Source: a virus | Lineage: Duplodnaviria; Heunggongvirae; Uroviricota; Caudoviricetes | Direction: 5' to 3' (one strand) | Length of the DNA: 64,000 nucleotides | Virus record (IMG/VR): IMGVR_UViG_3300010368_000011 | Coordinates: 1 to 64,000 of that record | Shown: positions 1 through 64,000 of the stretch, one piece after another | Position numbering within the stretch: position 1 is the first letter of the stretch | Layout of the letters: each line of letters opens with the position of its first letter | Notes under the pieces: model-generated | The model's database searches: none | Told to the model about the DNA's origin: nothing | The model's input: the letters and a program-made list of their open reading frames with translations, nothing else | Translations under genes and position numbers: made by a program

Positions 1-3000
1 CCATGGAATCAGTGCAACCGTTGGGTCATATAATTGATTAGATATTTGATAAGCCGATAGCAACTTACCACTAATGGTGCTTCTTTTGTTTTTAACCCAA
101 AAATAATATCGACGTGACCCGTCGCTTTGGGTGACTTCTGTATATGAGGGGCTAGCCGCATTGAAAATGATCACATCATCTTCATCACCACTGTATTCAG
201 TCGGTGGTACGCGAGATTCAATCCATTCATATATATCAATGCTTCTGTTGGTTATTGTGATTATATTAGACAGTAACAATGCATTCGATAATATAGAAAC
301 AGTCTCAGGACCATTCAACAGAGTATAGGTAACGTCATTACCAGAAACCACATCAACCATACCACTGATACGTTGACCATCTCTGGTTTCTACCGTTATG
401 GATTGATTGACTACTATATTATGACCAGCCTCAACTACAGATTTGATACTGATAGTATTTGCAACTGCACTTGAACTGATTGCGTAACTCTTCAGCTTGC
501 CCCAGTTCTCGGATGATTCTTTTAAAGTGAGAGACTGATTTAAATAATCTTGGTATTCTCTGTTTGATGTGTTCCACCAAATGGTTCCAACTCTACTTGA
601 CGACCATTCATATCCTTCGTCCGTGGTTGCTACACCTTTGTTGTAATATGCTGGATCAAACGAGGTTTCGATATCGATCTGTGAATAGGCTATTGGCTCA
701 TGTAACCCGTTAATAGGATCGTAATGAAACATCTTCTTGTCTAATACTTCGCCTTCCAGTACAACTGCTCTGATATCATAATCGGGTGATGTCGCATTTC
801 CTTTGATTGGGAATTTGAAATTACCTTGGCGTGGTGGAACAATCCATTTGGCATGAGTTTGGGAACGATCATAATCACTGATCGTTACAACACCCGGTTC
901 ATTGGTTGACCCGAATATCACTGATTGGATTCTATTATTGAAATCGGTTTCAAGGATATTAAATCGAACTGGATTATCAAATGAGGTTTTACCAAATTCG
1001 CCCTCTTTCCATGCCCAACATTCGAGAATTTCCAACGGGATATTATTATTCTTAGAGATTGAAAAACCAGATACAGCACGACGAGTGCCTTTCTCTCTAA
1101 TAGAATTCTTGTGAAATTCTAAAGACATAACCTCATTGATATTCATTTCTCTGGCATAATCGCGATAGTACCAACCATAAAGATTGAAGGCTTGATCACG
1201 GAATTTTGGATCAGAAACAGGGTCCAACATATCGTAATAACGAATGAAGTCCTTGGTGCTCTTCTCAAAGTTCGGAACAAGCTTATCACCAGACGCAATA
1301 TATCCGGGTGTATCCAAACGGCCTGCCCACTCTTTTGTTCTTAGTGATTTGATTTCAAGTCTTTTCTGACGCAAACCAGTAAATGGATCATAAACAAGAT
1401 CATTGAATCTAGTTCTATTAGAAATGAACACAGCGTGTTGTATATCTACAATAGTCGCTCTAAGACCGAAAATCAAATGAGGAGATTTAACCGATATGTC
1501 ACCATCAAAACGATACGTGTCAAAATCAGTTATAGGCATTCCAGCAATATCAAGTAGACTGTATCCACCATATACTAACTTCTGAATATTATTCATATGA
1601 CCAAAAGTCGATTGCAGATTCAACGAATTACCAGACGCAACATCCACAAAGATTTGCCCAGTAGTAGCCGTCTGTGACCACACCGCAAATCGTTTGGCAA
1701 CATCTATCCAATCATCATTCTCATAAACCCAACCATTGTCAGTATAATTTCTTCCGTAATCTACAATGAATTCAACAACTTCTTGTGGAGAATTGAATTG
1801 ATGACCATACTGATAGTCGATAATGTTATTCGTTCCAGTCTCATAGTAGAAGTAATCGGTTTCCCCAATTGAGAATTTGCGAGAACGTGTACTAGGATTA
1901 GTATATGTTGTAGTCAATTGAGCAGTTAGTTGTTGACCGGTTGTTATATTTGGATCAATGATCTGGAAACTAGTTGGGCTTAATATATTAATATATTGAT
2001 CTTTGACTTTGAATCCATCAACAAGAACTGAGAATTTTGCTAAATCGTTCGTTCCGCCTAATTTGAATTTGGTCAAGGTGTATGTATCTATACCAGTCTG
2101 AACAGTATAGGTTTCGTTAAACGTAGTTCTTCCAGCAAGAGATGGACGAGCACCATAATTGATTCTAAAGAACGAGTTCGTATAATCATAACCATACACT
2201 TGGTATTTTGAACCACGTTTGAGAATTTGAATACCACTATGGAATTTATTCTCAATCGGTAATCCTTTGTGTAATGTTAACTGCACATCTTCAAAAGGGA
2301 TTTCCACACCGGATGAAGTTTTGATTACTGTTGCAGCTTTATCAATAAAACCATTGGTTTTCCAACCGAGTGATACATTGGATTGTCGAATCGTGTCAGC
2401 AAACTCTTTCGAATTTATTCTCGACATATTTAAATTCTCGGCAACCCATGCGTTAATGCCCGGATTGGAATAATTAATGTCTTCCGAATGAATCTTTAAA
2501 TCATCGATCTTCGGACGGCGAAGAGTTCCATCATCAATCTTAATAGGTCCACCAAACAAATTGGTATCCATACCAATAGTGAATGAATAATCAGACCATA
2601 GGAATTCCACATATCTACCCGGCTTCATCAGATAACCAGCTAGTGCATATGCAAATGGCCCAAGATGTGAATTATGGAATGAGTTCTCAATCGGACTACA
2701 ATCACCATACTTCCAATTTTGTTCAGGGGAAATTAATTGATCAAGACTTACTACACCGGCTGTCACTGGATCAATTAGATCACCATTAACATCAACAGGG
2801 ATGGGTGCTGTGGCGCTCAATAGGAATTTAGTAGGAATGGTGACCCCTTCGGCAGCTATCAACGTGCCGGTCTTCAGATCAGCCCACATGGCATTAGCAG
2901 AACCATATCTCCCGTTGCCATCAGCATCCGTGCTGGTCACCGTATAAGCATCATCCCACCAAGCGGGCTTTATCGTGAAACCTAATATTTCCCATGGGGC

Positions 3001-5742
3001 AACATGTGGACGATCAGTACCATATACGCGTTTGTATATTCCGGTCCAATGACCCTCAAAACCAGCCGAAGTATAATTCCATGTCCACTTGTTAGCCTCG
3101 GAATAACCATCATTGGTTACAGGGTCTAACCCCTGATCGACATACCATCTTTCAAACTCACGACGAATCACTGTGGTATAATCTGAAGACTGGTAATCAA
3201 ATACTCCTGATCTATCAAAAGCCTTTAATTCAAAAATGTCGAAACCATTGAAGGTATGCTTTGTGTCATCGGTAAGATTTTTGACAATATCACTGGCCAC
3301 AGCTTTTTTAGTAACCCATGCGGAATTACTATAAGTCGCATACATCCCATGAGTTTTAGAATACACTCTATCACCTTCAGTTGGTGACAAGGCAGTATAA
3401 TCATTTACAATATTATCAACATCAGGCACATTGGTAATAATGGTTTTATTACCAATGTGATTCTTCAATGAGAATTGATGACCATCCAAAAATGCACTCT
3501 CGGCCACTGATTCTAATTTACGTTTCGCTGGTACAGAAGCAAAGAACCTATTTTCAAGATTAATGATGACATCATCGCGCTCATCATTATATGCTAACAT
3601 CACACTTCCATCATGTTTCAATATATAAGTTATTGAATTTGTTGTGAATTTCCGTGGAGTATAAGCGGGTGCGGCACCAGTTCTGGCGGCTGAAGGGGGA
3701 ATGAGTATTGGTGATACGGCTGCTGTCGTTTCGTTGACATACGTTCCCATCCCGGCATTCCAAAATGGACTCTCTTCAGTAGAGAAGAGAATGTTTTGAG
3801 TTAATACCTTGTCCACCATCTCTGTGGCAGTCAGTCCGTTCAATGTCCCTTGTGGAGTTGAATAACTACCCGCATCCCAAATGGTGCTCAATCGACGAAC
3901 AAACCGTTTCATGAATCGGTTATATTCAAATGACATATTACGAATGGCTTCTGCCAGATCATAATCATCGTTCTGAATTAATGATAAAGGAATCAATAAT
4001 GATCCTTCAGTATCGATAATCGTTGCACCAGAAACCGGATCACGACTGGTCCAACGATAATTATTATTCCCCAATGGAATACCATCAGCATTTGTGTCTA
4101 AAATATTTCTATAATGGTTGATTATATTACTTCTGCTGATACTAGTGATAATATCATGGTTCGGGTTATTACTCAGATTTAGAGGAACACCTTTCTGGGT
4201 TTGATCATACACGAGCGGTGTGGTTGATCGGTTCCATACTGAATGAAGCTGACCGGTCCATGTGTCCTTGAAAAACCTATAACCCAGAACAGATATATTA
4301 TTTTTAGTATAAACAGTACTTTCAAGAGTAAGGTCAAATATAATTTCACCAGTACTATCATATGTCAACGGAAATCCAAGAACAGTATCATCGGAATTAG
4401 TTCTTGTTTGTTTGTATTCAAATAACGAGTTACCGTTATAAGTGTCAACAAATGTTGATGCCTTGCTAATACCACCGTTATCAACCATGTATATTTCATA
4501 TTTCGGTTGAACATTATTCAATCCAAAAATCTTATAAGATGCAAGTGCATCAGAAATATCAGTTGTTTCGATTGAACTCCAATATTCAAGTAATGGTCTT
4601 TTTGATTGCTTACCATTGTATTCTGTTTTATCGATTGCACTTAAATCTTCAAAGTGAACCCACCAGTTTTCTTTCTGCCATGGATCATCATTAACGGTGA
4701 AATCAATTGCAGCATAACGATATACAGGATCATTACCGGTTGGAACACCAATCGCGGTCATGCTAGCTATATCATTATCAGAATCCAGAGTATCAAAATA
4801 TGGAATGGTTGAATAAACCAATGGTGCCCAACCCTCATTTGTATAAAGAAGGAATTTACGGGATGCTGGTGATCGAGAATCTTCCCAGATCATGCCTTCG
4901 ACCGGATTATCAGGTTCACGATTAGAAATAACCGGAACTTTTGATAACCACCGGCCTGCTTCACCACTATAATGATATATCACTGGTCGTTGATAGTTCT
5001 TACCGGTGCGAGCGATGTAAAGATATGTACCAGCCGCAATATCAGATGGAACAGCGTCTTCTGATGCGTATGGCGCGATATTAACCACCTGCCATGCAGT
5101 TCCATCCCATTGGTAAATTGTACGCTGTGCGTCTGTACAATCCTCGCGAAGATCGCCTGTGAGAGTACCGGTCGGTTCATAGCTAGCCAACGGTGCTAAT
5201 CGATCACTGGAATCCAGAATTACTGCTTTCTTGGTGAATGTTCCATTTGCTTCAACATAATGAAGAACCGTCTGCGATGCTGTTGGTTCTTTTACAATGT
5301 ATTCGCCAGTATCGTCCGCTGTTCCATCTCCGGTCCAGAAGTATTTGGAAAAATTAACCCATTTGTCAATATTAATTGGTGGAGTGAAAGAAAAGTAATC
5401 ACATTCAAATAATCTATTTTCATCACTGGTCAATCCACCATTGGCCAAGATGTGACCAATCAAGTCAGCATAAAAAGCACCATTGGCGACTGAACCATCT
5501 TTATTATATGAAACGACACATGGAGATAATTGAAATCGATCATCCAACGGGTTACTATTGGTGATAAATGGTGATCTATCTTTAGTGGATTGGGAGATAT
5601 CGGTGTCGTCACCGATTTGTCCTTCAATGCGTTCAAACGCTTCTGGTTCAAACGCTAAATCATCTGTAGCTCCTAGGAGACGCTTGTTTACATCTGTCTG
5701 GAATACTTTTGGTAGCGACGAAAATACTCTACGATCTTTCAT
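1..5742 (-). CDS. giant virion structural protein (tail-fibre/adhesin-like), >1900 aa, C-terminus runs off window start
   Basis: single uninterrupted minus-strand frame from ATG at 5742-5740 (first ATG after in-frame TAA, AAGG RBS) to position 1; no competing complete ORF >70 aa in 5.7 kb; aromatic YW/WW repeat motifs like those in the sheath gene at 50321. Confidence 0.7.
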   Translation of the reverse strand, partial: MKDRRVFSSLPKVFQTDVNKRLLGATDDLAFEPEAFERIEGQIGDDTDISQSTKDRSPFITNSNPLDDRFQLSPCVVSYNKDGSVANGAFYADLIGHILANGGLTSDENRLFECDYFSFTPPINIDKWVNFSKYFWTGDGTADDTGEYIVKEPTASQTVLHYVEANGTFTKKAVILDSSDRLAPLASYEPTGTLTGDLREDCTDAQRTIYQWDGTAWQVVNIAPYASEDAVPSDIAAGTYLYIARTGKNYQRPVIYHYSGEAGRWLSKVPVISNREPDNPVEGMIWEDSRSPASRKFLLYTNEGWAPLVYSTIPYFDTLDSDNDIASMTAIGVPTGNDPVYRYAAIDFTVNDDPWQKENWWVHFEDLSAIDKTEYNGKQSKRPLLEYWSSIETTDISDALASYKIFGLNNVQPKYEIYMVDNGGISKASTFVDTYNGNSLFEYKQTRTNSDDTVLGFPLTYDSTGEIIFDLTLESTVYTKNNISVLGYRFFKDTWTGQLHSVWNRSTTPLVYDQTQKGVPLNLSNNPNHDIITSISRSNIINHYRNILDTNADGIPLGNNNYRWTSRDPVSGATIIDTEGSLLIPLSLIQNDDYDLAEAIRNMSFEYNRFMKRFVRRLSTIWDAGSYSTPQGTLNGLTATEMVDKVLTQNILFSTEESPFWNAGMGTYVNETTAAVSPILIPPSAARTGAAPAYTPRKFTTNSITYILKHDGSVMLAYNDERDDVIINLENRFFASVPAKRKLESVAESAFLDGHQFSLKNHIGNKTIITNVPDVDNIVNDYTALSPTEGDRVYSKTHGMYATYSNSAWVTKKAVASDIVKNLTDDTKHTFNGFDIFELKAFDRSGVFDYQSSDYTTVIRREFERWYVDQGLDPVTNDGYSEANKWTWNYTSAGFEGHWTGIYKRVYGTDRPHVAPWEILGFTIKPAWWDDAYTVTSTDADGNGRYGSANAMWADLKTGTLIAAEGVTIPTKFLLSATAPIPVDVNGDLIDPVTAGVVSLDQLISPEQNWKYGDCSPIENSFHNSHLGPFAYALAGYLMKPGRYVEFLWSDYSFTIGMDTNLFGGPIKIDDGTLRRPKIDDLKIHSEDINYSNPGINAWVAENLNMSRINSKEFADTIRQSNVSLGWKTNGFIDKAATVIKTSSGVEIPFEDVQLTLHKGLPIENKFHSGIQILKRGSKYQVYGYDYTNSFFRINYGARPSLAGRTTFNETYTVQTGIDTYTLTKFKLGGTNDLAKFSVLVDGFKVKDQYINILSPTSFQIIDPNITTGQQLTAQLTTTYTNPSTRSRKFSIGETDYFYYETGTNNIIDYQYGHQFNSPQEVVEFIVDYGRNYTDNGWVYENDDWIDVAKRFAVWSQTATTGQIFVDVASGNSLNLQSTFGHMNNIQKLVYGGYSLLDIAGMPITDFDTYRFDGDISVKSPHLIFGLRATIVDIQHAVFISNRTRFNDLVYDPFTGLRQKRLEIKSLRTKEWAGRLDTPGYIASGDKLVPNFEKSTKDFIRYYDMLDPVSDPKFRDQAFNLYGWYYRDYAREMNINEVMSLEFHKNSIREKGTRRAVSGFSISKNNNIPLEILECWAWKEGEFGKTSFDNPVRFNILETDFNNRIQSVIFGSTNEPGVVTISDYDRSQTHAKWIVPPRQGNFKFPIKGNATSPDYDIRAVVLEGEVLDKKMFHYDPINGLHEPIAYSQIDIETSFDPAYYNKGVATTDEGYEWSSSRVGTIWWNTSNREYQDYLNQSLTLKESSENWGKLKSYAISSSAVANTISIKSVVEAGHNIVVNQSITVETRDGQRISGMVDVVSGNDVTYTLLNGPETVSILSNALLLSNIITITNRSIDIYEWIESRVPPTEYSGDEDDVIIFNAASPSYTEVTQSDGSRRYYFWVKNKRSTISGKLLSAYQISNQLYDPTVALIPW

Positions 5743-5777
5743 TGGATATGATACAGCCTTTTGATTTATTTATTAGG

Positions 5778-6047
5778 CTAATCGTCTTCAATTAATGAAA
5801 TTCGCTGCCTTATTCTAATCTTAGACGATTTGTCTTCAATATGACCAATATCAAAGAAATATAATCTTTGTTCCACCTGTTGAACAAAGGCTTCTAATTG
5901 AGTCATCATAGTTGAATGTGGCAGAGAAGCCGCCATCGACATCTTTTCGTAAAGAGTGTCCAGCAGCTTCTCTGTTTCTTGTTTGTTGCACTGAGATAAT
6001 GTCTTATACTCAGTGTCAGATATTTTTAAAGATGGTTCCATAGTCAT
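5778..6047 (-). CDS. hypothetical protein (89 aa), upstream of giant fibre gene
   Basis: ORF track; same strand as structural operon. Confidence 0.4.
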   Translation of the reverse strand: MTMEPSLKISDTEYKTLSQCNKQETEKLLDTLYEKMSMAASLPHSTMMTQLEAFVQQVEQRLYFFDIGHIEDKSSKIRIRQRISLIEDD

Positions 6048-6537
6048 AAGTCCTGACTATATTTACATACTCTCTACGGAAATTCTTCCAAATACCTTTA
6101 TAACCAATCATTGGTCTGAAATCCAAAACGTCAACATCTCTGACATCATTGGTGTATTTCTTATCCATGTTCTGCTTTTTTCTGAATTCCACAATGGAAT
6201 CAAAGAAGTCTGGGGCAGATCGAGCATTGTTGGCATATGAGTCAACAAAATCTCTAAATTGAGTATCCTGTTGTCTCACCGAAGCCACCCATGCGCCTGA
6301 AACTCTAATATGGGTTTCAGCAGCTTCTAATGATCGGTGCACTTCATGAGCAAAGGCACGACCCATCAGTGGTTCAAAACCCTTGCTGCTATCTGAAATC
6401 AACGCCTCTTTCATGATTTCAGTCACATCAAACCCAACAACGGTTTGTGCATCTTCTTTCCATGGCTGACATTGAAGAACGAAACGTTCAACCGGCTTGC
6501 GACGATTATACGTGATTAGGTGTAATTTTGAATTCAT
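6016..6537 (-). CDS. hypothetical virion-module protein (173 aa)
   Basis: ORF track; operon context. Confidence 0.5.
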   Translation of the reverse strand: MNSKLHLITYNRRKPVERFVLQCQPWKEDAQTVVGFDVTEIMKEALISDSSKGFEPLMGRAFAHEVHRSLEAAETHIRVSGAWVASVRQQDTQFRDFVDSYANNARSAPDFFDSIVEFRKKQNMDKKYTNDVRDVDVLDFRPMIGYKGIWKNFRREYVNIVRTYDYGTIFKNI

Positions 6538-6559
6538 AATATCCCATTACGGTTATTGG

Positions 6560-7327
6560 TTAAAGTGGAGTACGTGTTGCCGCAGGGAAAACGCTACACG
6601 TTTGCACTCTATGGGTGTCCATATCAACCTGAACCACATAACCGGGATAAGTGACTGTATCATCGCCGTCTACATAACTCGTGTCTTCGGTCCCATATAC
6701 ACTCGTGGTATATTTCCCTACAAACACTATAATAGGATAATTTGCGTTCCTGTTGTAAACTGTTTTTGCGACCCATGTGTTATCTAATGAATATGTTGTT
6801 CTGACATAAGCAGTAGCAATCGTGGCCGGGTCAATCAATACAACATCATTGACGATTGAATTCTGAATTTCTTGTCTTACGGATTGAGATAATGTTCCAC
6901 CGAACCTAGTAGTCGATACTGCGTTATCCCAATCGGCATCAAGGAAATCAACACCACCGGTCAATGCGAATTCAGCTTCAATTCTAGCTTCCATGGCATC
7001 TTTCAGTGCAGCGAGGATTGTAGCTGTCGAAGTACCAGTAGGAAAAGAACCAGTGTGGGTTAATTTAACCGAAACATCTACTGTAGACGTAATAGTTTTA
7101 GTATCTGAAATCTGAGTGGTGTATATTGCAGTGGCAGCAGCGCTTGGTGTATCGCTATTGGTTGGTTCACCTTCGCCGTTTGGTTCACCACCATCGTCTG
7201 GGTTCCATCCACCAGCGGTATTGACCAAATACGTTTCAATTTCTGACAATGCCGAATCATAATCATAATTCGGTGCTTTGGTCATCAACGAAATAGTTGC
7301 GTTGTTTAACCATTCGTTTTTAATCAT
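6560..7327 (-). CDS. hypothetical structural protein (255 aa), Thr/Ser-rich
   Basis: ORF track; ATGA-type overlap with next gene. Confidence 0.55.
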   Translation of the reverse strand: MIKNEWLNNATISLMTKAPNYDYDSALSEIETYLVNTAGGWNPDDGGEPNGEGEPTNSDTPSAAATAIYTTQISDTKTITSTVDVSVKLTHTGSFPTGTSTATILAALKDAMEARIEAEFALTGGVDFLDADWDNAVSTTRFGGTLSQSVRQEIQNSIVNDVVLIDPATIATAYVRTTYSLDNTWVAKTVYNRNANYPIIVFVGKYTTSVYGTEDTSYVDGDDTVTYPGYVVQVDMDTHRVQTCSVFPAATRTPL

Positions 7328-7743
7328 CTCTTATCTCGTTTCAATAAAGTTTTAATAACCGTTTCGAAATTAAGACCAGCTCGGCGACTTCTTTCTTGAT
7401 TAGGTTTTGCTGAAGATTTTGGTTTAGGCTTTTCGTCAATGGTTTCGGGCTTAGCCGAATCATCGCGCTTCCAACCATCGTCCGTATCGAAGGATGCCCG
7501 TTTGGGACTACCAGTACGACTTCTTTTATTGATAACAAAATTTTGTTTTGTATTATTGCGTTTAATAAAAACACGAATAAGAGTTTGTTCGCCTGCAACA
7601 TCTTCATACGAGATTACAAACGGTTCACCATTCGAATCAAGATCGACTTGGCCAGCAGAATTTAGTTCATCAACGTATCGTGTGGCACCTGATGAATGCT
7701 GCTGTAATGAGATATACCGGTTTTCCATGAATGTATTTATCAC
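7324..7743 (-). CDS. hypothetical protein (139 aa) with basic C-terminal tail
   Basis: ORF track; start/stop overlap with 6560..7327. Confidence 0.5.
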   Translation of the reverse strand: MINTFMENRYISLQQHSSGATRYVDELNSAGQVDLDSNGEPFVISYEDVAGEQTLIRVFIKRNNTKQNFVINKRSRTGSPKRASFDTDDGWKRDDSAKPETIDEKPKPKSSAKPNQERSRRAGLNFETVIKTLLKRDKR

Positions 7744-7776
7744 AGAGCACCGGTATATCGCATTCGGTATTGGAAA

Positions 7777-8019
7777 TTATGAAGTCGTCATATCATTCAT
7801 GGCTTCTTCAAGGGCTTGAGCCGCTTGTGTGCACATGGTTTGTGCAGTCGTCAGTTTACTCGACAACGCTTTACCAGTGTCATTATTTTCGAGATAATTT
7901 ACAGGTTCACCATCGGTGCTATCCACACCAAGGCCGATGAAACCCATGTCTTCATGTAATCCACGTAAGTCATCGATGATAACGGTAAGGCTATTGGCGT
8001 CTGCATTGCTAAGCGACAT
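7777..8019 (-). CDS. hypothetical small protein (80 aa)
   Basis: ORF track; sigma70-like promoter just upstream. Confidence 0.4.
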   Translation of the reverse strand: MSLSNADANSLTVIIDDLRGLHEDMGFIGLGVDSTDGEPVNYLENNDTGKALSSKLTTAQTMCTQAAQALEEAMNDMTTS

Positions 8020-8056
8020 GATTAATTAATCTCCATCATGATTTTCGGAAGTGTCC

Positions 8057-8085
8057 ATAATAGCTCTTGAAATCATAATGGTCAA
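8057..8085 (-). promoter_or_regulatory. sigma70-like promoter (TTGACC-17-TATTAT) for minus-strand operon starting at 8019
   Basis: hexamers read on minus strand with 17-nt spacer. Confidence 0.4.
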
Positions 8086-8117
8086 TTCTTTTTTTTTGTA
8101 TACGTGCTGAAAAACTT

Positions 8118-8312
8118 CTATCGAAAGTAAATTCCCGGTATCAATCGATTAGCACCATGTATAACCAATTTATTTCTACGGAGTTCCGCCCGTAATGTCG
8201 TTTTGTCAATATGATTGATGGCCGCGTAACTACTAACCGACATATATGAAGTCAATTGATCGTTAACGTATACCATAATTGTATCGTTGTGCTCTAATGT
8301 ATTATCGGTCAT
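8118..8312 (-). CDS. hypothetical small protein (64 aa)
   Basis: ATG at 8312 overlaps TGA of upstream gene (ATGA). Confidence 0.4.
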   Translation of the reverse strand: MTDNTLEHNDTIMVYVNDQLTSYMSVSSYAAINHIDKTTLRAELRRNKLVIHGANRLIPGIYFR

Positions 8313-8545
8313 TGGCGTCTGATAAGTTTAAAATGATCACCGGGCATAGTGATTCGACGTTCACGAATCAGAACCTTGACCCATTGATGGTGCCCAACTT
8401 TAGGACGCGATTTACGAGGCACAGTAATAACTTCCAATACGAAACCGTATGCACCGGTAAAATCAATCCCATTTTTGCGAACCCTGTGACCGGTCGAGGA
8501 AGGAATAAGCTCAACCGTGTCATCTTCTTCAAATGTTTGTTTCAT
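8309..8545 (-). CDS. hypothetical small protein (78 aa)
   Basis: track ORF starts on TTG at 8569; in-frame ATG at 8545 overlaps upstream stop (ATGA) and is preferred. Confidence 0.45.
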   Translation of the reverse strand: MKQTFEEDDTVELIPSSTGHRVRKNGIDFTGAYGFVLEVITVPRKSRPKVGHHQWVKVLIRERRITMPGDHFKLIRRQ

Positions 8546-8814
8546 TTCGCTTTTTCGAGTTCGAACCAAGAGCCTGAATACATACGAATACCAAATTCAA
8601 ATGGGAAATCAACTACTTCCATGAATTTGTCTTCATTTACCAAGCTAACTTCAAGCCATTGTGGATGTGCGCCAGATGCTGTTAGGCGAGAGTTTCTGGT
8701 AGATTCGACCCTCATCAAAGCGCCATTCATATTAGTACCTTCAACGTACATGTCGCCATGCATATTGTTTGGCACGAATTTAACTAAGTCACCAACATTA
8801 TACAACTGTGTCAT
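8542..8814 (-). CDS. hypothetical protein (90 aa)
   Basis: track ORF 8542..9024 trimmed to internal ATG at 8814 preceded by GGGAGA RBS; upstream part overlaps the HNH gene and is low-complexity. Confidence 0.5.
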   Translation of the reverse strand: MTQLYNVGDLVKFVPNNMHGDMYVEGTNMNGALMRVESTRNSRLTASGAHPQWLEVSLVNEDKFMEVVDFPFEFGIRMYSGSWFELEKAK

Positions 8815-8866
8815 GTTCAATTTCTCCCAATAATAATAATAACAATACAGGGTATACTTCAATATG

Positions 8867-9367
8867 TCAAGTTGAATATTTTCCTTTGTTTCTTCCACAG
8901 TATGATAATGTTTGAGAATGACAATTAGGGCATAATATTTCAAGATTTTCAATACGGTGATCAGAATTATCACCATTCTTATGTTCAAGATGTAATGATA
9001 AAGAAGAACCGTTCCACTTATCACCTATACCACACTTATTACAAACTGGTTTTAATAAGTTCACATCATATAAGCGCTGTTTTAATCTGGATGAAGAACT
9101 GTAAGATGAATTCTCTACTAATATTTCATCTAAAGGTATTTTTGGTGTCCAATCGTGGTTACCACCTAATAGATACCCTTGACCACGAAAATGACTTATA
9201 TCTAATCCAAGTTCGTTTACTGCCCTGTCAAATACTTTATAATTCCCACCAGACGGAACCAAACCAAGCTGTATCAAAGCATTTCGTTTACTGATGGATG
9301 ATTCCACCGCTGAAATAAATTGTTCTTTATTATATCCACGTTTTTCAAATAATTTAGATAATTCCAT
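8867..9367 (-). CDS. HNH homing endonuclease
   Basis: C-terminal LEHKNGDNSDHRIENLEILCPNCHS motif; paralogue of 23063..23671; AAGAAGGTG RBS; immediately downstream of the intron-containing tRNA-Leu. Confidence 0.8.
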   Translation of the reverse strand: MELSKLFEKRGYNKEQFISAVESSISKRNALIQLGLVPSGGNYKVFDRAVNELGLDISHFRGQGYLLGGNHDWTPKIPLDEILVENSSYSSSSRLKQRLYDVNLLKPVCNKCGIGDKWNGSSLSLHLEHKNGDNSDHRIENLEILCPNCHSQTLSYCGRNKGKYST

Positions 9368-9478
9368 AGCACACCTTCTTTAAGTGTACTTATGGGTAAC
9401 CATATACTTATGCGTGCACCAAAATAATTGGTGCGGACGGCGGGAATTGAACCCGCACTCCCGAAGGAACCAGATTTT

Positions 9479-10339
9479 CATACCACTACAGCTTTAACTG
9501 CCCTCGACTGAGGTTTGTGGTCTGGACTATACCTTCATCATATCAGTTCTCACTGACTTAGATGCTGCCCGTACAGTAAGTTACATACATACCTTATATT
9601 GCATGCATGGAATAACAAATGGTTTGACAATATCAATAAATTTTCTCGCCTGTGTAGTACCACACCGGATCGAAAATCTTCCTTTGTTCCGCTTAATAGT
9701 GAATTTCACATCATGTACTTCTTTAAAATAATCAACAATGACGTTGACTTCTTTTTCCGTAGATACACAACACGAAATTACAAGTTCATATGCATGAACC
9801 TTACCATTTCGCTTCTTGGGATATAGCGATCCATCATCCATATACCATATGGCTATAGCATGATGCGTAAACTTATTCAGTAGTTTACGTGTAAATTGCT
9901 TATATCCATCCTTATAACACCATTTCCGCAGTACACGAAAATAACGATGGGTCATAAAGAATCTGTTAAAGGTATTTGTATCATTACGAGACTTAACCCG
10001 ACTGATTGAAACACTTTTATTAAACAGATCACAAAGAATGTTCAGCTTATGGTTTAGATACTCAACTTGGGCATCACAATGACTAATCGCCAATTCAGGT
10101 TTTGCTGGCCGAATATGACCATCACCCATCACCATAGCACAAACAACCGATTTGTCTTTCTTCTCCATTTCTAATTCCCTTCCTCACACTAGGTGAGATA
10201 TATTTTGTAACTTACTCAGTCTCTACACCTTCAACTTTCTTTCGAAAGAAGCTTGGCTCGGGATTGCCATTTAAAAGGTTTCCCCGAATTTGAGCAGTTC
10301 TACTCCGATGGTTTCCCAAAGGGCACTCAATTTTACTAT
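9479..10339 (-). mobile_element. group I intron (tRNA-Leu UAA anticodon-loop type) carrying a LAGLIDADG homing endonuclease ORF
   Basis: 5' splice after U, 3' terminal G; core strings AAUUGAG..CUCAAAUUCGGGGAAACC..GGCAAUCCCGAGCCAAGC..GGUGUAGAGACUG and 3' GGGCAGUUAAAGCUGUAGUGGUAUG closely resemble the Anabaena pre-tRNA-Leu intron. Confidence 0.75.
9581..10168 (-). CDS. LAGLIDADG homing endonuclease (intron-encoded)
   Basis: two LAGLIDADG-type motifs (VMGDGHI and WYMDDGSL); ORF entirely inside the intron, GGAAGGGAAT RBS. Confidence 0.8.
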   Translation of the reverse strand: MEKKDKSVVCAMVMGDGHIRPAKPELAISHCDAQVEYLNHKLNILCDLFNKSVSISRVKSRNDTNTFNRFFMTHRYFRVLRKWCYKDGYKQFTRKLLNKFTHHAIAIWYMDDGSLYPKKRNGKVHAYELVISCCVSTEKEVNVIVDYFKEVHDVKFTIKRNKGRFSIRCGTTQARKFIDIVKPFVIPCMQYKVCM

Positions 10340-10392
10340 AAGTCTGGCGCGTCTACCATTTCCACCACGTCCGCATACTCATACTTATAGAC

Positions 10393-10425
10393 GTGTGATT
10401 CATTCTGTCAATGATTTGAATCACA
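10393..10425 (-). other. 9-bp perfect hairpin (TGTGATTCA/TGAATCACA) directly upstream of tRNA-Leu
   Basis: inverted repeat with 13-nt loop. Confidence 0.4.
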
Positions 10426-10906
10426 TAATTATTGTCATAGAATCTAAGTAGGTCGGCTTGGTTCCTGTCCCTTAATGAGAAACCAACGTGGTCTTCATGC
10501 CACCCTCATGGAAACATGAACATGAAGTTGTAAGATAGGCGATTTGGATAGGTGACTAAAGGATCACTGAACCTCGGTCGGAACTAGTAAGAGATGGTCA
10601 TAGACTAGTTCAGAACTCAGAACTTTAATGAACGGCGAGTATTGTTACAGTTTATACTGTTTCAGTACACAAGGTCTTTGTGCCTATAATCACAAAGGGT
10701 CGGGACGGCTGGCATCCGAAACTGCATTCTGAGGGATATCTAATTTACGTGAAACTGACACCCGGTTGAGTCGCTAAGAGATTCTATTATTATTTCCAAT
10801 TTGTTTTGGTTATTCTAGTGGAGGCCGGGATTTAGCGAGGTATAGCTATGTCCAAATATAGGAATGACCACAGTATATGATCACTCCTATACCCAGATCA
10901 AATTGA

Positions 10907-11449
10907 CTAGCGGGTGAACTGACCGCGCAAACCCTCAACATCAATAAATTCATTACATCCACGACGCAGTGAATCTGCTACCGCTTCTTTCGATGAAACG
11001 ACTGTAACACGAACATTGCGATTACGGAGTTCGGTGAGTAGTGGGGAAAGTTCGCCATCACCGGAAAACAGAACGATATGATCCACAGCCTTGTTACAGA
11101 CCATGGACATGACGTGAACTGAGATATCGGTAGAGACGTTGGATCGCAGACGCTTGGTCATGCCATCTTCATTATCACGGGTCGGTACGAGTTTGGTTTT
11201 AATGCGATACCCATTGTACGACAATAGATCGGTCAATGGCTTCACCGCAGAGAAACCCGAATCTTCAGCGGCTACTGGTGTGAAATAATCCAATTGGACA
11301 TTTTCACAAAGCTCATCAACGTGGTCCCGAAGTTTGAGGAAATCCAGTTGAACATCTTTGTTTTTCAACGTGGCAAACATATTTGCGCCGTCGAATACTA
11401 CCAGTGTCTTCCGATCTTGTACCAAATCGAAAATGTTATCTTGTTTCAT
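10907..11449 (-). CDS. NYN/LabA-like (PIN-fold) ribonuclease domain protein
   Basis: VVFDGANMF and IVLFSGDGELSP motifs typical of NYN/DUF88; ATG with AAGGAA RBS. Confidence 0.7.
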   Translation of the reverse strand: MKQDNIFDLVQDRKTLVVFDGANMFATLKNKDVQLDFLKLRDHVDELCENVQLDYFTPVAAEDSGFSAVKPLTDLLSYNGYRIKTKLVPTRDNEDGMTKRLRSNVSTDISVHVMSMVCNKAVDHIVLFSGDGELSPLLTELRNRNVRVTVVSSKEAVADSLRRGCNEFIDVEGLRGQFTR

Positions 11450-11505
11450 GGCTGTTCCTTAAACATGAATTAAAACTAATCACTAAACAATCAAGTGACA
11501 GCGGA

Positions 11506-11534
11506 ACTATAACGCGCACCAAACAGAATGTCAA
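11506..11534 (-). promoter_or_regulatory. sigma70-like promoter (TTGACA-17-TATAGT) for NYN gene
   Basis: minus-strand hexamers, 17-nt spacer. Confidence 0.5.
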
Positions 11535-11540
11535 CAAGGC

Positions 11541-11569
11541 TTGACAAACTTGTTAACTCCTGTTATACA
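11541..11569 (+). promoter_or_regulatory. sigma70-like promoter (TTGACA-17-TATACA) for 11591 gene; divergent with previous
   Basis: hexamers, 17-nt spacer, 20 nt upstream of GGAG RBS. Confidence 0.5.
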
Positions 11570-11590
11570 TTAAGAAAATCGGAGTAGGTT

Positions 11591-12091
11591 ATGAAATTAG
11601 TGTTTTTAGATATTGACGGTGTTGTTAATACGGCCCGAAACTTATTGTTTCTTCCGAATGAACTTCATCATGGGTCTGGTGCGTTCTTGGAACATATCGA
11701 TCAAGTGTCAGCACACGCTATTCGGTTCCTGTGTGAATACACTGGATGCAAGATCGTGATCAACTCGACGCACGGTGCAAATGGTGAAGATTATATCCGC
11801 GATTTGTTCATGAAGGTTGGATATGATATTTCCGAAGACCTTTATATCCGATGGTGTTCTGGTTTTCCCAACGAGAATATGAATCGTGGGGATGCTATTA
11901 AGCAATTCATGAACACTATGAGAGAATCAGGCGAAGAAGTGACGCATTGGTGTGTTATCGATGATGCATCTTTGCCTGATCTACAAGAACATCATGTTAA
12001 ACCAGATAGTCAAAATGGAATCATGATGCAAGACTTTGAACAAGCTTGTAAAATCTTGGGAAAACCGTTTACCGGATTGATTATCATCTAA
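11591..12091 (+). CDS. HAD-superfamily phosphatase-like protein
   Basis: N-terminal LDIDGVVNTARN (DxDGV motif I). Confidence 0.5.
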   Translation: MKLVFLDIDGVVNTARNLLFLPNELHHGSGAFLEHIDQVSAHAIRFLCEYTGCKIVINSTHGANGEDYIRDLFMKVGYDISEDLYIRWCSGFPNENMNRGDAIKQFMNTMRESGEEVTHWCVIDDASLPDLQEHHVKPDSQNGIMMQDFEQACKILGKPFTGLIII

Positions 12092-12160
12092 CTCTATTGC
12101 CAAGTTGATGATTGACCAGTATACATGAAATTCATTTACAACCCATTTTAGGAGAAATTA

Positions 12161-14143
12161 ATGGGAACGATTATTATCGCATTGCTCGGGGTCGCCAGTC
12201 TTGGTGTAGCGTGGGTAGCAGCAGGTCTTTTCAAGCCTCATGATTGGGCCGTTCGAATCGGCGGCACGATCTTGGGAATTTTGTTTATCGTTGGTTCCGG
12301 GTGGAACAGTTCTATTATCGTTGTTCCTGACGATGCCACTGGTCACTATACCCGAACCTATTTTGGTGAATCGATGCGCGATGGACAAATCATCGCAGTC
12401 GGTGGACAACAAGGCCCGAACGCTCGTATTTGGGGTCCGGGTTTCCATATCGAACCACTGATGGGTTTGTGGGGAACTTTTGAAAATCTGCCAGTCGTTG
12501 AAATTCCGGCAGACCATTATGGTGCTATTGTCGCCATTGACGGTTCACCACTGAGTGAAGATGCTATCGCAGCACGCCCACTTCCCGGTACTGCAATTTC
12601 GGCATCCATCCCTCGGCATTCTGCAACCGAACCAGTTCCGCCATCATCTAATGTGCGCAACGTGTTTGATTCGCAGCAATTCCTGACTTCGGTGGCAGAC
12701 GGTGGTATTGGTGGTCAAAAAGGTCTTCAATCATCAGTGCTTCTTCCCGGTACACATCGTATCAATCTGTATCTGTTCAATGTTCGGATCACGGACTCTC
12801 GTGGTAACCTGATTGGTTATTATGATCGAAACGGCATGCATAATGTCGCAACACAAGTTCGCGGTCTTGATAGCACTCCAACTGTAACCACGGTAATTCC
12901 TACGGGTTATGTTGGTGTCGTTCGTTCGAACATCGATGAAGGCTGGCGCAATGACTGTGATCAAGTCCGTGAAGTCGAACAAGGTGACTTGATTGCAACT
13001 CTTGTTCCTGTCGGCTGTAAAGGTGTTTGGGAACGTCCACTCACGCCGGGTTCATACTTCATCAATCCACTGATCTATGATATCACTCTGATCGATACTC
13101 GTGCACAGCGCTTCGAATATTCCGGTGGATATGAGCGTTGCTCGATTTCACTGGATGTCACTCCTACTGGTGGCATCGAACAAGGTCAGCGTCGGTGCGA
13201 AACAGTTGCTACGTCCTCTTCGTCTGCTGATAATGCGATCACTGTGATTTCTGAAGGCTGGAATATTCCAGTAGAACTTCGGGTGATGGGTCAGGTTACA
13301 GCCGCACAAGCACCAGCCATTGTGGCAGCAGTCGGTGACTTGGGTGCTGTTGAAGATCGAATCATTACACCGATGATTCGTTCACGGGTTCGTAATATTG
13401 GTGGTGGTCGAGTTTATGCCCCTGTTGATGAAGTATGTTCATTCAACGAGAATGGTGGTGAAAACTGTGTGTCCATCGATTTCGAAGTTGATACGCCTCA
13501 TCCATATATGTTCAATCCTGATGGTTCGCCGGTTATTCAATCGGCTGGTACACAAGCGTATCATTATCGTGCCACTCGGGCTTTGGACTTCTCCAATCGT
13601 CGTGCATCACTTGAAGCCGAAATCTCTCATGCAGTTATGAGCGGATCGACTACTTCGGGTATCAACATTCTGGAAGTGACCATGGGTGAACCAGCTGTTC
13701 CACCTGAACTCCTGATCGCACCACAGCGTGATCAGATTGCTTCGCAGCTGGAAGTTACCTTCGTACAGGAAGAACGTGCCCAGCAGGCTCGTATTGCGAC
13801 TGAACAACAACGTGCAACGGCTGATCAACAGGCTGAACTCGTTGCGGCTCAAATCTACGCCCAGACGCAACAGCAACGTGGTAATGCTGACCGTGAATAT
13901 CTTGAAGCCCTTTCGGCTGGTCAGCGTGCACAGGTTCTGGTTCTCGGTGAAGAACGGGTTCAGGAACTGCGCGAACTGGAACTTCAACTGGCATTCCAAA
14001 CTGGTGTAGTCCAGATGCTGGTTGATAATCCTGAAATTCTTGGAAGCATCAATCTACCGGATACGGTTCTGTTCGGTGGTGGTGGTATTGAAAATGCTGC
14101 GGCCATCCTTCAGGGTAGCCTTGGTGGTCGAACACCACAGTAA
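12161..14143 (+). CDS. SPFH/band-7 (flotillin-like) membrane protein, 660 aa
   Basis: N-terminal TM helix, then IIVVPDDATGHYTRTYFG...GPGFHIEPL band-7 pattern; C-terminal Gln/Ala/Glu-rich coiled coil; GC-richer than neighbours; GGAG RBS. Confidence 0.65.
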   Translation: MGTIIIALLGVASLGVAWVAAGLFKPHDWAVRIGGTILGILFIVGSGWNSSIIVVPDDATGHYTRTYFGESMRDGQIIAVGGQQGPNARIWGPGFHIEPLMGLWGTFENLPVVEIPADHYGAIVAIDGSPLSEDAIAARPLPGTAISASIPRHSATEPVPPSSNVRNVFDSQQFLTSVADGGIGGQKGLQSSVLLPGTHRINLYLFNVRITDSRGNLIGYYDRNGMHNVATQVRGLDSTPTVTTVIPTGYVGVVRSNIDEGWRNDCDQVREVEQGDLIATLVPVGCKGVWERPLTPGSYFINPLIYDITLIDTRAQRFEYSGGYERCSISLDVTPTGGIEQGQRRCETVATSSSSADNAITVISEGWNIPVELRVMGQVTAAQAPAIVAAVGDLGAVEDRIITPMIRSRVRNIGGGRVYAPVDEVCSFNENGGENCVSIDFEVDTPHPYMFNPDGSPVIQSAGTQAYHYRATRALDFSNRRASLEAEISHAVMSGSTTSGINILEVTMGEPAVPPELLIAPQRDQIASQLEVTFVQEERAQQARIATEQQRATADQQAELVAAQIYAQTQQQRGNADREYLEALSAGQRAQVLVLGEERVQELRELELQLAFQTGVVQMLVDNPEILGSINLPDTVLFGGGGIENAAAILQGSLGGRTPQ

Positions 14144-14166
14144 CAGTTGATCTGATCTAAACAATG

Positions 14167-14201
14167 AAGGCGGCTCTGGTTAATTCCGGGGCCGCTTTTT
14201 G
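14167..14201. terminator. bidirectional rho-independent terminator between convergent genes
   Basis: GGCGGCTCTGG-TTAATT-CCGGGGCCGC stem-loop followed by TTTTTG. Confidence 0.65.
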
Positions 14202-14618
14202 TTAGTCTTCATCAAAAGTGGTTCGTCTCGATTTCATCAAAATGCGGAATACAGAAAATTCTCGCAATTTAGCTAAACATGATGGTTCAGAACCACCCAT
14301 CATATCGACAACGATTTCACCAGTGCGATTTGGATTATTGAAATGATAAACAGAAAACACGGTTTTGTTTACGTATAATTTCAACACATCTTCATATTCA
14401 TAAAACAGTGGATCATTGCCAATAACTTCTTCATGAAGTGAATTCGCATCCCAGAACGCAATCATGTCATCACCGGGTGAATAGAACCCACGAAGTTCTT
14501 CATGTGCATTTATTCCTACAGCAACACTCTTATATGAAGGATGCATCATGACTTCTGTTGGACCACGTAGACCTTGAACCGTTTCATATTCTGTTTCAAA
14601 TAGATTTTCTATTTTCAT
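14202..14618 (-). CDS. hypothetical protein (138 aa)
   Basis: track ORF trimmed to ATG overlapping TAA of upstream gene with AAGGGAG RBS. Confidence 0.5.
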   Translation of the reverse strand: MKIENLFETEYETVQGLRGPTEVMMHPSYKSVAVGINAHEELRGFYSPGDDMIAFWDANSLHEEVIGNDPLFYEYEDVLKLYVNKTVFSVYHFNNPNRTGEIVVDMMGGSEPSCLAKLREFSVFRILMKSRRTTFDED

Positions 14619-17347
14619 TACCATGCTCCCTTAACGAAGAATTTCATCACGGCAGCAGAACCAGCTGTCATGGTATATTTGAGTTTTCTGAACCCGCCCT
14701 CATAGACAGTTGAGAAAACAACACCAACATCACCAATGTCGTTGTGTTCATGATCCATAGAAATTGCGGTTCCATTATCATTGATGATTATTTCACCCGC
14801 TTCCTGATTAGCACCACGAGTAATAACATAATACAAGACGAAGAAATCATATTCACCAACACCGGTATTCAGGAAGTCTGAAATACTAGTGGCCGCATTA
14901 GTTGGAACCAGTGTGGCACTTCTTTCAACTTCAGCAGCTTCAGCAATCACGTCACTAGGGATTTCGACTTCAATCTTTCGATCCCAGTTGAATATATTGG
15001 CATGAATGATGTCTCTACCCTTTGGAGATGGGTTTGATCGACCCTGAGTAGGTGACAGGACATCGTGAATTGATTTTAGTTCCCATGGTCGCATGTCATC
15101 CTCCAATGATCTGTCAGACGAAAATTCTCTAAGTTTACGCGTCCAGTTATAAGGTTGCCATTCCCGTTTGTTGTCTTTTTCTTTGAGCAACCATTTACCA
15201 GCTTGATAACGATACAATTTATTAGGGTACATATCGATGCGAACAACATAATCGCCTTCTGTTGGACTCGCCGGGAAACTACTCACTTGTGTGACAGGTC
15301 GTCCGTTCGGTGGTTTCCCATCATCAGACCACATATGAGAAATAATAACTCCCTCATCGCTGATATATAATGGGGTTGTATCATAATTGGTTGTATAAGC
15401 TTGCTCATCGGCGGCATCTTGGATTTTTGCCGTTGATGCTTCAATGTGTTTGCGATTAGATGTTTGTTCTCTAAGGGTTTTACCGTATTCATCCTTGCGT
15501 TCCATCAGATCGATGAACTCTTGGCTATCTCTGATTGGTTTCAGAGTTGCAGCAAGAATATGATATTGGTATGATGGATCATAACCAGTAGGTGATCTGG
15601 AAAGTGTATCGACTTCATAATAACGATTTGCGATTGATCCATCTTCACCAATTTCGCGAAGATGAGGCATTTCCAATACATCACCGGGTTTAAGTCTACG
15701 TCCAACTTTATCCACCATGTCTACTTTGTGAAATTCAATTTGAATAATATCACCAAGCAAAGACATTCCGAAGCGAGCATAATCAAGTTCGTTTTCAGAA
15801 ACCGCGTAAGCACCCTTTAATCGAATAGCATTATCGGAATATTTTCTATCTCGGTTCTCACCAAGCACAACATCCTGAATACCATCTAGAACACCATCAT
15901 CCAAAACCCCGAAAGCTTCATCGAGTTGTGTTCCGGGTGTGCCGTCCACGTTGGATTGGTCATGAGTTCCAAGTAATTTCCAAATGTAACAAGTGACACC
16001 ACCAATATCAATAATTTGTTTATTTATTCCTGACAGGAATTGAGAGTCTTTATTATTGGGGTCACCTTCTTTATACAATTCAAATTGGCGTGAAGGTTTA
16101 AATTTCGATGCACCACCGAATATTTGACCAAATTCGACATTGATGTTTGAACTGATAAAGATATTTGCTTCAACACCCAGTAGTGGCGAGGTTATTGTTA
16201 GTGTTGCCGTTGGTGTATCAATAAGAACACCGGTTCCAATTGATGGTGCGAATGTTGTGATTGCTGCACCATACATCGGTGGTTTAATATTGACACCGAC
16301 TGATACGATAGCGACGAAGGTGGTGATTGTGATGTCGCTAGCTGGTGGTGAAACATAGCTACCTGATACTTCTTGTTGGTTTGATACATCATAGAATGTT
16401 ACGGGTGAATACTGGTTTGTATATTGGGCAGCAATGTGATCCGCTGATAATACACCAGTGAAGAAGTGAATTTCATCAACGATGATACCACCGGCTGAAT
16501 TGATTGTATCACCCTTGTCGTTGATTTTTAATGTATCGCCGGAATCAATAGTACCGGTTGCTCCACCAGATGAGATATTTCCGATTGGTGCACCGTTGTG
16601 ATATGATCTATTGAATAGATTATCGATAGTGACTGACAAGAAGTTCCAAGAACTCTGATTGACTGTACCGAATCCATGAGCACCACCACCGTTTTCAGCG
16701 GTTAGAACCCATTGGGATGCTTGTGTATATAAAGTGAAGTCTTCGGCACTGGTCGCGAAGTTACCCATTACATATGGACCCGTAAATGATTCGGGCTTAA
16801 CCCATGCTTGAAATGTTAGTGGATAATCAATAACCTGAAGACCGGTATCATGAATATCGCCAGCATCAGGGAATCTATATGCCTTACCGGTGATACCATC
16901 AACTTCGACTGGTGTTCCGTAGGTAGTAGAGCTTACTGTACCGGTTGAATCGGTTTGACCACCATCGTGTGATACATATTGATATGATGTCCAGACAGAA
17001 GCATCATATGGCTCGGTATGGACTGCATTTCCATAATATACAAAAAGTGTGGTGTCATTTGTGGATGATACGGTTGGGATTCGAACCCATATTTCTAATT
17101 TCTTTGATCCAATATCAAAATTAACAATTTCATGACTTAGTTTGGTGACACCATCGCTTGCAGTAATGATGATATCGGTGCCATCGGCTTTTGCTCTATC
17201 AAACACATCGTTGTTGATTCCGGGCTTAACGAAACCAGTCTCGTCCATATACAGAACGAAATTATTAAGTGTTGATGTTACGTTTTCGCTATGAACTGTA
17301 ACTAATTGTCGGTGCTGCCATAGAGCATTATACCATTGCTGTGCCAT
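14618..17347 (-). CDS. large structural protein (909 aa) with concanavalin/LamG-like domain; baseplate or fibre component
   Basis: ORF track; LamG-like segment (…FQAWVKPESFTG…FLSVTIDN…); C-terminal ~90 aa homologous to small ORF 35978..36304. Confidence 0.6.
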   Translation of the reverse strand: MAQQWYNALWQHRQLVTVHSENVTSTLNNFVLYMDETGFVKPGINNDVFDRAKADGTDIIITASDGVTKLSHEIVNFDIGSKKLEIWVRIPTVSSTNDTTLFVYYGNAVHTEPYDASVWTSYQYVSHDGGQTDSTGTVSSTTYGTPVEVDGITGKAYRFPDAGDIHDTGLQVIDYPLTFQAWVKPESFTGPYVMGNFATSAEDFTLYTQASQWVLTAENGGGAHGFGTVNQSSWNFLSVTIDNLFNRSYHNGAPIGNISSGGATGTIDSGDTLKINDKGDTINSAGGIIVDEIHFFTGVLSADHIAAQYTNQYSPVTFYDVSNQQEVSGSYVSPPASDITITTFVAIVSVGVNIKPPMYGAAITTFAPSIGTGVLIDTPTATLTITSPLLGVEANIFISSNINVEFGQIFGGASKFKPSRQFELYKEGDPNNKDSQFLSGINKQIIDIGGVTCYIWKLLGTHDQSNVDGTPGTQLDEAFGVLDDGVLDGIQDVVLGENRDRKYSDNAIRLKGAYAVSENELDYARFGMSLLGDIIQIEFHKVDMVDKVGRRLKPGDVLEMPHLREIGEDGSIANRYYEVDTLSRSPTGYDPSYQYHILAATLKPIRDSQEFIDLMERKDEYGKTLREQTSNRKHIEASTAKIQDAADEQAYTTNYDTTPLYISDEGVIISHMWSDDGKPPNGRPVTQVSSFPASPTEGDYVVRIDMYPNKLYRYQAGKWLLKEKDNKREWQPYNWTRKLREFSSDRSLEDDMRPWELKSIHDVLSPTQGRSNPSPKGRDIIHANIFNWDRKIEVEIPSDVIAEAAEVERSATLVPTNAATSISDFLNTGVGEYDFFVLYYVITRGANQEAGEIIINDNGTAISMDHEHNDIGDVGVVFSTVYEGGFRKLKYTMTAGSAAVMKFFVKGAW

Positions 17348-17350
17348 ATA

Positions 17351-17602
17351 TTAGCTACTAACAAGTGCGAACACTTCTTGAATACGAGTGATTAACTCGC
17401 CCTCAATATCATCGAGGTCAGCGATATCAGATGCTGAAAAGTTGTCAGTATCATTTCGCATTTGTTCACGAAGTTCACTAAATCTAACTTTTCGTATAAT
17501 GACATCATTGATAATGTTTGAAGCACTTCTAGTAATTTCTTGCTTATGCTTCAACAGTTCTGCACCAACTTGTGATCTAACGCCGTCTCTTATAATGCTC
17601 AT
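17351..17602 (-). CDS. hypothetical protein (83 aa)
   Basis: ORF track, operon context. Confidence 0.45.
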   Translation of the reverse strand: MSIIRDGVRSQVGAELLKHKQEITRSASNIINDVIIRKVRFSELREQMRNDTDNFSASDIADLDDIEGELITRIQEVFALVSS

Positions 17603-18051
17603 GATATTCTAAAAATTCCATTTGCGTTAAAGGTGATGCGGAACTCGGTTCCTTCACCAGCTGATTGTGATCCTTCGAAATCGATAGAACACACCAGTTT
17701 ATCATCAGTTGCCGTATCATCATAAATGACGGCAAAAGCTGCTGGACCAAGAGCACCACCAGTTGCTGTCCATGTGACACTATCTGCATCAAACGTAACA
17801 ACACCACCGGACTCTAACCACGATGTATTGGCGAGAACTACTCCACCACCTGTATAACCATTACCGGCAGAAATCTCATTGGTACTGACTTGTGACCAAT
17901 CTGTATGAGTTGAGACGTATGAATGGTTGCTATCCATGAGAGCAATTTTGAACTGATCGGTATCTAAATCGATGCTGCCATCTCCCATATATAGTTTGAA
18001 TTTATTGTAAACGCTGATTGTTGCCATGACATTTCCTATCGGATGTTTCAC
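17599..18051 (-). CDS. hypothetical virion protein (150 aa)
   Basis: ORF track; first gene of minus-strand structural operon. Confidence 0.5.
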   Translation of the reverse strand: MKHPIGNVMATISVYNKFKLYMGDGSIDLDTDQFKIALMDSNHSYVSTHTDWSQVSTNEISAGNGYTGGGVVLANTSWLESGGVVTFDADSVTWTATGGALGPAAFAVIYDDTATDDKLVCSIDFEGSQSAGEGTEFRITFNANGIFRIS

Positions 18052-18098
18052 ATCTATTTACTGTTAGGATAAATATCCATAAGCAAATAGGTGTGACA

Positions 18099-18845
18099 AT
18101 GGAAAAACGTAACGATCTTGAGAAACTATTCTATTCAATTTACGTAAAATTGGGTGGTACGAGTATTGAGGTAGAAATAGAACAGGATGATTACAATGTT
18201 GCATTCGATGAAGCATTGAGAATATACAGAACCTATTCTCGTAATGCTATTCATGAAGGTTTCTTCTTCATGGAATTAAAAGCAGGACAACAATCTTACT
18301 CACTTCCAGAAGAAGTGGACAATGTAAAAGAAATCAGACGAATGCGAACAGCTCTACTCGCTGGTGGCCAAGGCTTTGAACCATTTTCTGCGGCATTTGT
18401 ACAACACACCCTTCGATATAGAGATACAACTTTCCCCGGACTTGTTAATTTCGAAGCCTTATCACAGTTCCAAGAACAGATTGGTAAAATGTTTGGTGAA
18501 CATATCATGTTTGAATTTGATGAAGGTGAAAGCAAAATTAATCTATGGCGCACAATTCGTGCAGATGAAAAGATTATGTTAGAAGTTTCTGCCGTCAAGA
18601 GTATCAAACGCCTATTAGCTAGTTCGGCAGCTTATAGATGGTTGTCACAATATACTGAAGGTGGCGTTCGTATGATACTTGGTGAAAAATATTCCAAGTT
18701 CGCAACTATTCCGGGTCCACAAGGTGGAACAGTGATGAAGGGTAGCGATCTTATCCAGAGCGGTCATGATATGAAGGAAGCCTTAATTCAAGAATTGGTG
18801 GATTATGCAGATGGGGGTGGCGGTCCAATGCCTTTCTTTGGTTGA
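18099..18845 (+). CDS. hypothetical baseplate-module protein (248 aa)
   Basis: track ORF (GTG 18093) trimmed to ATG 18099 with AGGTG RBS. Confidence 0.5.
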   Translation: MEKRNDLEKLFYSIYVKLGGTSIEVEIEQDDYNVAFDEALRIYRTYSRNAIHEGFFFMELKAGQQSYSLPEEVDNVKEIRRMRTALLAGGQGFEPFSAAFVQHTLRYRDTTFPGLVNFEALSQFQEQIGKMFGEHIMFEFDEGESKINLWRTIRADEKIMLEVSAVKSIKRLLASSAAYRWLSQYTEGGVRMILGEKYSKFATIPGPQGGTVMKGSDLIQSGHDMKEALIQELVDYADGGGGPMPFFG

Positions 18846-19990
18846 TGTTTGTATACGAAGCACACGAACGGGTATCGAGTCCTCATGATTATAGTCATGA
18901 ATATATTTTATATATAAATCCCTCGAAATCAAAATTGAAACACCTTGTTAAGAACAGGATTGCGGTTCGCGGTCTTGTTCTTGATGATTCTAGAACATTC
19001 ATTGTTGCAGATGCTGCTGAGTGTGATCATGATATGATGAGACACAATTTAGTATTTGACTTGGGATACAAAGAAACTATAGTTGATGAATCAACTGAAT
19101 TATTTGTCACGGACATAAATTCTAAAGAAGGATCATATTATACTGATAGTATTAGTATTTCTGATATGAATGTATACTATCGCGGTATTGATATGGGTGG
19201 GAAACCACTATCTGATCTTATTAGAAGTAATACGGGCTTACATGCTGGCCTTGGTCAAATGAACGAAAGCGAAAAGAAAGCTTTTGTTCACCTGATTATG
19301 GAGGAAGAGTTAATGGAAGCATCTTTAGGAAATCGCATTACAGCAATAGCGGCATCGCTAGGACTGTTAATGTCGTCAATGGTGGCACCGTTACGTGTTG
19401 TGACCAGATCGCCATCAGTGGCGGCTGTAGAAGCCGTTGATGCCCCTATTGTGATTGACCCGGCAACCTTCGAACGATGGATGACCACCCAATCACATGA
19501 TGAAAAGGAATATGAATCAATGAATCCAGATGCATATGATGTTGAAGCACTAATACAAACCGATGATTTTATATATTTGTCCCTAACGATTTGGGGTGAG
19601 GCTCGTTCTACTGGTGAAATCGGTATGCGTGCAGTTGGCCATGTTATTGTAAACCGGGCAAATATTGGCGTTCAAATGTATGGTGGTGAAACCATTCGTG
19701 GTGTTGCAACCAAAGATCGACAATTTTCATGCTGGAATGACGATGATCCAAATAGAGACAAGATGCTGAACATTGATTCAATCATTCCAGAATCACCAGA
19801 CGGTGTTGCATGGAAGGTTGCACAAGCAGTTGCCGTACAAATTCTGACTGGCCGTAGTGAAGACCCTACTAATGGAGCGACAATGTATCATACTGCTAGG
19901 ATCAATCCATATTGGGCAGATGATGAGCGAACTGAAGAAGTGTCAAGAATAGCTGGACACGTATTTTATATAGATACCAAGTGGACTTAA
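18845..19990 (+). CDS. virion-associated cell-wall hydrolase, SleB-like C-terminal domain
   Basis: C-terminal TIWGEARSTGEIGMRAVGHVIVNR...QFSCWND pattern of Hydrolase_2/SleB; ATG 18845 overlaps upstream TGA. Confidence 0.65.
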   Translation: MFVYEAHERVSSPHDYSHEYILYINPSKSKLKHLVKNRIAVRGLVLDDSRTFIVADAAECDHDMMRHNLVFDLGYKETIVDESTELFVTDINSKEGSYYTDSISISDMNVYYRGIDMGGKPLSDLIRSNTGLHAGLGQMNESEKKAFVHLIMEEELMEASLGNRITAIAASLGLLMSSMVAPLRVVTRSPSVAAVEAVDAPIVIDPATFERWMTTQSHDEKEYESMNPDAYDVEALIQTDDFIYLSLTIWGEARSTGEIGMRAVGHVIVNRANIGVQMYGGETIRGVATKDRQFSCWNDDDPNRDKMLNIDSIIPESPDGVAWKVAQAVAVQILTGRSEDPTNGATMYHTARINPYWADDERTEEVSRIAGHVFYIDTKWT

Positions 19991-20151
19991 TGGCTAGTTA
20001 AAATACGAATAGCCATTTCATTATATAGACGGATCATAAATTTTTCTATATTGATATCGTCTTCGGCATTATCTTGTAATGCTTTAATATAATGATATAA
20101 GTTCTTATTGGTTACTTGTGATATTAATGCCTCTTGTTCTATAACACTCAT
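19987..20151 (-). CDS. possible small protein (54 aa), not in ORF track
   Basis: ATG..TAA on minus strand in otherwise empty 230-bp gap; weak RBS. Confidence 0.25.
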   Translation of the reverse strand: MSVIEQEALISQVTNKNLYHYIKALQDNAEDDINIEKFMIRLYNEMAIRILTSH

Positions 20152-20217
20152 TGACTTTGCTCTATATATGTGTTATAGTATTTTATAGGCGAGCAACATT
20201 CTGGTGAAAGATATACT

Positions 20218-20799
20218 ATGGAAACCAATATTGCAATAATCTGTAGAATGGCTGATTTGAATAATATGTCGGCTCCATTCCGCGTAGTGATTGAACCAAA
20301 TCCCACCGTAAAAAATCCACCAGTGATGTCACTGTGGCTTAATCGTGGTGATCTTACTGGTAGTTTTCACCATAAAGGTGATGTGTCTACATATTGGACT
20401 GCTCGGGTATCCAGAACCTATCTGTTGAATCAGGGGATTAAGTTGCACCATATTGCCAAACTCAAGACCCGTGCCGAAACCAGTATGGTGAACGAATGGT
20501 TGCATGTTCTGCGTGAAATTTCTTGCAGAGACGCATATCGCAAGTTTATACCAAACACTTGGCATAAAGGGCCACTTCAAAAATTGCTCTATGAAGTTGA
20601 AGATGAAGCCCTGTTGCGTTTCACCAAATCAAATCTGCGTGATATGAAGCGTCGGTTTGAAACTATTGGTAAACAGTTTGCGGCTTATCAAAAGGCGGCG
20701 ACTGATGAGGCCAAGGTGAAACAGCGCGAGGCTGCTCATGCGCAAATGGAAAAACGAAACCAAATCAGAGAGGAATTGAAACAAGGTCGATATTCTTGA
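20218..20799 (+). CDS. hypothetical protein (193 aa)
   Basis: ORF track. Confidence 0.5.
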   Translation: METNIAIICRMADLNNMSAPFRVVIEPNPTVKNPPVMSLWLNRGDLTGSFHHKGDVSTYWTARVSRTYLLNQGIKLHHIAKLKTRAETSMVNEWLHVLREISCRDAYRKFIPNTWHKGPLQKLLYEVEDEALLRFTKSNLRDMKRRFETIGKQFAAYQKAATDEAKVKQREAAHAQMEKRNQIREELKQGRYS

Positions 20800-21436
20800 T
20801 CGGAAAGTCCTTGTCTATCAATTCTTTCAAATCTGTGATCGTCATCGTGTAATCATCATCCGTTTTAAAGCGGAACAATGATGCATTGATATAAGTTTCG
20901 GTAAAACTTCCAGCTTCAACATCGATCAGATCAAACTTCACGGTTATGATCTGATCGTTGTCGTGTTTCATCATGGCATCCAGTAGTGCTTCACTGCATC
21001 CAGATCGAACACTCATCATGATACCTTGAAGATGATCATACTCGTGTTGAAAGATGCGAGCATCCATGTCTCTAAGAGTTTTCTCGACCGGTGACCCGTC
21101 AACGGTTTGATATTTCACATCGATTCGGTTAGGTCGCATGATATCATAAAGCACATTGTCTACGGATAGGCATCCTTCAATGAGTGATACCTTCTTTTTA
21201 CCACATGAAATGATTTCTGGATTACATACAGTATGAAATTCATATTTTGAATCACGATAGATGAAGACTTGTCGCAGTGATCCAATTTGAACAGCTGAAA
21301 TTCCAACCCCGTTTAACTCTGACATGGTTCGTAACAGTTGAGGAATCAAAAATTGTTCAAGCGTCGAGAAGTCAGTAACAGGTGACGACTTCTCGATTAA
21401 AACAGGATTCGGTGCTTTTTTAATTAACTGTTCCAT
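20765..21436 (-). CDS. def: peptide deformylase with ~85-aa C-terminal extension
   Basis: three PDF motifs GVGISAVQIG, EGCLS and QHEYDHLQG; start moved to ATG 21436 because the longer track ORF overlaps the divergent promoter/gene at 21455-21510. Confidence 0.8.
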   Translation of the reverse strand: MEQLIKKAPNPVLIEKSSPVTDFSTLEQFLIPQLLRTMSELNGVGISAVQIGSLRQVFIYRDSKYEFHTVCNPEIISCGKKKVSLIEGCLSVDNVLYDIMRPNRIDVKYQTVDGSPVEKTLRDMDARIFQHEYDHLQGIMMSVRSGCSEALLDAMMKHDNDQIITVKFDLIDVEAGSFTETYINASLFRFKTDDDYTMTITDLKELIDKDFPIKNIDLVSIPL

Positions 21437-21454
21437 GATCACTATATTTAACGG

Positions 21455-21483
21455 TTGACTTATTCTTATAACACGTTTATACA
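21455..21483 (+). promoter_or_regulatory. sigma70-like promoter (TTGACT-17-TATACA) followed by CAACGGGAGAG UTR box
   Basis: hexamers and spacing; member of repeated promoter-UTR cassette. Confidence 0.5.
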
Positions 21484-21509
21484 TAAAGTCAACAACGGGA
21501 GAGAAGATC

Positions 21510-21863
21510 ATGGCTAAGATTAATGCAACCATTTATTTCCTGACACGCGATTCTGATGAAATCAATCAGAACGGTTGGGAATGTGAAGCCGGTAAGAACT
21601 ATTGTGCGGCCCGGTTCGAGGGCGATATCACTCGTGGCGTCTATGAACCTGCGGCACGGATTGTTGCTGATGATCTTGATCCTGAAACCATTTGGGCGAT
21701 GACCCAAAATCTGGATACCCCTTGGTCTGATTTGGACCAGATCACGTGCATCACCGAATGCCCACGGTCCATGGATGTGTCCGATTATATCGTGTTCGAC
21801 CATGAGCCGAACGTTGCTTATGTTGTTGCCCCTGCTGGGTTCACCACCGTTACCTTGTACTAG
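21510..21863 (+). CDS. hypothetical protein (117 aa)
   Basis: ORF track; GGGAGAG RBS. Confidence 0.55.
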   Translation: MAKINATIYFLTRDSDEINQNGWECEAGKNYCAARFEGDITRGVYEPAARIVADDLDPETIWAMTQNLDTPWSDLDQITCITECPRSMDVSDYIVFDHEPNVAYVVAPAGFTTVTLY

Positions 21864-21871
21864 GAATTAAA

Positions 21872-22462
21872 ATGTTCACGCCTGTTTATATTGAAAACTT
21901 CCTGTCGCCGCCTGTGGCTGATGAAGTGTATCAAACTCTGATGACCGATCTGGATTGGGTCCACCGTGAGAATGTTCCTCGTAAGGAATATTGGGCAACC
22001 CTTAATAACCGTTCGTACACCTATGGCCGTGGCGTTGGAGTCAGAACCTATGATTCACAACCATCCCATGTGTACATTGAAGCGGTTCGTGACATGCTGG
22101 TGTCCATGAATGAAAAACATTCGTGGTCCGGTCGTTATGAAGGATGTTTCCTGAATCGTTATGATCATGGTCGCGACCAGCTTGGTTGGCATGCTGATGA
22201 TGATCCGGGTATTGATCATGATAATCCTATTGCTGTTGTTACCCTTGGTAATGCAAGAATGCTGCAATGGAAATTGATCAAGGACGCAGACGGTAATCCG
22301 GTCAAAGGGATGGATGCCATTAATGGTATCTTGCTGAAGCCGGGATCAGTCCTGTTTATGCCACCCGGTATGCAGGACGAATATTATCACAGGATTCCAA
22401 AGGCTGTTAGCCCGGAACCCGATGGTCCGAGAATTTCAATGACGTATCGGAGTTTGAAATGA
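21872..22462 (+). CDS. AlkB-like 2OG-Fe(II) oxygenase
   Basis: GWHADDD (HxD), later His in YYHRIP, C-terminal RISMTYR resembling AlkB RxxxTFR. Confidence 0.7.
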   Translation: MFTPVYIENFLSPPVADEVYQTLMTDLDWVHRENVPRKEYWATLNNRSYTYGRGVGVRTYDSQPSHVYIEAVRDMLVSMNEKHSWSGRYEGCFLNRYDHGRDQLGWHADDDPGIDHDNPIAVVTLGNARMLQWKLIKDADGNPVKGMDAINGILLKPGSVLFMPPGMQDEYYHRIPKAVSPEPDGPRISMTYRSLK

Positions 22463-22719
22463 AATATATATTGATGATTGTAGCTGTTATCGGTCTGATT
22501 GGTTGTTCGGCTGATAGTAATCATGATTACTATTTTCAAGATAGTGGTTTCCGTGTGTTCATTGATAGTGATACAGGGTGTGAATATGTATCGCGCACTC
22601 GATTCATTGGTTCATCTCGTAATATGTCACCGCGTTATGAAGCCGATGGCGTTCATGTTATGGGTTGCCGTGAATCAGATTATGCTCCTATGCCTGTTTA
22701 TGAAGGTGCATCAGAATAA
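22459..22719 (+). CDS. small lipoprotein (86 aa)
   Basis: signal peptide with lipobox LIGC. Confidence 0.5.
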   Translation: MKYILMIVAVIGLIGCSADSNHDYYFQDSGFRVFIDSDTGCEYVSRTRFIGSSRNMSPRYEADGVHVMGCRESDYAPMPVYEGASE

Positions 22720-22728
22720 TTTTTATTG

Positions 22729-22757
22729 TTGACACGGTTCTAGAAATTGGGTATAAG
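22729..22757 (+). promoter_or_regulatory. sigma70-like promoter (TTGACA-17-TATAAG) upstream of tRNA pair
   Basis: hexamers and spacing; followed by 21-codon mini-ORF and hairpin CACGTTTTC/GAAAACGTG. Confidence 0.5.
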
Positions 22758-22868
22758 TAAAACATGATAATGATTCGTGCCCTTCCGTTTGCAATCGCAC
22801 CCAAACACGTTTTCCGAAAACGTGCGTAAGCACAACTTTATCTAATTTCCAAATTTTGAAAAGTTTAT

Positions 22869-22942
22869 AAACCGGTAGCTCAGTCTGGCAGAGCAGTGGA
22901 TTCTTACTCCATGTGCCGTGGGTTCAAATCCCACCCGGTTTA
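22869..22942 (+). tRNA. tRNA-Lys(CUU)
   Basis: cloverleaf: acceptor AAACCGG/CCGGTTT, anticodon stem GTGGA/TCCAT, loop TTCTTAC, T-arm GTGGGTTCAAATCCCAC, A73 + encoded CCA. Confidence 0.75.
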
Positions 22943-22978
22943 CCAACTTTATGAAATAGGAGATGACTTTATAATAAT

Positions 22979-23059
22979 GGACACGTTCCCGAGCGGTCAA
23001 AGGGAATTGGCTTTTAACCAATTGCGCAAGCTTCGTGGGTTCGAATCCCACCGTGTTCA
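22979..23059 (+). tRNA. class-II-shaped (Tyr-like scaffold) tRNA with apparent UUU anticodon
   Basis: acceptor GGACACG/CGTGTTC, D-arm TTCCCGAGCGGTCAAAGGGA as in bacterial tRNA-Tyr, perfect anticodon stem AATTGG/CCAATT with loop CUUUUAA, 12-nt variable region, canonical T-arm, A73-CCA. Confidence 0.5.
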
Positions 23060-23062
23060 CCA

Positions 23063-23671
23063 TTATCTTTCAAAGCGTTCAATTAATATTTGTAATCTAG
23101 CATAATTAGCGCCCTTAGCCGCCATATCTAAAGATTTGAGTGTTTGAAATATATTATCGTTTTTTAAATAAGCTGTATACATTTCTTTGTCGGTGTATCT
23201 ATTTTTATTACTTTGTTTGTTCCGTCCTCGCCACGTTGGGGTTATACTATGACAATTGGGACATATCATTTTAAGATTCGATCTATCGTTGTTATCTCTA
23301 TTACCATCAATGTGTTCTAATTCTAACGAAATAAAATGACCTTTCCATTCATCAATATAACAATCGTGGCATTTGTAATCTTGTTCATATAATAATCTTT
23401 CTCTAAGCATCTCATACTTCAGAGAGTTAAAGTCAAGGGACAATATATATTCTTTTCTTGGTGGCCTGATGCCTTTGGCGGTTTGTAGTCGAGTGATATC
23501 TTCATCTGATAACGTTCTACCTGTTGGTTTACCTTTTAATTTATCGCTAACCTTTTTGTTGATTTCTTCTCGTTTGTCCTTTGTAGAAGAACTTCTAGCG
23601 CAATGGCTGGAACAAAAACGGCCAGAGCCATATGTTCCGTCATGATCATTATTACATTTTTCGCAAGTCAA
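23063..23671 (-). CDS. HNH homing endonuclease (paralogue of 8867..9367)
   Basis: LEHIDGNRDNNDRSNLKMICPNCHS motif; TTG start with AGAGGA RBS. Confidence 0.75.
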   Translation of the reverse strand: MTCEKCNNDHDGTYGSGRFCSSHCARSSSTKDKREEINKKVSDKLKGKPTGRTLSDEDITRLQTAKGIRPPRKEYILSLDFNSLKYEMLRERLLYEQDYKCHDCYIDEWKGHFISLELEHIDGNRDNNDRSNLKMICPNCHSITPTWRGRNKQSNKNRYTDKEMYTAYLKNDNIFQTLKSLDMAAKGANYARLQILIERFER

Positions 23672-23724
23672 TGGGTTTGAATCCTCTATTGACTTTATTT
23701 AGTCGAACACGTATGATCCTTGTA

Positions 23725-23732
23725 TATAAATA
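23725..23732 (+). promoter_or_regulatory. T4-late-like TATAAATA box
   Basis: exact TATAAATA 17 nt upstream of ATG 23749. Confidence 0.4.
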
Positions 23733-23748
23733 TTTTGGAGATAAAAGA

Positions 23749-24189
23749 ATGATTGATATTAATGTAGGCGATCAAGTAAAAACCACGAAGGCACCGAAGT
23801 GTACTGGTATCTTTGGTGGACTAGTTGATCAAGATCAAACCATTGGTGTTATTATTCTTGATAAACCAAAGCGCAATCGTCTTGTGGCGTGTGTGCCCGT
23901 CGAAAATATAAAGAAATCAAAACCCGTTGAGAAAGGCCCAGTGCTGACACCAATCGAAGTGGCGGTCGTGGGTGATTATGTCGAGTCTTGGTGGCTCACG
24001 GGTAAAAAAATTGACGGGAAGAATGCTGCTAAGGTTTTAGGCCGGGAAGAATACACCGGGAAATACCAAAAACTGATGTCACATATTTTGATTCTGACTG
24101 GTCGTGAGGGCGAGGGTCGTGTACGCGTCACGGTTGAACGAACCAAGATAGATACAACGATGCCAAATCTTAGACAATCAACCGGATAG
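23749..24189 (+). CDS. hypothetical protein (146 aa)
   Basis: track ORF trimmed to ATG after GGAGA RBS. Confidence 0.5.
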   Translation: MIDINVGDQVKTTKAPKCTGIFGGLVDQDQTIGVIILDKPKRNRLVACVPVENIKKSKPVEKGPVLTPIEVAVVGDYVESWWLTGKKIDGKNAAKVLGREEYTGKYQKLMSHILILTGREGEGRVRVTVERTKIDTTMPNLRQSTG

Positions 24190-24307
24190 TGGTTCAAGGG
24201 TCAGTAGCTTAACATCAACGCAGAGCACGGTATATCCGTAGGTGCCCCTGCAAGCGGGGTCTGATCCACCAATTATTTCTTCAATACGATCCAAGTATCT
24301 GAAAAAC

Positions 24308-24472
24308 TCAATTCGTGTCCCATTTCGGTAGCAGCAGCTTTAACGCTTTTCGCTTCACCCTGTTGCAACCAGAGAAATCCGGTTCGATTATATTGTTTTG
24401 CAAAAGAATATTCTTTCCAATTACCACTAGGTTCAGTGTTTCTCGTAGCGAAGTGATATCACGGTTTGTCAT
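24308..24472 (-). CDS. possible small protein (54 aa), not in track
   Basis: AGGAA RBS, ATG; preferred over opposite-strand track ORF 24315..24497 which has a junk-like composition. Confidence 0.3.
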   Translation of the reverse strand: MTNRDITSLRETLNLVVIGKNILLQNNIIEPDFSGCNRVKRKALKLLLPKWDTN

Positions 24473-24522
24473 ATTGTGTTCCTGTTATTCTATTTAATCT
24501 AACAGACAAACTAATAGTTTCT

Positions 24523-24530
24523 TATAAATA
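24523..24530 (+). promoter_or_regulatory. T4-late-like TATAAATA box
   Basis: exact TATAAATA 23 nt upstream of ATG 24554. Confidence 0.4.
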
Positions 24531-24553
24531 AAGTATACCATGGGAAATATAAT

Positions 24554-24916
24554 ATGACTAGTCCGTTCCGAAAAAAACTAGAAACGATTCTCAGTGAAGT
24601 CACACCAGATGATTTTGGTGCCGGTGATCACGCCACGAATATGCAAAATCGTGAAGAAGAAGAGATTACTACAGCTGGTGGATCAGGAAGCCGAACCCGT
24701 GCTTCAGCCCGTAGATGGATCAAAGGTAAATTGGCAACTCTTGCCAGCTTTGTTGATGACCCAGAACGTGATGGTGCTTTTGATGTGGAATTTATCAATC
24801 TGTTGAATTGGGTTGATGCCGTTTATCAAGACACCGATGGTTATAAAAGTGTTGTACACACTTATAAATATATTTTAGCGAAAAATGAACCAACTCCAAA
24901 TAAAGGTCCAAGATAA
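24554..24916 (+). CDS. hypothetical protein (120 aa)
   Basis: ORF track. Confidence 0.55.
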   Translation: MTSPFRKKLETILSEVTPDDFGAGDHATNMQNREEEEITTAGGSGSRTRASARRWIKGKLATLASFVDDPERDGAFDVEFINLLNWVDAVYQDTDGYKSVVHTYKYILAKNEPTPNKGPR

Positions 24917-25372
24917 ATGCCCGATATACTTAAAGAAAATCTAAATCGTATTTTCGAATTCAAAGATGATAGCGAATTCGATGCAGTTGGTGCTGCTAGT
25001 GCCGATGTGAAACAATTAGATACGGCAGCTGCTAACGCCTTGATTCAGGGTTTCATCAAACTTCTTGGAAAATATTCGCCTCGTGCTGATGAAACAAGCG
25101 TCAATAAGGATTCCGGTATTGCGAGCGTCCACATTCATTGCGAACTCGATGATACCCGCCAATCAATTGGCAAGATAATTGCCACTATCACTGATCATCT
25201 GTTAAATCAATTATCCGGTAAACCAGCTCCGCAAAAATATCGTCGCAGTGTTTATGGTAAATCCCATTATATAGTTGAGTGTTCATCTGGATCACTAGGA
25301 TTCAATGTTGATATTGCGCCGGTTGGTGGTCCAGACTTCGTTATTCGTGTCTGGAATATTCATTCTCTATAA
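24917..25372 (+). CDS. hypothetical protein (151 aa)
   Basis: ORF track, adjacent start. Confidence 0.55.
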   Translation: MPDILKENLNRIFEFKDDSEFDAVGAASADVKQLDTAAANALIQGFIKLLGKYSPRADETSVNKDSGIASVHIHCELDDTRQSIGKIIATITDHLLNQLSGKPAPQKYRRSVYGKSHYIVECSSGSLGFNVDIAPVGGPDFVIRVWNIHSL

Positions 25373-25677
25373 TGACCGAAGCACCGCCACCAACTGAATA
25401 TCTCGATGGCTGCACCCTGTTTCCTGATACGGTTGCAGATAATGTGATTGTTCAATGTTGTGACGCTCATGACGTTGCATATTGGTATGCACAAACAGCC
25501 GCAGAGAAGTTCAGTGCCGATGCTGAATTATTTGCATGTGTAGCGGCAACGGGTGATTGGTTCATGGTGGTGGTGGCTGCTGCAATGTTTGTCGGTGTTG
25601 CTACTGGTGGAACATATTTCTGGATGACCCGTGACAAAAGATGGAAGAAAAATGAAACTGGCACAACTGATATATGA
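25372..25677 (+). CDS. hypothetical membrane protein (101 aa)
   Basis: hydrophobic segment WFMVVVAAAMFVGVATGG. Confidence 0.5.
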   Translation: MTEAPPPTEYLDGCTLFPDTVADNVIVQCCDAHDVAYWYAQTAAEKFSADAELFACVAATGDWFMVVVAAAMFVGVATGGTYFWMTRDKRWKKNETGTTDI

Positions 25678-26119
25678 ATCTGTTGCTCGTATGCAGGTTG
25701 GCAAACAAATCCATGAGTTTTTGGGTGCTCCTATCTATTGGGCCGATTTTGATGAAGATCAAATCCTTGTTGCGATCAACCGTGGTGATGGAAAAATAAC
25801 TTCCGTGAAAAACACAGAATATAGAATGGAAGGTAATATTGTAGTCGGCGAAGAGCATTACGGGACCGTCACTATAGGCGTTGGTGAAGATCAACTGACT
25901 GTAACCCGTTTGATAAATATTGAATTACTTCGCGGTAAGAAGAAAAATGGAATTGGTACGAAGGTCGTAACATTATTAACCAACTGTACAAGTGATGGTG
26001 AATTAATAATAAACGATATCAAGAAATCGGCTAGACCGTTTTGGAATAAACTTGGTGCTGAATACTTTAAAGACGAAGGTCGTAATGATATGGTCAGTGC
26101 AAAAATTAAATTAGGATAA
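25652..26119 (+). CDS. GNAT-like acetyltransferase (155 aa), tentative
   Basis: trimmed to ATG with GGAAGAAAA RBS; RGKKKNGIGTKVV resembles GNAT motif A. Confidence 0.45.
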   Translation: MKLAQLIYESVARMQVGKQIHEFLGAPIYWADFDEDQILVAINRGDGKITSVKNTEYRMEGNIVVGEEHYGTVTIGVGEDQLTVTRLINIELLRGKKKNGIGTKVVTLLTNCTSDGELIINDIKKSARPFWNKLGAEYFKDEGRNDMVSAKIKLG

Positions 26120-26123
26120 CAAC

Positions 26124-26735
26124 ATGACCCATACATTAAAAGACAAATTAAAGACCATCATGGAAGTCAACGATGTTATGCTTCCTGAAATGAATGAGAC
26201 ATTGGTGCGGAGAATTACCAAAATCATTTCATCATTAGCTGATAGCATAAATGAAAAAAGCAAGATGAATGGTCATAAAACAAAATTTATTACCGCCGTT
26301 CCATTACAATATACAATCGATGGTGATATGGTTGGTGATGATGATGGTGAAAGACACAGAGTCCAGTGGGAAGAAGCTAGCCTTATTCTTAAGGTCGATT
26401 TCAAAAAATATTTCATGAAACGTAAGAATCGTGTTCAAGCGGATCATATCAGAGATGCAACTAAGGATTTTTTGAAGAAATTTGAACAAATAATTATTGC
26501 TAATTTACCAAATAGCACTAAGGTTGATTATTCTCATGCCGTTATTGAGCTGGATGCCGCCACTGATATGATAATTAATTATTCAGATTCAGACATTCCA
26601 CAAAAACTGGATAGGAATCATACCAATCATATAGGAAGCTCAATCATTACAATGACGTTTTCGTTCGTACCAAAGGGCGTAATGCGTGAACGTGAGAATG
26701 GCCTGAAGGCTAAAGAAGAAATCAGGGATTACTAA
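26124..26735 (+). CDS. hypothetical protein (203 aa)
   Basis: ORF track. Confidence 0.55.
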   Translation: MTHTLKDKLKTIMEVNDVMLPEMNETLVRRITKIISSLADSINEKSKMNGHKTKFITAVPLQYTIDGDMVGDDDGERHRVQWEEASLILKVDFKKYFMKRKNRVQADHIRDATKDFLKKFEQIIIANLPNSTKVDYSHAVIELDAATDMIINYSDSDIPQKLDRNHTNHIGSSIITMTFSFVPKGVMRERENGLKAKEEIRDY

Positions 26736-26752
26736 TCAATAGGGAAACAGAA

Positions 26753-27001
26753 ATGGTTGAACTAACAATTTGTTTAATTTCGGGTAAAGAAATTACGTTT
26801 TCGTTTGATGAAGACGGCATGGCACGCGATGCACTCGGTAGTATCGCTATGGTTGGCTTCTGTGCGAAGCACGAAAACGGTGAAAATCAGTTCGTTGCAG
26901 CGAATATGATTAAAAATATTCGCATGGGAAACCTAACGTTTCCAAAGACTTTGCTACCAACGACCGAAGAAATTATCACTCAAGCTGAATTAATTTCATA
27001 A
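26753..27001 (+). CDS. hypothetical protein (82 aa)
   Basis: ORF track. Confidence 0.5.
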   Translation: MVELTICLISGKEITFSFDEDGMARDALGSIAMVGFCAKHENGENQFVAANMIKNIRMGNLTFPKTLLPTTEEIITQAELIS

Positions 27002-27143
27002 TAGGGGTTGCAAACATTATCTGGAACCCCTAAGTATCTGTGTATGGGAGCTGCCAAGCTGTTCTGCCTCATGCGGGAGTTGTCCGAATAGGATAGTTCC
27101 CGCACCAATGCTCCGGTGATCTTAATAGGATTATCGGGGCACC

Positions 27144-27177
27144 AATGAAAGCCCTCGGTTAATAGCCGGGGGCTTTC
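27144..27177. repeat. 34-nt hairpin element AATGAAAGCCCTCGGTTAATAGCCGGGGGCTTTC (copy 1 of 2; copy 2 at 44703..44736)
   Basis: exact 34-nt identity between the two loci; 12-bp stem with 7-nt loop. Confidence 0.6.
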
Positions 27178-27192
27178 TCCATTTATGCTGTA

Positions 27193-27221
27193 TTGACAAC
27201 TGTTTTCGAATACAGTATACA
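27193..27221 (+). promoter_or_regulatory. sigma70-like promoter (TTGACA-17-TATACA) for Thg1-like gene
   Basis: hexamers and spacing. Confidence 0.5.
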
Positions 27222-27249
27222 TTGGTTTGGTTTTGAATGAGGGAATGAT

Positions 27250-28044
27250 ATGTCACCGGACCTTGGCAATCGTATGAAGAATTACGAAGCGTTTGAAACG
27301 TGTCGTAGAGTTGATGGTTCTCGTCCGGTGTATGTTCGGCTTGATGGTCGCTCCTTCTCCACCTTCACCAGTGGCATGACGAAGCCGTTCGATCAACGGA
27401 TGACCGAAGCCATGAATGAAACCACCAAGTACATGGTGCAAAAAACCAATTCCGTTATCGGTTATGTTCAATCAGATGAAATCAGTTTGATGATCACACC
27501 GACAACCGATACATCTCAATTGATGTTTGGTGGCAAAGTTCATAAAATGGTTAGCGTTTTTGCATCCATGGCCACGGCGAAACTCAACGCGTGTATTCGT
27601 GGGTGGGATGGGTATGAAGATCGCCTGCCCTGCTTTGACGCCCGTGTGATGAACCTGCCTGACCGTATGGAAGCGGTGAACATGCTTCGTTGGCGTTATA
27701 TGGATTGCACTCGTAATGCTATTCAATCAATCGCCCAGTCTATGTTCGATCATGGTGAACTACAGGGCATACAAACGGTTGATCTTATTGAGAAAATCCG
27801 AATGGCGGGTGTTGATCCATATTCATTCCCAAGTCGCAGCATGTATGGATCGTTCGTGCGTAGTGAAAAAGAATATAAATCATTAACGCCAGCTGAGTTG
27901 GCCCATATTCCAGAACACAAGCGCCCAACTGGTCCGTTTTTGCGTAGCGTGCTTAAGGTATACTCGACTGATATGTTTATACAACTGGTCAATCCGGTTG
28001 AAGTGATTTTTGATAATGCGGTTCCTATAATCAATAAAAGTTGA
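27250..28044 (+). CDS. Thg1-like protein (tRNA-His guanylyltransferase / 3'-5' nucleotidyltransferase family)
   Basis: N-terminal NYEAFE...VYVRLDGRSFSTF, GYVQSDEIS, FGGKVHKMVSVFASMATAKLN, CFDARV...LRWRYMDCTRNA track the conserved Thg1/TLP blocks; GAGGGA RBS. Confidence 0.7.
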   Translation: MSPDLGNRMKNYEAFETCRRVDGSRPVYVRLDGRSFSTFTSGMTKPFDQRMTEAMNETTKYMVQKTNSVIGYVQSDEISLMITPTTDTSQLMFGGKVHKMVSVFASMATAKLNACIRGWDGYEDRLPCFDARVMNLPDRMEAVNMLRWRYMDCTRNAIQSIAQSMFDHGELQGIQTVDLIEKIRMAGVDPYSFPSRSMYGSFVRSEKEYKSLTPAELAHIPEHKRPTGPFLRSVLKVYSTDMFIQLVNPVEVIFDNAVPIINKS

Positions 28045-28095
28045 CAAGTACTTTGTAACCTGATAGTCTGTACAAGAATTGAAAAGGGTGATGTT

Positions 28096-28419
28096 ATGAC
28101 TGATACGTTTTGGACTGGTCGTCGTGCAGAAGACGTTGCTGTTGCTAATAGCTTCGTTCCGATTACTGGTGCGACCCCTGTTACCGTGGTTGAAGAGTTT
28201 CGGACTTTCCAAAATGCGTATTACCGTTTCTATAATGATGGTGATCTTCCCAACTATCGCGCGATGACCCGTTTGGGCAAGGTTGTTTCTGTGGAATATG
28301 ACACCAGCCGCCGCGAACAATCTCTTGAGAATATTGGTGATGCCCTTCTTACGCGTGTCCTGACCGCCAAGAAGAACGGCACCATTGATCAAATTCCAAC
28401 CACACCGTTGGCACAATGA
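28096..28419 (+). CDS. hypothetical protein (107 aa)
   Basis: ORF track; promoter-like TTGACA at 28041. Confidence 0.5.
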   Translation: MTDTFWTGRRAEDVAVANSFVPITGATPVTVVEEFRTFQNAYYRFYNDGDLPNYRAMTRLGKVVSVEYDTSRREQSLENIGDALLTRVLTAKKNGTIDQIPTTPLAQ

Positions 28420-28934
28420 AACCTGTTCCACAACTTTCGGCAGAAGATCAAGTACGGGTAATGCCGGAACCGTTTTATGTTGGTTCGCCTCATAGCACGA
28501 TGGTGATGTTCGTTCTTTCGACAGAAGGTGAATTCGCACCAATTTTGCGTGATGGTTGTCGTCGCTTGGGTCGGTTCATCTTGCCACCGTTTCAACGGCC
28601 ACCAGTATGGACACAGGCACAACAAATCGCGTTGCTTGAAAGTATTTGGTTGGAGTTGCCTATTGGTTCGTTTGTTTATAACGCAAGCAACGATATGGAT
28701 GACGAATGTGATCAGTGGCTTATCGATGGCCAGCAACGAATCACAGCACTTCTTGCTTATGTCGCTGATGCGTTTCCGGTGTTTGGTTATCGGTATTCTG
28801 AACTCAGTGTTGTTGAGAAGCGTGGATTTTCTATGAAATCATTTCCATGCATCGAAACAAAAGACCAAAATCGTTGCGATCTGGAAAACATCTATAACCG
28901 GTTGGCATATGGCGGAACCCCGCATTCTCAATGA
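28416..28934 (+). CDS. DUF262 / ParB-like nuclease-domain protein
   Basis: LPPFQRPPVW...IDGQQRITAL pattern; GC-richer block. Confidence 0.55.
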   Translation: MKPVPQLSAEDQVRVMPEPFYVGSPHSTMVMFVLSTEGEFAPILRDGCRRLGRFILPPFQRPPVWTQAQQIALLESIWLELPIGSFVYNASNDMDDECDQWLIDGQQRITALLAYVADAFPVFGYRYSELSVVEKRGFSMKSFPCIETKDQNRCDLENIYNRLAYGGTPHSQ

Positions 28935-28942
28935 GGTTTAAT

Positions 28943-29155
28943 ATGAGTCGAATTACAATGATCATCGGAGCCGTCGCGGCTGTTCTGATCGTGGCCTTGG
29001 CTGCTTTTGTAGGCACATGGCTTTCGTTAGCTATGGGTGAATGGATTTCATCTATCGCAGACAAGACGACCATAGCGCTTTGGGTTGCACTCTTTATGGG
29101 TGTTATAACTGCTATCGCGGCGGTGTTCCATTTGACTGTTTGGCGTCGATACTGA
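28943..29155 (+). CDS. small membrane protein (70 aa, two TM helices)
   Basis: trimmed to ATG after GAGGT RBS. Confidence 0.45.
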   Translation: MSRITMIIGAVAAVLIVALAAFVGTWLSLAMGEWISSIADKTTIALWVALFMGVITAIAAVFHLTVWRRY

Positions 29156-29164
29156 ATTATAAGA

Positions 29165-29353
29165 ATGGCGGAACCGATCAGACCAAATATTTCGATAGTA
29201 TTTCGGGGCGATATACGGCACATTCCTCAATGGCGGCAATTCATTCGTACCAAAGACGCCATATATGAACTTGAAAGTGTTGCCCGAGAGGGTAAGCGTC
29301 AGGATAAAATGGTTCGGGCAATATATGTATTCAACACGGAGATTGTGTTATGA
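29165..29353 (+). CDS. hypothetical small protein (62 aa)
   Basis: ORF track. Confidence 0.35.
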   Translation: MAEPIRPNISIVFRGDIRHIPQWRQFIRTKDAIYELESVAREGKRQDKMVRAIYVFNTEIVL

Positions 29354-29835
29354 AAAATGTGATTATACAGGAACAAGAATGTAATTGGCAGGATGATGGT
29401 GGTATGCACGATGCATATTGCCGAGTTATTTCGGATGACGAGTTCGATAAGCTTGTTGCGATTGAACAAGCTTATCAAGGTAAACACTGGTCAGATGATC
29501 ATGAAGTGACTGCTGATGAATATCGCTTTATCAATAGTCTGTCTAATCATCCAGAATTTAAATTTCCGGCGCAAGTCGATGGTCTTTTTCTGTTCTATTG
29601 GAATGAAGATACCGTTGGTGATGATGAAGAAGATGAAGAAGATGAAGATGCTTCTCCTAAAACCGTAGTATCTGTTTCTCAAGCACTTGGTGGTCATGAA
29701 ACACCAGAGGATTGGCTTCGGTCGCTTCCTCGGGTGGCAAAACTCCCACCGTATCTTCAGGAGAAAATGGATCGAGATGCTGAAATCGTCGCCAAACTCA
29801 ATGCAAACAGAAGTAAGAATTTCGGTTTTGAATAA
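29350..29835 (+). CDS. hypothetical acidic protein (161 aa)
   Basis: ORF track; DDEEDEEDED tract. Confidence 0.5.
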   Translation: MKNVIIQEQECNWQDDGGMHDAYCRVISDDEFDKLVAIEQAYQGKHWSDDHEVTADEYRFINSLSNHPEFKFPAQVDGLFLFYWNEDTVGDDEEDEEDEDASPKTVVSVSQALGGHETPEDWLRSLPRVAKLPPYLQEKMDRDAEIVAKLNANRSKNFGFE

Positions 29836-29881
29836 TTAATCGTATGGCTTTGTCATATTGTGTATTAAAAGGATTCATTGT

Positions 29882-30229
29882 ATGACAAAACCACCCTATG
29901 TTCATAAAACTCCGACAAGACCAGTTACACGAGCCATGGCGGCTGATTACATTATTGATTTAGAACCCAAATCGTTTTGGTATCGTCTACGTGATCGTTT
30001 TGGTAAATGGTCTGACAATACATCACATATGGTTGATGAGGGATGTGTCAGTTATCCCGAATATAAGTCATGGTTTCATAAGACTCTTAATAAATTAATT
30101 CTTTCGCCTATTCTCAAATTTGCTGAAAGACGATCTGCAACAAGATTTGAAACACAGATTTTAGAAGTATTAGCAACAGAAATAGCAAAAGAGATGGATG
30201 CAGAGATGATGCGCATCCTCGAAAAATGA
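29882..30229 (+). CDS. hypothetical protein (115 aa)
   Basis: trimmed to ATG after AAGGA RBS. Confidence 0.45.
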   Translation: MTKPPYVHKTPTRPVTRAMAADYIIDLEPKSFWYRLRDRFGKWSDNTSHMVDEGCVSYPEYKSWFHKTLNKLILSPILKFAERRSATRFETQILEVLATEIAKEMDAEMMRILEK

Positions 30230-30256
30230 TATTTCGCTTCGGTTTGGTTCGTTTTG

Positions 30257-30264
30257 TATAAATA
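30257..30264 (+). promoter_or_regulatory. T4-late-like TATAAATA box
   Basis: exact TATAAATA 27 nt upstream of ATG 30292. Confidence 0.4.
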
Positions 30265-30291
30265 AGAACGAATATAAATTCGGAGCGAACC

Positions 30292-30963
30292 ATGTCATCT
30301 TATATTACCCCTCAGATATTAAACTCAATCCTTCGTGAAGGTGCTGATGAGCCGGAAGTTGACATCGCCAAATGGGCTGAAAATTGGTGCAGAGATTTTG
30401 AGAGCGCTGTTCCCGATGTTGTTCGTGCAGCGCCAAGAAATAAAGGTATAGTTCGTAGAGCTATGGATTGGTGCAAAAAACATTTGGGCCTCTTAAATGA
30501 AGGATTGTTAACTGAAGAATCCTTCATGGATAAAGCAAGATCATTCTTGGTTGGTGTATTAAAGTTCCCAGAGATGGTATTAAAACTGTTTGATATTGCT
30601 TTTAACCTTGCTACCTTCTTATTCCGTCACATGGCTGGTTATAAAGAAGGTAAGAAGGCGCAAGAGCTTAAAACTGTTCTCACATTCTTCACCGGCCTTG
30701 GCGGCGCGCGTGGCACCCTTACGCAAGGGTTGGGCACCGCCACCTTGACCGTGTTTGCAAAAACATTAGGAGTACTTATGTTGCTTGGTGCGTGCCAAGC
30801 TATTCTTGGTGGTAAACTAGATACAGCTGGTCCGGTTAGAAAACTTCGCCAATGGTTAAACGCGGGGCGTGAAAACCCGAATGATATTGAAGTTACTAGC
30901 GCTGGTGCTAAAGTTGATGAATCTGCTGCGGCTCGTAAAACCCCTATTAATAGAAAAATCTAG
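30292..30963 (+). CDS. hypothetical protein (223 aa)
   Basis: ORF track. Confidence 0.55.
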   Translation: MSSYITPQILNSILREGADEPEVDIAKWAENWCRDFESAVPDVVRAAPRNKGIVRRAMDWCKKHLGLLNEGLLTEESFMDKARSFLVGVLKFPEMVLKLFDIAFNLATFLFRHMAGYKEGKKAQELKTVLTFFTGLGGARGTLTQGLGTATLTVFAKTLGVLMLLGACQAILGGKLDTAGPVRKLRQWLNAGRENPNDIEVTSAGAKVDESAAARKTPINRKI

Positions 30964-31035
30964 AATAAAACCAGTTGACCGCTTCATATAATTGATTTAT
31001 GATCTTGTTGAATTAGTTTTCAGGAAGATCATATA

Positions 31036-31467
31036 ATGTCATTGCAACATCTTAAAGACGAAGCTCTAAAGGCTCGTAAAGAAAAGAACAAAGCCCGTGC
31101 TGATGTGCTGGTAACCATGTTGTCTGATGTCAATATGGCTGGCAAGAATGAGCAACGTGAAGCAACTGATGCCGATGTAGCTATTATTGCTAAACGCTTC
31201 ATGAAGAACCTTGAGAAGACCAAGGCGCTACGTTCGTCACCAGAACTTCTTGAAGAAATCAGTGTTGTTCAGGAATTCATGCCAAAGGTGGCGTCGGCAC
31301 TAAGTCTTGATGATGCTATCGTTAAGGTCTTGACAGAACATTCTGACAAGATTAAAAAAGAAAATATCGGTTTCCTTGTTGGCCAAGTTATGAGAGCCTG
31401 TCAGGGAAAAGCCAACCCGAAAACCGCGAATGAAATGATTACTGCAAAAATTTCAGAAGCCGGTTGA
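31036..31467 (+). CDS. GatB/YqeY-domain protein (YqeY-like, 143 aa)
   Basis: architecture and C-terminal IGFLVGQVMRACQGKANPKTANEMI match the YqeY signature G.vMk...GkAd...v..lv; N-terminal MSLQHLKDEALKARK resembles B. subtilis YqeY start. Confidence 0.65.
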   Translation: MSLQHLKDEALKARKEKNKARADVLVTMLSDVNMAGKNEQREATDADVAIIAKRFMKNLEKTKALRSSPELLEEISVVQEFMPKVASALSLDDAIVKVLTEHSDKIKKENIGFLVGQVMRACQGKANPKTANEMITAKISEAG

Positions 31468-31492
31468 CAACAAGTTGGTTTTATCCTATAAG
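31464..31492 (+). promoter_or_regulatory. strong sigma70-like promoter (TTGACA-17-TATAAG) ahead of tRNA cluster
   Basis: hexamers and spacing. Confidence 0.55.
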
Positions 31493-31536
31493 TAATAATG
31501 TTGGGTGAATGATTCGCCCTCAAAGGAATTAGAATT

Positions 31537-31602
31537 ATGACTATGCGTTTTGAACATCGCGAATTTGATATTATCGAAAAGCCCGGAGGCTTGCGCGACT
31601 AG
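31537..31602 (+). CDS. 21-codon mini-ORF (MTMRFEHREFDIIEKPGGLRD) between promoter and terminator; may instead be a small RNA
   Basis: AAAGGAATT RBS, ATG, TAG; followed by terminator. Confidence 0.25.
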   Translation: MTMRFEHREFDIIEKPGGLRD

Positions 31603-31629
31603 ATACGTATGTGTCATATGTCAAACAAA

Positions 31630-31660
31630 CCCTCCCGGTGAAAATCGTGGAGGGTTTTTT
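31630..31660 (+). terminator. rho-independent terminator
   Basis: CCCTCC-loop-GGAGGG followed by TTTTTTG. Confidence 0.65.
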
Positions 31661-31690
31661 GTATTTGGAAGAAGGAAATAAAACAGAATT

Positions 31691-31762
31691 TGGACGTGTA
31701 ACTCAGTGGTAGAGTGGTTGTTTGAAGCACAGCAGGTCGGGAGTTCGATTCTCTCTGCGTCC
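31691..31762 (+). tRNA. tRNA-Phe(GAA)
   Basis: acceptor GGACGTG/TGCGTCC, anticodon stem GTTGT/ACAGC loop TTGAAGC, T-arm GGGAGTTCGATTCTCTC, A73, encoded CCA. Confidence 0.8.
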
Positions 31763-31901
31763 ACCAAATTTAGACGGCCCAAGAGGTAGCGACAAACCAT
31801 GCTATCGGAAGTTCTGGGTGTACATCAGGTTCGGATTGTCCGATTAAGTCCGAAATAATGGTCTGAACATCAAAGGTGTCGTGGCCGTCTAAAACATTAT
31901 T

Positions 31902-31975
31902 GGTTCCGTAGCTCAATTGGCTAGAGCAATGCGTTGTCTGCGCGAAGGTTGAGGGTTCGAGTCCCTTCGGAATCG
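31902..31975 (+). tRNA. tRNA-Asp(GUC) (anticodon-arm pairing imperfect)
   Basis: acceptor GGTTCCG/CGGAATC, D-arm GCTCAATTGGCTAGAGC, loop TTGTCTG, T-arm GAGGGTTCGAGTCCCTT, G73-CCA. Confidence 0.6.
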
Positions 31976-31983
31976 CCAATAAT

Positions 31984-32055
31984 AGTAGCATAACTCAGTG
32001 GAAGAGTTCTGACCTGATAAGTCAGCGGTCGTTGGTTCGAATCCAACTGCTACTA
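31984..32055 (+). tRNA. tRNA-Ile(GAU)
   Basis: acceptor AGTAGCA/TGCTACT, anticodon stem CTGAC/GTCAG loop CTGATAA, T-arm GTTGGTTCGAATCCAAC, A73-CCA. Confidence 0.8.
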
Positions 32056-32088
32056 CCAAAATAATCTCTAACGAGATTTACATAGCAT

Positions 32089-32161
32089 GATCCAGTCGTC
32101 TAATGGCTTAGGACGTTACCTTTTCACGGTGAAAATGCCAGTTCGATTCTGGTCTGGATTG
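32089..32161 (+). tRNA. tRNA-Glu(UUC)
   Basis: acceptor GATCCAG/CTGGATT, D-arm GTCTAATGGCTTAGGAC (Glu-like), anticodon stem TTACC/GGTGA loop TTTTCAC, T-arm GCCAGTTCGATTCTGGT, G73-CCA. Confidence 0.75.
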
Positions 32162-32188
32162 CCAAAAATAAAAAGAAGAGATAAGAAA

Positions 32189-32416
32189 ATGAAAACTTTT
32201 AATCAATGTAGACTAAGAAAAGAAAATAGTATTGTAGTTTCGTGGATTCCTTCGACGTTCGCCAAGGTCGGTAAGATCGTTGGACTGAAAGAAGGTGATA
32301 CATGGAATGAAGGATGGAAAGTTCTATCTGTTGGTGGTGCTATGACTGAACAACGTCTAAAGGAACAAGAACATCGTATTAGAAGTGGTGCACATCGCGC
32401 CGGGTCTGATATCTAA
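32189..32416 (+). CDS. hypothetical small protein (75 aa) inside tRNA array
   Basis: track ORF trimmed to ATG after AAGAAGAGATAAG; upstream part overlapped tRNA-Glu. Confidence 0.45.
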   Translation: MKTFNQCRLRKENSIVVSWIPSTFAKVGKIVGLKEGDTWNEGWKVLSVGGAMTEQRLKEQEHRIRSGAHRAGSDI

Positions 32417-32423
32417 ACGGTTT

Positions 32424-32496
32424 GCTCCGTTAGCTCAGCGGAAGAGCACCGGTTTACGAAACCGGGTTGTCGGGAGTTCGATTCTCTCACGGAGTA
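32424..32496 (+). tRNA. tRNA-Arg(ACG)
   Basis: acceptor GCTCCGT/ACGGAGT, anticodon stem CCGGT/ACCGG loop TTACGAA, T-arm GGGAGTTCGATTCTCTC, A73-CCA. Confidence 0.75.
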
Positions 32497-32651
32497 CCAA
32501 GTTTGAGGCGGAAGTGTAAAAGAATCTTAATCGTGTCGATTGTACAAAGCACACGAGGTCCGGTTCCCAAGACATGATCATGTTGTTGGTATGATTGACC
32601 GTAACGAAGTCGGGTGAAAATCCCACCGTCTCAGCCAAAACGGAGTACCAT

Positions 32652-32722
32652 TCTAGCGAAGTGTTGTGGCTGCACGCTTGATTGTGGATCAAGAAGATCG
32701 GGTTCGAGTCCCGGCGTTAGGA
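32652..32722 (+). tRNA. tRNA-His(GUG), no genomically encoded G-1 (position -1 is T), A73
   Basis: acceptor TCTAGCG/CGTTAGG, D-arm GTGTTGTGGCTGCAC, anticodon stem CTTGA/TCAAG loop TTGTGGA, T-arm TCGGGTTCGAGTCCCGG, A then CCA. Confidence 0.65.
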
Positions 32723-32731
32723 CCAAATAAA

Positions 32732-32804
32732 GTCTTCGTAGCTTAATGGATAGAGCGGTTGAATTCGAATCAATCAGGTGGGAGTTCGAGTCTCTCCGAG
32801 GACA
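32732..32804 (+). tRNA. tRNA-Arg(UCG)
   Basis: acceptor GTCTTCG/CGAGGAC, D-arm GCTTAATGGATAGAGC, anticodon stem GTTGA/TCAAT loop ATTCGAA, T-arm GGGAGTTCGAGTCTCTC, A73-CCA. Confidence 0.7.
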
Positions 32805-32807
32805 CCA

Positions 32808-33344
32808 TTACGGCGCGATTGTTTCTAATCTAGAATATTCAAGATTATAACAGTCGCACCCGACTTTCCAATTATTTGAAGGATCAATGCTACCCTTTTT
32901 TAAAAAGGTGGCATCCCTCATATAATCTTCCTTCATATACAAACCCATTATATATGCTTTCTCAAATAAATTGTTTTTTGATTTATTACGCAATACTGAT
33001 ACAAACATATAAACATCACATTTTTGTGTAATGTTGTAGTTTGATATGGAAGCTTCATAATTCAAACGCGGTGGAACAGTTCTATCTTTCGTTTTGATAT
33101 CAATTTTGATGCCATCATATTCAAAATCATAATCAAACGTATTACTATGGTTCCAGTATGGATACACTTGTTTTATTGCAAGTTCGCCTATTGAACCTAT
33201 CAGTGTTCCCTCGCCTTTTCTTAAAGAATGCCTGTCATTGCTCTTGATGCTGGCCACTTCTTCTGAATGTACATTAGCTTGGGTAATCATTTCGGGCGTT
33301 ATATCAACCTCAATGATTCCATTATCGTGTAACTTATGTGCCAT
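32808..33344 (-). CDS. hypothetical protein (178 aa), possible PD-(D/E)XK-type nuclease
   Basis: ORF track; E...D...IDIKTK arrangement is only suggestive. Confidence 0.45.
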   Translation of the reverse strand: MAHKLHDNGIIEVDITPEMITQANVHSEEVASIKSNDRHSLRKGEGTLIGSIGELAIKQVYPYWNHSNTFDYDFEYDGIKIDIKTKDRTVPPRLNYEASISNYNITQKCDVYMFVSVLRNKSKNNLFEKAYIMGLYMKEDYMRDATFLKKGSIDPSNNWKVGCDCYNLEYSRLETIAP

Positions 33345-33360
33345 GTATTAATAATATGAC

Positions 33361-33497
33361 ATCTATTGACAAATCATAACATCCGTATATGATAAATATC
33401 AACAATGGGAGAGAATACTATGCGTTTATCTATTGACAAATCATAACATCCGTATATGATAAATATCAACAATGGGAGAGAATACTATGCGTTTATC
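33361..33497 (+). repeat. tandem direct duplication (2 x ~67 bp) of promoter-UTR-start-codon cassette
   Basis: CTATTGACAAATCATAACATCCGTATATGATAAATATCAACAATGGGAGAGAATACTATGCGTTTAT occurs twice back to back; copy 1 gives an 8-codon ORF, copy 2 starts gene 33487. Confidence 0.7.
33433..33461 (+). promoter_or_regulatory. sigma70-like promoter in second repeat copy (TTGACA...ATGATA) with GGGAGAG UTR box
   Basis: hexamers; identical copy at 33366. Confidence 0.4.
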
Positions 33498-33699
33498 AAT
33501 TGGCAATGTTTATAATCATCCAACCGATGGCCCAGTTTATATTAATGGCGGATCATTCTTTGGTGATCATGGTATTTCAAATTGGTGGTATTGGAACAAG
33601 ATCAACTCCGATGGCACTCTTGGTGAAAGCGGTAGTGGTTATGGTGGCCAGTGGCAAAAACTGGATGCCAAGGTAACGGTCACGGTGAAGTTGGCGTGA
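33487..33699 (+). CDS. hypothetical Gly/Trp-rich small protein (70 aa)
   Basis: trimmed to ATG after GGGAGAG RBS. Confidence 0.5.
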   Translation: MRLSIGNVYNHPTDGPVYINGGSFFGDHGISNWWYWNKINSDGTLGESGSGYGGQWQKLDAKVTVTVKLA

Positions 33700-33712
33700 T
33701 CATTCCACATTA

Positions 33713-34459
33713 TTGATAAATATCTATATGAAAATTCAACATCTATTCGAACGGATTGGTAAAGAACCAAAAAACATCGCAAAGCGGTTGAAGAAGCTGC
33801 CTGATTATTCCGGGCTTTCTGATTATCGCAGGATGTCGAAACTGGATGAATGGATTCAATCAGCATTATCAGATGCCGTTTTGATTTCAGATGAAAGCAA
33901 GTTTGCGATGGTGTACCGGTCAAACGGTTATATCATCCGTGTTACACATCGAATTGATCCGGGTTATGAACAATGGGTGAAATATTCGAACACCATTAAA
34001 TCCCCACATGTCCCAGAATATTATTTGTCATTTCGATATGCTAAGACCAAGAACACTGTGACCATCATGGAAGAACTAACTCCACTGGACAAGAAAACAT
34101 ATAAAACCGTTGAGAACTTATGGGAACAAAACTTTACTCCCGCTGTTAATAAGTTCATTCAAAGCAATGCTTCATTCATGGCTGTTTATGAAATGGTTGA
34201 AGAATGGTCAAAGAGTGTTAGACTAGGCAGACACGTTAATGTGTTCGGTGTGAAGGCCGGTGGAGTAAGAGTGGGTTTTGATGCCCATGGAGATAATATA
34301 ATGAAGCGTGGCAACACACTGGTCATCACTGATCCTATATCATATGATTTGAATGACCTTCATAAACTGAACGAAGGTATTGATGATGATCTATCAGATA
34401 TCGAAATCATTTATATGAACCCTGAATTAGAACAAGGGTTAGACGATGAAAGTCAATGA
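33713..34459 (+). CDS. hypothetical protein (248 aa)
   Basis: ORF track. Confidence 0.55.
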   Translation: MINIYMKIQHLFERIGKEPKNIAKRLKKLPDYSGLSDYRRMSKLDEWIQSALSDAVLISDESKFAMVYRSNGYIIRVTHRIDPGYEQWVKYSNTIKSPHVPEYYLSFRYAKTKNTVTIMEELTPLDKKTYKTVENLWEQNFTPAVNKFIQSNASFMAVYEMVEEWSKSVRLGRHVNVFGVKAGGVRVGFDAHGDNIMKRGNTLVITDPISYDLNDLHKLNEGIDDDLSDIEIIYMNPELEQGLDDESQ

Positions 34460-34760
34460 TCTATACGAAGGCGAACAATATCGCCTTAAGGATTTGTGTC
34501 AGGTAGCCACAGAATTTCCTGAAGCGAATTTCTGGATCACTCGCCGTGGATCAGAACAATCTGTTGGTTCCGTCTCGAAAGAATATAATCCAGAATCATT
34601 CGGAATAGGTATCAATCGTCCTGATATCATCGTTGGTGACTATTTGTATTATGCGTTGATGAACCTACACGCACAAGGCTACTGGCGTGGAAAAGCCAAG
34701 GGCGTATTGAAGTTGGTTCACATCAAAAAGAGTGATATTGAAGATATTGTAATTGGTTAA
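34446..34760 (+). CDS. hypothetical protein (104 aa)
   Basis: ORF track. Confidence 0.5.
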   Translation: MKVNDLYEGEQYRLKDLCQVATEFPEANFWITRRGSEQSVGSVSKEYNPESFGIGINRPDIIVGDYLYYALMNLHAQGYWRGKAKGVLKLVHIKKSDIEDIVIG

Positions 34761-35299
34761 TTCAATATTTTGATATCAATATCGCCTTTGTTCATATTGT
34801 GCTGTAAAAACATTCTAGCATTCAAGCAATGAGCCGATGTTTCAAACATATAAGTCCATGTTTTCGAATCTTTGATACCGGTTATCAATGGTGCGTGTAA
34901 AATCATGAACGTGTTTTTACCAAACAGTTTCCTCAATTGAAACAATGTATCGTGTACCTGTTTGCTTCCTTGAGAGAAAAGCGACGGTATCGTTAACTCC
35001 AACATCCTTTCAACGGGTGGGTTCTTAACGAAGGACACGTTTGAATTTTCACCCAGTGGGTTATGTGTATGCGAGATGCCAACACCAAACATGGGAATCA
35101 GATTGTTGAAATTAACAATATTCGATTGACTGTCGTTTGCTATAGTAACTGAACCGTTTTCCAATATCTTAGTGATGAAGAATAGTTCAGGCTTTCTAAT
35201 ACCAGATGGAGTATAAGAATAAAATTCAACTCGCCGGTCACTTTTTTTATAAGCGGTAAGTAACTCAATGGCGTTTATAACGAGGGGTTCATTCGACAT
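34757..35299 (-). CDS. hypothetical protein (180 aa)
   Basis: ORF track. Confidence 0.5.
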   Translation of the reverse strand: MSNEPLVINAIELLTAYKKSDRRVEFYSYTPSGIRKPELFFITKILENGSVTIANDSQSNIVNFNNLIPMFGVGISHTHNPLGENSNVSFVKNPPVERMLELTIPSLFSQGSKQVHDTLFQLRKLFGKNTFMILHAPLITGIKDSKTWTYMFETSAHCLNARMFLQHNMNKGDIDIKILN

Positions 35300-35604
35300 G
35301 TTCTAGCTCTCACGTGTATTGATCCACCTTCTGTAACATCGGTTACCGATTGAAGGTTCGAACGTTCAATACATTCTCTCAAACTCATATTCTCGCTTGA
35401 AATTGTGTACATCCCATTACGATTGGTTTCGAAATAATTGAACGTAACCATTACAACTGGTTGTTCCATATATTCTTCATGTGCATTTATGGTCGCCATT
35501 GGAAACCATAGCGTTGCCATGATACCGATAAAAAGCCACACCACCGATGTAACTATCATTGAATATATGATATTGCCGGGGCGAATACGATAAAAAGTTT
35601 TCAT
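35275..35604 (-). CDS. hypothetical membrane protein (109 aa)
   Basis: track ORF trimmed to internal ATG (MKTFYRI...); TM helix. Confidence 0.45.
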   Translation of the reverse strand: MKTFYRIRPGNIIYSMIVTSVVWLFIGIMATLWFPMATINAHEEYMEQPVVMVTFNYFETNRNGMYTISSENMSLRECIERSNLQSVTDVTEGGSIHVRARTCRMNPSL

Positions 35605-35626
35605 ATTGCATCGTATCAATATTATT

Positions 35627-35944
35627 CTAACTGGTCAATATCTTTAATACACCGGTTGATACATTTTCGTGTGTGATTCTAGTATGTTCGATGAAGTCTA
35701 TGGCTTCCTCTGGTGTTATATTGAACCATTCCCCTTTTTTCTTTTTGTATGACAGGGATTGATGGATTGATTTTTCAACCAGTCTTATTTTGTCTGTCTC
35801 GAACGCCACCATCTTATGAATAACAAGCGGGGATGGGTGAGCCGTCTGTAGTGTTTTGATTCGTTGGATAGGATTTTTTGAAAACCCTATTTTTATAGGA
35901 CCATTGTCATTCGGTCCAATTGCATAAAGATAACTAAAGCTCAT
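35627..35944 (-). CDS. T5orf172 / GIY-YIG-superfamily domain protein
   Basis: YLYAIGP...IKIGFSKNPIQRIKTLQT...EWF pattern of T5orf172 domain. Confidence 0.6.
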   Translation of the reverse strand: MSFSYLYAIGPNDNGPIKIGFSKNPIQRIKTLQTAHPSPLVIHKMVAFETDKIRLVEKSIHQSLSYKKKKGEWFNITPEEAIDFIEHTRITHENVSTGVLKILTS

Positions 35945-35977
35945 AAATACTATTAATCCAGTTCAGGTATTTATAAT

Positions 35978-36304
35978 ATGACAACATCCGTGACACTTAC
36001 ACCCTCAACTGAATGGGCAACAGTTCATCCTCTTCTCGATAGTGATCTTGGTGGGTATAAGAAATTTATGTTCTATTATACTGCTACTCGCGGAACCGTT
36101 CAGCAGATTGGTGAAATAGACATCAATGATAATGGCGTTGCTGTTCAGAACGATCATGAGTGGACCATTGTTCCAAGCGGTAGCTCTTTGAATGTGTCTT
36201 TCGATATTTCACACTTCAACGGTAAGCGCGTATTCAGATATAAAACGACTGCTGGTGTTGAGAATATACTTTTCAAATTCAATATCGATCACAGAATTTC
36301 ATAG
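35978..36304 (+). CDS. small protein (108 aa) homologous to C-terminal domain of the 909-aa structural protein
   Basis: KFMFYYTATRGTVQQIGEIDINDNGVAVQNDHEW aligns with DFFVLYYVITRGANQEAGEIIINDNGTAISMDHEH at end of 14618..17347. Confidence 0.5.
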   Translation: MTTSVTLTPSTEWATVHPLLDSDLGGYKKFMFYYTATRGTVQQIGEIDINDNGVAVQNDHEWTIVPSGSSLNVSFDISHFNGKRVFRYKTTAGVENILFKFNIDHRIS

Positions 36305-36312
36305 GATAGATC

Positions 36313-37125
36313 ATGAAAGAATTCATCATCAAGAGAAAACCATTCTTTTACGATGCTCAACTAAAACGATACCTTGTGCAAATCGGTGCTTGCTTTGCCG
36401 GTTACCAAGTTATGTCCGGTAAACAGAAAGATGGTTTGCCTAGATTTAGAGATATCCCGTTGGTGATGGCTTCACAGGATCGAGTTGTCAGCCATTATCT
36501 ATCCGGTGGTCAGATGAATACAGTTTTATCCGTGCCGGTTTTCTCATTGGAAGTAACAGGTTTGAAACAAAAGCCTGAATCCAGACGAGCACCAAGCCAT
36601 AGTGAAGTTGTTACATATAGAGAAAGATTACCACAGGGCGTCTCTGAGGGCGATATGAGTACAAATACATCAGGGGCCGGTGGAACTCATGATATCAAGC
36701 AGGTGGAACGCTACATGCCTGTACCATACGATCTTAACATTAGATTATCATTATGGGCATCTAATATGGATGAAGTGTTTCAAGTCACCGAACAGTTAGG
36801 ACAACAGTTCAATGATGAGTTGGATATTCAATTATCCAATTCGCCCCTTGATTGGACCTATTTGACCACCCTGAAATTCGCTGGTTCGTTTGATTTCACC
36901 AAGAGTGTCAAAGACATTGGTGGTGGTGGTGGCAATGATGACTATCATATTGTTAATATGGAATTCTCTACAGTGGTGAACATCAGTCCACCAGCCAAAG
37001 TTTACAATGCTCAAATAATTGAGGAAATCCATTTCAATATTCGTGAACAAGACAAAGCTTTAGAAACATCAGATTGGTCTTCACAAGATTTGATTGATGG
37101 TTTTATTATTAGGACTGCTGATTAA
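36313..37125 (+). CDS. hypothetical protein (270 aa)
   Basis: ORF track. Confidence 0.55.
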   Translation: MKEFIIKRKPFFYDAQLKRYLVQIGACFAGYQVMSGKQKDGLPRFRDIPLVMASQDRVVSHYLSGGQMNTVLSVPVFSLEVTGLKQKPESRRAPSHSEVVTYRERLPQGVSEGDMSTNTSGAGGTHDIKQVERYMPVPYDLNIRLSLWASNMDEVFQVTEQLGQQFNDELDIQLSNSPLDWTYLTTLKFAGSFDFTKSVKDIGGGGGNDDYHIVNMEFSTVVNISPPAKVYNAQIIEEIHFNIREQDKALETSDWSSQDLIDGFIIRTAD

Positions 37126-39134
37126 TGTCATTTTTAAATCAACTCTTTGAAAAAGCAGATGTGAAGCAGATGTCACAGGGGATGGATGTTCAATCCATTC
37201 GTGCATCTACTCAGAGAATAATTGAAGCATCTGGTGCTATGAAAAGAGTACCGGAACAAGATGTTCAACGGCTTCTAGCTGAAGTTGACACTGTTATTCA
37301 GAAATCCTGTACGGAGTATGCCGCTACTGTGCCGTTATTTAGAAAAGTTTTAAATGATAAAGAAGACAGAGTTACGTGGGCTGTTCGAATTTGTAAACTT
37401 ACAAATGTTATAATGCCACTTAAAGTCATTCACGGTAGTATATCTCATTCCGTACCCGATGGTGCACAGCTTCCGTCTGGTGTTGATGAAACAATTGATT
37501 GGTATTCGCTTATTATCAAAGAATACAAATTCGTAAGCAAGCTGAATGGTCGAAGCCGTGTCGATTTGGTAGATACTCTTGGTGAATTATGGGTTGCAGG
37601 TTGGTCACGTACTAAAAGGTTAGTGACTGAATTTGAACACTATTTCAGTCAAGGTATTCACTCTATTGACCGTATGGTGTTTCATAATCAATCGTTGTAT
37701 ACGATAATACAAGAGCTTGATACATTAGAGAAAGAATATCGGGATAGATTCAGTAGATATATTGAACACGATGAAGATGATACGGAAGTCATTGCGTGGT
37801 ATGATAAGAAAACCAAAGCGTGGGTTCGCCTAGATAGAGCATCGTGTAGTGATGAGGCTGATGCCATGGGCCATTGTGGTAATTCCCCTAGATCACACAC
37901 CGATGATAATATTCTAAGCTTTAGAACGCTTCATGTTGCTGGTGGTCAAAAATATTGGGAACCACATTTGACCTTTATTTTAAAAAGTGACGGCTACATT
38001 ACGGAGATGAAGGGTCGTGGTAATGAAAAACCAGCTGAACGATATCATCCATACATTATTGATTTATTAAAGAAAGATATAATCCACGGTATTCAGGGTG
38101 GTGGATATATGCCCGAAAATAATTTCAGTCTAAATGATCTTGATTATAATGATAAGAAAAAATTACTTGATGCTAAACCCACCTTAATGAGTCCACTTGA
38201 AGCGTGGATGGAGAATGTTCCGGGTAGTCCTCAAGCTCTATTAAATCACATCCATAGTATGGGTATCTATAATGTCCATGAAATCAATGAACACTTCATG
38301 CTTATTGATACTGGTAACACAGTACGTGATATACAATATTTGATGACTGATATGGACAACTTTGTAAAAAATGGTATTAACAAAGGTTTTAAAAAACCTC
38401 ATCTTGAATGGTTATACGAATTTATCAAACGTATCTTCAATGAGAACTATGATATAGATGAAGTTATTGAAGAACTAGAAGAAATCCAGCTTTTTTCCAA
38501 GAAAGAATACTTGACCACTGTTCTTAGTGAAATTTTTAAGAGTAATGATGTAAGAATTAAAAAAGCAATTTTTGATAAGATTAGAACTAGTGATATAAAT
38601 CCAGATCAAATGGAATTCGATTTCATTAATAAATCAAAGACATTCTTAAATAATATTGCAACCATTGCTGATATACTTGTTGTAGAGGGATTTGATCTAT
38701 CAAAAGATTCATTCGATAAATTTACTGTTAACATGTTGGAAGAAGTCATTAATAGTATTTTATACAACTATTATTACGGTGATTCTATGCCCTTTGTTAC
38801 CTTAACACGCCGCACCTTGCCTATTGGTGATGAACTCGTTCTGGGGGAAAATTCCGGTGATAGTGAATTGCCCGAAGAGTGGAGTGAAGATGATTGGTTA
38901 CGTCATGCGCTTGATTCTTCCTTAGAACACTCTGGTGAAGCTCCAAATCACTTTGGTGTCGAAGATTGGCCCGAAGCTGATACTCATTATCTTACGGCAT
39001 ATACCAAATACATATTCTCTGGTGAATTTGATTTATCAAAGATGGGCAAAGACTGGTTGGAACACACGATATATGATTTGCACCAAACGCTGGAAGGTAA
39101 ACCACACCCGAAAGACAAGCGTGATAAGAAATAA
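37125..39134 (+). CDS. hypothetical large protein (669 aa)
   Basis: ORF track. Confidence 0.55.
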   Translation: MSFLNQLFEKADVKQMSQGMDVQSIRASTQRIIEASGAMKRVPEQDVQRLLAEVDTVIQKSCTEYAATVPLFRKVLNDKEDRVTWAVRICKLTNVIMPLKVIHGSISHSVPDGAQLPSGVDETIDWYSLIIKEYKFVSKLNGRSRVDLVDTLGELWVAGWSRTKRLVTEFEHYFSQGIHSIDRMVFHNQSLYTIIQELDTLEKEYRDRFSRYIEHDEDDTEVIAWYDKKTKAWVRLDRASCSDEADAMGHCGNSPRSHTDDNILSFRTLHVAGGQKYWEPHLTFILKSDGYITEMKGRGNEKPAERYHPYIIDLLKKDIIHGIQGGGYMPENNFSLNDLDYNDKKKLLDAKPTLMSPLEAWMENVPGSPQALLNHIHSMGIYNVHEINEHFMLIDTGNTVRDIQYLMTDMDNFVKNGINKGFKKPHLEWLYEFIKRIFNENYDIDEVIEELEEIQLFSKKEYLTTVLSEIFKSNDVRIKKAIFDKIRTSDINPDQMEFDFINKSKTFLNNIATIADILVVEGFDLSKDSFDKFTVNMLEEVINSILYNYYYGDSMPFVTLTRRTLPIGDELVLGENSGDSELPEEWSEDDWLRHALDSSLEHSGEAPNHFGVEDWPEADTHYLTAYTKYIFSGEFDLSKMGKDWLEHTIYDLHQTLEGKPHPKDKRDKK

Positions 39135-40019
39135 TTACATCACGAGAATTTTACCAATTGCAGAACTTAATAATCCCTCAATCGCGTAATCACTAATATC
39201 ACGTGCATACATTTCCGATAATTGTCTGAAATCATCAAGGTCGCTATCTGATATATTCATTTTCGGATTGTATATAGTGTTACCAACTTTGAATGGTTCT
39301 GGAACCGTTTTGATCGGTGTGCTATCAGTAATCATCTTTTGGGCAATGAGTTCATTGAATATTTCAAAATAATCTCTGACCTTTCTGTCACGTGCTGACT
39401 TAAATGTCATGTGCTGCTGACAGAATCCTTTGAATATAAGTTGATGTCGTCTTTTTGATCTATCAAATGATTTTATTGATGATGGATCAAAATCAATATC
39501 GTAACCAGCATCAAGAAGGTCAACAGCCATTCTTCCTATCATTTCTACCAATTCTGTATATTCTAGAAATTGATATTGTAAACCAGCACCATTTCGATAT
39601 CTGGATAAAGCATGTCCAACTCGGTGTGCCATGATCCATGGTGTCATTGGTCGCCATTCGGAACCCTTGTTATTAGTGAACACAATGAATAACCCGTTTG
39701 AGTCGGCCCATTCCTTATTCATGTCTGCTGATAATTTATCATACAGTTCTTCGTCTAGGTTTTTCTGAACCCATTCAAGCGACACTTCGCCCACTTCTGT
39801 ATGTTGATTAGCCTTGGGTGAATTCACAAAATAGAAATATACGTCTTGGTTCACAGCCTTGAACGCATTAGCAACTCGTTTGACCATCGCTGGATCAGAA
39901 ACAAGTTTGCGATCTATGGGCTTTCTGAAACTGGATGACTTATCGAAATCGCCGATGTTTTCGTGTCCAGCAACTGGTGCTTCTAGAATGGTTTGAATGG
40001 TGATCTTGGTCTTATCCAT
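39135..40019 (-). CDS. hypothetical protein (294 aa)
   Basis: ORF track. Confidence 0.55.
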   Translation of the reverse strand: MDKTKITIQTILEAPVAGHENIGDFDKSSSFRKPIDRKLVSDPAMVKRVANAFKAVNQDVYFYFVNSPKANQHTEVGEVSLEWVQKNLDEELYDKLSADMNKEWADSNGLFIVFTNNKGSEWRPMTPWIMAHRVGHALSRYRNGAGLQYQFLEYTELVEMIGRMAVDLLDAGYDIDFDPSSIKSFDRSKRRHQLIFKGFCQQHMTFKSARDRKVRDYFEIFNELIAQKMITDSTPIKTVPEPFKVGNTIYNPKMNISDSDLDDFRQLSEMYARDISDYAIEGLLSSAIGKILVM

Positions 40020-40060
40020 GTGATGGTTTCCAGTTGTTGAAATTATTTATCAGTTAACGG

Positions 40061-40089
40061 TTGACAAGGGTGATTTTCCCGTGTAAATA
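40061..40089 (+). promoter_or_regulatory. sigma70-like promoter (TTGACA-17-TAAATA)
   Basis: hexamers and spacing. Confidence 0.35.
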
Positions 40090-40140
40090 TGTTCGTACAG
40101 TCACAAAGCCGGTTAGCGGTCTTGTATAAGGAACGTAGAG

Positions 40141-40302
40141 ATGTTCATTTTTGGTTTTATCGATGAAGCAGCAATGATGGCTGTAGCCTTCGCTGCCGGT
40201 ATGAATCCGACTTCTCGCGCTGTTGTGACCGGTACTGCCAAGAACGTATGGGCTGGTATCAAATCAGCCGCAGCATATGTCACCGGGCGATATAACCCGT
40301 AA
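40141..40302 (+). CDS. possible small hydrophobic protein (53 aa), not in track
   Basis: AAGGAA RBS + ATG downstream of promoter; preferred over antisense track ORF 40113..40331. Confidence 0.35.
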   Translation: MFIFGFIDEAAMMAVAFAAGMNPTSRAVVTGTAKNVWAGIKSAAAYVTGRYNP

Positions 40303-40350
40303 GGGTTTATATAGAATTTCTCACATAACATTTTAATATATCAATCCTAT

Positions 40351-40432
40351 CCGTGGGTAAAGCCGGTGGTTCTGGCAAGAGGTCTGTAAAACCTCGCTCT
40401 TCGGGGGAGTAGTTCAATTCTACACCCACGGA
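40351..40432 (+). tRNA. tRNA-Tyr(GUA), class II
   Basis: acceptor CCGTGGG/CCCACGG, anticodon stem GAGGT/ACCTC loop CTGTAAA, long variable arm, T-arm GTAGTTCAATTCTAC, A73-CCA; D-arm fit imperfect. Confidence 0.65.
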
Positions 40433-40444
40433 CCATTGATTTAT

Positions 40445-40518
40445 TCCTCGCGGTCCAGAAAGGCACTGGAGTCAGGCTGTTAACCTGAATGCTGTAGGTT
40501 CGAATCCTACGCGGGGAG
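40445..40518 (+). tRNA. tRNA-Asn(GUU)
   Basis: acceptor TCCTCGC/GCGGGGA, D-arm TCCAGAAAGGCACTGGA, anticodon stem TCAGG/CCTGA loop CTGTTAA, T-arm GTAGGTTCGAATCCTAC, G73-CCA. Confidence 0.75.
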
Positions 40519-40529
40519 CCAATCATTGT

Positions 40530-40602
40530 TTGGGTGTAGCTCAGTTGGTAGAGCGCTTCGCTGTTAACGAAGATGTCGGGGGATCGTGACCCTCCACCCA
40601 AG
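40530..40602 (+). tRNA. second tRNA with GUU anticodon (Asn-like) carrying a swapped T-loop (A54/U58: ATCGTGA)
   Basis: acceptor TTGGGTG/CACCCAA, D-arm GCTCAGTTGGTAGAGC, anticodon stem CTTCG/CGAAG loop CTGTTAA, T-arm GGGGGATCGTGACCCTC, G73-CCA. Confidence 0.6.
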
Positions 40603-40629
40603 CCACTTCTTTCATTTGAGGAAAACATC

Positions 40630-40851
40630 ATGAAAAATATAGTTATAACCATTGATGATAGCCTTGGTGAACATCCAGCAGTAGCCATCACCGTTGATGA
40701 TTCGGATTATAATTTCTTGCATACCTTGCACCAAATCAACACGGTATTAACCGAATCCGAATATGATAGATTGAATTCCATTGTGGCTACAGCAAGCACT
40801 CCTATGATACCAATGGAACTCCATGGTTTATTCAATTTCTACTACGAATAA
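40630..40851 (+). CDS. hypothetical small protein (73 aa)
   Basis: track ORF trimmed to ATG after GAGGAAAA RBS; upstream part overlapped tRNA. Confidence 0.45.
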   Translation: MKNIVITIDDSLGEHPAVAITVDDSDYNFLHTLHQINTVLTESEYDRLNSIVATASTPMIPMELHGLFNFYYE

Positions 40852-41092
40852 CCAATTTACTCCGTATACGGACGATCAAATAAATTTCGATTATCCCTAA
40901 ATACCTATATAGGTAAGGTAAAAAGGTATGGAATTATTTTTTGTAACAGTGTTTTTGATTGGGCTTCTAGCATTCCCATCCACGCTTCTTGTAGACAATA
41001 CAAAGCGTGTTATTCCGCATATTAATAAGTATATGATAATAGATATGACGGTTATGATACTGTCATTATATGCAATGAGTCTCATTTAATAG

Positions 41093-41121
41093 TTGACTTC
41101 TATTGATCACCCGTTTATACA
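41093..41121 (+). promoter_or_regulatory. sigma70-like promoter (TTGACT-17-TATACA) with CAACGGGAGAG UTR box
   Basis: hexamers and spacing. Confidence 0.5.
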
Positions 41122-41145
41122 AAGTATCAACAACGGGAGAGCACA

Positions 41146-41877
41146 ATGACCAACACGATCAACATTAAACAGCGTGCCAAGATCGCCACCCAAATTAGTG
41201 GCTTGATGGCTAAGACTGAAAGTCGTGGTGCCACCGAAGCTGAAGCCCTTGCTGCCATGCGCAAGATTGGCGAATTGCTTGCCAAATATAATCTGACCAT
41301 GGACGAAGTTTCGCTTCGTGGAACTGTGTGTGAAACTCTTGTTATTCATACTGGTCGCGGCGCATCAGACTCAATGCAGTGGGTTATTTCGGCTCTTTCT
41401 CTCTATACTGATACAAAGTATTGGAAGGGTCGTGCCCGGTCGAACGGTAAAAAGGTTTTGACTTACTGTTTTTATGGTCACAAGTCCGATTTGGAAATCG
41501 TTGAATACTTTTATCACCTGATCAATAATACGATGGAAACGGAAACCAATATTTTCAAAAACACCCGTGCATACCATATGGCCGATCAATTTCAGGGTGG
41601 GCGTCGTCGGGCTTCGACCAGCTTTCAGCGCGGCTTTATTGATCGCATCATTGAACGGTTGGAAGAAATGAAACCAGTGGCACCACAAGAAACAACTGGT
41701 ACTTCTCTGGTTGTTTTGAAAAAGCAGATCGTTAATGCGGAATTTTCCAAAACGGCGGTGGCTTCAAGACTTAAACATACGACCGTTAACTTGACTGGGA
41801 ATAATAATAACTCTTATGTAGCCGGTCATAATGCTGGTGGCCGTGCCAATCTTAACACGTCAATTTCTGGGAGCTAA
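41146..41877 (+). CDS. hypothetical protein (243 aa), DUF2786-like N-terminus
   Basis: ORF track; TEAEALAAMRKIGELLAKYNL helix motif. Confidence 0.5.
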   Translation: MTNTINIKQRAKIATQISGLMAKTESRGATEAEALAAMRKIGELLAKYNLTMDEVSLRGTVCETLVIHTGRGASDSMQWVISALSLYTDTKYWKGRARSNGKKVLTYCFYGHKSDLEIVEYFYHLINNTMETETNIFKNTRAYHMADQFQGGRRRASTSFQRGFIDRIIERLEEMKPVAPQETTGTSLVVLKKQIVNAEFSKTAVASRLKHTTVNLTGNNNNSYVAGHNAGGRANLNTSISGS

Positions 41878-41881
41878 GATT

Positions 41882-42250
41882 GTGACTTATTTTTACAATC
41901 CACGAATTTATGCTTGTCGCGGTAACAAGTGGTGCACGATTGAAGAACTATTGAGTCGTGATGACTATAAAGATTATATTATCAAAAAGTCAAAAACCAC
42001 GGGCGAATTGGTTCTGGAATATTTTCGTTCTGCCGAATTCGTCAATGATGCTGATACTTGTGGTTATAGGAAGTATTTCATGGTGACCACCGAGAATTTT
42101 GAAACTTTCGAATATCATAAAGTTTCACACGGGTGGGAAATTGATTATGATCCTGAATGGGAAATTCATAACAACTTCGAATATGAAGTAACAGATTCAG
42201 TTCCATTCGAATATCCATCAGCTATTCGTGACTGGATTATTATTCGATAA
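41882..42250 (+). CDS. hypothetical protein (122 aa)
   Basis: track ORF trimmed to GTG after GGGAG RBS. Confidence 0.4.
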   Translation: MTYFYNPRIYACRGNKWCTIEELLSRDDYKDYIIKKSKTTGELVLEYFRSAEFVNDADTCGYRKYFMVTTENFETFEYHKVSHGWEIDYDPEWEIHNNFEYEVTDSVPFEYPSAIRDWIIIR

Positions 42251-42264
42251 TATAAAATTGATAG

Positions 42265-42293
42265 TTGACATAATGATATCTTCCGTCTATATT
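42265..42293 (+). promoter_or_regulatory. sigma70-like promoter (TTGACA-17-TATATT) with GCGGGAGAG UTR box
   Basis: hexamers and spacing. Confidence 0.5.
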
Positions 42294-42321
42294 CAATAAT
42301 AGAGAAGCGGGAGAGAACATT

Positions 42322-43248
42322 ATGATCACTGTTGAACAACGTATCGAAAAAGCGGCTGCTGCGTCTGTTGATAACCAATTTTCTACGGCTGTGGCCAAGA
42401 AGGATGCGCTTGATCATTTGAATCGCGCATATGAAATTGTCCGTCGCGCCGCACGTGATGAACAAACTGACCGCCTTCGTGCTGCTTCTGCTGGCGATGA
42501 TGAACTTTATTTTGCCGGTCTTCGCAAGTTGATCGAACTGCCATTCAATCTGAACCAGTACCGTGATGCCAAACATGCTGGTTGTTTCATGGGTAATGTT
42601 GAACCACGTTCGCAGGTTCTTGCCCTTTCTGCTCTTCGTGATAAGATCAAGGCGATGCCGGTTGTCAAGGTCGAAACCAAGGCACAACGCGAACAAGCTA
42701 TTTTGGCTCGCAGCGAAATTCCAAACATCGCCGCTGAATTCAATCTTCTGAAGCCCGGTATCATCGAAGATTATAAGAAGCAGGTTGAAGCTAGTTTCGC
42801 TTTGTTTTTGGGCAAATATGAAAACGATTGGGTGGTCATTGCTAATCGTCGCGGCTTCTCGACCTATGATTATCAACTCTGGGATTTCCTGCGCCAGCAT
42901 CTGGTCAATGAGGATGTTGACAACACGAACCGTTATGCACCAAAGAAGATTGATGAAGATCGTCTGAACAAGCTCGCAATTCAGTATGCCGATGATCAGG
43001 TCGCCGGTTTCGTTCACAAGCTTTCTCTGAAGCTGGTTGATCTGAAGAATGTGAAACTTTCCAAGGTTCAAGGATACAGCTTCGTCATTCGCGGCAACCT
43101 GCCAAATGGTGATACGGTTGGTGTTGTTCAAAACTTGAAATATAATACTTCCAAATATGGTGTTCCGTTTATTCAATGGCCAGCTCTGATTTCGGTCAAT
43201 GGTGCCAGTATCTCGGAACTTGATTTTCAGAATCTGGTTGGCAACTAG
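42322..43248 (+). CDS. hypothetical protein (308 aa), GC-richer
   Basis: ORF track; promoter+RBS; antisense track ORF 42166..43263 judged shadow. Confidence 0.55.
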   Translation: MITVEQRIEKAAAASVDNQFSTAVAKKDALDHLNRAYEIVRRAARDEQTDRLRAASAGDDELYFAGLRKLIELPFNLNQYRDAKHAGCFMGNVEPRSQVLALSALRDKIKAMPVVKVETKAQREQAILARSEIPNIAAEFNLLKPGIIEDYKKQVEASFALFLGKYENDWVVIANRRGFSTYDYQLWDFLRQHLVNEDVDNTNRYAPKKIDEDRLNKLAIQYADDQVAGFVHKLSLKLVDLKNVKLSKVQGYSFVIRGNLPNGDTVGVVQNLKYNTSKYGVPFIQWPALISVNGASISELDFQNLVGN

Positions 43249-43256
43249 ATAACAGC

Positions 43257-43292
43257 CTCTCAAGACTGTTTTCGCACAAACAGTCTTGAGAG
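43257..43292. other. 15-bp perfect hairpin (CTCTCAAGACTGTTT/AAACAGTCTTGAGAG), terminator-like without U tract
   Basis: inverted repeat with 6-nt loop between genes. Confidence 0.45.
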
Positions 43293-43310
43293 AATGTAAG
43301 GATTGTACAG

Positions 43311-43673
43311 ATGCTGTTGTACCACATCACTCATCAAAACAGTTTGGACTCCATTCTTAAGCGCGGTATTGTACCTAAGTATGAATGTCTGCGCCGTGGT
43401 CTTACGTGTTATAGAAGCCGTGATCGTTTTGTGTGGTTGACTGATAATCCTCAATATATAATTGAAACACAAGCTGCATCCGGTTGGCCTACCTGTATTC
43501 TTCAGATCGCATTAACAGAAAATAGCCATTGCGTGGTCCCGGCACTATCACCATCGCCATATGATAAAGGGTCAGCTTGGATCACCCGAACGCATGAATT
43601 CATAACGGAACGAGTGCACCCCGATCAGATCACCGATATGTGGAAAATGAAAAATATTAAAAAACGCAGTTAG
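43311..43673 (+). CDS. hypothetical protein (120 aa)
   Basis: ORF track. Confidence 0.5.
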   Translation: MLLYHITHQNSLDSILKRGIVPKYECLRRGLTCYRSRDRFVWLTDNPQYIIETQAASGWPTCILQIALTENSHCVVPALSPSPYDKGSAWITRTHEFITERVHPDQITDMWKMKNIKKRS

Positions 43674-43679
43674 GGGGTT

Positions 43680-44700
43680 TACATATCCGCGAAGCCTGCT
43701 AAATATGTTCTCAACGAATGAGTGCTCTCGGTTTTACCGCCGCTGAGAAAAATAAAAAAAAGTGCAGTGACAGGGTTTACAGATCGAAAAAACCTGTTAT
43801 ATATACATCTTCATGACGCGGGGCCGCAAGCCGCCACGTTGTTACTAGAGGCCACGATGCTTCTAGATATATGTTATAATGAATGGGCGGTATAGCGTCC
43901 ATTAAGAATAAGTCGAGTAATCGACCCAAAGCAGGGGTTACATCTCTGCACCACCGTAAGGATGGCTCATCTATACAAGTCCAAGTCTGCCGGTAACGGT
44001 GTGTCTTCACAAAGGCACGAAGCAGTAAAAACAGGTTAATGAGATTCGAGGCCAACTGGTTAGAATCGTTCAAGGGTAGCTCCTTTGAGTAATTAACACA
44101 GCAACTGTTTGAATGTGAAGACTAATGGATAGTGATCTAGTATCTTCTTCGGGAGATATTATAGTCCGAACCTTAGCGGGACAGGGCGGGTCGCAATGTT
44201 AAAGGCATGGAGTTGGTGATGTAATAGTCATCAAATACGTGTTCTTGAAACATGGTTTAGTAGTCTTAGCGGGCGAAAAACAGGAGGCGTGTTGTATTTT
44301 GACTCTAACAAGGGTCGAAGCAACTGGATTAGCACGTCTTAGTAATTGCAAAGAAACCACTCCAAGGTAACAAAAAGCAAAGTCTAATCCATCGTTGTAT
44401 GAAAGGTGCTTAAAGCCTTACCCCTCGGGGAATAAGGTGCGCCGGAGGTCGCAAGCCGAAGGTGTTTGTTGGAGAAAGTTTCATAGCCATTTAGCGATGG
44501 TTAACTGTTGTAAAAGGCAGATGGGACAGAAACCAATGAGTAGTACAGCGTGATAGATGAAACGCCACATCTTAAAAAAGGCAGCACTGGTGGATACAGG
44601 AAGACCTTAACCGGCTCCTGTGGATGTGAAATTAACAAGCGGGTGCAACTGCTTGGTACGATTTGAAGGCCACTATTTTTGCCGCTAGTCTCACGGCGAA
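43680..44700. ncRNA. candidate large structured RNA (about 1 kb, ORF-free, GC-enriched, many GNRA/UUCG-type hairpins); strand undetermined
   Basis: no plausible ORF on either strand over ~1 kb in an otherwise gene-dense phage; local GC visibly higher than flanks; ends at repeated 34-nt hairpin 44703..44736. Confidence 0.4.
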
Positions 44701-44702
44701 CT

Positions 44703-44736
44703 AATGAAAGCCCTCGGTTAATAGCCGGGGGCTTTC
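44703..44736. repeat. 34-nt hairpin element, copy 2 (identical to 27144..27177); abuts the stop codon of 44735..45634
   Basis: exact repeat; 12-bp stem. Confidence 0.6.
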
Positions 44737-45634
44737 ACTGTTTGGGTTCATCATATTTCTTTCTGATGTATTCAATTATGTCAGCGGATTTTCGCAACCC
44801 TAATTTCTTACACAACACCGTGAACTCGTTGGACTTCATGTTCTTCTTGCGAGAATTATGAATGGTGGAATCAAGTGATCTAACATGATCACCAACGTGC
44901 CACGGATGATCTAGTATATTATTCTTAATTCGGCGCGCATCTTTCGATAGGGTGACATGTAATGGCGCTGATAATAATTCCACATATGGCTTCAGATAAT
45001 TCACAGTGATGCCATGATACCTATCACTCGTGTCTACCGATGAATCACTCTTAAGCCGTGATAGATCAGTCAGCGCTTTAGCTTTATTGCGACTATTATA
45101 TGCATCAGCATTATCATAAACCGACACGGGTATATTATTCTTCTTCGCGGCGATGATGATCTTACGTATTTTGGATTTCTGTTTTTCGGAACCGGTGTCC
45201 TGATTCTTGTCCATCTTGTCCAAGTTTGCGTACAGGTGAATTTCGGTTATATATTTTACGGCGTTAGGAATAGCAGGCTTGTCTGAGAAGATACGATCTT
45301 CTGATTCGAACTTATCAGGCCGCGTTGTGCGAAATGATGGACCCCAATAATCAATAGGCTTTCCGGTAAAACCGTCTGCCATCAGTTTTTGTCCATCCAG
45401 CACAACATATCCAGCACTACTGGCATGGCGAATATCACGCTCATAAAAGCCGGATAGGGTTCTGGTAGTTGATAGATAAAAGGGTTCACCGCCAGAAAAA
45501 TCATTTTCCGAACTGGTTCCCATATCACTGGTGAGAATGAATTGATTATCATCAAGGATCGATAGCATACTGAACACATCGGTTCGGTGGAACAATATAG
45601 AACTGATGCCTTCTAATAGTTGGTTAATTTTCAT
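44735..45634 (-). CDS. hypothetical protein (299 aa), member of MKI(N/Q)QL(L/F)E tandem paralogue family
   Basis: ORF track; N-terminus shared with 45631..46017 and 46022..46501. Confidence 0.55.
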   Translation of the reverse strand: MKINQLLEGISSILFHRTDVFSMLSILDDNQFILTSDMGTSSENDFSGGEPFYLSTTRTLSGFYERDIRHASSAGYVVLDGQKLMADGFTGKPIDYWGPSFRTTRPDKFESEDRIFSDKPAIPNAVKYITEIHLYANLDKMDKNQDTGSEKQKSKIRKIIIAAKKNNIPVSVYDNADAYNSRNKAKALTDLSRLKSDSSVDTSDRYHGITVNYLKPYVELLSAPLHVTLSKDARRIKNNILDHPWHVGDHVRSLDSTIHNSRKKNMKSNEFTVLCKKLGLRKSADIIEYIRKKYDEPKQ

Positions 45635-46017
45635 GGATCACCATGAATATCAATACAGGTGACGCCCGGACCATAAGCACGAACAATGGTTGGTGTATGT
45701 CGGGCAAGATCGGTCATTGTTTCGTGAACTTCACCATCATCAACATCCTGTTGTCTACAGGCTAAGCAATCTGTATATGCATACAGTGAATATCCACATA
45801 ATGGTATGCTACGAGAATATGTGATGCCTTGTTCTTGTTTGAATTCATCGTGAATATAGATGTATGGATTGAAAACGTAGAAATTACCTTCTTGATCAAC
45901 CACGGCTCTGGCAAAGTGTTCAACTCGTTTACTGAGAAATGATTGAAGCCGCCTTGAAGAAGGGTTCTTCATGAATGCGTCATTTTCAAATAATTCGAAG
46001 AGTTGTTGGATTTTCAT
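45631..46017 (-). CDS. hypothetical protein (128 aa), MKIQQLFE family
   Basis: ORF track. Confidence 0.5.
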   Translation of the reverse strand: MKIQQLFELFENDAFMKNPSSRRLQSFLSKRVEHFARAVVDQEGNFYVFNPYIYIHDEFKQEQGITYSRSIPLCGYSLYAYTDCLACRQQDVDDGEVHETMTDLARHTPTIVRAYGPGVTCIDIHGDP

Positions 46018-46021
46018 AATT

Positions 46022-46501
46022 CTAATCTTTGATATTTAGTTTAGAGTAAGATAATATTTTATCCATCTGATCAATGATATCAAATGATTCATCTTCTTCT
46101 AATGCAATGATGCCTTCTGAAATCCGTTTCCGTTCCAAATCGATCCTTATTATGTATTGGTCTATATTTTCTATTACTTCCGTTGCGATAACTTCTTCAG
46201 CTTCATCGTAACTCGCGTGGCCGTTAATTCTATCATTGTATTGAATTATCTTATATCTATTTCTTAATTTATTGGTGTCAAATACAAAGATACCACCCAA
46301 CCCGTATTCTTCATGATTATGAGTGAACCTTTCTGCTACCTTATAGTCTCTGGTTGTCCTAATACCGTGTGGCTCGCCCGGAAGGCCGAAATATTCCCCT
46401 TCGCTCATCGTGTTTGTTAATATAATATTGCAGGTAGAATAAAAATCAGTACCATGGAACAATGGTTGTCTGTTATTTTCGAAGAGTTGCTGGATTTTCA
46501 T
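46022..46501 (-). CDS. hypothetical protein (159 aa), MKIQQLFE family
   Basis: ORF track. Confidence 0.5.
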   Translation of the reverse strand: MKIQQLFENNRQPLFHGTDFYSTCNIILTNTMSEGEYFGLPGEPHGIRTTRDYKVAERFTHNHEEYGLGGIFVFDTNKLRNRYKIIQYNDRINGHASYDEAEEVIATEVIENIDQYIIRIDLERKRISEGIIALEEDESFDIIDQMDKILSYSKLNIKD

Positions 46502-46878
46502 ACAGTGAATTGACTTTTATCAAATGGTATAACAAAAACAAAGCTGCCTATATACTCTCCATCTTCTTGTGCCATGCTAGTCATTCTAACATATATACCG
46601 GTTTTGTTTTTGTTGACGAAGTATACATTACCGATTGGAATATCTTTGTCTTCCAGTTCCGACACAGCATCATAGAACCGGACATCTTTCTTAGCTACAA
46701 ACGTTTTATTATCTTTATGAAGGATAACTATCCCTAATTCCATTTTGATCTTTTGTACAATATTCAGCGGGACTGCTTTGTTGTTTTCAATAAAAACAAA
46801 AGGCCGCTCTGTGCTTTCCTTGATCAAATCTAAGAGTTTCATGATAATATCCTGTTGTACCGTTTTATTTATCTCCAA
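46498..46878 (-). CDS. hypothetical protein (126 aa)
   Basis: ORF track. Confidence 0.5.
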   Translation of the reverse strand: MEINKTVQQDIIMKLLDLIKESTERPFVFIENNKAVPLNIVQKIKMELGIVILHKDNKTFVAKKDVRFYDAVSELEDKDIPIGNVYFVNKNKTGIYVRMTSMAQEDGEYIGSFVFVIPFDKSQFTV

Positions 46879-47537
46879 AGCTCATCAAACATACCACGCA
46901 TGATTCGTTTACAACTGGTGGACTTGTTAGACTGATGATCGTTAACCTGATCGTCTTGAAAACGATACGTGCGAATCTTATCGGCTCTCATACCAGAACC
47001 AATCTTTTCGCGCCGATCCTGATTCGTACCGTCCATTGAATCGCTATGAGACAACTGATCCAATTTTTCACACAATTCTTTCATGGCGGTGGTTTCGTTG
47101 GATGTTCGACTCTTACCTTGAATGGTTTGAACGATGCCGGTTGGAAGATGATAAAGCCGTAAGCAATTTTGATGCTTGTTGCGATTCTGTCCACCATTCC
47201 CTGTACCGCTGAACCATTCCTTATAGAAGTGCTCTGTATCGCGTAAGGCGTACCGTGGGTCAGCTTCGGCCTTATCAATGACGGCAACGGTCACGGTAGA
47301 CGTATGAACGCGTCCACGCTTCTCTGTGGGAGGAACACGTTGAATACGATGGCCACCTGATTCTTGATTTAATTTTTTGTGTTTGTCGGGTAGTACGAAA
47401 CTGATCTGATTATCAGACACATGTTTCTCGAAACTTCAACCGAACCGATTGAAAAGCTTAACGTATGCGGATGCCATGTCTGTCATGAATAGGCGGGCAT
47501 CTTCGCCACCTTCACCGGGTCTAATTTCTAGTTTCAT
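46869..47537 (-). CDS. class I peptide-chain release-factor homologue lacking domain 1 (PrfH/RF1-like: PxT-type PPT motif, GGQ motif), interrupted by in-frame TGA at 47438..47436
   Basis: AAGGAGG RBS + ATG 47537; N-part MKLEIRPGEGGEDARLFMTDMASAYVKLFNRFG, TGA, then same frame SFEKHV..SGGHRIQRVPPTEKRGRVHTSTVTVAV...FSGTGNGGQNRNKHQNCLRLYHLPTGIV...DKIRTYRF; colinear with RF1 domains 2-4; the TGA aligns with the conserved Trp of RF1 (YSRYAEARRW). Confidence 0.7.
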
Positions 47538-47565
47538 TGAAACCTCCTTGATAGTATTTAGGGTA

Positions 47566-47594
47566 TTGACATACATATTATAGGTGTTTATATT
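47566..47594 (+). promoter_or_regulatory. sigma70-like promoter (TTGACA-17-TATATT)
   Basis: hexamers and spacing; divergent from RF-like gene. Confidence 0.45.
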
Positions 47595-47635
47595 CATCAA
47601 GTCACACCAATCTATCTATCTATCGGAGATACCTC

Positions 47636-48139
47636 ATGTCAGCCGTAGTAATTCGTACCAATAATCAAGCCCTGCTTAACCGCCTTGCCAAAGAATATGA
47701 CGGGCGCATTGTTAAAGATGATGTATCACTTGGATACCAAGTGCCGGGTAAAGGTGGCAGTCGAATGCACATCTCTTTGTTCGCGGAATCCTATGAAGCC
47801 AACGTTTTGGCCAACGAGCCAACACTTGAACAATCGCGCACCTTGTTGAATTCTCTAACCCCCACGATGAAAAATATTCTGAAAACGCTTATTTCTTATC
47901 CGAAGCCGGTATCAATTAATAAATTTGATCGTGAAATCGTTACACGCGATATCGAAAATGTTATCCGTACTTTTAACGGACGTGCCAGTAAATTTGGCTT
48001 CGTGAATGAAAAGGGTGCTCCCGTTGAAGTCATTTCCGCTAACGAATCAAACGTTCGTGGTGGCGGAACTGGTGTTCGTTATCGGGTAGCTCAGACTGCA
48101 CGGCTTGCGATTCGGGTATTTGATAAATCGCTTGATTAA
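47636..48139 (+). CDS. hypothetical protein (167 aa)
   Basis: ORF track. Confidence 0.55.
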   Translation: MSAVVIRTNNQALLNRLAKEYDGRIVKDDVSLGYQVPGKGGSRMHISLFAESYEANVLANEPTLEQSRTLLNSLTPTMKNILKTLISYPKPVSINKFDREIVTRDIENVIRTFNGRASKFGFVNEKGAPVEVISANESNVRGGGTGVRYRVAQTARLAIRVFDKSLD

Positions 48140-48182
48140 TAACAATCATTAACCCCTATTAACCGATACGGGAGTAACTTCC

Positions 48183-48458
48183 ATGCATTCAGTCATACTA
48201 ACGTATGATGGACCTTCTGAACGGGCGGCGGTTGATCATATCATCGCTGGTCTACAGGAAGGTAATGCGGATTTCGTAGTTCTATCAGATTCAGCTCAAC
48301 CCATTAAACCTAAACGCACAAAACGTGCTAAGCCGATTGTTGACCCCGTTCAATCACCGGTCGAATCAGTGGTTGAACTTCCGGTAGAAGAAATCGTGCA
48401 ATCAACCAAGATCAAGAAGACCGGATGGTTTTCGACTCTCACTAACCTTTTCAACTAA
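48183..48458 (+). CDS. hypothetical protein (91 aa)
   Basis: ORF track. Confidence 0.5.
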   Translation: MHSVILTYDGPSERAAVDHIIAGLQEGNADFVVLSDSAQPIKPKRTKRAKPIVDPVQSPVESVVELPVEEIVQSTKIKKTGWFSTLTNLFN

Positions 48459-48469
48459 CGGAAAAACCA

Positions 48470-49105
48470 ATGACTGATAATATGAAAGCGATCATTCTTG
48501 AAAGCGATCAATCCGATGATATCGTTCGCGCAATCCTCGGATATATCAATGCCTCACACGCAAATGTGTCGTTACCAGTGGTGAAAGCTGAACCAGTTGC
48601 TGTCGCACCTGTTGCAGTTGAACCGAAAAAGGTTATTCGAAACGAAAACCTTCCAGCATATTCCGTTCCCCTGACCGTTGCCGATTATAAAGACACCAAA
48701 CTTGGTCATGGTTTCAAAATGGTGACACGCCTGACTAATGAGCGTCCAGCCACAATTGATGAGATTAAACATTTCATCACGGGTTCCCATCCACAAAACC
48801 ACATCACTCGTAACGATGCCATCATGCGTGTTATTCGCTCGCTGATTCAACACAAGGGTCGTCTTCCCGTACTTTCATGTATTGCTGCGATGGATGATAT
48901 TTCCGCATCCCATGTGGACTATAAGGCTGAAGCAGTATTCAGCCGGTTGATGCGTGATATGAAATGTCGTCGTGGGCAAAAGCTTGTAGGCACGAAGCCG
49001 TCTACTATTGCTTTTTACAAGAACATGAATGACGGTGCTCCATATGTTGTGTTGCATCCAGAATTCATGACGGCGCTATCAGAACTTGGCATCGAAACTT
49101 TCTAA
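48470..49105 (+). CDS. hypothetical protein (211 aa); N-terminus paralogous to next gene
   Basis: KAIILESDQSDDIVRAI vs RAIILDGGTNDVITAI. Confidence 0.55.
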   Translation: MTDNMKAIILESDQSDDIVRAILGYINASHANVSLPVVKAEPVAVAPVAVEPKKVIRNENLPAYSVPLTVADYKDTKLGHGFKMVTRLTNERPATIDEIKHFITGSHPQNHITRNDAIMRVIRSLIQHKGRLPVLSCIAAMDDISASHVDYKAEAVFSRLMRDMKCRRGQKLVGTKPSTIAFYKNMNDGAPYVVLHPEFMTALSELGIETF

Positions 49106-49115
49106 GGGGAAGATA

Positions 49116-49643
49116 ATGCGAGCGATTATTCTCGATGGTGGAACGAATGACGTTATCACCGCAATCAATCGGATTACCAGTAATGGTGATTCTAAAACGA
49201 CGCGACCAAAACCTACTTCCGTTGCGGCAAAACCACCTGTGCCAGAATTACCGTTCGAACCTGCATTGCTTCGAACGGTAAAGGTCAAGAAATCCAAATC
49301 CAAACCCGGTCCTCGCGATCATCACTGGTTGGGTATGGATTATGAATGGTGCACCCAAGTGGAAGCCACTCGTTTTCGGACCTTTACTAAATCCCGAAAC
49401 ACGATTGATATTCTGAATACATTAGGAAATTCAACCAAGGGTATGTCGTCGATTGAATTGGGTCAACGTCTCAATCTACCAACAGCGACAGCCAATTCGC
49501 GTTGTAAATCGATGATCAACGCGTTTACAATGTGTCAGAAGAAGTATTCGGCTGATACTCGTAAACCACATCGCATCATTTCTTATAATAAAGACGTGCA
49601 GCGATGGTTCGTATCACCGGGTGTCAGTCTCAAAGTCCGGTGA
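49116..49643 (+). CDS. hypothetical protein (175 aa), possible wHTH C-terminus
   Basis: trimmed to ATG after AAGGGGAAG RBS. Confidence 0.5.
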   Translation: MRAIILDGGTNDVITAINRITSNGDSKTTRPKPTSVAAKPPVPELPFEPALLRTVKVKKSKSKPGPRDHHWLGMDYEWCTQVEATRFRTFTKSRNTIDILNTLGNSTKGMSSIELGQRLNLPTATANSRCKSMINAFTMCQKKYSADTRKPHRIISYNKDVQRWFVSPGVSLKVR

Positions 49644-50244
49644 TATCAACGCTTATCTCTTCGACTTTGGTCACCTTGATACGGTCAAAGTCGAAGAGGC
49701 GAGCGTAATAAAACTTTTCTTTATCAGTATGGAAACTGGCAGGCGGATGAAATTTCCCGTAATAGCCATCATATCCAATATTGACCATCTCAGAACAAAA
49801 CTCAATATTATGTGATTCGTAAAAGGTGGTTCGAATAAGATCGACAATTGCACCAGTACGACTTTTTGATAACATAATCTTTGCGGCAATCTTTTCGCTG
49901 CCACTGAAACCTGATTTCAAAACCTGTTGGTAATTTGGACTTGCTCTCATCAATTCGAGCATCTTCATTTCGTTAGGTTCACCATCTTCTTTCAATCTTC
50001 GTGCTCGTGGTATCATGTCAATCTGACAATGATAGATGTATCCGCTTGGCCAAACATAAGATTGAACGGCTTCTTTCAATGATGTGAAAAATAAACTTCC
50101 ATTATTAAATTTCAGAGTATCGGGATTATTGAAATCAACTTCACGACCCTTCGAACCATAATAGAATATGACATTAGTCATCGGATAATCCTTCTGTTCG
50201 GGCCAAGTAACCCGTTCCTGAGTATATTTAATAAATACATGCAT
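49630..50244 (-). CDS. hypothetical protein (204 aa)
   Basis: ORF track. Confidence 0.5.
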   Translation of the reverse strand: MHVFIKYTQERVTWPEQKDYPMTNVIFYYGSKGREVDFNNPDTLKFNNGSLFFTSLKEAVQSYVWPSGYIYHCQIDMIPRARRLKEDGEPNEMKMLELMRASPNYQQVLKSGFSGSEKIAAKIMLSKSRTGAIVDLIRTTFYESHNIEFCSEMVNIGYDGYYGKFHPPASFHTDKEKFYYARLFDFDRIKVTKVEEISVDITGL

Positions 50245-50320
50245 AACAGATACATTATGTAATTCACACGGAAACGAGGGATGGCCATAAATATATCGAA
50301 GGTTTTAGGAGCAATATATA

Positions 50321-52678
50321 ATGGCTACACTAAGTTCGCCTAACGTTCAAGTTAGCATCAATAACCAATCGCAATATTCGGAAACGTATCCAACTACGGT
50401 TCCGCTCATTGTTTTAGCATCACGGGCTGGTAAAACCAACCCTTCTGGAACAGGTATTGCGGCTGGAACGACTGAAAGTAATGTGGTCCGTTCGGTCACA
50501 TCGCAAAGAGAAGTGTTACAGCTTCTTGGAAATCCCACGTTTGTCACATCGGGTGGAAATCCCGTTCATGGACATGAATGTAATGAGTATGGTGTCTTTG
50601 CCCTCTGGAATTTGATGGCAACCTCATCGTTGGCTTATTATGTTCGTGCGGATATCGATCTAGATCAACTGCTCCCATCAACTACGGAACCAGTAAATCC
50701 ACCCGTGGATGGAACTTATTGGATTGATAGTGATGCAGTAGTCGGTGGTTTCTATCGTCGAAATGCTGCTAACTCTGCGTGGGAAGCTCTTACGTCAGCA
50801 GTATACACAACCACACCGGGTTCTGGTGACGGAGTTGAAGGTAATATTGCTCTCGATTATTCGACTGCTAACGGAACCGTCAAAGTTAAAACAACTGCAA
50901 CAGTTTGGGCTGATATCGGTGCAACTGATCTATCTTCAACTGCAATCGACTCTCGTACTGGTACGACTGCTGATATTTGGTTGTCCGAAACAGCTCCATT
51001 AGGTGCTGGTGCGAATGATTACTGGTGGAAAACAAATGCTGCATCTGGTGGTTATAACCTGAAGCTTTCGAAATATCGTGCAAGCGATGCTACATGGGTT
51101 GAAGTTATTCCTACTCGTTCAACAATTGAACCAACCGATAAAAGCACAACTTCAATTTGGGAAGACCTGTCTTCTCTAACTGATGATGGTTATCATCCGT
51201 TGAAGGTTGGTAACGGTAGTGCCTTTGTTGCACTAACAACTGTTATCCAAGCAGCTGCACCAACAACTGCGGCGACTGATGGTGATTATTGGTACTCTGA
51301 TGACATCACGGATTTCGGATTGTACAAAGAAGTATCTGATGAGTGGATTCCTATCACTACTGTAGGAACAGAAACCCCAACAGCAGTTCAAAAGGTTATT
51401 AGTGCTTCTGCACCGACAACTCCATCAACTGGTGCATTCTGGGTTGATGTTTCTGGTGATAATCTTGATAATTTCCCAGTAATCAAGCGTTATTCTGGCG
51501 CTGTATGGGAAGACATCACGTCTTCGGTTGATATGTCGGGTTCTTATACAGCACCAACATTGGTTGCTAATGGATCGTTGTGGTTAAACCTTGATGATGT
51601 AAGCACCAAGTGTACGGTCAAAGTCTATGACTCAACCTATCTTCCGGTAACTATTGCTTCCGGTGTTAAAGATACATGGGTTTCGGCTGATGGTCACTGG
51701 AAACCAATTGCAGGTTCACGCTTCTTGCGTAAGGCTCAACGTTATATGGTTTCTTCGAAGCTTCAGGCTGCATTAGCTAATGTTGATGAACTGAAATCAG
51801 AAGCTATCTTGTATCAGCTTATGGCTGCACCGGGATATCCTGAACTATATGACGAGATGGTGAATGTTTCAACTGCGATCAATGAGCGTGCTCATGTTAT
51901 TGCTGATGTTCCATTCAATATGATCCCGTCTGGTGTCGCTGCTGGCAAAGAAGTTACTGTAGCAGATTGGAAATCAAATACTGTTGGTGCTTCTGCAACT
52001 GGTGAAGAAGGTTTTGCTTCCTCGTCTAATGCAATCGCTTCGATGTATTATCCACATGCCTTGATGTCAAATGTCGATGGGGTCGATATCCTTGCACCTG
52101 CTTCTGCATATGTCATTCCGATGCTTGTTAGAACAGATAATAATTCTGGTCCATGGCAAGCGGCTATCGGTTATTCAAACGGTGTTATCAATAAGGTTTC
52201 ATCTGTTGGATACTTGACTGATGCCGGTGCTTACAAATTATTGAACATCACTGATGGTCATGCTGATATTCTATATAATAACCAAGTCAATATGGTTAAG
52301 AATATCTATCGTGTTGGTCTTCGTAATATGGGTAACAAAACAGTTTACGGTGGTTCTGAATTGACCAATCGTGTTAACGTTTCTCGCCTTGTTTCGAAAA
52401 TCCGTTACGAAATCCGTCAACTACTGATGCCTTATCTCGGTCAACCCAATCTGTCCGGTACATGGTCATCTGTTCGTAATACGGCCAATCGTTACCTAGC
52501 GGGTCTTTCTGCTGCAAATGCCTTAGAAGATTATGGTGTTCGCTGTGATGAAGAGATAAATACCGCAGAAAGAAGAGCAAGAAATGAACTATGGGTTGAG
52601 GTCGCTATTATTCCGGTAACAGCAACTGAATTCGTTTATGTTGAACTTCGTATTGATGAACCGGGTACAACTATTTAA
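50321..52678 (+). CDS. tail sheath protein (785 aa) with inserted YW-repeat domains
   Basis: C-terminal region (…YNNQVNMVKNIYRVGLRNMGNKTVYGGSELTNRVNVSRLV…RNELWVEVAIIPVTATEFVYVELRI) matches conserved sheath C-terminal domain; strong terminator follows. Confidence 0.75.
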   Translation: MATLSSPNVQVSINNQSQYSETYPTTVPLIVLASRAGKTNPSGTGIAAGTTESNVVRSVTSQREVLQLLGNPTFVTSGGNPVHGHECNEYGVFALWNLMATSSLAYYVRADIDLDQLLPSTTEPVNPPVDGTYWIDSDAVVGGFYRRNAANSAWEALTSAVYTTTPGSGDGVEGNIALDYSTANGTVKVKTTATVWADIGATDLSSTAIDSRTGTTADIWLSETAPLGAGANDYWWKTNAASGGYNLKLSKYRASDATWVEVIPTRSTIEPTDKSTTSIWEDLSSLTDDGYHPLKVGNGSAFVALTTVIQAAAPTTAATDGDYWYSDDITDFGLYKEVSDEWIPITTVGTETPTAVQKVISASAPTTPSTGAFWVDVSGDNLDNFPVIKRYSGAVWEDITSSVDMSGSYTAPTLVANGSLWLNLDDVSTKCTVKVYDSTYLPVTIASGVKDTWVSADGHWKPIAGSRFLRKAQRYMVSSKLQAALANVDELKSEAILYQLMAAPGYPELYDEMVNVSTAINERAHVIADVPFNMIPSGVAAGKEVTVADWKSNTVGASATGEEGFASSSNAIASMYYPHALMSNVDGVDILAPASAYVIPMLVRTDNNSGPWQAAIGYSNGVINKVSSVGYLTDAGAYKLLNITDGHADILYNNQVNMVKNIYRVGLRNMGNKTVYGGSELTNRVNVSRLVSKIRYEIRQLLMPYLGQPNLSGTWSSVRNTANRYLAGLSAANALEDYGVRCDEEINTAERRARNELWVEVAIIPVTATEFVYVELRIDEPGTTI

Positions 52679-52688
52679 CTGTACTCAT

Positions 52689-52740
52689 ATCGGGTGCTAG
52701 ATTAAATCTAGCACCCGATCATTGACTGCCTTTCTTTTTT
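52689..52740 (+). terminator. rho-independent terminator after sheath gene
   Basis: 13-15-bp perfect stem ATCGGGTGCTAGA/TCTAGCACCCGAT then CTTTCTTTTTTAT. Confidence 0.7.
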
Positions 52741-52756
52741 ATGTCAAAGGTGGGTC

Positions 52757-54499
52757 ATGAACGAACTTAAAGAAAAAATCGAAAAAACCTTTAAGGTCAA
52801 TGGTCGTATCGTTTCTCGACGCCTGAATGATACATATATACAGACCAATAATCTTGAAGATTTGGTTAATACAATACACTCGACAACTTCATTTGTAAGT
52901 GAATGTACATTAGGCACACGTGTCAATATTATACTTAATGATATCAAACAAATTCCCGCCTGCAAGTTATCGGGTTGTGACAACTGTGTTCCTATAGCAG
53001 AAGCGGGTAACAATCTATTTCAAACATATTGTAGTAAAGAATGTTCTATGAAGAGTGCTTCTGAAGCTGCTCGTCTTGCCCTTAAAACTAAATATGGGGT
53101 TGATAATCCAATATATATTCCCGGTGTTAGGGAAAAAATCATGGAAACGAATAAAGCCAACAACGGTGGGGTGCATTTGTTTCAAACGGACGAGTATAAG
53201 AAACATATAAAAGCCCATTATCAACACGTCTACGGGGTGGATTTTCATACACAGGCCGAACAAATCAAAGATAAAATAAAGGTAACTGTTAGACAAAGCT
53301 ATGGTGTGGATAATCCATCACAGTCAGAAGCGGTAAAGGCATTAAAAATACAAACATCTATTGGTAATTACGGAATACCGAATCCGTCCTCCGATGAAGG
53401 TGTTAAAGCAAAACGCCAAGAAACCATGTTGTCCCGGTACAGTGTCCCATATTATTCACAATCGGATGATTACAAAAAACGTAATATAAAACCCGGAACC
53501 TATCTAGGATGGCATGATAAAGAGGACGAGATTAGACAACTGATAGATGAAGGTATTACTGGTGAACAGCTTAGTGCATACTTGGGTTTCGCTAATACCA
53601 GTAATTTATACAATACTGTTCTGAAGGAATTCAACATAAGTCCAGAAATGCTAAACCGAAACACAACAGGTCGATCTGTTCTGGAAGACAAAATAACTAC
53701 CATGATTTCCGAAATGTATGATGGTGAAATTATTCAATCATATAAATTACCTAATAACAAAGAGATAGATATATTTCTTCCCGCGTTACAAATAGGTATT
53801 GAAATAAATGGTTCCTATTGGCATTCCCATTTATTCGCTCCTAAGTCACAACATTTAGATAAAACGGAATATTGCGAGAGCATTGGTATTCAACTTATAC
53901 AGATATATGAACATGAAATTAATAATAAATCATCAAAGGTGATTCAATTAATAACTGGTTTGGTTAATGATAGAAAAACTATAGGTGCCAGACAAACAAC
54001 TTTTATGCGAATTGATAACTCAATGGCTGCAACCTTCTTTGATACCTATCATTTCGACGGGAAGCGTGGCGCATCGGAATGTTATGGGTTATTTCATAAC
54101 GATGAGTTGGTTATGTGTGCATCGTTTACAAAACATAAACAAGGAATGGAACTTATTAGATTAGCATCTAGTATAAGAGTGGTTGGTGGATTGTCCAAAA
54201 TATTAAAAAGAACTGGTTATACTAGTGTAGTATCATTTGCTAATCGATCTAGAACAAATAGAAATAATAATATATACTTAAAGTCCGGGTTTGTAGAAAC
54301 AAGAACTACTGCGCCTAATTATGTCTATATCTATGGAAAATATGTTAAATCTAGATACCAAGCCATGAAACATAAGTTGCCTGAATTGTTGGGTGATATG
54401 TTTGATAGTATGAAAAGCGAGAAACAGAATATGCTAGATAACAAATGGTTACAAGTATATGATTCTGGACAGATTTTCTATTCATGGAATAATGCTTGA
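52757..54499 (+). CDS. homing-endonuclease-like protein (580 aa): Zn-ribbon, tandem YGVDNP repeats, C-terminal Vsr/PD-(D/E)XK-like nuclease motif
   Basis: repeats KYGVDNP / SYGVDNP / NYGIPNP / RYSVPYY; C-terminal DIFLPALQIGIEINGSYWHS resembles Vsr/DUF559-type nucleases; inserted between sheath and downstream genes. Confidence 0.5.
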   Translation: MNELKEKIEKTFKVNGRIVSRRLNDTYIQTNNLEDLVNTIHSTTSFVSECTLGTRVNIILNDIKQIPACKLSGCDNCVPIAEAGNNLFQTYCSKECSMKSASEAARLALKTKYGVDNPIYIPGVREKIMETNKANNGGVHLFQTDEYKKHIKAHYQHVYGVDFHTQAEQIKDKIKVTVRQSYGVDNPSQSEAVKALKIQTSIGNYGIPNPSSDEGVKAKRQETMLSRYSVPYYSQSDDYKKRNIKPGTYLGWHDKEDEIRQLIDEGITGEQLSAYLGFANTSNLYNTVLKEFNISPEMLNRNTTGRSVLEDKITTMISEMYDGEIIQSYKLPNNKEIDIFLPALQIGIEINGSYWHSHLFAPKSQHLDKTEYCESIGIQLIQIYEHEINNKSSKVIQLITGLVNDRKTIGARQTTFMRIDNSMAATFFDTYHFDGKRGASECYGLFHNDELVMCASFTKHKQGMELIRLASSIRVVGGLSKILKRTGYTSVVSFANRSRTNRNNNIYLKSGFVETRTTAPNYVYIYGKYVKSRYQAMKHKLPELLGDMFDSMKSEKQNMLDNKWLQVYDSGQIFYSWNNA

Positions 54500-54524
54500 C
54501 AATAGTGTACAAATCATGTACAGT
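54496..54524 (+). promoter_or_regulatory. sigma70-like promoter (TTGACA-17-TACAGT)
   Basis: hexamers and spacing. Confidence 0.4.
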
Positions 54525-54545
54525 GTATATCCGAGGGAGATTGCT

Positions 54546-54953
54546 ATGAACCAAACCTGTGAAACTTATATCGATGTGCCTAATGGTCTTTGGGTTACCG
54601 CCCAAGGTATCGTCAAGGATATGATTACTCGTGCCCGTGATTCTGGCGAAGCGGTATGTGATGTCCGGGTTATTTCCGAACGACCATACCGGGAAGCGAT
54701 TGTCGTTGCATGGCCGGATGGTCGAGCCGTTTTGATGTGTTCCGCTATCATGATGATCCGTGATTGCAATCTTTCGCCAGATTATAAGATTGCCAAGTAT
54801 TACAAGAACCCTGTGTTCTGTACATCATGGATGAACAATACGGTCATTGATGCAAGTGGAAGTCGCAATGCCTTCATCTCGGAAGCGGAAACGTTGGTTT
54901 TTGATTATCCGGTTGTAACGTCACGCCGGTTCATGAATTCAGAATCCGCTTAA
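54546..54953 (+). CDS. hypothetical protein (135 aa)
   Basis: track ORF trimmed to ATG after GAGGGAGA RBS. Confidence 0.5.
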   Translation: MNQTCETYIDVPNGLWVTAQGIVKDMITRARDSGEAVCDVRVISERPYREAIVVAWPDGRAVLMCSAIMMIRDCNLSPDYKIAKYYKNPVFCTSWMNNTVIDASGSRNAFISEAETLVFDYPVVTSRRFMNSESA

Positions 54954-54964
54954 TAGGGAATGCC

Positions 54965-54994
54965 GGTTGGTCAGGCGATTAAAGCCTGACCAAC
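54965..54994. other. 11-bp perfect hairpin (GGTTGGTCAGGC/GCCTGACCAAC)
   Basis: inverted repeat between convergent small genes. Confidence 0.45.
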
Positions 54995-55075
54995 TGCAAA
55001 CACTGTGCCAGCTACCATTGAGCCGTATAATAGAACCATAATCAGTCCGTTGATATTCTGTTTTAAGAAACTCAT
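54971..55075 (-). CDS. possible 34-aa single-TM peptide, not in track
   Basis: GGAGAAAAGAAA RBS + ATG; hydrophobic MSFLKQNINGLIMVLLYGSMVAGTVFAVGQALIA. Confidence 0.3.
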   Translation of the reverse strand: MSFLKQNINGLIMVLLYGSMVAGTVFAVGQALIA

Positions 55076-55199
55076 TTTCTTTTCTCCGTTTTCCATACAT
55101 ACTTACTTAGTCTATCTTTATCGATAATCAATAAGCAAATCCGCAATTCCCCTATGCGTTTATGCGGGAACCTTCATGTGATAATCCCCTCTTAATGGG

Positions 55200-55228
55200 T
55201 TGACCCGGTTTATCCATACTGGTACAAT
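55200..55228 (+). promoter_or_regulatory. sigma70-like promoter (TTGACC-17-TACAAT)
   Basis: hexamers and spacing. Confidence 0.45.
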
Positions 55229-55249
55229 TATTAGGAAGTGGGATATATC

Positions 55250-55576
55250 ATGAGTGATAAAGATTATTTTTACTGGGTTCGAAACCCTTACGAATACGTT
55301 ACAGACAAGATGTGTCTTCCCGTTTCACAAGATAAATTCAGTAATTTGTTCAGCATGGGATCAAACTTTAATGGGTTTGATGCATGGGATCATTTGAGTT
55401 TTATCATGTGTCTTCCACAATGGGCGGATGAATATGTTAATTTCTCATTAGGACCGCTTGCTGTGGCTCTTAAAGAGAAAGACCTTATTCTCGTGTCTTA
55501 CACATGGAGTCGTTGGTCACGTTGTATGAACGAATTGATGCAGGTATCATTGATAGATCACTTCATCGTAAAATAG
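55250..55576 (+). CDS. hypothetical protein (108 aa), overlaps next gene by 73 nt in another frame
   Basis: trimmed to ATG after AGGAAGTGGG. Confidence 0.45.
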   Translation: MSDKDYFYWVRNPYEYVTDKMCLPVSQDKFSNLFSMGSNFNGFDAWDHLSFIMCLPQWADEYVNFSLGPLAVALKEKDLILVSYTWSRWSRCMNELMQVSLIDHFIVK

Positions 55577-55929
55577 AGTTTGATCTTCTTGAAAATTTTA
55601 ATGAACGTTGGGCAGCTTTAATACAAGCCGAAGAAATTCAATTAATAGAAGATGGGAATTTCCATAGTCCTACTCCATCATTCGAAATGGCATTTTGGGA
55701 ATCAGTCACCACGGTATGTCGTGAAGAGATGTCCGCATCAAGTGGTGATGAAATGGATGATATGATTGCTTCTCTTATCGAGAATAACATTGACCAGTGG
55801 AATGCCGCCAAACAAAAACCCAAATTGGCTAACTGGTTTGTTGGACAGGTAATGAAGGAATCTCAGGGCAAGGCTGATGCTGCCACGGTTCGCGAAAAAA
55901 TATCCACACTATTAAATCAAGATGGTTGA
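55504..55929 (+). CDS. GatB/YqeY-domain protein (second YqeY-like paralogue)
   Basis: C-terminal LANWFVGQVMKESQGKADAATVREKISTLL matches YqeY signature and the C-terminus of 31036..31467. Confidence 0.55.
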   Translation: MESLVTLYERIDAGIIDRSLHRKIEFDLLENFNERWAALIQAEEIQLIEDGNFHSPTPSFEMAFWESVTTVCREEMSASSGDEMDDMIASLIENNIDQWNAAKQKPKLANWFVGQVMKESQGKADAATVREKISTLLNQDG

Positions 55930-55965
55930 CAAGACTATCAGTGATAGGTATAAGTAAATCACTGC

Positions 55966-56040
55966 ATGGGTGTAGCTCAGTCTGGCTAGAGCATCGGCCT
56001 CCAAACCCGAGTGTCGGGGGTTCGAATCCCTCCACCCATG
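55966..56040 (+). tRNA. tRNA-Trp(CCA) (one C:C mismatch closing the anticodon stem)
   Basis: acceptor ATGGGTG/CACCCAT, D-arm GCTCAGTCTGGCTAGAGC, loop CTCCAAA, T-arm GGGGGTTCGAATCCCTC, G73-CCA. Confidence 0.7.
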
Positions 56041-56063
56041 CCAATTCCTTCAAGGAAAACATT

Positions 56064-56360
56064 ATGTTAAGCTTTTCGTTATTTGTATCCAATCCGTTTG
56101 TTGAAATGAAGAATAATATTCTTTTCGTTAAAGACTGGAAGGTTACAAAAAATTCTTCAATTGAAATTCAAGTAGATAGCTTCAGTTGGAATTTATCTAC
56201 CGGTGCATCATTACGTATTACTGGTCGAAAAACCATGCATCGTGGTGTTGATTTTGGAATATCTTTTCTTGGTGGCTCTATTTCATTTTGTCATTATGAT
56301 AACCGTCATCGCTATGATGGTGTCGAAGATGATTATGATGATTATGATAAAGTCGATTGA
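56064..56360 (+). CDS. hypothetical protein (98 aa)
   Basis: track ORF trimmed past the embedded tRNA to ATG after AAGGAAAA. Confidence 0.45.
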   Translation: MLSFSLFVSNPFVEMKNNILFVKDWKVTKNSSIEIQVDSFSWNLSTGASLRITGRKTMHRGVDFGISFLGGSISFCHYDNRHRYDGVEDDYDDYDKVD

Positions 56361-56533
56361 TGTTCAAACCAACCAATAGAGAAAAATCACGAGAACCTAG
56401 AGGCCAGAAATATTGGTGCTCGTGTTGTGATCATGATAAAATATCTGCTGGTTCTAAGTGTGACCATTGTGGTATTAGGAACGGTGGTAAGATACGCGGT
56501 AAAGCTGGCAAGCCAACCCCGATGGGAGATTAA
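56360..56533 (+). CDS. possible small zinc-ribbon protein (57 aa, CxxC...CxxC), not in track
   Basis: ATG overlapping upstream TGA. Confidence 0.3.
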   Translation: MFKPTNREKSREPRGQKYWCSCCDHDKISAGSKCDHCGIRNGGKIRGKAGKPTPMGD

Positions 56534-56535
56534 GA

Positions 56536-56802
56536 ATGCCTAGTTTAATGAAAGTTGGCAGTCCACACGTTGGTGACTCTGGCGCTTCTTCAGATCAGGT
56601 ATGGGTTGAAGACGGTAAAATGAAAATTGAACCCGGTCGTCCTGTTGTCGGTCGTGCTATTAGAGTCGGTTCACTATCGGCTCGTTCATACTCCGCACAA
56701 GATTGGTGGCAGACAAGTCTGGTAACAGAAATTCTAGAAGAAACAGACGAGTATGTGAAGTTCAAAACTCTTTCCGGTTCCACCTACGAATGGAGAGCAT
56801 GA
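56536..56802 (+). CDS. hypothetical protein (88 aa)
   Basis: ORF track; GGGAGA RBS. Confidence 0.5.
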   Translation: MPSLMKVGSPHVGDSGASSDQVWVEDGKMKIEPGRPVVGRAIRVGSLSARSYSAQDWWQTSLVTEILEETDEYVKFKTLSGSTYEWRA

Positions 56803-56829
56803 AGTCCTAAATAGTATTAGGAGCAAATC

Positions 56830-57135
56830 ATGTTATCTTCATTTATATTATCTGTTACATTATTAATACAACCATCTCTTATAACCAATAGTTTCGGTGC
56901 TGATGAAGGCTATCTTCATATTTGTTCTGCGAGCGCGACACCACTTGTTATGGTGGTCACCAGTGTAAATGATATAGAACACGACGAAGATTATAATATA
57001 ATTATTAGAGATGCATACACCACCGAAGGGAATAGAGTTGAAATTATTACTCTCCGTGGTGAAAATTGGAACTGTAGTTCTACTAAAGCTACCCTTGATT
57101 CTTTTTTAGATAATACTATTCGCCCGTTCGAATAG
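56830..57135 (+). CDS. hypothetical secreted protein (101 aa)
   Basis: N-terminal signal-peptide-like hydrophobic segment. Confidence 0.45.
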   Translation: MLSSFILSVTLLIQPSLITNSFGADEGYLHICSASATPLVMVVTSVNDIEHDEDYNIIIRDAYTTEGNRVEIITLRGENWNCSSTKATLDSFLDNTIRPFE

Positions 57136-57395
57136 GCGAGAATGCTCTATGAAGTCTAATGTTAGATTTTATTGTATCCTTTAGCACCGAGAATACCGAA
57201 TCTGTTTTAGGCACAGGTTTCACGGGTGCATACTCATTGGTTCCATCATCGTATATCCAAATGATGCCGGATAGTTGTTTGGTTGAATCAGCCACAGTGT
57301 TCTCCGTTTTGTATGGATATAATAGCTGAATTAAAATTCATGTCAACGGTTGACGTGGATGATTTATTGCTGTAAGTAATGTGTACAGTTTATTT

Positions 57396-57468
57396 GGGGG
57401 CGTAGCTCAGTTGGGAGAGCGCAACACTTGCAATGTTGAGGTCGTCGGTTCGATCCCGTCCGCTTCCA
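57396..57468 (+). tRNA. tRNA-Ala(UGC)
   Basis: acceptor GGGGGCG/CGCTTCC with G3:U70, anticodon stem CAACA/TGTTG loop CTTGCAA, T-loop TTCGATC, A73-CCA. Confidence 0.75.
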
Positions 57469-57493
57469 CCAAACTTTATGATGGAATATAAAA

Positions 57494-57691
57494 ATGCTTA
57501 TCGTCGGTTTGCTTTTGGAGGATGGAACAGTTCAACCGCTTGCTCGTTCTTCGGAACCAGTATCGAACCGTGAATTGCGTTCCATTTATAATAAGTTCCG
57601 TACTGATAGTAATGTAGTTGAAGCAATTGCTTGGTCGTGGCAAAGACTTTATAGTGATAAACGTGAAGCTACCCAACTTCCGGTTTTTTAA
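57494..57691 (+). CDS. hypothetical small protein (65 aa)
   Basis: ORF track. Confidence 0.35.
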   Translation: MLIVGLLLEDGTVQPLARSSEPVSNRELRSIYNKFRTDSNVVEAIAWSWQRLYSDKREATQLPVF

Positions 57692-57704
57692 TATAATATA
57701 GATG

Positions 57705-57733
57705 TTGACATATAGTGTTTATCCGTTTATAAC
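57705..57733 (+). promoter_or_regulatory. sigma70-like promoter (TTGACA-17-TATAAC) with CCGGGAGAACA UTR box
   Basis: hexamers and spacing. Confidence 0.5.
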
Positions 57734-57756
57734 ATTATGAACACCGGGAGAACACA

Positions 57757-58161
57757 ATGACCAACACTGTCACACAGCATCCAATCGGCACTCCACTCTG
57801 GTTCAGCCCGATTCGTTATTGGGAAGACACTACACCCGAAACTGGTATTGTTGCACTGCACACAAATTTCTCTGGTGATAAGGTTTTGGATAGCTTCAGC
57901 GAGGGCAGCGTGTACGCCTTCCATGATGATTATGGTCATACCGTATACATGCCAGCAGACCGTACCTTTCTCTCAGAGGCTGATGCAATCGCTGATGCAG
58001 AAGCCAGATCGGTTGTATATTTCGCCGAAGAGAAGGTACAGATGGATGCACTCATGGAAAAGATTTATGCCCGCATCGAAGCTGAAAAGGTTGACGACCC
58101 GGATCAGGCCATGGGTATCATCCTCGCCGAGATTCTGAAGGATGCAGAGGCAGAGGACTGA
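57757..58161 (+). CDS. hypothetical acidic protein (134 aa)
   Basis: ORF track. Confidence 0.55.
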   Translation: MTNTVTQHPIGTPLWFSPIRYWEDTTPETGIVALHTNFSGDKVLDSFSEGSVYAFHDDYGHTVYMPADRTFLSEADAIADAEARSVVYFAEEKVQMDALMEKIYARIEAEKVDDPDQAMGIILAEILKDAEAED

Positions 58162-58163
58162 TT

Positions 58164-58328
58164 ATGAAAAACGGTTATCAGAGTATTTCTCATTATGGTC
58201 CGGGTGGTCGCAATTGTACGTGTTGTGGCCCTGCTCCGGCAAAGCGCCGTGTGTTTGATCGCCATATCCGTAAGCGTGATCGCCAAGTCGCTAGTCGTGA
58301 AATCATTGCTTCTCTTTCAAACCAATGA
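58164..58328 (+). CDS. possible small Cys-containing protein (54 aa), not in track
   Basis: GAGGA RBS; fills gap between 58161 and 58325. Confidence 0.35.
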   Translation: MKNGYQSISHYGPGGRNCTCCGPAPAKRRVFDRHIRKRDRQVASREIIASLSNQ

Positions 58329-58666
58329 GTTCTCATACATATTTGTTTGATCTTGACTCTATGGAGTGTTTTGATCTTGGTAACTACGCCAGTTTTGCAC
58401 TCGGTCGCGCCGGAATAGATTTAGGTAACACTTATCAATTCGATACTGTGTTTGATAAAGCACTGCTTGAAAGCATCTATTATGAATTCACGGTTTCTTG
58501 GGCGGGCGATGAACAAGAGCGCCTTGATTGGATTGATGAACTGACAGACAAAATCATGAAATGGGGCACAGGTCGCCAAGTAGAAATTCATAGTGAATAC
58601 TACGAAACCGACAAGTTGACGCTGGCATCATTCCATGAAGTTGGCACAATCTACCGCGATAATTAA
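58325..58666 (+). CDS. hypothetical protein (113 aa)
   Basis: ORF track. Confidence 0.5.
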   Translation: MSSHTYLFDLDSMECFDLGNYASFALGRAGIDLGNTYQFDTVFDKALLESIYYEFTVSWAGDEQERLDWIDELTDKIMKWGTGRQVEIHSEYYETDKLTLASFHEVGTIYRDN

Positions 58667-58678
58667 CGGATAAACAAA

Positions 58679-58951
58679 TTAACCCCGTTTGTACGGGGTT
58701 AATTTTAATCGGTCCATTCCTTCTACAAGCACTTCGATTTCGGTTGAGAATTTAATTGTCTCTTCCTCTTTGATCTTTTGTTGAATAGGTTTCATCCGTT
58801 CATTAACAAGCTGATCAATCTCGTTGCGGATAGATTTTAATCTCGCATCCATGCGGAAGTATTCGGGCGGTGTGCACTCATTGCAACTACCAAAACCAAT
58901 ACCCATGGATGCGCCGCAGTTATTGCATTCATAATGTGCCATTGTATTCAT
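58679..58951 (-). CDS. small zinc-ribbon protein (about 90 aa)
   Basis: CNNC...CNEC motifs; start trimmed to avoid overlap with 58929..59402. Confidence 0.4.
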   Translation of the reverse strand: MNTMAHYECNNCGASMGIGFGSCNECTPPEYFRMDARLKSIRNEIDQLVNERMKPIQQKIKEEETIKFSTEIEVLVEGMDRLKLTPYKRG

Positions 58952-59402
58952 ACCAATCGTTAGCAAACATATCGACTTGAGATGGTGACCATACCATGAT
59001 CGATCCATTGGATAAAGTCATATCGATATGAGCATTATAATCAACACTGACGCCATCACCAAGGATGGACAGAAGCGGTTCACGGTTCACCGTAAAGGTT
59101 GATCCATCCACCTTGAAAATGAATGGTGATCGTTCTTCATCTAACCAAGCGCGACGAGAAACCCGCTTGCCTTCTTTAACAGCAGCGAGTGCCCATTCCA
59201 TCGTGTTGCTATAGCGCTTTGCAGTTTCAATCGTCACACCATGTAATTCCTTGCGATCAATCACGAAAAGATCGAAACTATCAGGACACGCGAACTGAAC
59301 ATAGTTCACATTCTTTTCATCATATCGATCCAGCATATAGAAAATTTCATATTCATCCGTTAGGATGGTTATGTTATCTGATGATATATATTCATTTAAC
59401 AT
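58929..59402 (-). CDS. hypothetical protein (157 aa)
   Basis: ORF track. Confidence 0.5.
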   Translation of the reverse strand: MLNEYISSDNITILTDEYEIFYMLDRYDEKNVNYVQFACPDSFDLFVIDRKELHGVTIETAKRYSNTMEWALAAVKEGKRVSRRAWLDEERSPFIFKVDGSTFTVNREPLLSILGDGVSVDYNAHIDMTLSNGSIMVWSPSQVDMFANDWYEYNGTL

Positions 59403-59809
59403 TTTTTGCCACCATCTTTCATTCTGTTTTCAACTTTATGATCGGCGCGGTTCTGATTGTACCGCAACTTGTCTACCATGGCTTGACCAACCGGTAATCC
59501 AAATCCACCGGCATAATCAAAAAGACGAATCAACACATCCGCCAGTTCAACAGTTTCCATTGAATACTGTGGTAAATGATCGTCCGGTAATCCTTTACGA
59601 ACACCTTCCATAGCTTCAGCCACTTCAGTGACCATCAGCATAAGCATTTCGCCTTTGTTGCGTTCCAATGGTTCACCCGTCTCTAGGTTCGTCCACCAGC
59701 CACCACGGGCCGATAATCCATAACACAATTCACTTAATGAATTAATCCATTCACCCTGCCCGTCTGTAATTTCAAGATCGGTGGATGCTGGTTTAGCTGC
59801 TATTGTCAT
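59396..59809 (-). CDS. mazG: MazG-like nucleoside triphosphate pyrophosphohydrolase
   Basis: EVAEAMEGVRK...ELADVLIRLFDYAGGFG...KLRYNQNR pattern of MazG/NTP-PPase fold. Confidence 0.7.
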   Translation of the reverse strand: MTIAAKPASTDLEITDGQGEWINSLSELCYGLSARGGWWTNLETGEPLERNKGEMLMLMVTEVAEAMEGVRKGLPDDHLPQYSMETVELADVLIRLFDYAGGFGLPVGQAMVDKLRYNQNRADHKVENRMKDGGKKC

Positions 59810-59862
59810 ATTAATCTCCTTCGACCAGTATCATAGGATAAATAGGTCAAAGGGTTCATGTG

Positions 59863-60516
59863 ATGCATCTAATTAATTTGTTTGAAGATAGCGGTTTGAA
59901 ATTATACCGTGGAGATTCAGAACATTATACAAAGTTTGATACATCACATAGTTGGGGAAGCTTATACGGAAAACTGATATATCTAACCAGTGATCAAACA
60001 ATAGCGATGGATTATGGTAATTGGATCACAACCATTACACTTGATAGAACATATATATCAAAAACCATTAATACCGAAGTCCCAATGAATGAACATCTTC
60101 TTGGGGTCATTAATGAATATCTTGGTGATAGACATTGTGATCTTCGTTACTGGGTGAACGGTTCGGACCAACGGGCTAGGAATTTTGCCGATTGGGTTGA
60201 AGGTTTCAAAACCCGTGGATCGAGATATGCATGGATGGGCCATGATATTGGTGGCAAAGGTCTTGCACCAACTCTTGATGAATTATTAGTAGGTAGCCAT
60301 TTTGGATATTATTTGAGAGATGGCGGTATAGATGGACTCCCGCCGCTTTATGAAGTGCTTGCTTCAGCCGGGTATACCGGTTTGAATTATGTTGGCGGTG
60401 TCAATCAATCAGGTGGTGAGGCCAAGCGTGGTGGTGGCAATCATAGACATTTTGTATATGCAATGTTTGATTTCGATTATTGTAACAAGCATATAACATC
60501 ACAAGATCAAATTTAA
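59863..60516 (+). CDS. hypothetical protein (217 aa); weak ADP-ribosyltransferase-like motifs (LYRG, YLTSD)
   Basis: ORF track trimmed to ATG; motif resemblance only. Confidence 0.45.
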   Translation: MHLINLFEDSGLKLYRGDSEHYTKFDTSHSWGSLYGKLIYLTSDQTIAMDYGNWITTITLDRTYISKTINTEVPMNEHLLGVINEYLGDRHCDLRYWVNGSDQRARNFADWVEGFKTRGSRYAWMGHDIGGKGLAPTLDELLVGSHFGYYLRDGGIDGLPPLYEVLASAGYTGLNYVGGVNQSGGEAKRGGGNHRHFVYAMFDFDYCNKHITSQDQI

Positions 60517-60517
60517 G

Positions 60518-60853
60518 TTAATCGTTAACTGGATCGTTAATCACATCAACCGTGTGTGGTCTACAGGAAACGCCGTCCATCTCTCTGAACGTCACTTGCT
60601 TGACTATTACGTCATTATAAAACCACCGATATCCAGATATGGCTCTAGTATTATCCAATGGATGTATGGTATCTGATCTATCTGCAATCCAACCACGTTG
60701 GGCGGCTTGATGACACTCTATCAAATCGGTTAGTTCTTGTGGATGCTGCGGTTTATTAGCGAGTATGTGAACGATTACCACAATACATGTAGTGATCCAA
60801 ATGAATCCCACTAGTTTACCAAATGCGGTAATTCGATTATTTTCGGTTAGCAT
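60518..60853 (-). CDS. hypothetical membrane protein (111 aa)
   Basis: ORF track; TM segment. Confidence 0.45.
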   Translation of the reverse strand: MLTENNRITAFGKLVGFIWITTCIVVIVHILANKPQHPQELTDLIECHQAAQRGWIADRSDTIHPLDNTRAISGYRWFYNDVIVKQVTFREMDGVSCRPHTVDVINDPVND

Positions 60854-60875
60854 TTGGTTATCTTTCTGAAAGTGG

Positions 60876-60947
60876 TTGGCGATACTGGGTTCGAACCAGT
60901 GACCTCTTCGATGTCAACGAAGCATTCTCCCACTGAACTAATCGCCA
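60876..60947 (-). tRNA. tRNA-Val(GAC)
   Basis: acceptor TGGCGAT/ATCGCCA, anticodon stem CTTCG/CGAAG loop TTGACAT, T-arm ACTGGTTCGAACCCAGT, A73, CCA encoded. Confidence 0.75.
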
Positions 60948-60957
60948 TTAAGATTGG

Positions 60958-61029
60958 TAGTCGGTGAGAGATTCGAACTCCCGACATCCTCGGTGTAAAC
61001 GAGGCGCTCTCCCGCTGAGCTAACCGACC
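60958..61029 (-). tRNA. tRNA-Val(UAC)
   Basis: acceptor GGTCGGT/ACCGACT, anticodon stem CCTCG/CGAGG loop TTTACAC, T-arm GGGAGTTCGAATCTCTC, A73, CCA encoded. Confidence 0.75.
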
Positions 61030-61142
61030 ATATTAATCAATACGAATTACTTATACCATAAAATCAAACGAACACAACCCTCTTTTTACACCCTCGTTGT
61101 ATTTCATCCCTAAATATATGATGAAAGCAGAGGTATTCTGAA

Positions 61143-61808
61143 ATGAGCGTAAATTCACTACAAAATTTTGGCGTACCGGGAATGAATGGCGAGCGTAGTC
61201 CTGTCCTTCAACCGGTACTATCACACAAGTTCCGGGCATTGTTTTATAACTTTGGTGATCCGGGCGACACAGCACCATATGATATGACCCGTGCTGTCAA
61301 AGCAATTACTCGCCCAACGGCCAGTTTTGATACAGCACCTATGTACAGCTATAATTCAATTGTATATGTACAGAAGCGTCCAGAGTGGAATGATATTTCA
61401 GTCCGTTTCTATGAAGACATTGATAATACGGCTCTTCGTCGTATTCAAAAGCAGCGTTCGAAGCAATTCAACTTCTTCGATCAAACATCATCCCGTGCTG
61501 GTGAGAACTATAAGTTCGAACTTGATGTTGATGTTCTTGCTGGTGGTGCTGGTGCAACTCAGTCTGCACAAGACCCTAACATTATTCAGAAATGGTGCCT
61601 TGTTGGTTGTCAGATCACCAATGAAGAAGTAGGCGAACTCGCTTATGAAAACAGTGATCCAACTGAATTGTCTTTGACGATTCGTTTCGATAACTGCACC
61701 ATCTTCGATGAAAACGGTAACATGCTTGGTGATTACGATCATGCACCAGAAATTGAAGGCATGTTCGGTAACAGTTCTACTGGTATTGGCGGAAACGGGA
61801 ACCTCTAA
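61143..61808 (+). CDS. tail tube protein family (gp19/gp54-like), 221 aa
   Basis: C-terminal LVGCQITNEEVGELAYENSDPTELSLTIRFDNC resembles T4 gp19 GLWPTNVGELQLDWDSNNEIQTFEVTLALDY. Confidence 0.45.
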   Translation: MSVNSLQNFGVPGMNGERSPVLQPVLSHKFRALFYNFGDPGDTAPYDMTRAVKAITRPTASFDTAPMYSYNSIVYVQKRPEWNDISVRFYEDIDNTALRRIQKQRSKQFNFFDQTSSRAGENYKFELDVDVLAGGAGATQSAQDPNIIQKWCLVGCQITNEEVGELAYENSDPTELSLTIRFDNCTIFDENGNMLGDYDHAPEIEGMFGNSSTGIGGNGNL

Positions 61809-61826
61809 ACCGTTTAGGGGTTATTT

Positions 61827-63035
61827 ATGCCTACTAGTAAACATCTGTTTCAAAATTACGCTTATGAATTGCGGGGATTTGATGGTAGTGGCCAAAAGCT
61901 ACCATCAGTTCCCCGTCCTAATTTTACGTTCTTTGTTGAATTCGGTTTCAATCCAGAAGGTTCAGAGTCAGCAAGCAATCTGAACAACCTATTAAACAAA
62001 GGTAATTCAATACTGGTGAAATCATTCACCAAACCCGGCTTCTCGTTTGATACTGAAAAGCTTCGATCATACAACAAACCATACATCCTGAAAAAGAAAA
62101 TAGAATACTCCGATGTCAGTCTTACTTTGTATGATGATAGTCGATCATCTGTACGATATATGATTGAAGAGTATAGACGCCATTATAATAATCATGGTGG
62201 ACCTTCTACCAATACCGGTAACGAAGTTGATTTTTCGCGTACTACAGGAACTTTTAATAATGAAACCCCATTGGTGCGATCACACGATGCTACCGATGAT
62301 GCCACCCAATCAATGGGTTTGAGACTTCACGATAATTCCAAATCTCGTTTCTTTGATTATATCAAACTATATGACATGGGTACTGATGCGAATGCAGTAC
62401 AGGTTCATACAATATATAACCCAATATTCAAGAGTATTGAAAATGTATCTCTTGATTATACTGATGATGGTGTTCAAGAAGTCGGTATAACAATTGAATA
62501 TACTTATTTCGATAGTTCTGTATTCAATGATTCTGGTGAATTACATAAGAATGATGGATTGTTCCAGAACCAATTAAACAAGTCGGTCATCGAAGATCAT
62601 CGATTAGTGAATTACAATCCCGATAAGATCAGCGGTCTAGATGATTTACTCCCTAGCAGTGTTAGTGATTTCCTAAATGGTATTGGTGTTACTCCGGGTG
62701 AATTGATCCAAGCTGTTCAAAATTCTATTCAGGGTGGAGAATTAAATCTATCTGATCTACGTAGAAACCTGTTTGAAACTGTTGCAGCAGGTACACCTAT
62801 TCAGAACATCAGACTGGTCATTCAAAATATTAGATTGGTTGAGCAAGCATTATCTCAAGGTAGGTTCACTGATATATTACCATTGATTGGTGAAGCCGGT
62901 GCACAATTCAAAAACTTGAAGAACTTTGATCCGTTTGGTTCGGGTGAAGTCATCAAGGATGTACAAAAAACAATCACATCAGATGTAGGCAATGTTGGAA
63001 CGTGGTTATCCCGTCATTCTAACCCGACTGTGTGA
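61827..63035 (+). CDS. tube-associated/baseplate tube protein (gp48/gp54-like?), 402 aa
   Basis: N-terminus LRGFDGSGQKLPSVPRPNFTFFVEFGFN has tube-family flavour; adjacent to gp19-like gene. Confidence 0.3.
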   Translation: MPTSKHLFQNYAYELRGFDGSGQKLPSVPRPNFTFFVEFGFNPEGSESASNLNNLLNKGNSILVKSFTKPGFSFDTEKLRSYNKPYILKKKIEYSDVSLTLYDDSRSSVRYMIEEYRRHYNNHGGPSTNTGNEVDFSRTTGTFNNETPLVRSHDATDDATQSMGLRLHDNSKSRFFDYIKLYDMGTDANAVQVHTIYNPIFKSIENVSLDYTDDGVQEVGITIEYTYFDSSVFNDSGELHKNDGLFQNQLNKSVIEDHRLVNYNPDKISGLDDLLPSSVSDFLNGIGVTPGELIQAVQNSIQGGELNLSDLRRNLFETVAAGTPIQNIRLVIQNIRLVEQALSQGRFTDILPLIGEAGAQFKNLKNFDPFGSGEVIKDVQKTITSDVGNVGTWLSRHSNPTV

Positions 63036-63634
63036 CCATGGCCGGTCGTCCAAAAAGAACAAACTATACACCACGAAACCCTAGCAAATATAGAGGGACA
63101 TATCCCATCACGCTTAGATCAAGTTGGGAAGTCTCTTTTGCGCAAAAGTGTGACCTTACTCCTACTATTCTGGAATGGGCATCAGAACCAATCGAAATAC
63201 CATATAGAAATCCGCTGAAACAAAAGCAGTCGATTTATATACCGGACTTCATGATCAAGGCGGTGAACACTCAGGGTATTGTTGAAACAAAGCTAATTGA
63301 AATTAAACCAGCAAAAGAAGCATTAGCCGAAAAGGCTGTTAGTGAATATGACAAAATGAGCCTAATGGTTAATCAAGCCAAATGGTTAGCTGCTTCTGCA
63401 TGGTGTGCCAGACGCGGTATCAAATTTGTTGTGCTTACTAATGAGGGTATGTTCGTTAATACTGCGCCGTCTAAGATGAGTAAACCGAAGAAGCCGGGCA
63501 AAATTGGTACTATCAAAAAGAAGAAACCGATCAAAGCCAAAAAGGGCGGTGCCGGTCACAAACATGTGGCAAACGGCATGCGTGTTAGAAAATCACCCAA
63601 AACACGAGCAATAGCTAAAGCGAAAAAAGCTTAA
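63032..63634 (+). CDS. hypothetical protein (200 aa), possible PD-(D/E)XK nuclease core with Lys-rich DNA-binding tail
   Basis: IPDF...ETKLIEIKP arrangement; KKPGKIGTIKKKKPIKAKK tail. Confidence 0.4.
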   Translation: MTMAGRPKRTNYTPRNPSKYRGTYPITLRSSWEVSFAQKCDLTPTILEWASEPIEIPYRNPLKQKQSIYIPDFMIKAVNTQGIVETKLIEIKPAKEALAEKAVSEYDKMSLMVNQAKWLAASAWCARRGIKFVVLTNEGMFVNTAPSKMSKPKKPGKIGTIKKKKPIKAKKGGAGHKHVANGMRVRKSPKTRAIAKAKKA

Positions 63635-64000
63635 TCGTCTATCTGGAACCAATGACCTAAATTGTCATACTTCATATAACGAAGCCAATTGTATGGAATA
63701 CGTTTCCAATCACGAATGCGTTCTTCGTTGTTATCAAATACCCAAGTCTTGTCAGCTTCAACATCATCAACTGTACATACCAAATGATATCCAAGGTCTG
63801 GTATCTCACAAAAAACCAAACGAATTGAAGAAGTACTGATGCCATAATGAACACATAGTTCAGCAGCGGTTAGTGCGAACCCATCGCAATCATCGAGGGT
63901 TTTATAATTCTCATCAGCTAATATTTGTGGAGCGTGGGATTGCCAGTGTTCAATTAATCCAACAGTATCTTTATCATCTTCCCATGTAATGGCTCTATCA
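63631..64000 (-). CDS. hypothetical protein, N-terminus beyond window end (partial)
   Basis: open minus-strand frame from position 64000 to stop at 63631. Confidence 0.45.
   Translation of the reverse strand, partial: DRAITWEDDKDTVGLIEHWQSHAPQILADENYKTLDDCDGFALTAAELCVHYGISTSSIRLVFCEIPDLGYHLVCTVDDVEADKTWVFDNNEERIRDWKRIPYNWLRYMKYDNLGHWFQIDD

Follow-up and report, generated by a model that had tools for sequence, protein, structure and literature searches.

A GatB/YqeY-type gene of a jumbo phage, divided between two overlapping reading frames by a probable mutational frameshift

Positions 55250-55929 of the window (the whole stretch of DNA analysed here, 64,000 nucleotides from the IMG/VR virus record IMGVR_UViG_3300010368_000011) hold a single jumbo-phage gene whose reading frame is broken, and the cause of its split into ORF1 and ORF2 is probably a mutational frameshift. 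We regard the single-gene ancestry, the position of the break, the domain homology and the existence of the break in several assemblies as established. Gene callers annotate two genes at 55250-55929, and the lesson for annotation is that these should be one disrupted gene. It belongs to a known type of protein, here in disrupted form, and its subfamily is uncatalogued in PHROGs but recognisably like the C-terminal part of GatB. The features referred to below are the following.

55200-55228, + strand: sigma-70-like promoter candidate 5′ of the split gene (TTGACC, 17 nt spacer, TG-TACAAT)
55250-55576, + strand: ORF1, 108 aa from ATG 55250 (GTG 55238 is open too), in the frame with position mod 3 = 2
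55250-55480, + strand: native part of ORF1, the N-terminal 77 codons of the ancestral gene
55478-55485, + strand: frameshift junction, AAA GA/C CT, where the conserved reading goes from frame 2 to frame 1
55481-55576, + strand: out-of-frame tail of ORF1, 31 codons (DLILVSYTWSRWSRCMNELMQVSLIDHFIVK) and the stop codon TAG at 55574
55480-55929, + strand: C-terminal part of the ancestral gene, about 149 codons in the -1 frame, with the remaining helical subdomain and the YqeY/GatB tail
55504-55929, + strand: ORF2 (copy 2), 141 aa from ATG 55504 or 135 aa from TTG 55522, in frame 1
55966-56043, + strand: tRNA-Trp (CCA), 36 nt 3′ of the split gene, Rfam tRNA score 60.8 bits
31036-31467, + strand: copy 1, an intact stand-alone YqeY-type protein of 143 aa
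31692-32807, + strand: tRNA cluster Phe, Asp, Ile, Glu, Arg, His, Arg, beginning 224 nt 3′ of copy 1

The two ORFs overlap by 73 nt (55504-55576), with ORF2 in the -1 frame relative to ORF1, just as an earlier sequence-only reading of the window had described. Using an artificial fusion of ORF1 and ORF2 as the query, a protein search returned P0001, which is ORF2 called from TTG 55522, and P0002, a 230 aa protein from another assembly that spans 97% of the fusion at 49% identity in a single frame. A second gene-caller version of ORF2, the JGI/IMG record P0268, is identical to that of the window. When P0002 was aligned to the window by tblastn, residues 5-82 matched 55259-55492 in frame 2 (53.8% identity) and residues 83-229 matched 55480-55914 in frame 1 (48.3% identity). 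The two HSPs abut at 55480-55492 with a change from frame 2 to frame 1, a pattern typical of a frameshift. In the 73 nt that the ORFs share, conservation is found in the ORF2 frame only (LYERIDAGIIDRSLHRKIEFDLL in the window and LYKEIDEGRIDKKMHRDIEVDLL in P0002), and the tail of ORF1 (DLILVSYTWSRW...IVK) has no counterpart in any relative aligned. As the frameshift lies inside one gene, the overlap is best read as a by-product of the mutation.

The break can be placed closely. A codon alignment with the contig L001 (Logan SRR25180568), which carries a fused gene, sets AAA GAA CAC GAA GCG CCA TTG against AAA GAG AAA GA- CCT TAT in the window, leaving a 3n+1 gap at 55481-55483. The 5′ limit of the junction is set by a TAA of the -1 frame (55471-55473), and the window sequence around the junction reads ...GAGAAAGACCTTAT.... 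An exhaustive HMMER search with P0002 as the query found about 16 more distant full-length relatives of 200-360 aa, all of them continuous across the junction, where relatives carry the motif NF(I/S)LGPLAxxLKExxxxF. The split is therefore seen in none of 17 relatives (P0002 and these 16). The wider family came from exhaustive HMMER alone, the word-index protein searches having returned only P0001, P0002 and P0003. Read-through of the ORF1 TAG was considered and rejected, as the ORF1 frame after the stop is junk with the next stop within 17 codons. The 31-codon out-of-frame run before the stop is itself unremarkable at the base composition of the window (about 0.1 by our estimate).

The sequence-only reading had placed a GatB/YqeY domain in both 31036-31467 and 55504-55929, and a search with PF02637 (GatB_Yqey, Pfam gathering cut-off 27 bits) bears this out. 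Copy 1 scores 38.7 bits (1.2e-9, profile positions 4-148) and ORF2 55.3 bits (9.1e-15), the latter over aa 77-136 only, corresponding to profile positions 86-147 of 148. P0002 scores 58.5 bits. For copy 2 the whole domain is not found in one frame, as its helix 1 lies in ORF1, in the other frame. The native part of ORF1 consists of a family-specific helical extension followed by NFSLGPLAVALKEK, helix 1 of the GatB/YqeY helical subdomain; the frameshift lies about 20 residues into the domain. Since NFSLGPLAVALKEK in ORF1 is helix 1 of the domain, the break is inside the GatB/YqeY helical subdomain and not between domains. The earlier idea that a frameshift would fuse a new N-terminal domain to ORF2 is not supported, as ORF1 is the family's normal N-terminus and already holds the first helix of the domain. 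ORF1 on its own has no Pfam match and no PHROG match.

Profile comparisons extend the match to the family as a whole. By hhalign, the family aligns to GatB with 99.8% probability (E 5.7e-28), P0002 aa 57-230 corresponding to GatB 340-481, which is the entire helical-plus-tail GatB_Yqey region. A PDB profile search matched 3h0l_B and 3al0_B collinearly (profile 60-120 to GatB 343-403 and 159-222 to GatB 410-479), and TIGR00133 aligned to P0002 aa 72-229, with a score of 30-38 bits against an equivalog cut-off of 314.8. An AlphaFold model from an 18-sequence alignment is confident and all-helical (pLDDT 84.5, pTM 0.71), places the junction in the loop after helix 57-77 and has GatB, YqeY and the GlnRS N-terminal domain as its best fold matches; a model from 7 sequences (pLDDT 52) was unusable. 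No match to GatB_N (PF02934), the catalytic cradle, was found in copy 1, copy 2 or P0002. None of 18 family members (P0002 and the P0005-P0082 family) matched a PHROG at E 1e-3, and YqeY PF09424 did not match copy 2, P0002 or the 16 relatives. Judged by its sequence, the intact family protein is a free-standing C-terminal GatB module with a helical extension of about 55 aa and no catalytic domain. Without the GatB catalytic domain the family cannot be an amidotransferase, despite names like 'amidotransferase subunit B', and for the same reason this label is misleading for the relatives. One family member is named 'amidotransferase B subunit' by JGI, though the catalytic domain is missing.

The helical and tail domains of GatB bind the tRNA core, in the D-loop and variable-loop region (PMC2811023), and the YqeY domain of Deinococcus GlnRS increases the affinity of the enzyme for tRNA-Gln (PMC1865053). 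Free YqeY has no settled cellular role (PMC1865053, PMC12054373). By analogy with these proteins, we infer that the intact family protein acts as a free-standing tRNA-binding factor of large phages. It aligns collinearly with the C-terminal domains of GatB (S. aureus 3IP4, Aquifex 3H0L) at about 340-481, and its tail is 45-60% identical to bacterial GatB tails, but it differs from GatB in lacking GatB_N, in its extra N-terminal helical extension of about 55 aa, and in being free-standing and phage-encoded. Compared with stand-alone YqeY (B. subtilis 1NG6, C. jejuni 8XJE), copy 2 would have about 80 aa more if it were intact, and in this phage its frame is broken. It also differs from the phrog_1460 'tRNA amidotransferase' proteins (PA5oct gp310, pf16 gp65) in having no YqeY Pfam or PHROG match. 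The YqeY-like domains of GlnRS (C-terminal in D. radiodurans, N-terminal in yeast, 3TL4) act in cis only, fused to the synthetase, whereas the phage protein is free-standing. The family delineated here as a by-product, which occurs on large phage-like contigs and is missing from PHROGs, has members with a whole GatB C-terminal module of the tRNA-binding type and an N-terminal extension, and could be studied alongside phage tRNA arrays.

The frame in the window's phage was probably shifted by a 3n+1 deletion at about 55481-55483, in its simplest form the loss of one base from an ancestral ...AAA GAN CCT TAT.... The precise mutation stands apart from the points regarded as established and is something we infer; with no relative found above about 50% identity, the same holds for the ancestral sequence in its exact form and for when the mutation happened. 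Translation from ATG 55250 yields 77 native residues followed by 31 out-of-frame residues up to TAG 55574. To call the remaining 149 or so codons in the -1 frame as ORF2, a gene caller has to start at an internal ATG or TTG without a typical ribosome-binding site. At best, the gene would be expressed as two fragments, cut in the loop that follows helix 1. The split gene appears to be co-transcribed with tRNA-Trp from the promoter candidate at 55200, given that no terminator was found between the two. The split copy has most likely been inactivated and lost its function, and among the outcomes of a mutational frameshift a dead copy is more likely than the others.

The state of the two halves can be read in more than one way. 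Neither has a lesion besides the single frameshift, and all nearly invariant family residues are kept. Otherwise intact halves would fit a very recent mutation, and would fit a tolerated or functional split equally well. The frameshift is fixed in every assembly seen, suggesting that it is not obviously deleterious. The split copy says little on biology unless it is expressed.

The alternative that survives best, though we consider it unlikely, is a functional fission of the gene. Here ORF1, from its own promoter and ribosome-binding site, and ORF2, from ATG 55504 or TTG 55522, would both be translated and would associate without a covalent link to give a functional tRNA-binding module, or ORF2 would work alone as a protein of YqeY size. 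At 135-141 aa ORF2 is close to stand-alone YqeY in length and keeps the whole tail domain, neither half has further lesions, and the frameshift is present in all assemblies. In the model the break falls in a predicted inter-helix loop, a spot where split proteins sometimes reassemble. However, ORF2 is without helix 1 of the helical subdomain, ORF1 ends in 31 junk residues, and none of the 17 relatives is split. The candidate starts of ORF2 also count against it. The usual motif, GGA(G) at 5-10 nt upstream, is found on about half of the phage's long ATG-start ORFs and is missing at both starts, ATG 55504 having no GGA(G) motif and TTG 55522 a GGAG 12 nt away. ORF1 is better equipped, with a GGA motif 6 nt 5′ of its ATG and the promoter candidate at 55200-55228, which as a consensus match only has 10 of 12 positions and the TG extension.

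Somewhat less probable again is a product that is still a GatB-CTD/YqeY-like tRNA-binding protein, either made of two pieces with helix 1 supplied in trans by ORF1 or made at full length through non-canonical recoding at GAG AAA GAC. If this were true, the phage would regulate how much it makes of a tRNA-binding factor whose gene is co-transcribed with tRNA-Trp.

It is very improbable that the break is a sequencing or assembly artefact and that the true phage gene is intact. One-base indels are the commonest type of consensus error, and the copies found are nearly identical and could share a systematic error. However, an identical junction is present in a contig of SRR5216425 (100% over 4 kb) and in ERZ27275010 and ERZ3612590 (909 bp, 4 SNPs), so that no fewer than three further data sets and assemblers yield the junction, and in one of these four SNPs occur elsewhere; an assembly artefact is accordingly unlikely. 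The JGI/IMG record of the ORF2 product, P0268, is identical to ORF2 of the window, although it is a protein record and not a contig. Nor is the junction a long homopolymer, the only run of four or more being at 55570. These assemblies represent essentially one strain and are uninformative on evolutionary conservation.

A programmed -1 ribosomal frameshift or other recoding by which the full-length protein would be made in a fixed proportion, like that of dnaX or the tail chaperone G/GT, is a shade less credible still. In its favour are the -1 relation of the frames, the stability of the frameshift across assemblies, and an A AAA TAG at 55570-55576 that could in principle permit P-site slippage at the stop codon. 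The overlap of the ORFs, their -1 relation and the possibility of a longer fusion are also what the gene shares with known programmed -1 frameshifting (dnaX A AAA AAG, phage lambda G/GT), but the split gene is without their heptamer, stimulator and conserved shift. The slippery heptamer that the sequence-only reading proposed to look for in the overlap did not turn up, with no X XXY YYZ found anywhere between 55474 and 55576, the stretch in which a shift would be permissible. That stretch has a single A AAA site, the one at 55570, which abuts the stop codon, and slippage there would swap about 30 conserved residues for the junk tail. The shift would be needed at 55478-55483 (GAG AAA GAC), where -1 re-pairing is poor and there is no heptamer. 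Downstream there is no stable RNA structure, the folds of 55484-55570 and 55577-55670 being no more stable than shuffled sequences (z +0.77 and +0.60), and Rfam had no match besides tRNAs. The protein is encoded in a single frame in the closest relative and 16 others, and the frameshift is common only to near-identical copies of the same phage. The lack of recoding signals and of a shared shift, together with the weak ORF2 starts as against the promoter-like site and GGA of ORF1, favours plain mutation. Of the two kinds of frameshift that the earlier reading allowed, the mutational one thus gains support from the fused relatives, and the programmed one loses it for want of a slippery site, a structure or a shared shift.

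That reading had also left room for two independent genes should the orthologues prove to be split, and this refutation failed because all relatives are fused. Two independent genes that merely overlap can be practically dismissed, since only the two-gene calls of the gene callers speak for them and they are refuted by the fused relatives, with both parts in one ORF in every relative and the tail of ORF1 unconserved.

Copy 1 is a different kind of protein. It matches PF09424 (YqeY) at 38.9 bits (1.1e-9, positions 2-142 of 143, cut-off 27) and phrog_1460 'tRNA amidotransferase' at 6.1e-20, and has homologues in PA5oct-like jumbo phages at 28% identity. The two copies align over their C-terminal 63 aa only (30% identity, E 4e-7), sharing the motif LVGQVMRACQGKA in copy 1 and FVGQVMKESQGKA in copy 2, and a comparison of their profiles found nothing past this shared tail. 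The term paralogues, used in the earlier reading, is too strong for members of different subfamilies with a tail of about 60 aa alone in common. The copies are distant homologues and not recent duplicates.

Both copies do lie just 5′ of tRNA genes, as had been noted, with gaps of 224 nt to tRNA-Phe and 36 nt to tRNA-Trp. ARAGORN finds 15 tRNAs in the window, where the chance that a + strand position is so close 5′ of a tRNA is 3.5% (225 nt or less) and 0.75% (37 nt or less), so the double tRNA adjacency in the window exceeds chance. In L001 the fused gene begins 18 nt after tRNA-Thr, with 7 tRNAs in 8.3 kb. No tRNAs were found at the family loci on contigs L085-L087, and none is annotated within 3 kb of the YqeY genes of RL2RES and PA5oct. 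The adjacency is present here and in the closest relative and is not conserved across the wider family. Adjacency of YqeY and tRNA genes was already known from phage pf16 gp65 (PMC5587285). Also in the window, a tRNA-Lys(TTT) at 22979-23062 (+ strand) is 84 nt, unusually long for class I, and directly follows a 77-nt tRNA-Lys(CTT). In L001, a tRNA at 4380-4455 has a CTA anticodon, that of an amber suppressor (ARAGORN labels it 'Pyl'); its neighbours are six other tRNAs and a gene for a PTH2 peptidyl-tRNA hydrolase (5142-5540). Going by this CTA tRNA, it is possible that TAG is reassigned or suppressed in the L001 phage.

No close relative of the window's phage has been sequenced, and its relationship to Rak2-, Atu_ph07- and PA5oct-like jumbo phages is distant. 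Neither a megablast of 54400-56400 against GenBank phages nor a tblastn of ORF1 against phages returned a match, and no closer relative emerged from scans of IMG/VR by protein, alignment and junction DNA pattern. The tail sheath, tail tube, endolysin-like and virion proteins in the window are distantly like those of Atu_ph07, PA5oct and other jumbo phages and mark the window as part of a large myovirus-type phage. A 317-kb contig carries the same phage proteins. The metagenome scan was dominated by bacterial GatB tails, and its candidates L034, L047, L055 and L007 were rejected as ordinary bacterial gatB, with BLASTP significant in the tail only.

The family contigs retrieved are phage-like and range from 31 to 608 kb. 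Genes for ribonucleotide reductase, dCMP deaminase, LemA, DNA ligase and GIY-YIG endonuclease are neighbours of the family gene. Ribonucleotide reductase genes are near it in L085 and L087, the dCMP deaminase gene adjoins it in L086 and is one gene off in L085 and L087, and genes for LemA and a saccharopine-dehydrogenase-like protein adjoin it in L085 and L086. The setting in L085-L087 is a nucleotide-metabolism neighbourhood and not a tRNA one. A conserved synteny or translation-gene module was rejected, as L001 and the window have only this gene in common.

The small ORFs that flank the split gene in the window have no Pfam matches. Further upstream, a homing-endonuclease-like ORF of 580 aa (52757-54499, + strand; phrog_3339 at 1.8e-101, and DUF7487 of Pfam according to the precomputed annotation) is an insertion immediately 3′ of the tail sheath gene (50321-52678). 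Within 54965-55096, between a + strand gene ending at 54953 and a minus-strand ORF, there is a perfect 11-bp hairpin (GTTGGTCAGGC ... GCCTGACCAAC) that looks like a bidirectional terminator, though it is without a T-run. The minus-strand ORF (54971-55096) encodes 41 aa, the C-terminal half of which is hydrophobic and membrane-like. On the 3′ side of the split gene, a minus-strand ORF of 157 aa (58929-59402) has a Tad2-like (Thoeris anti-defence 2) domain, which the precomputed annotation lists too, matching PF11195 at 3.6e-15 and 56.7 bits with a cut-off of 25.
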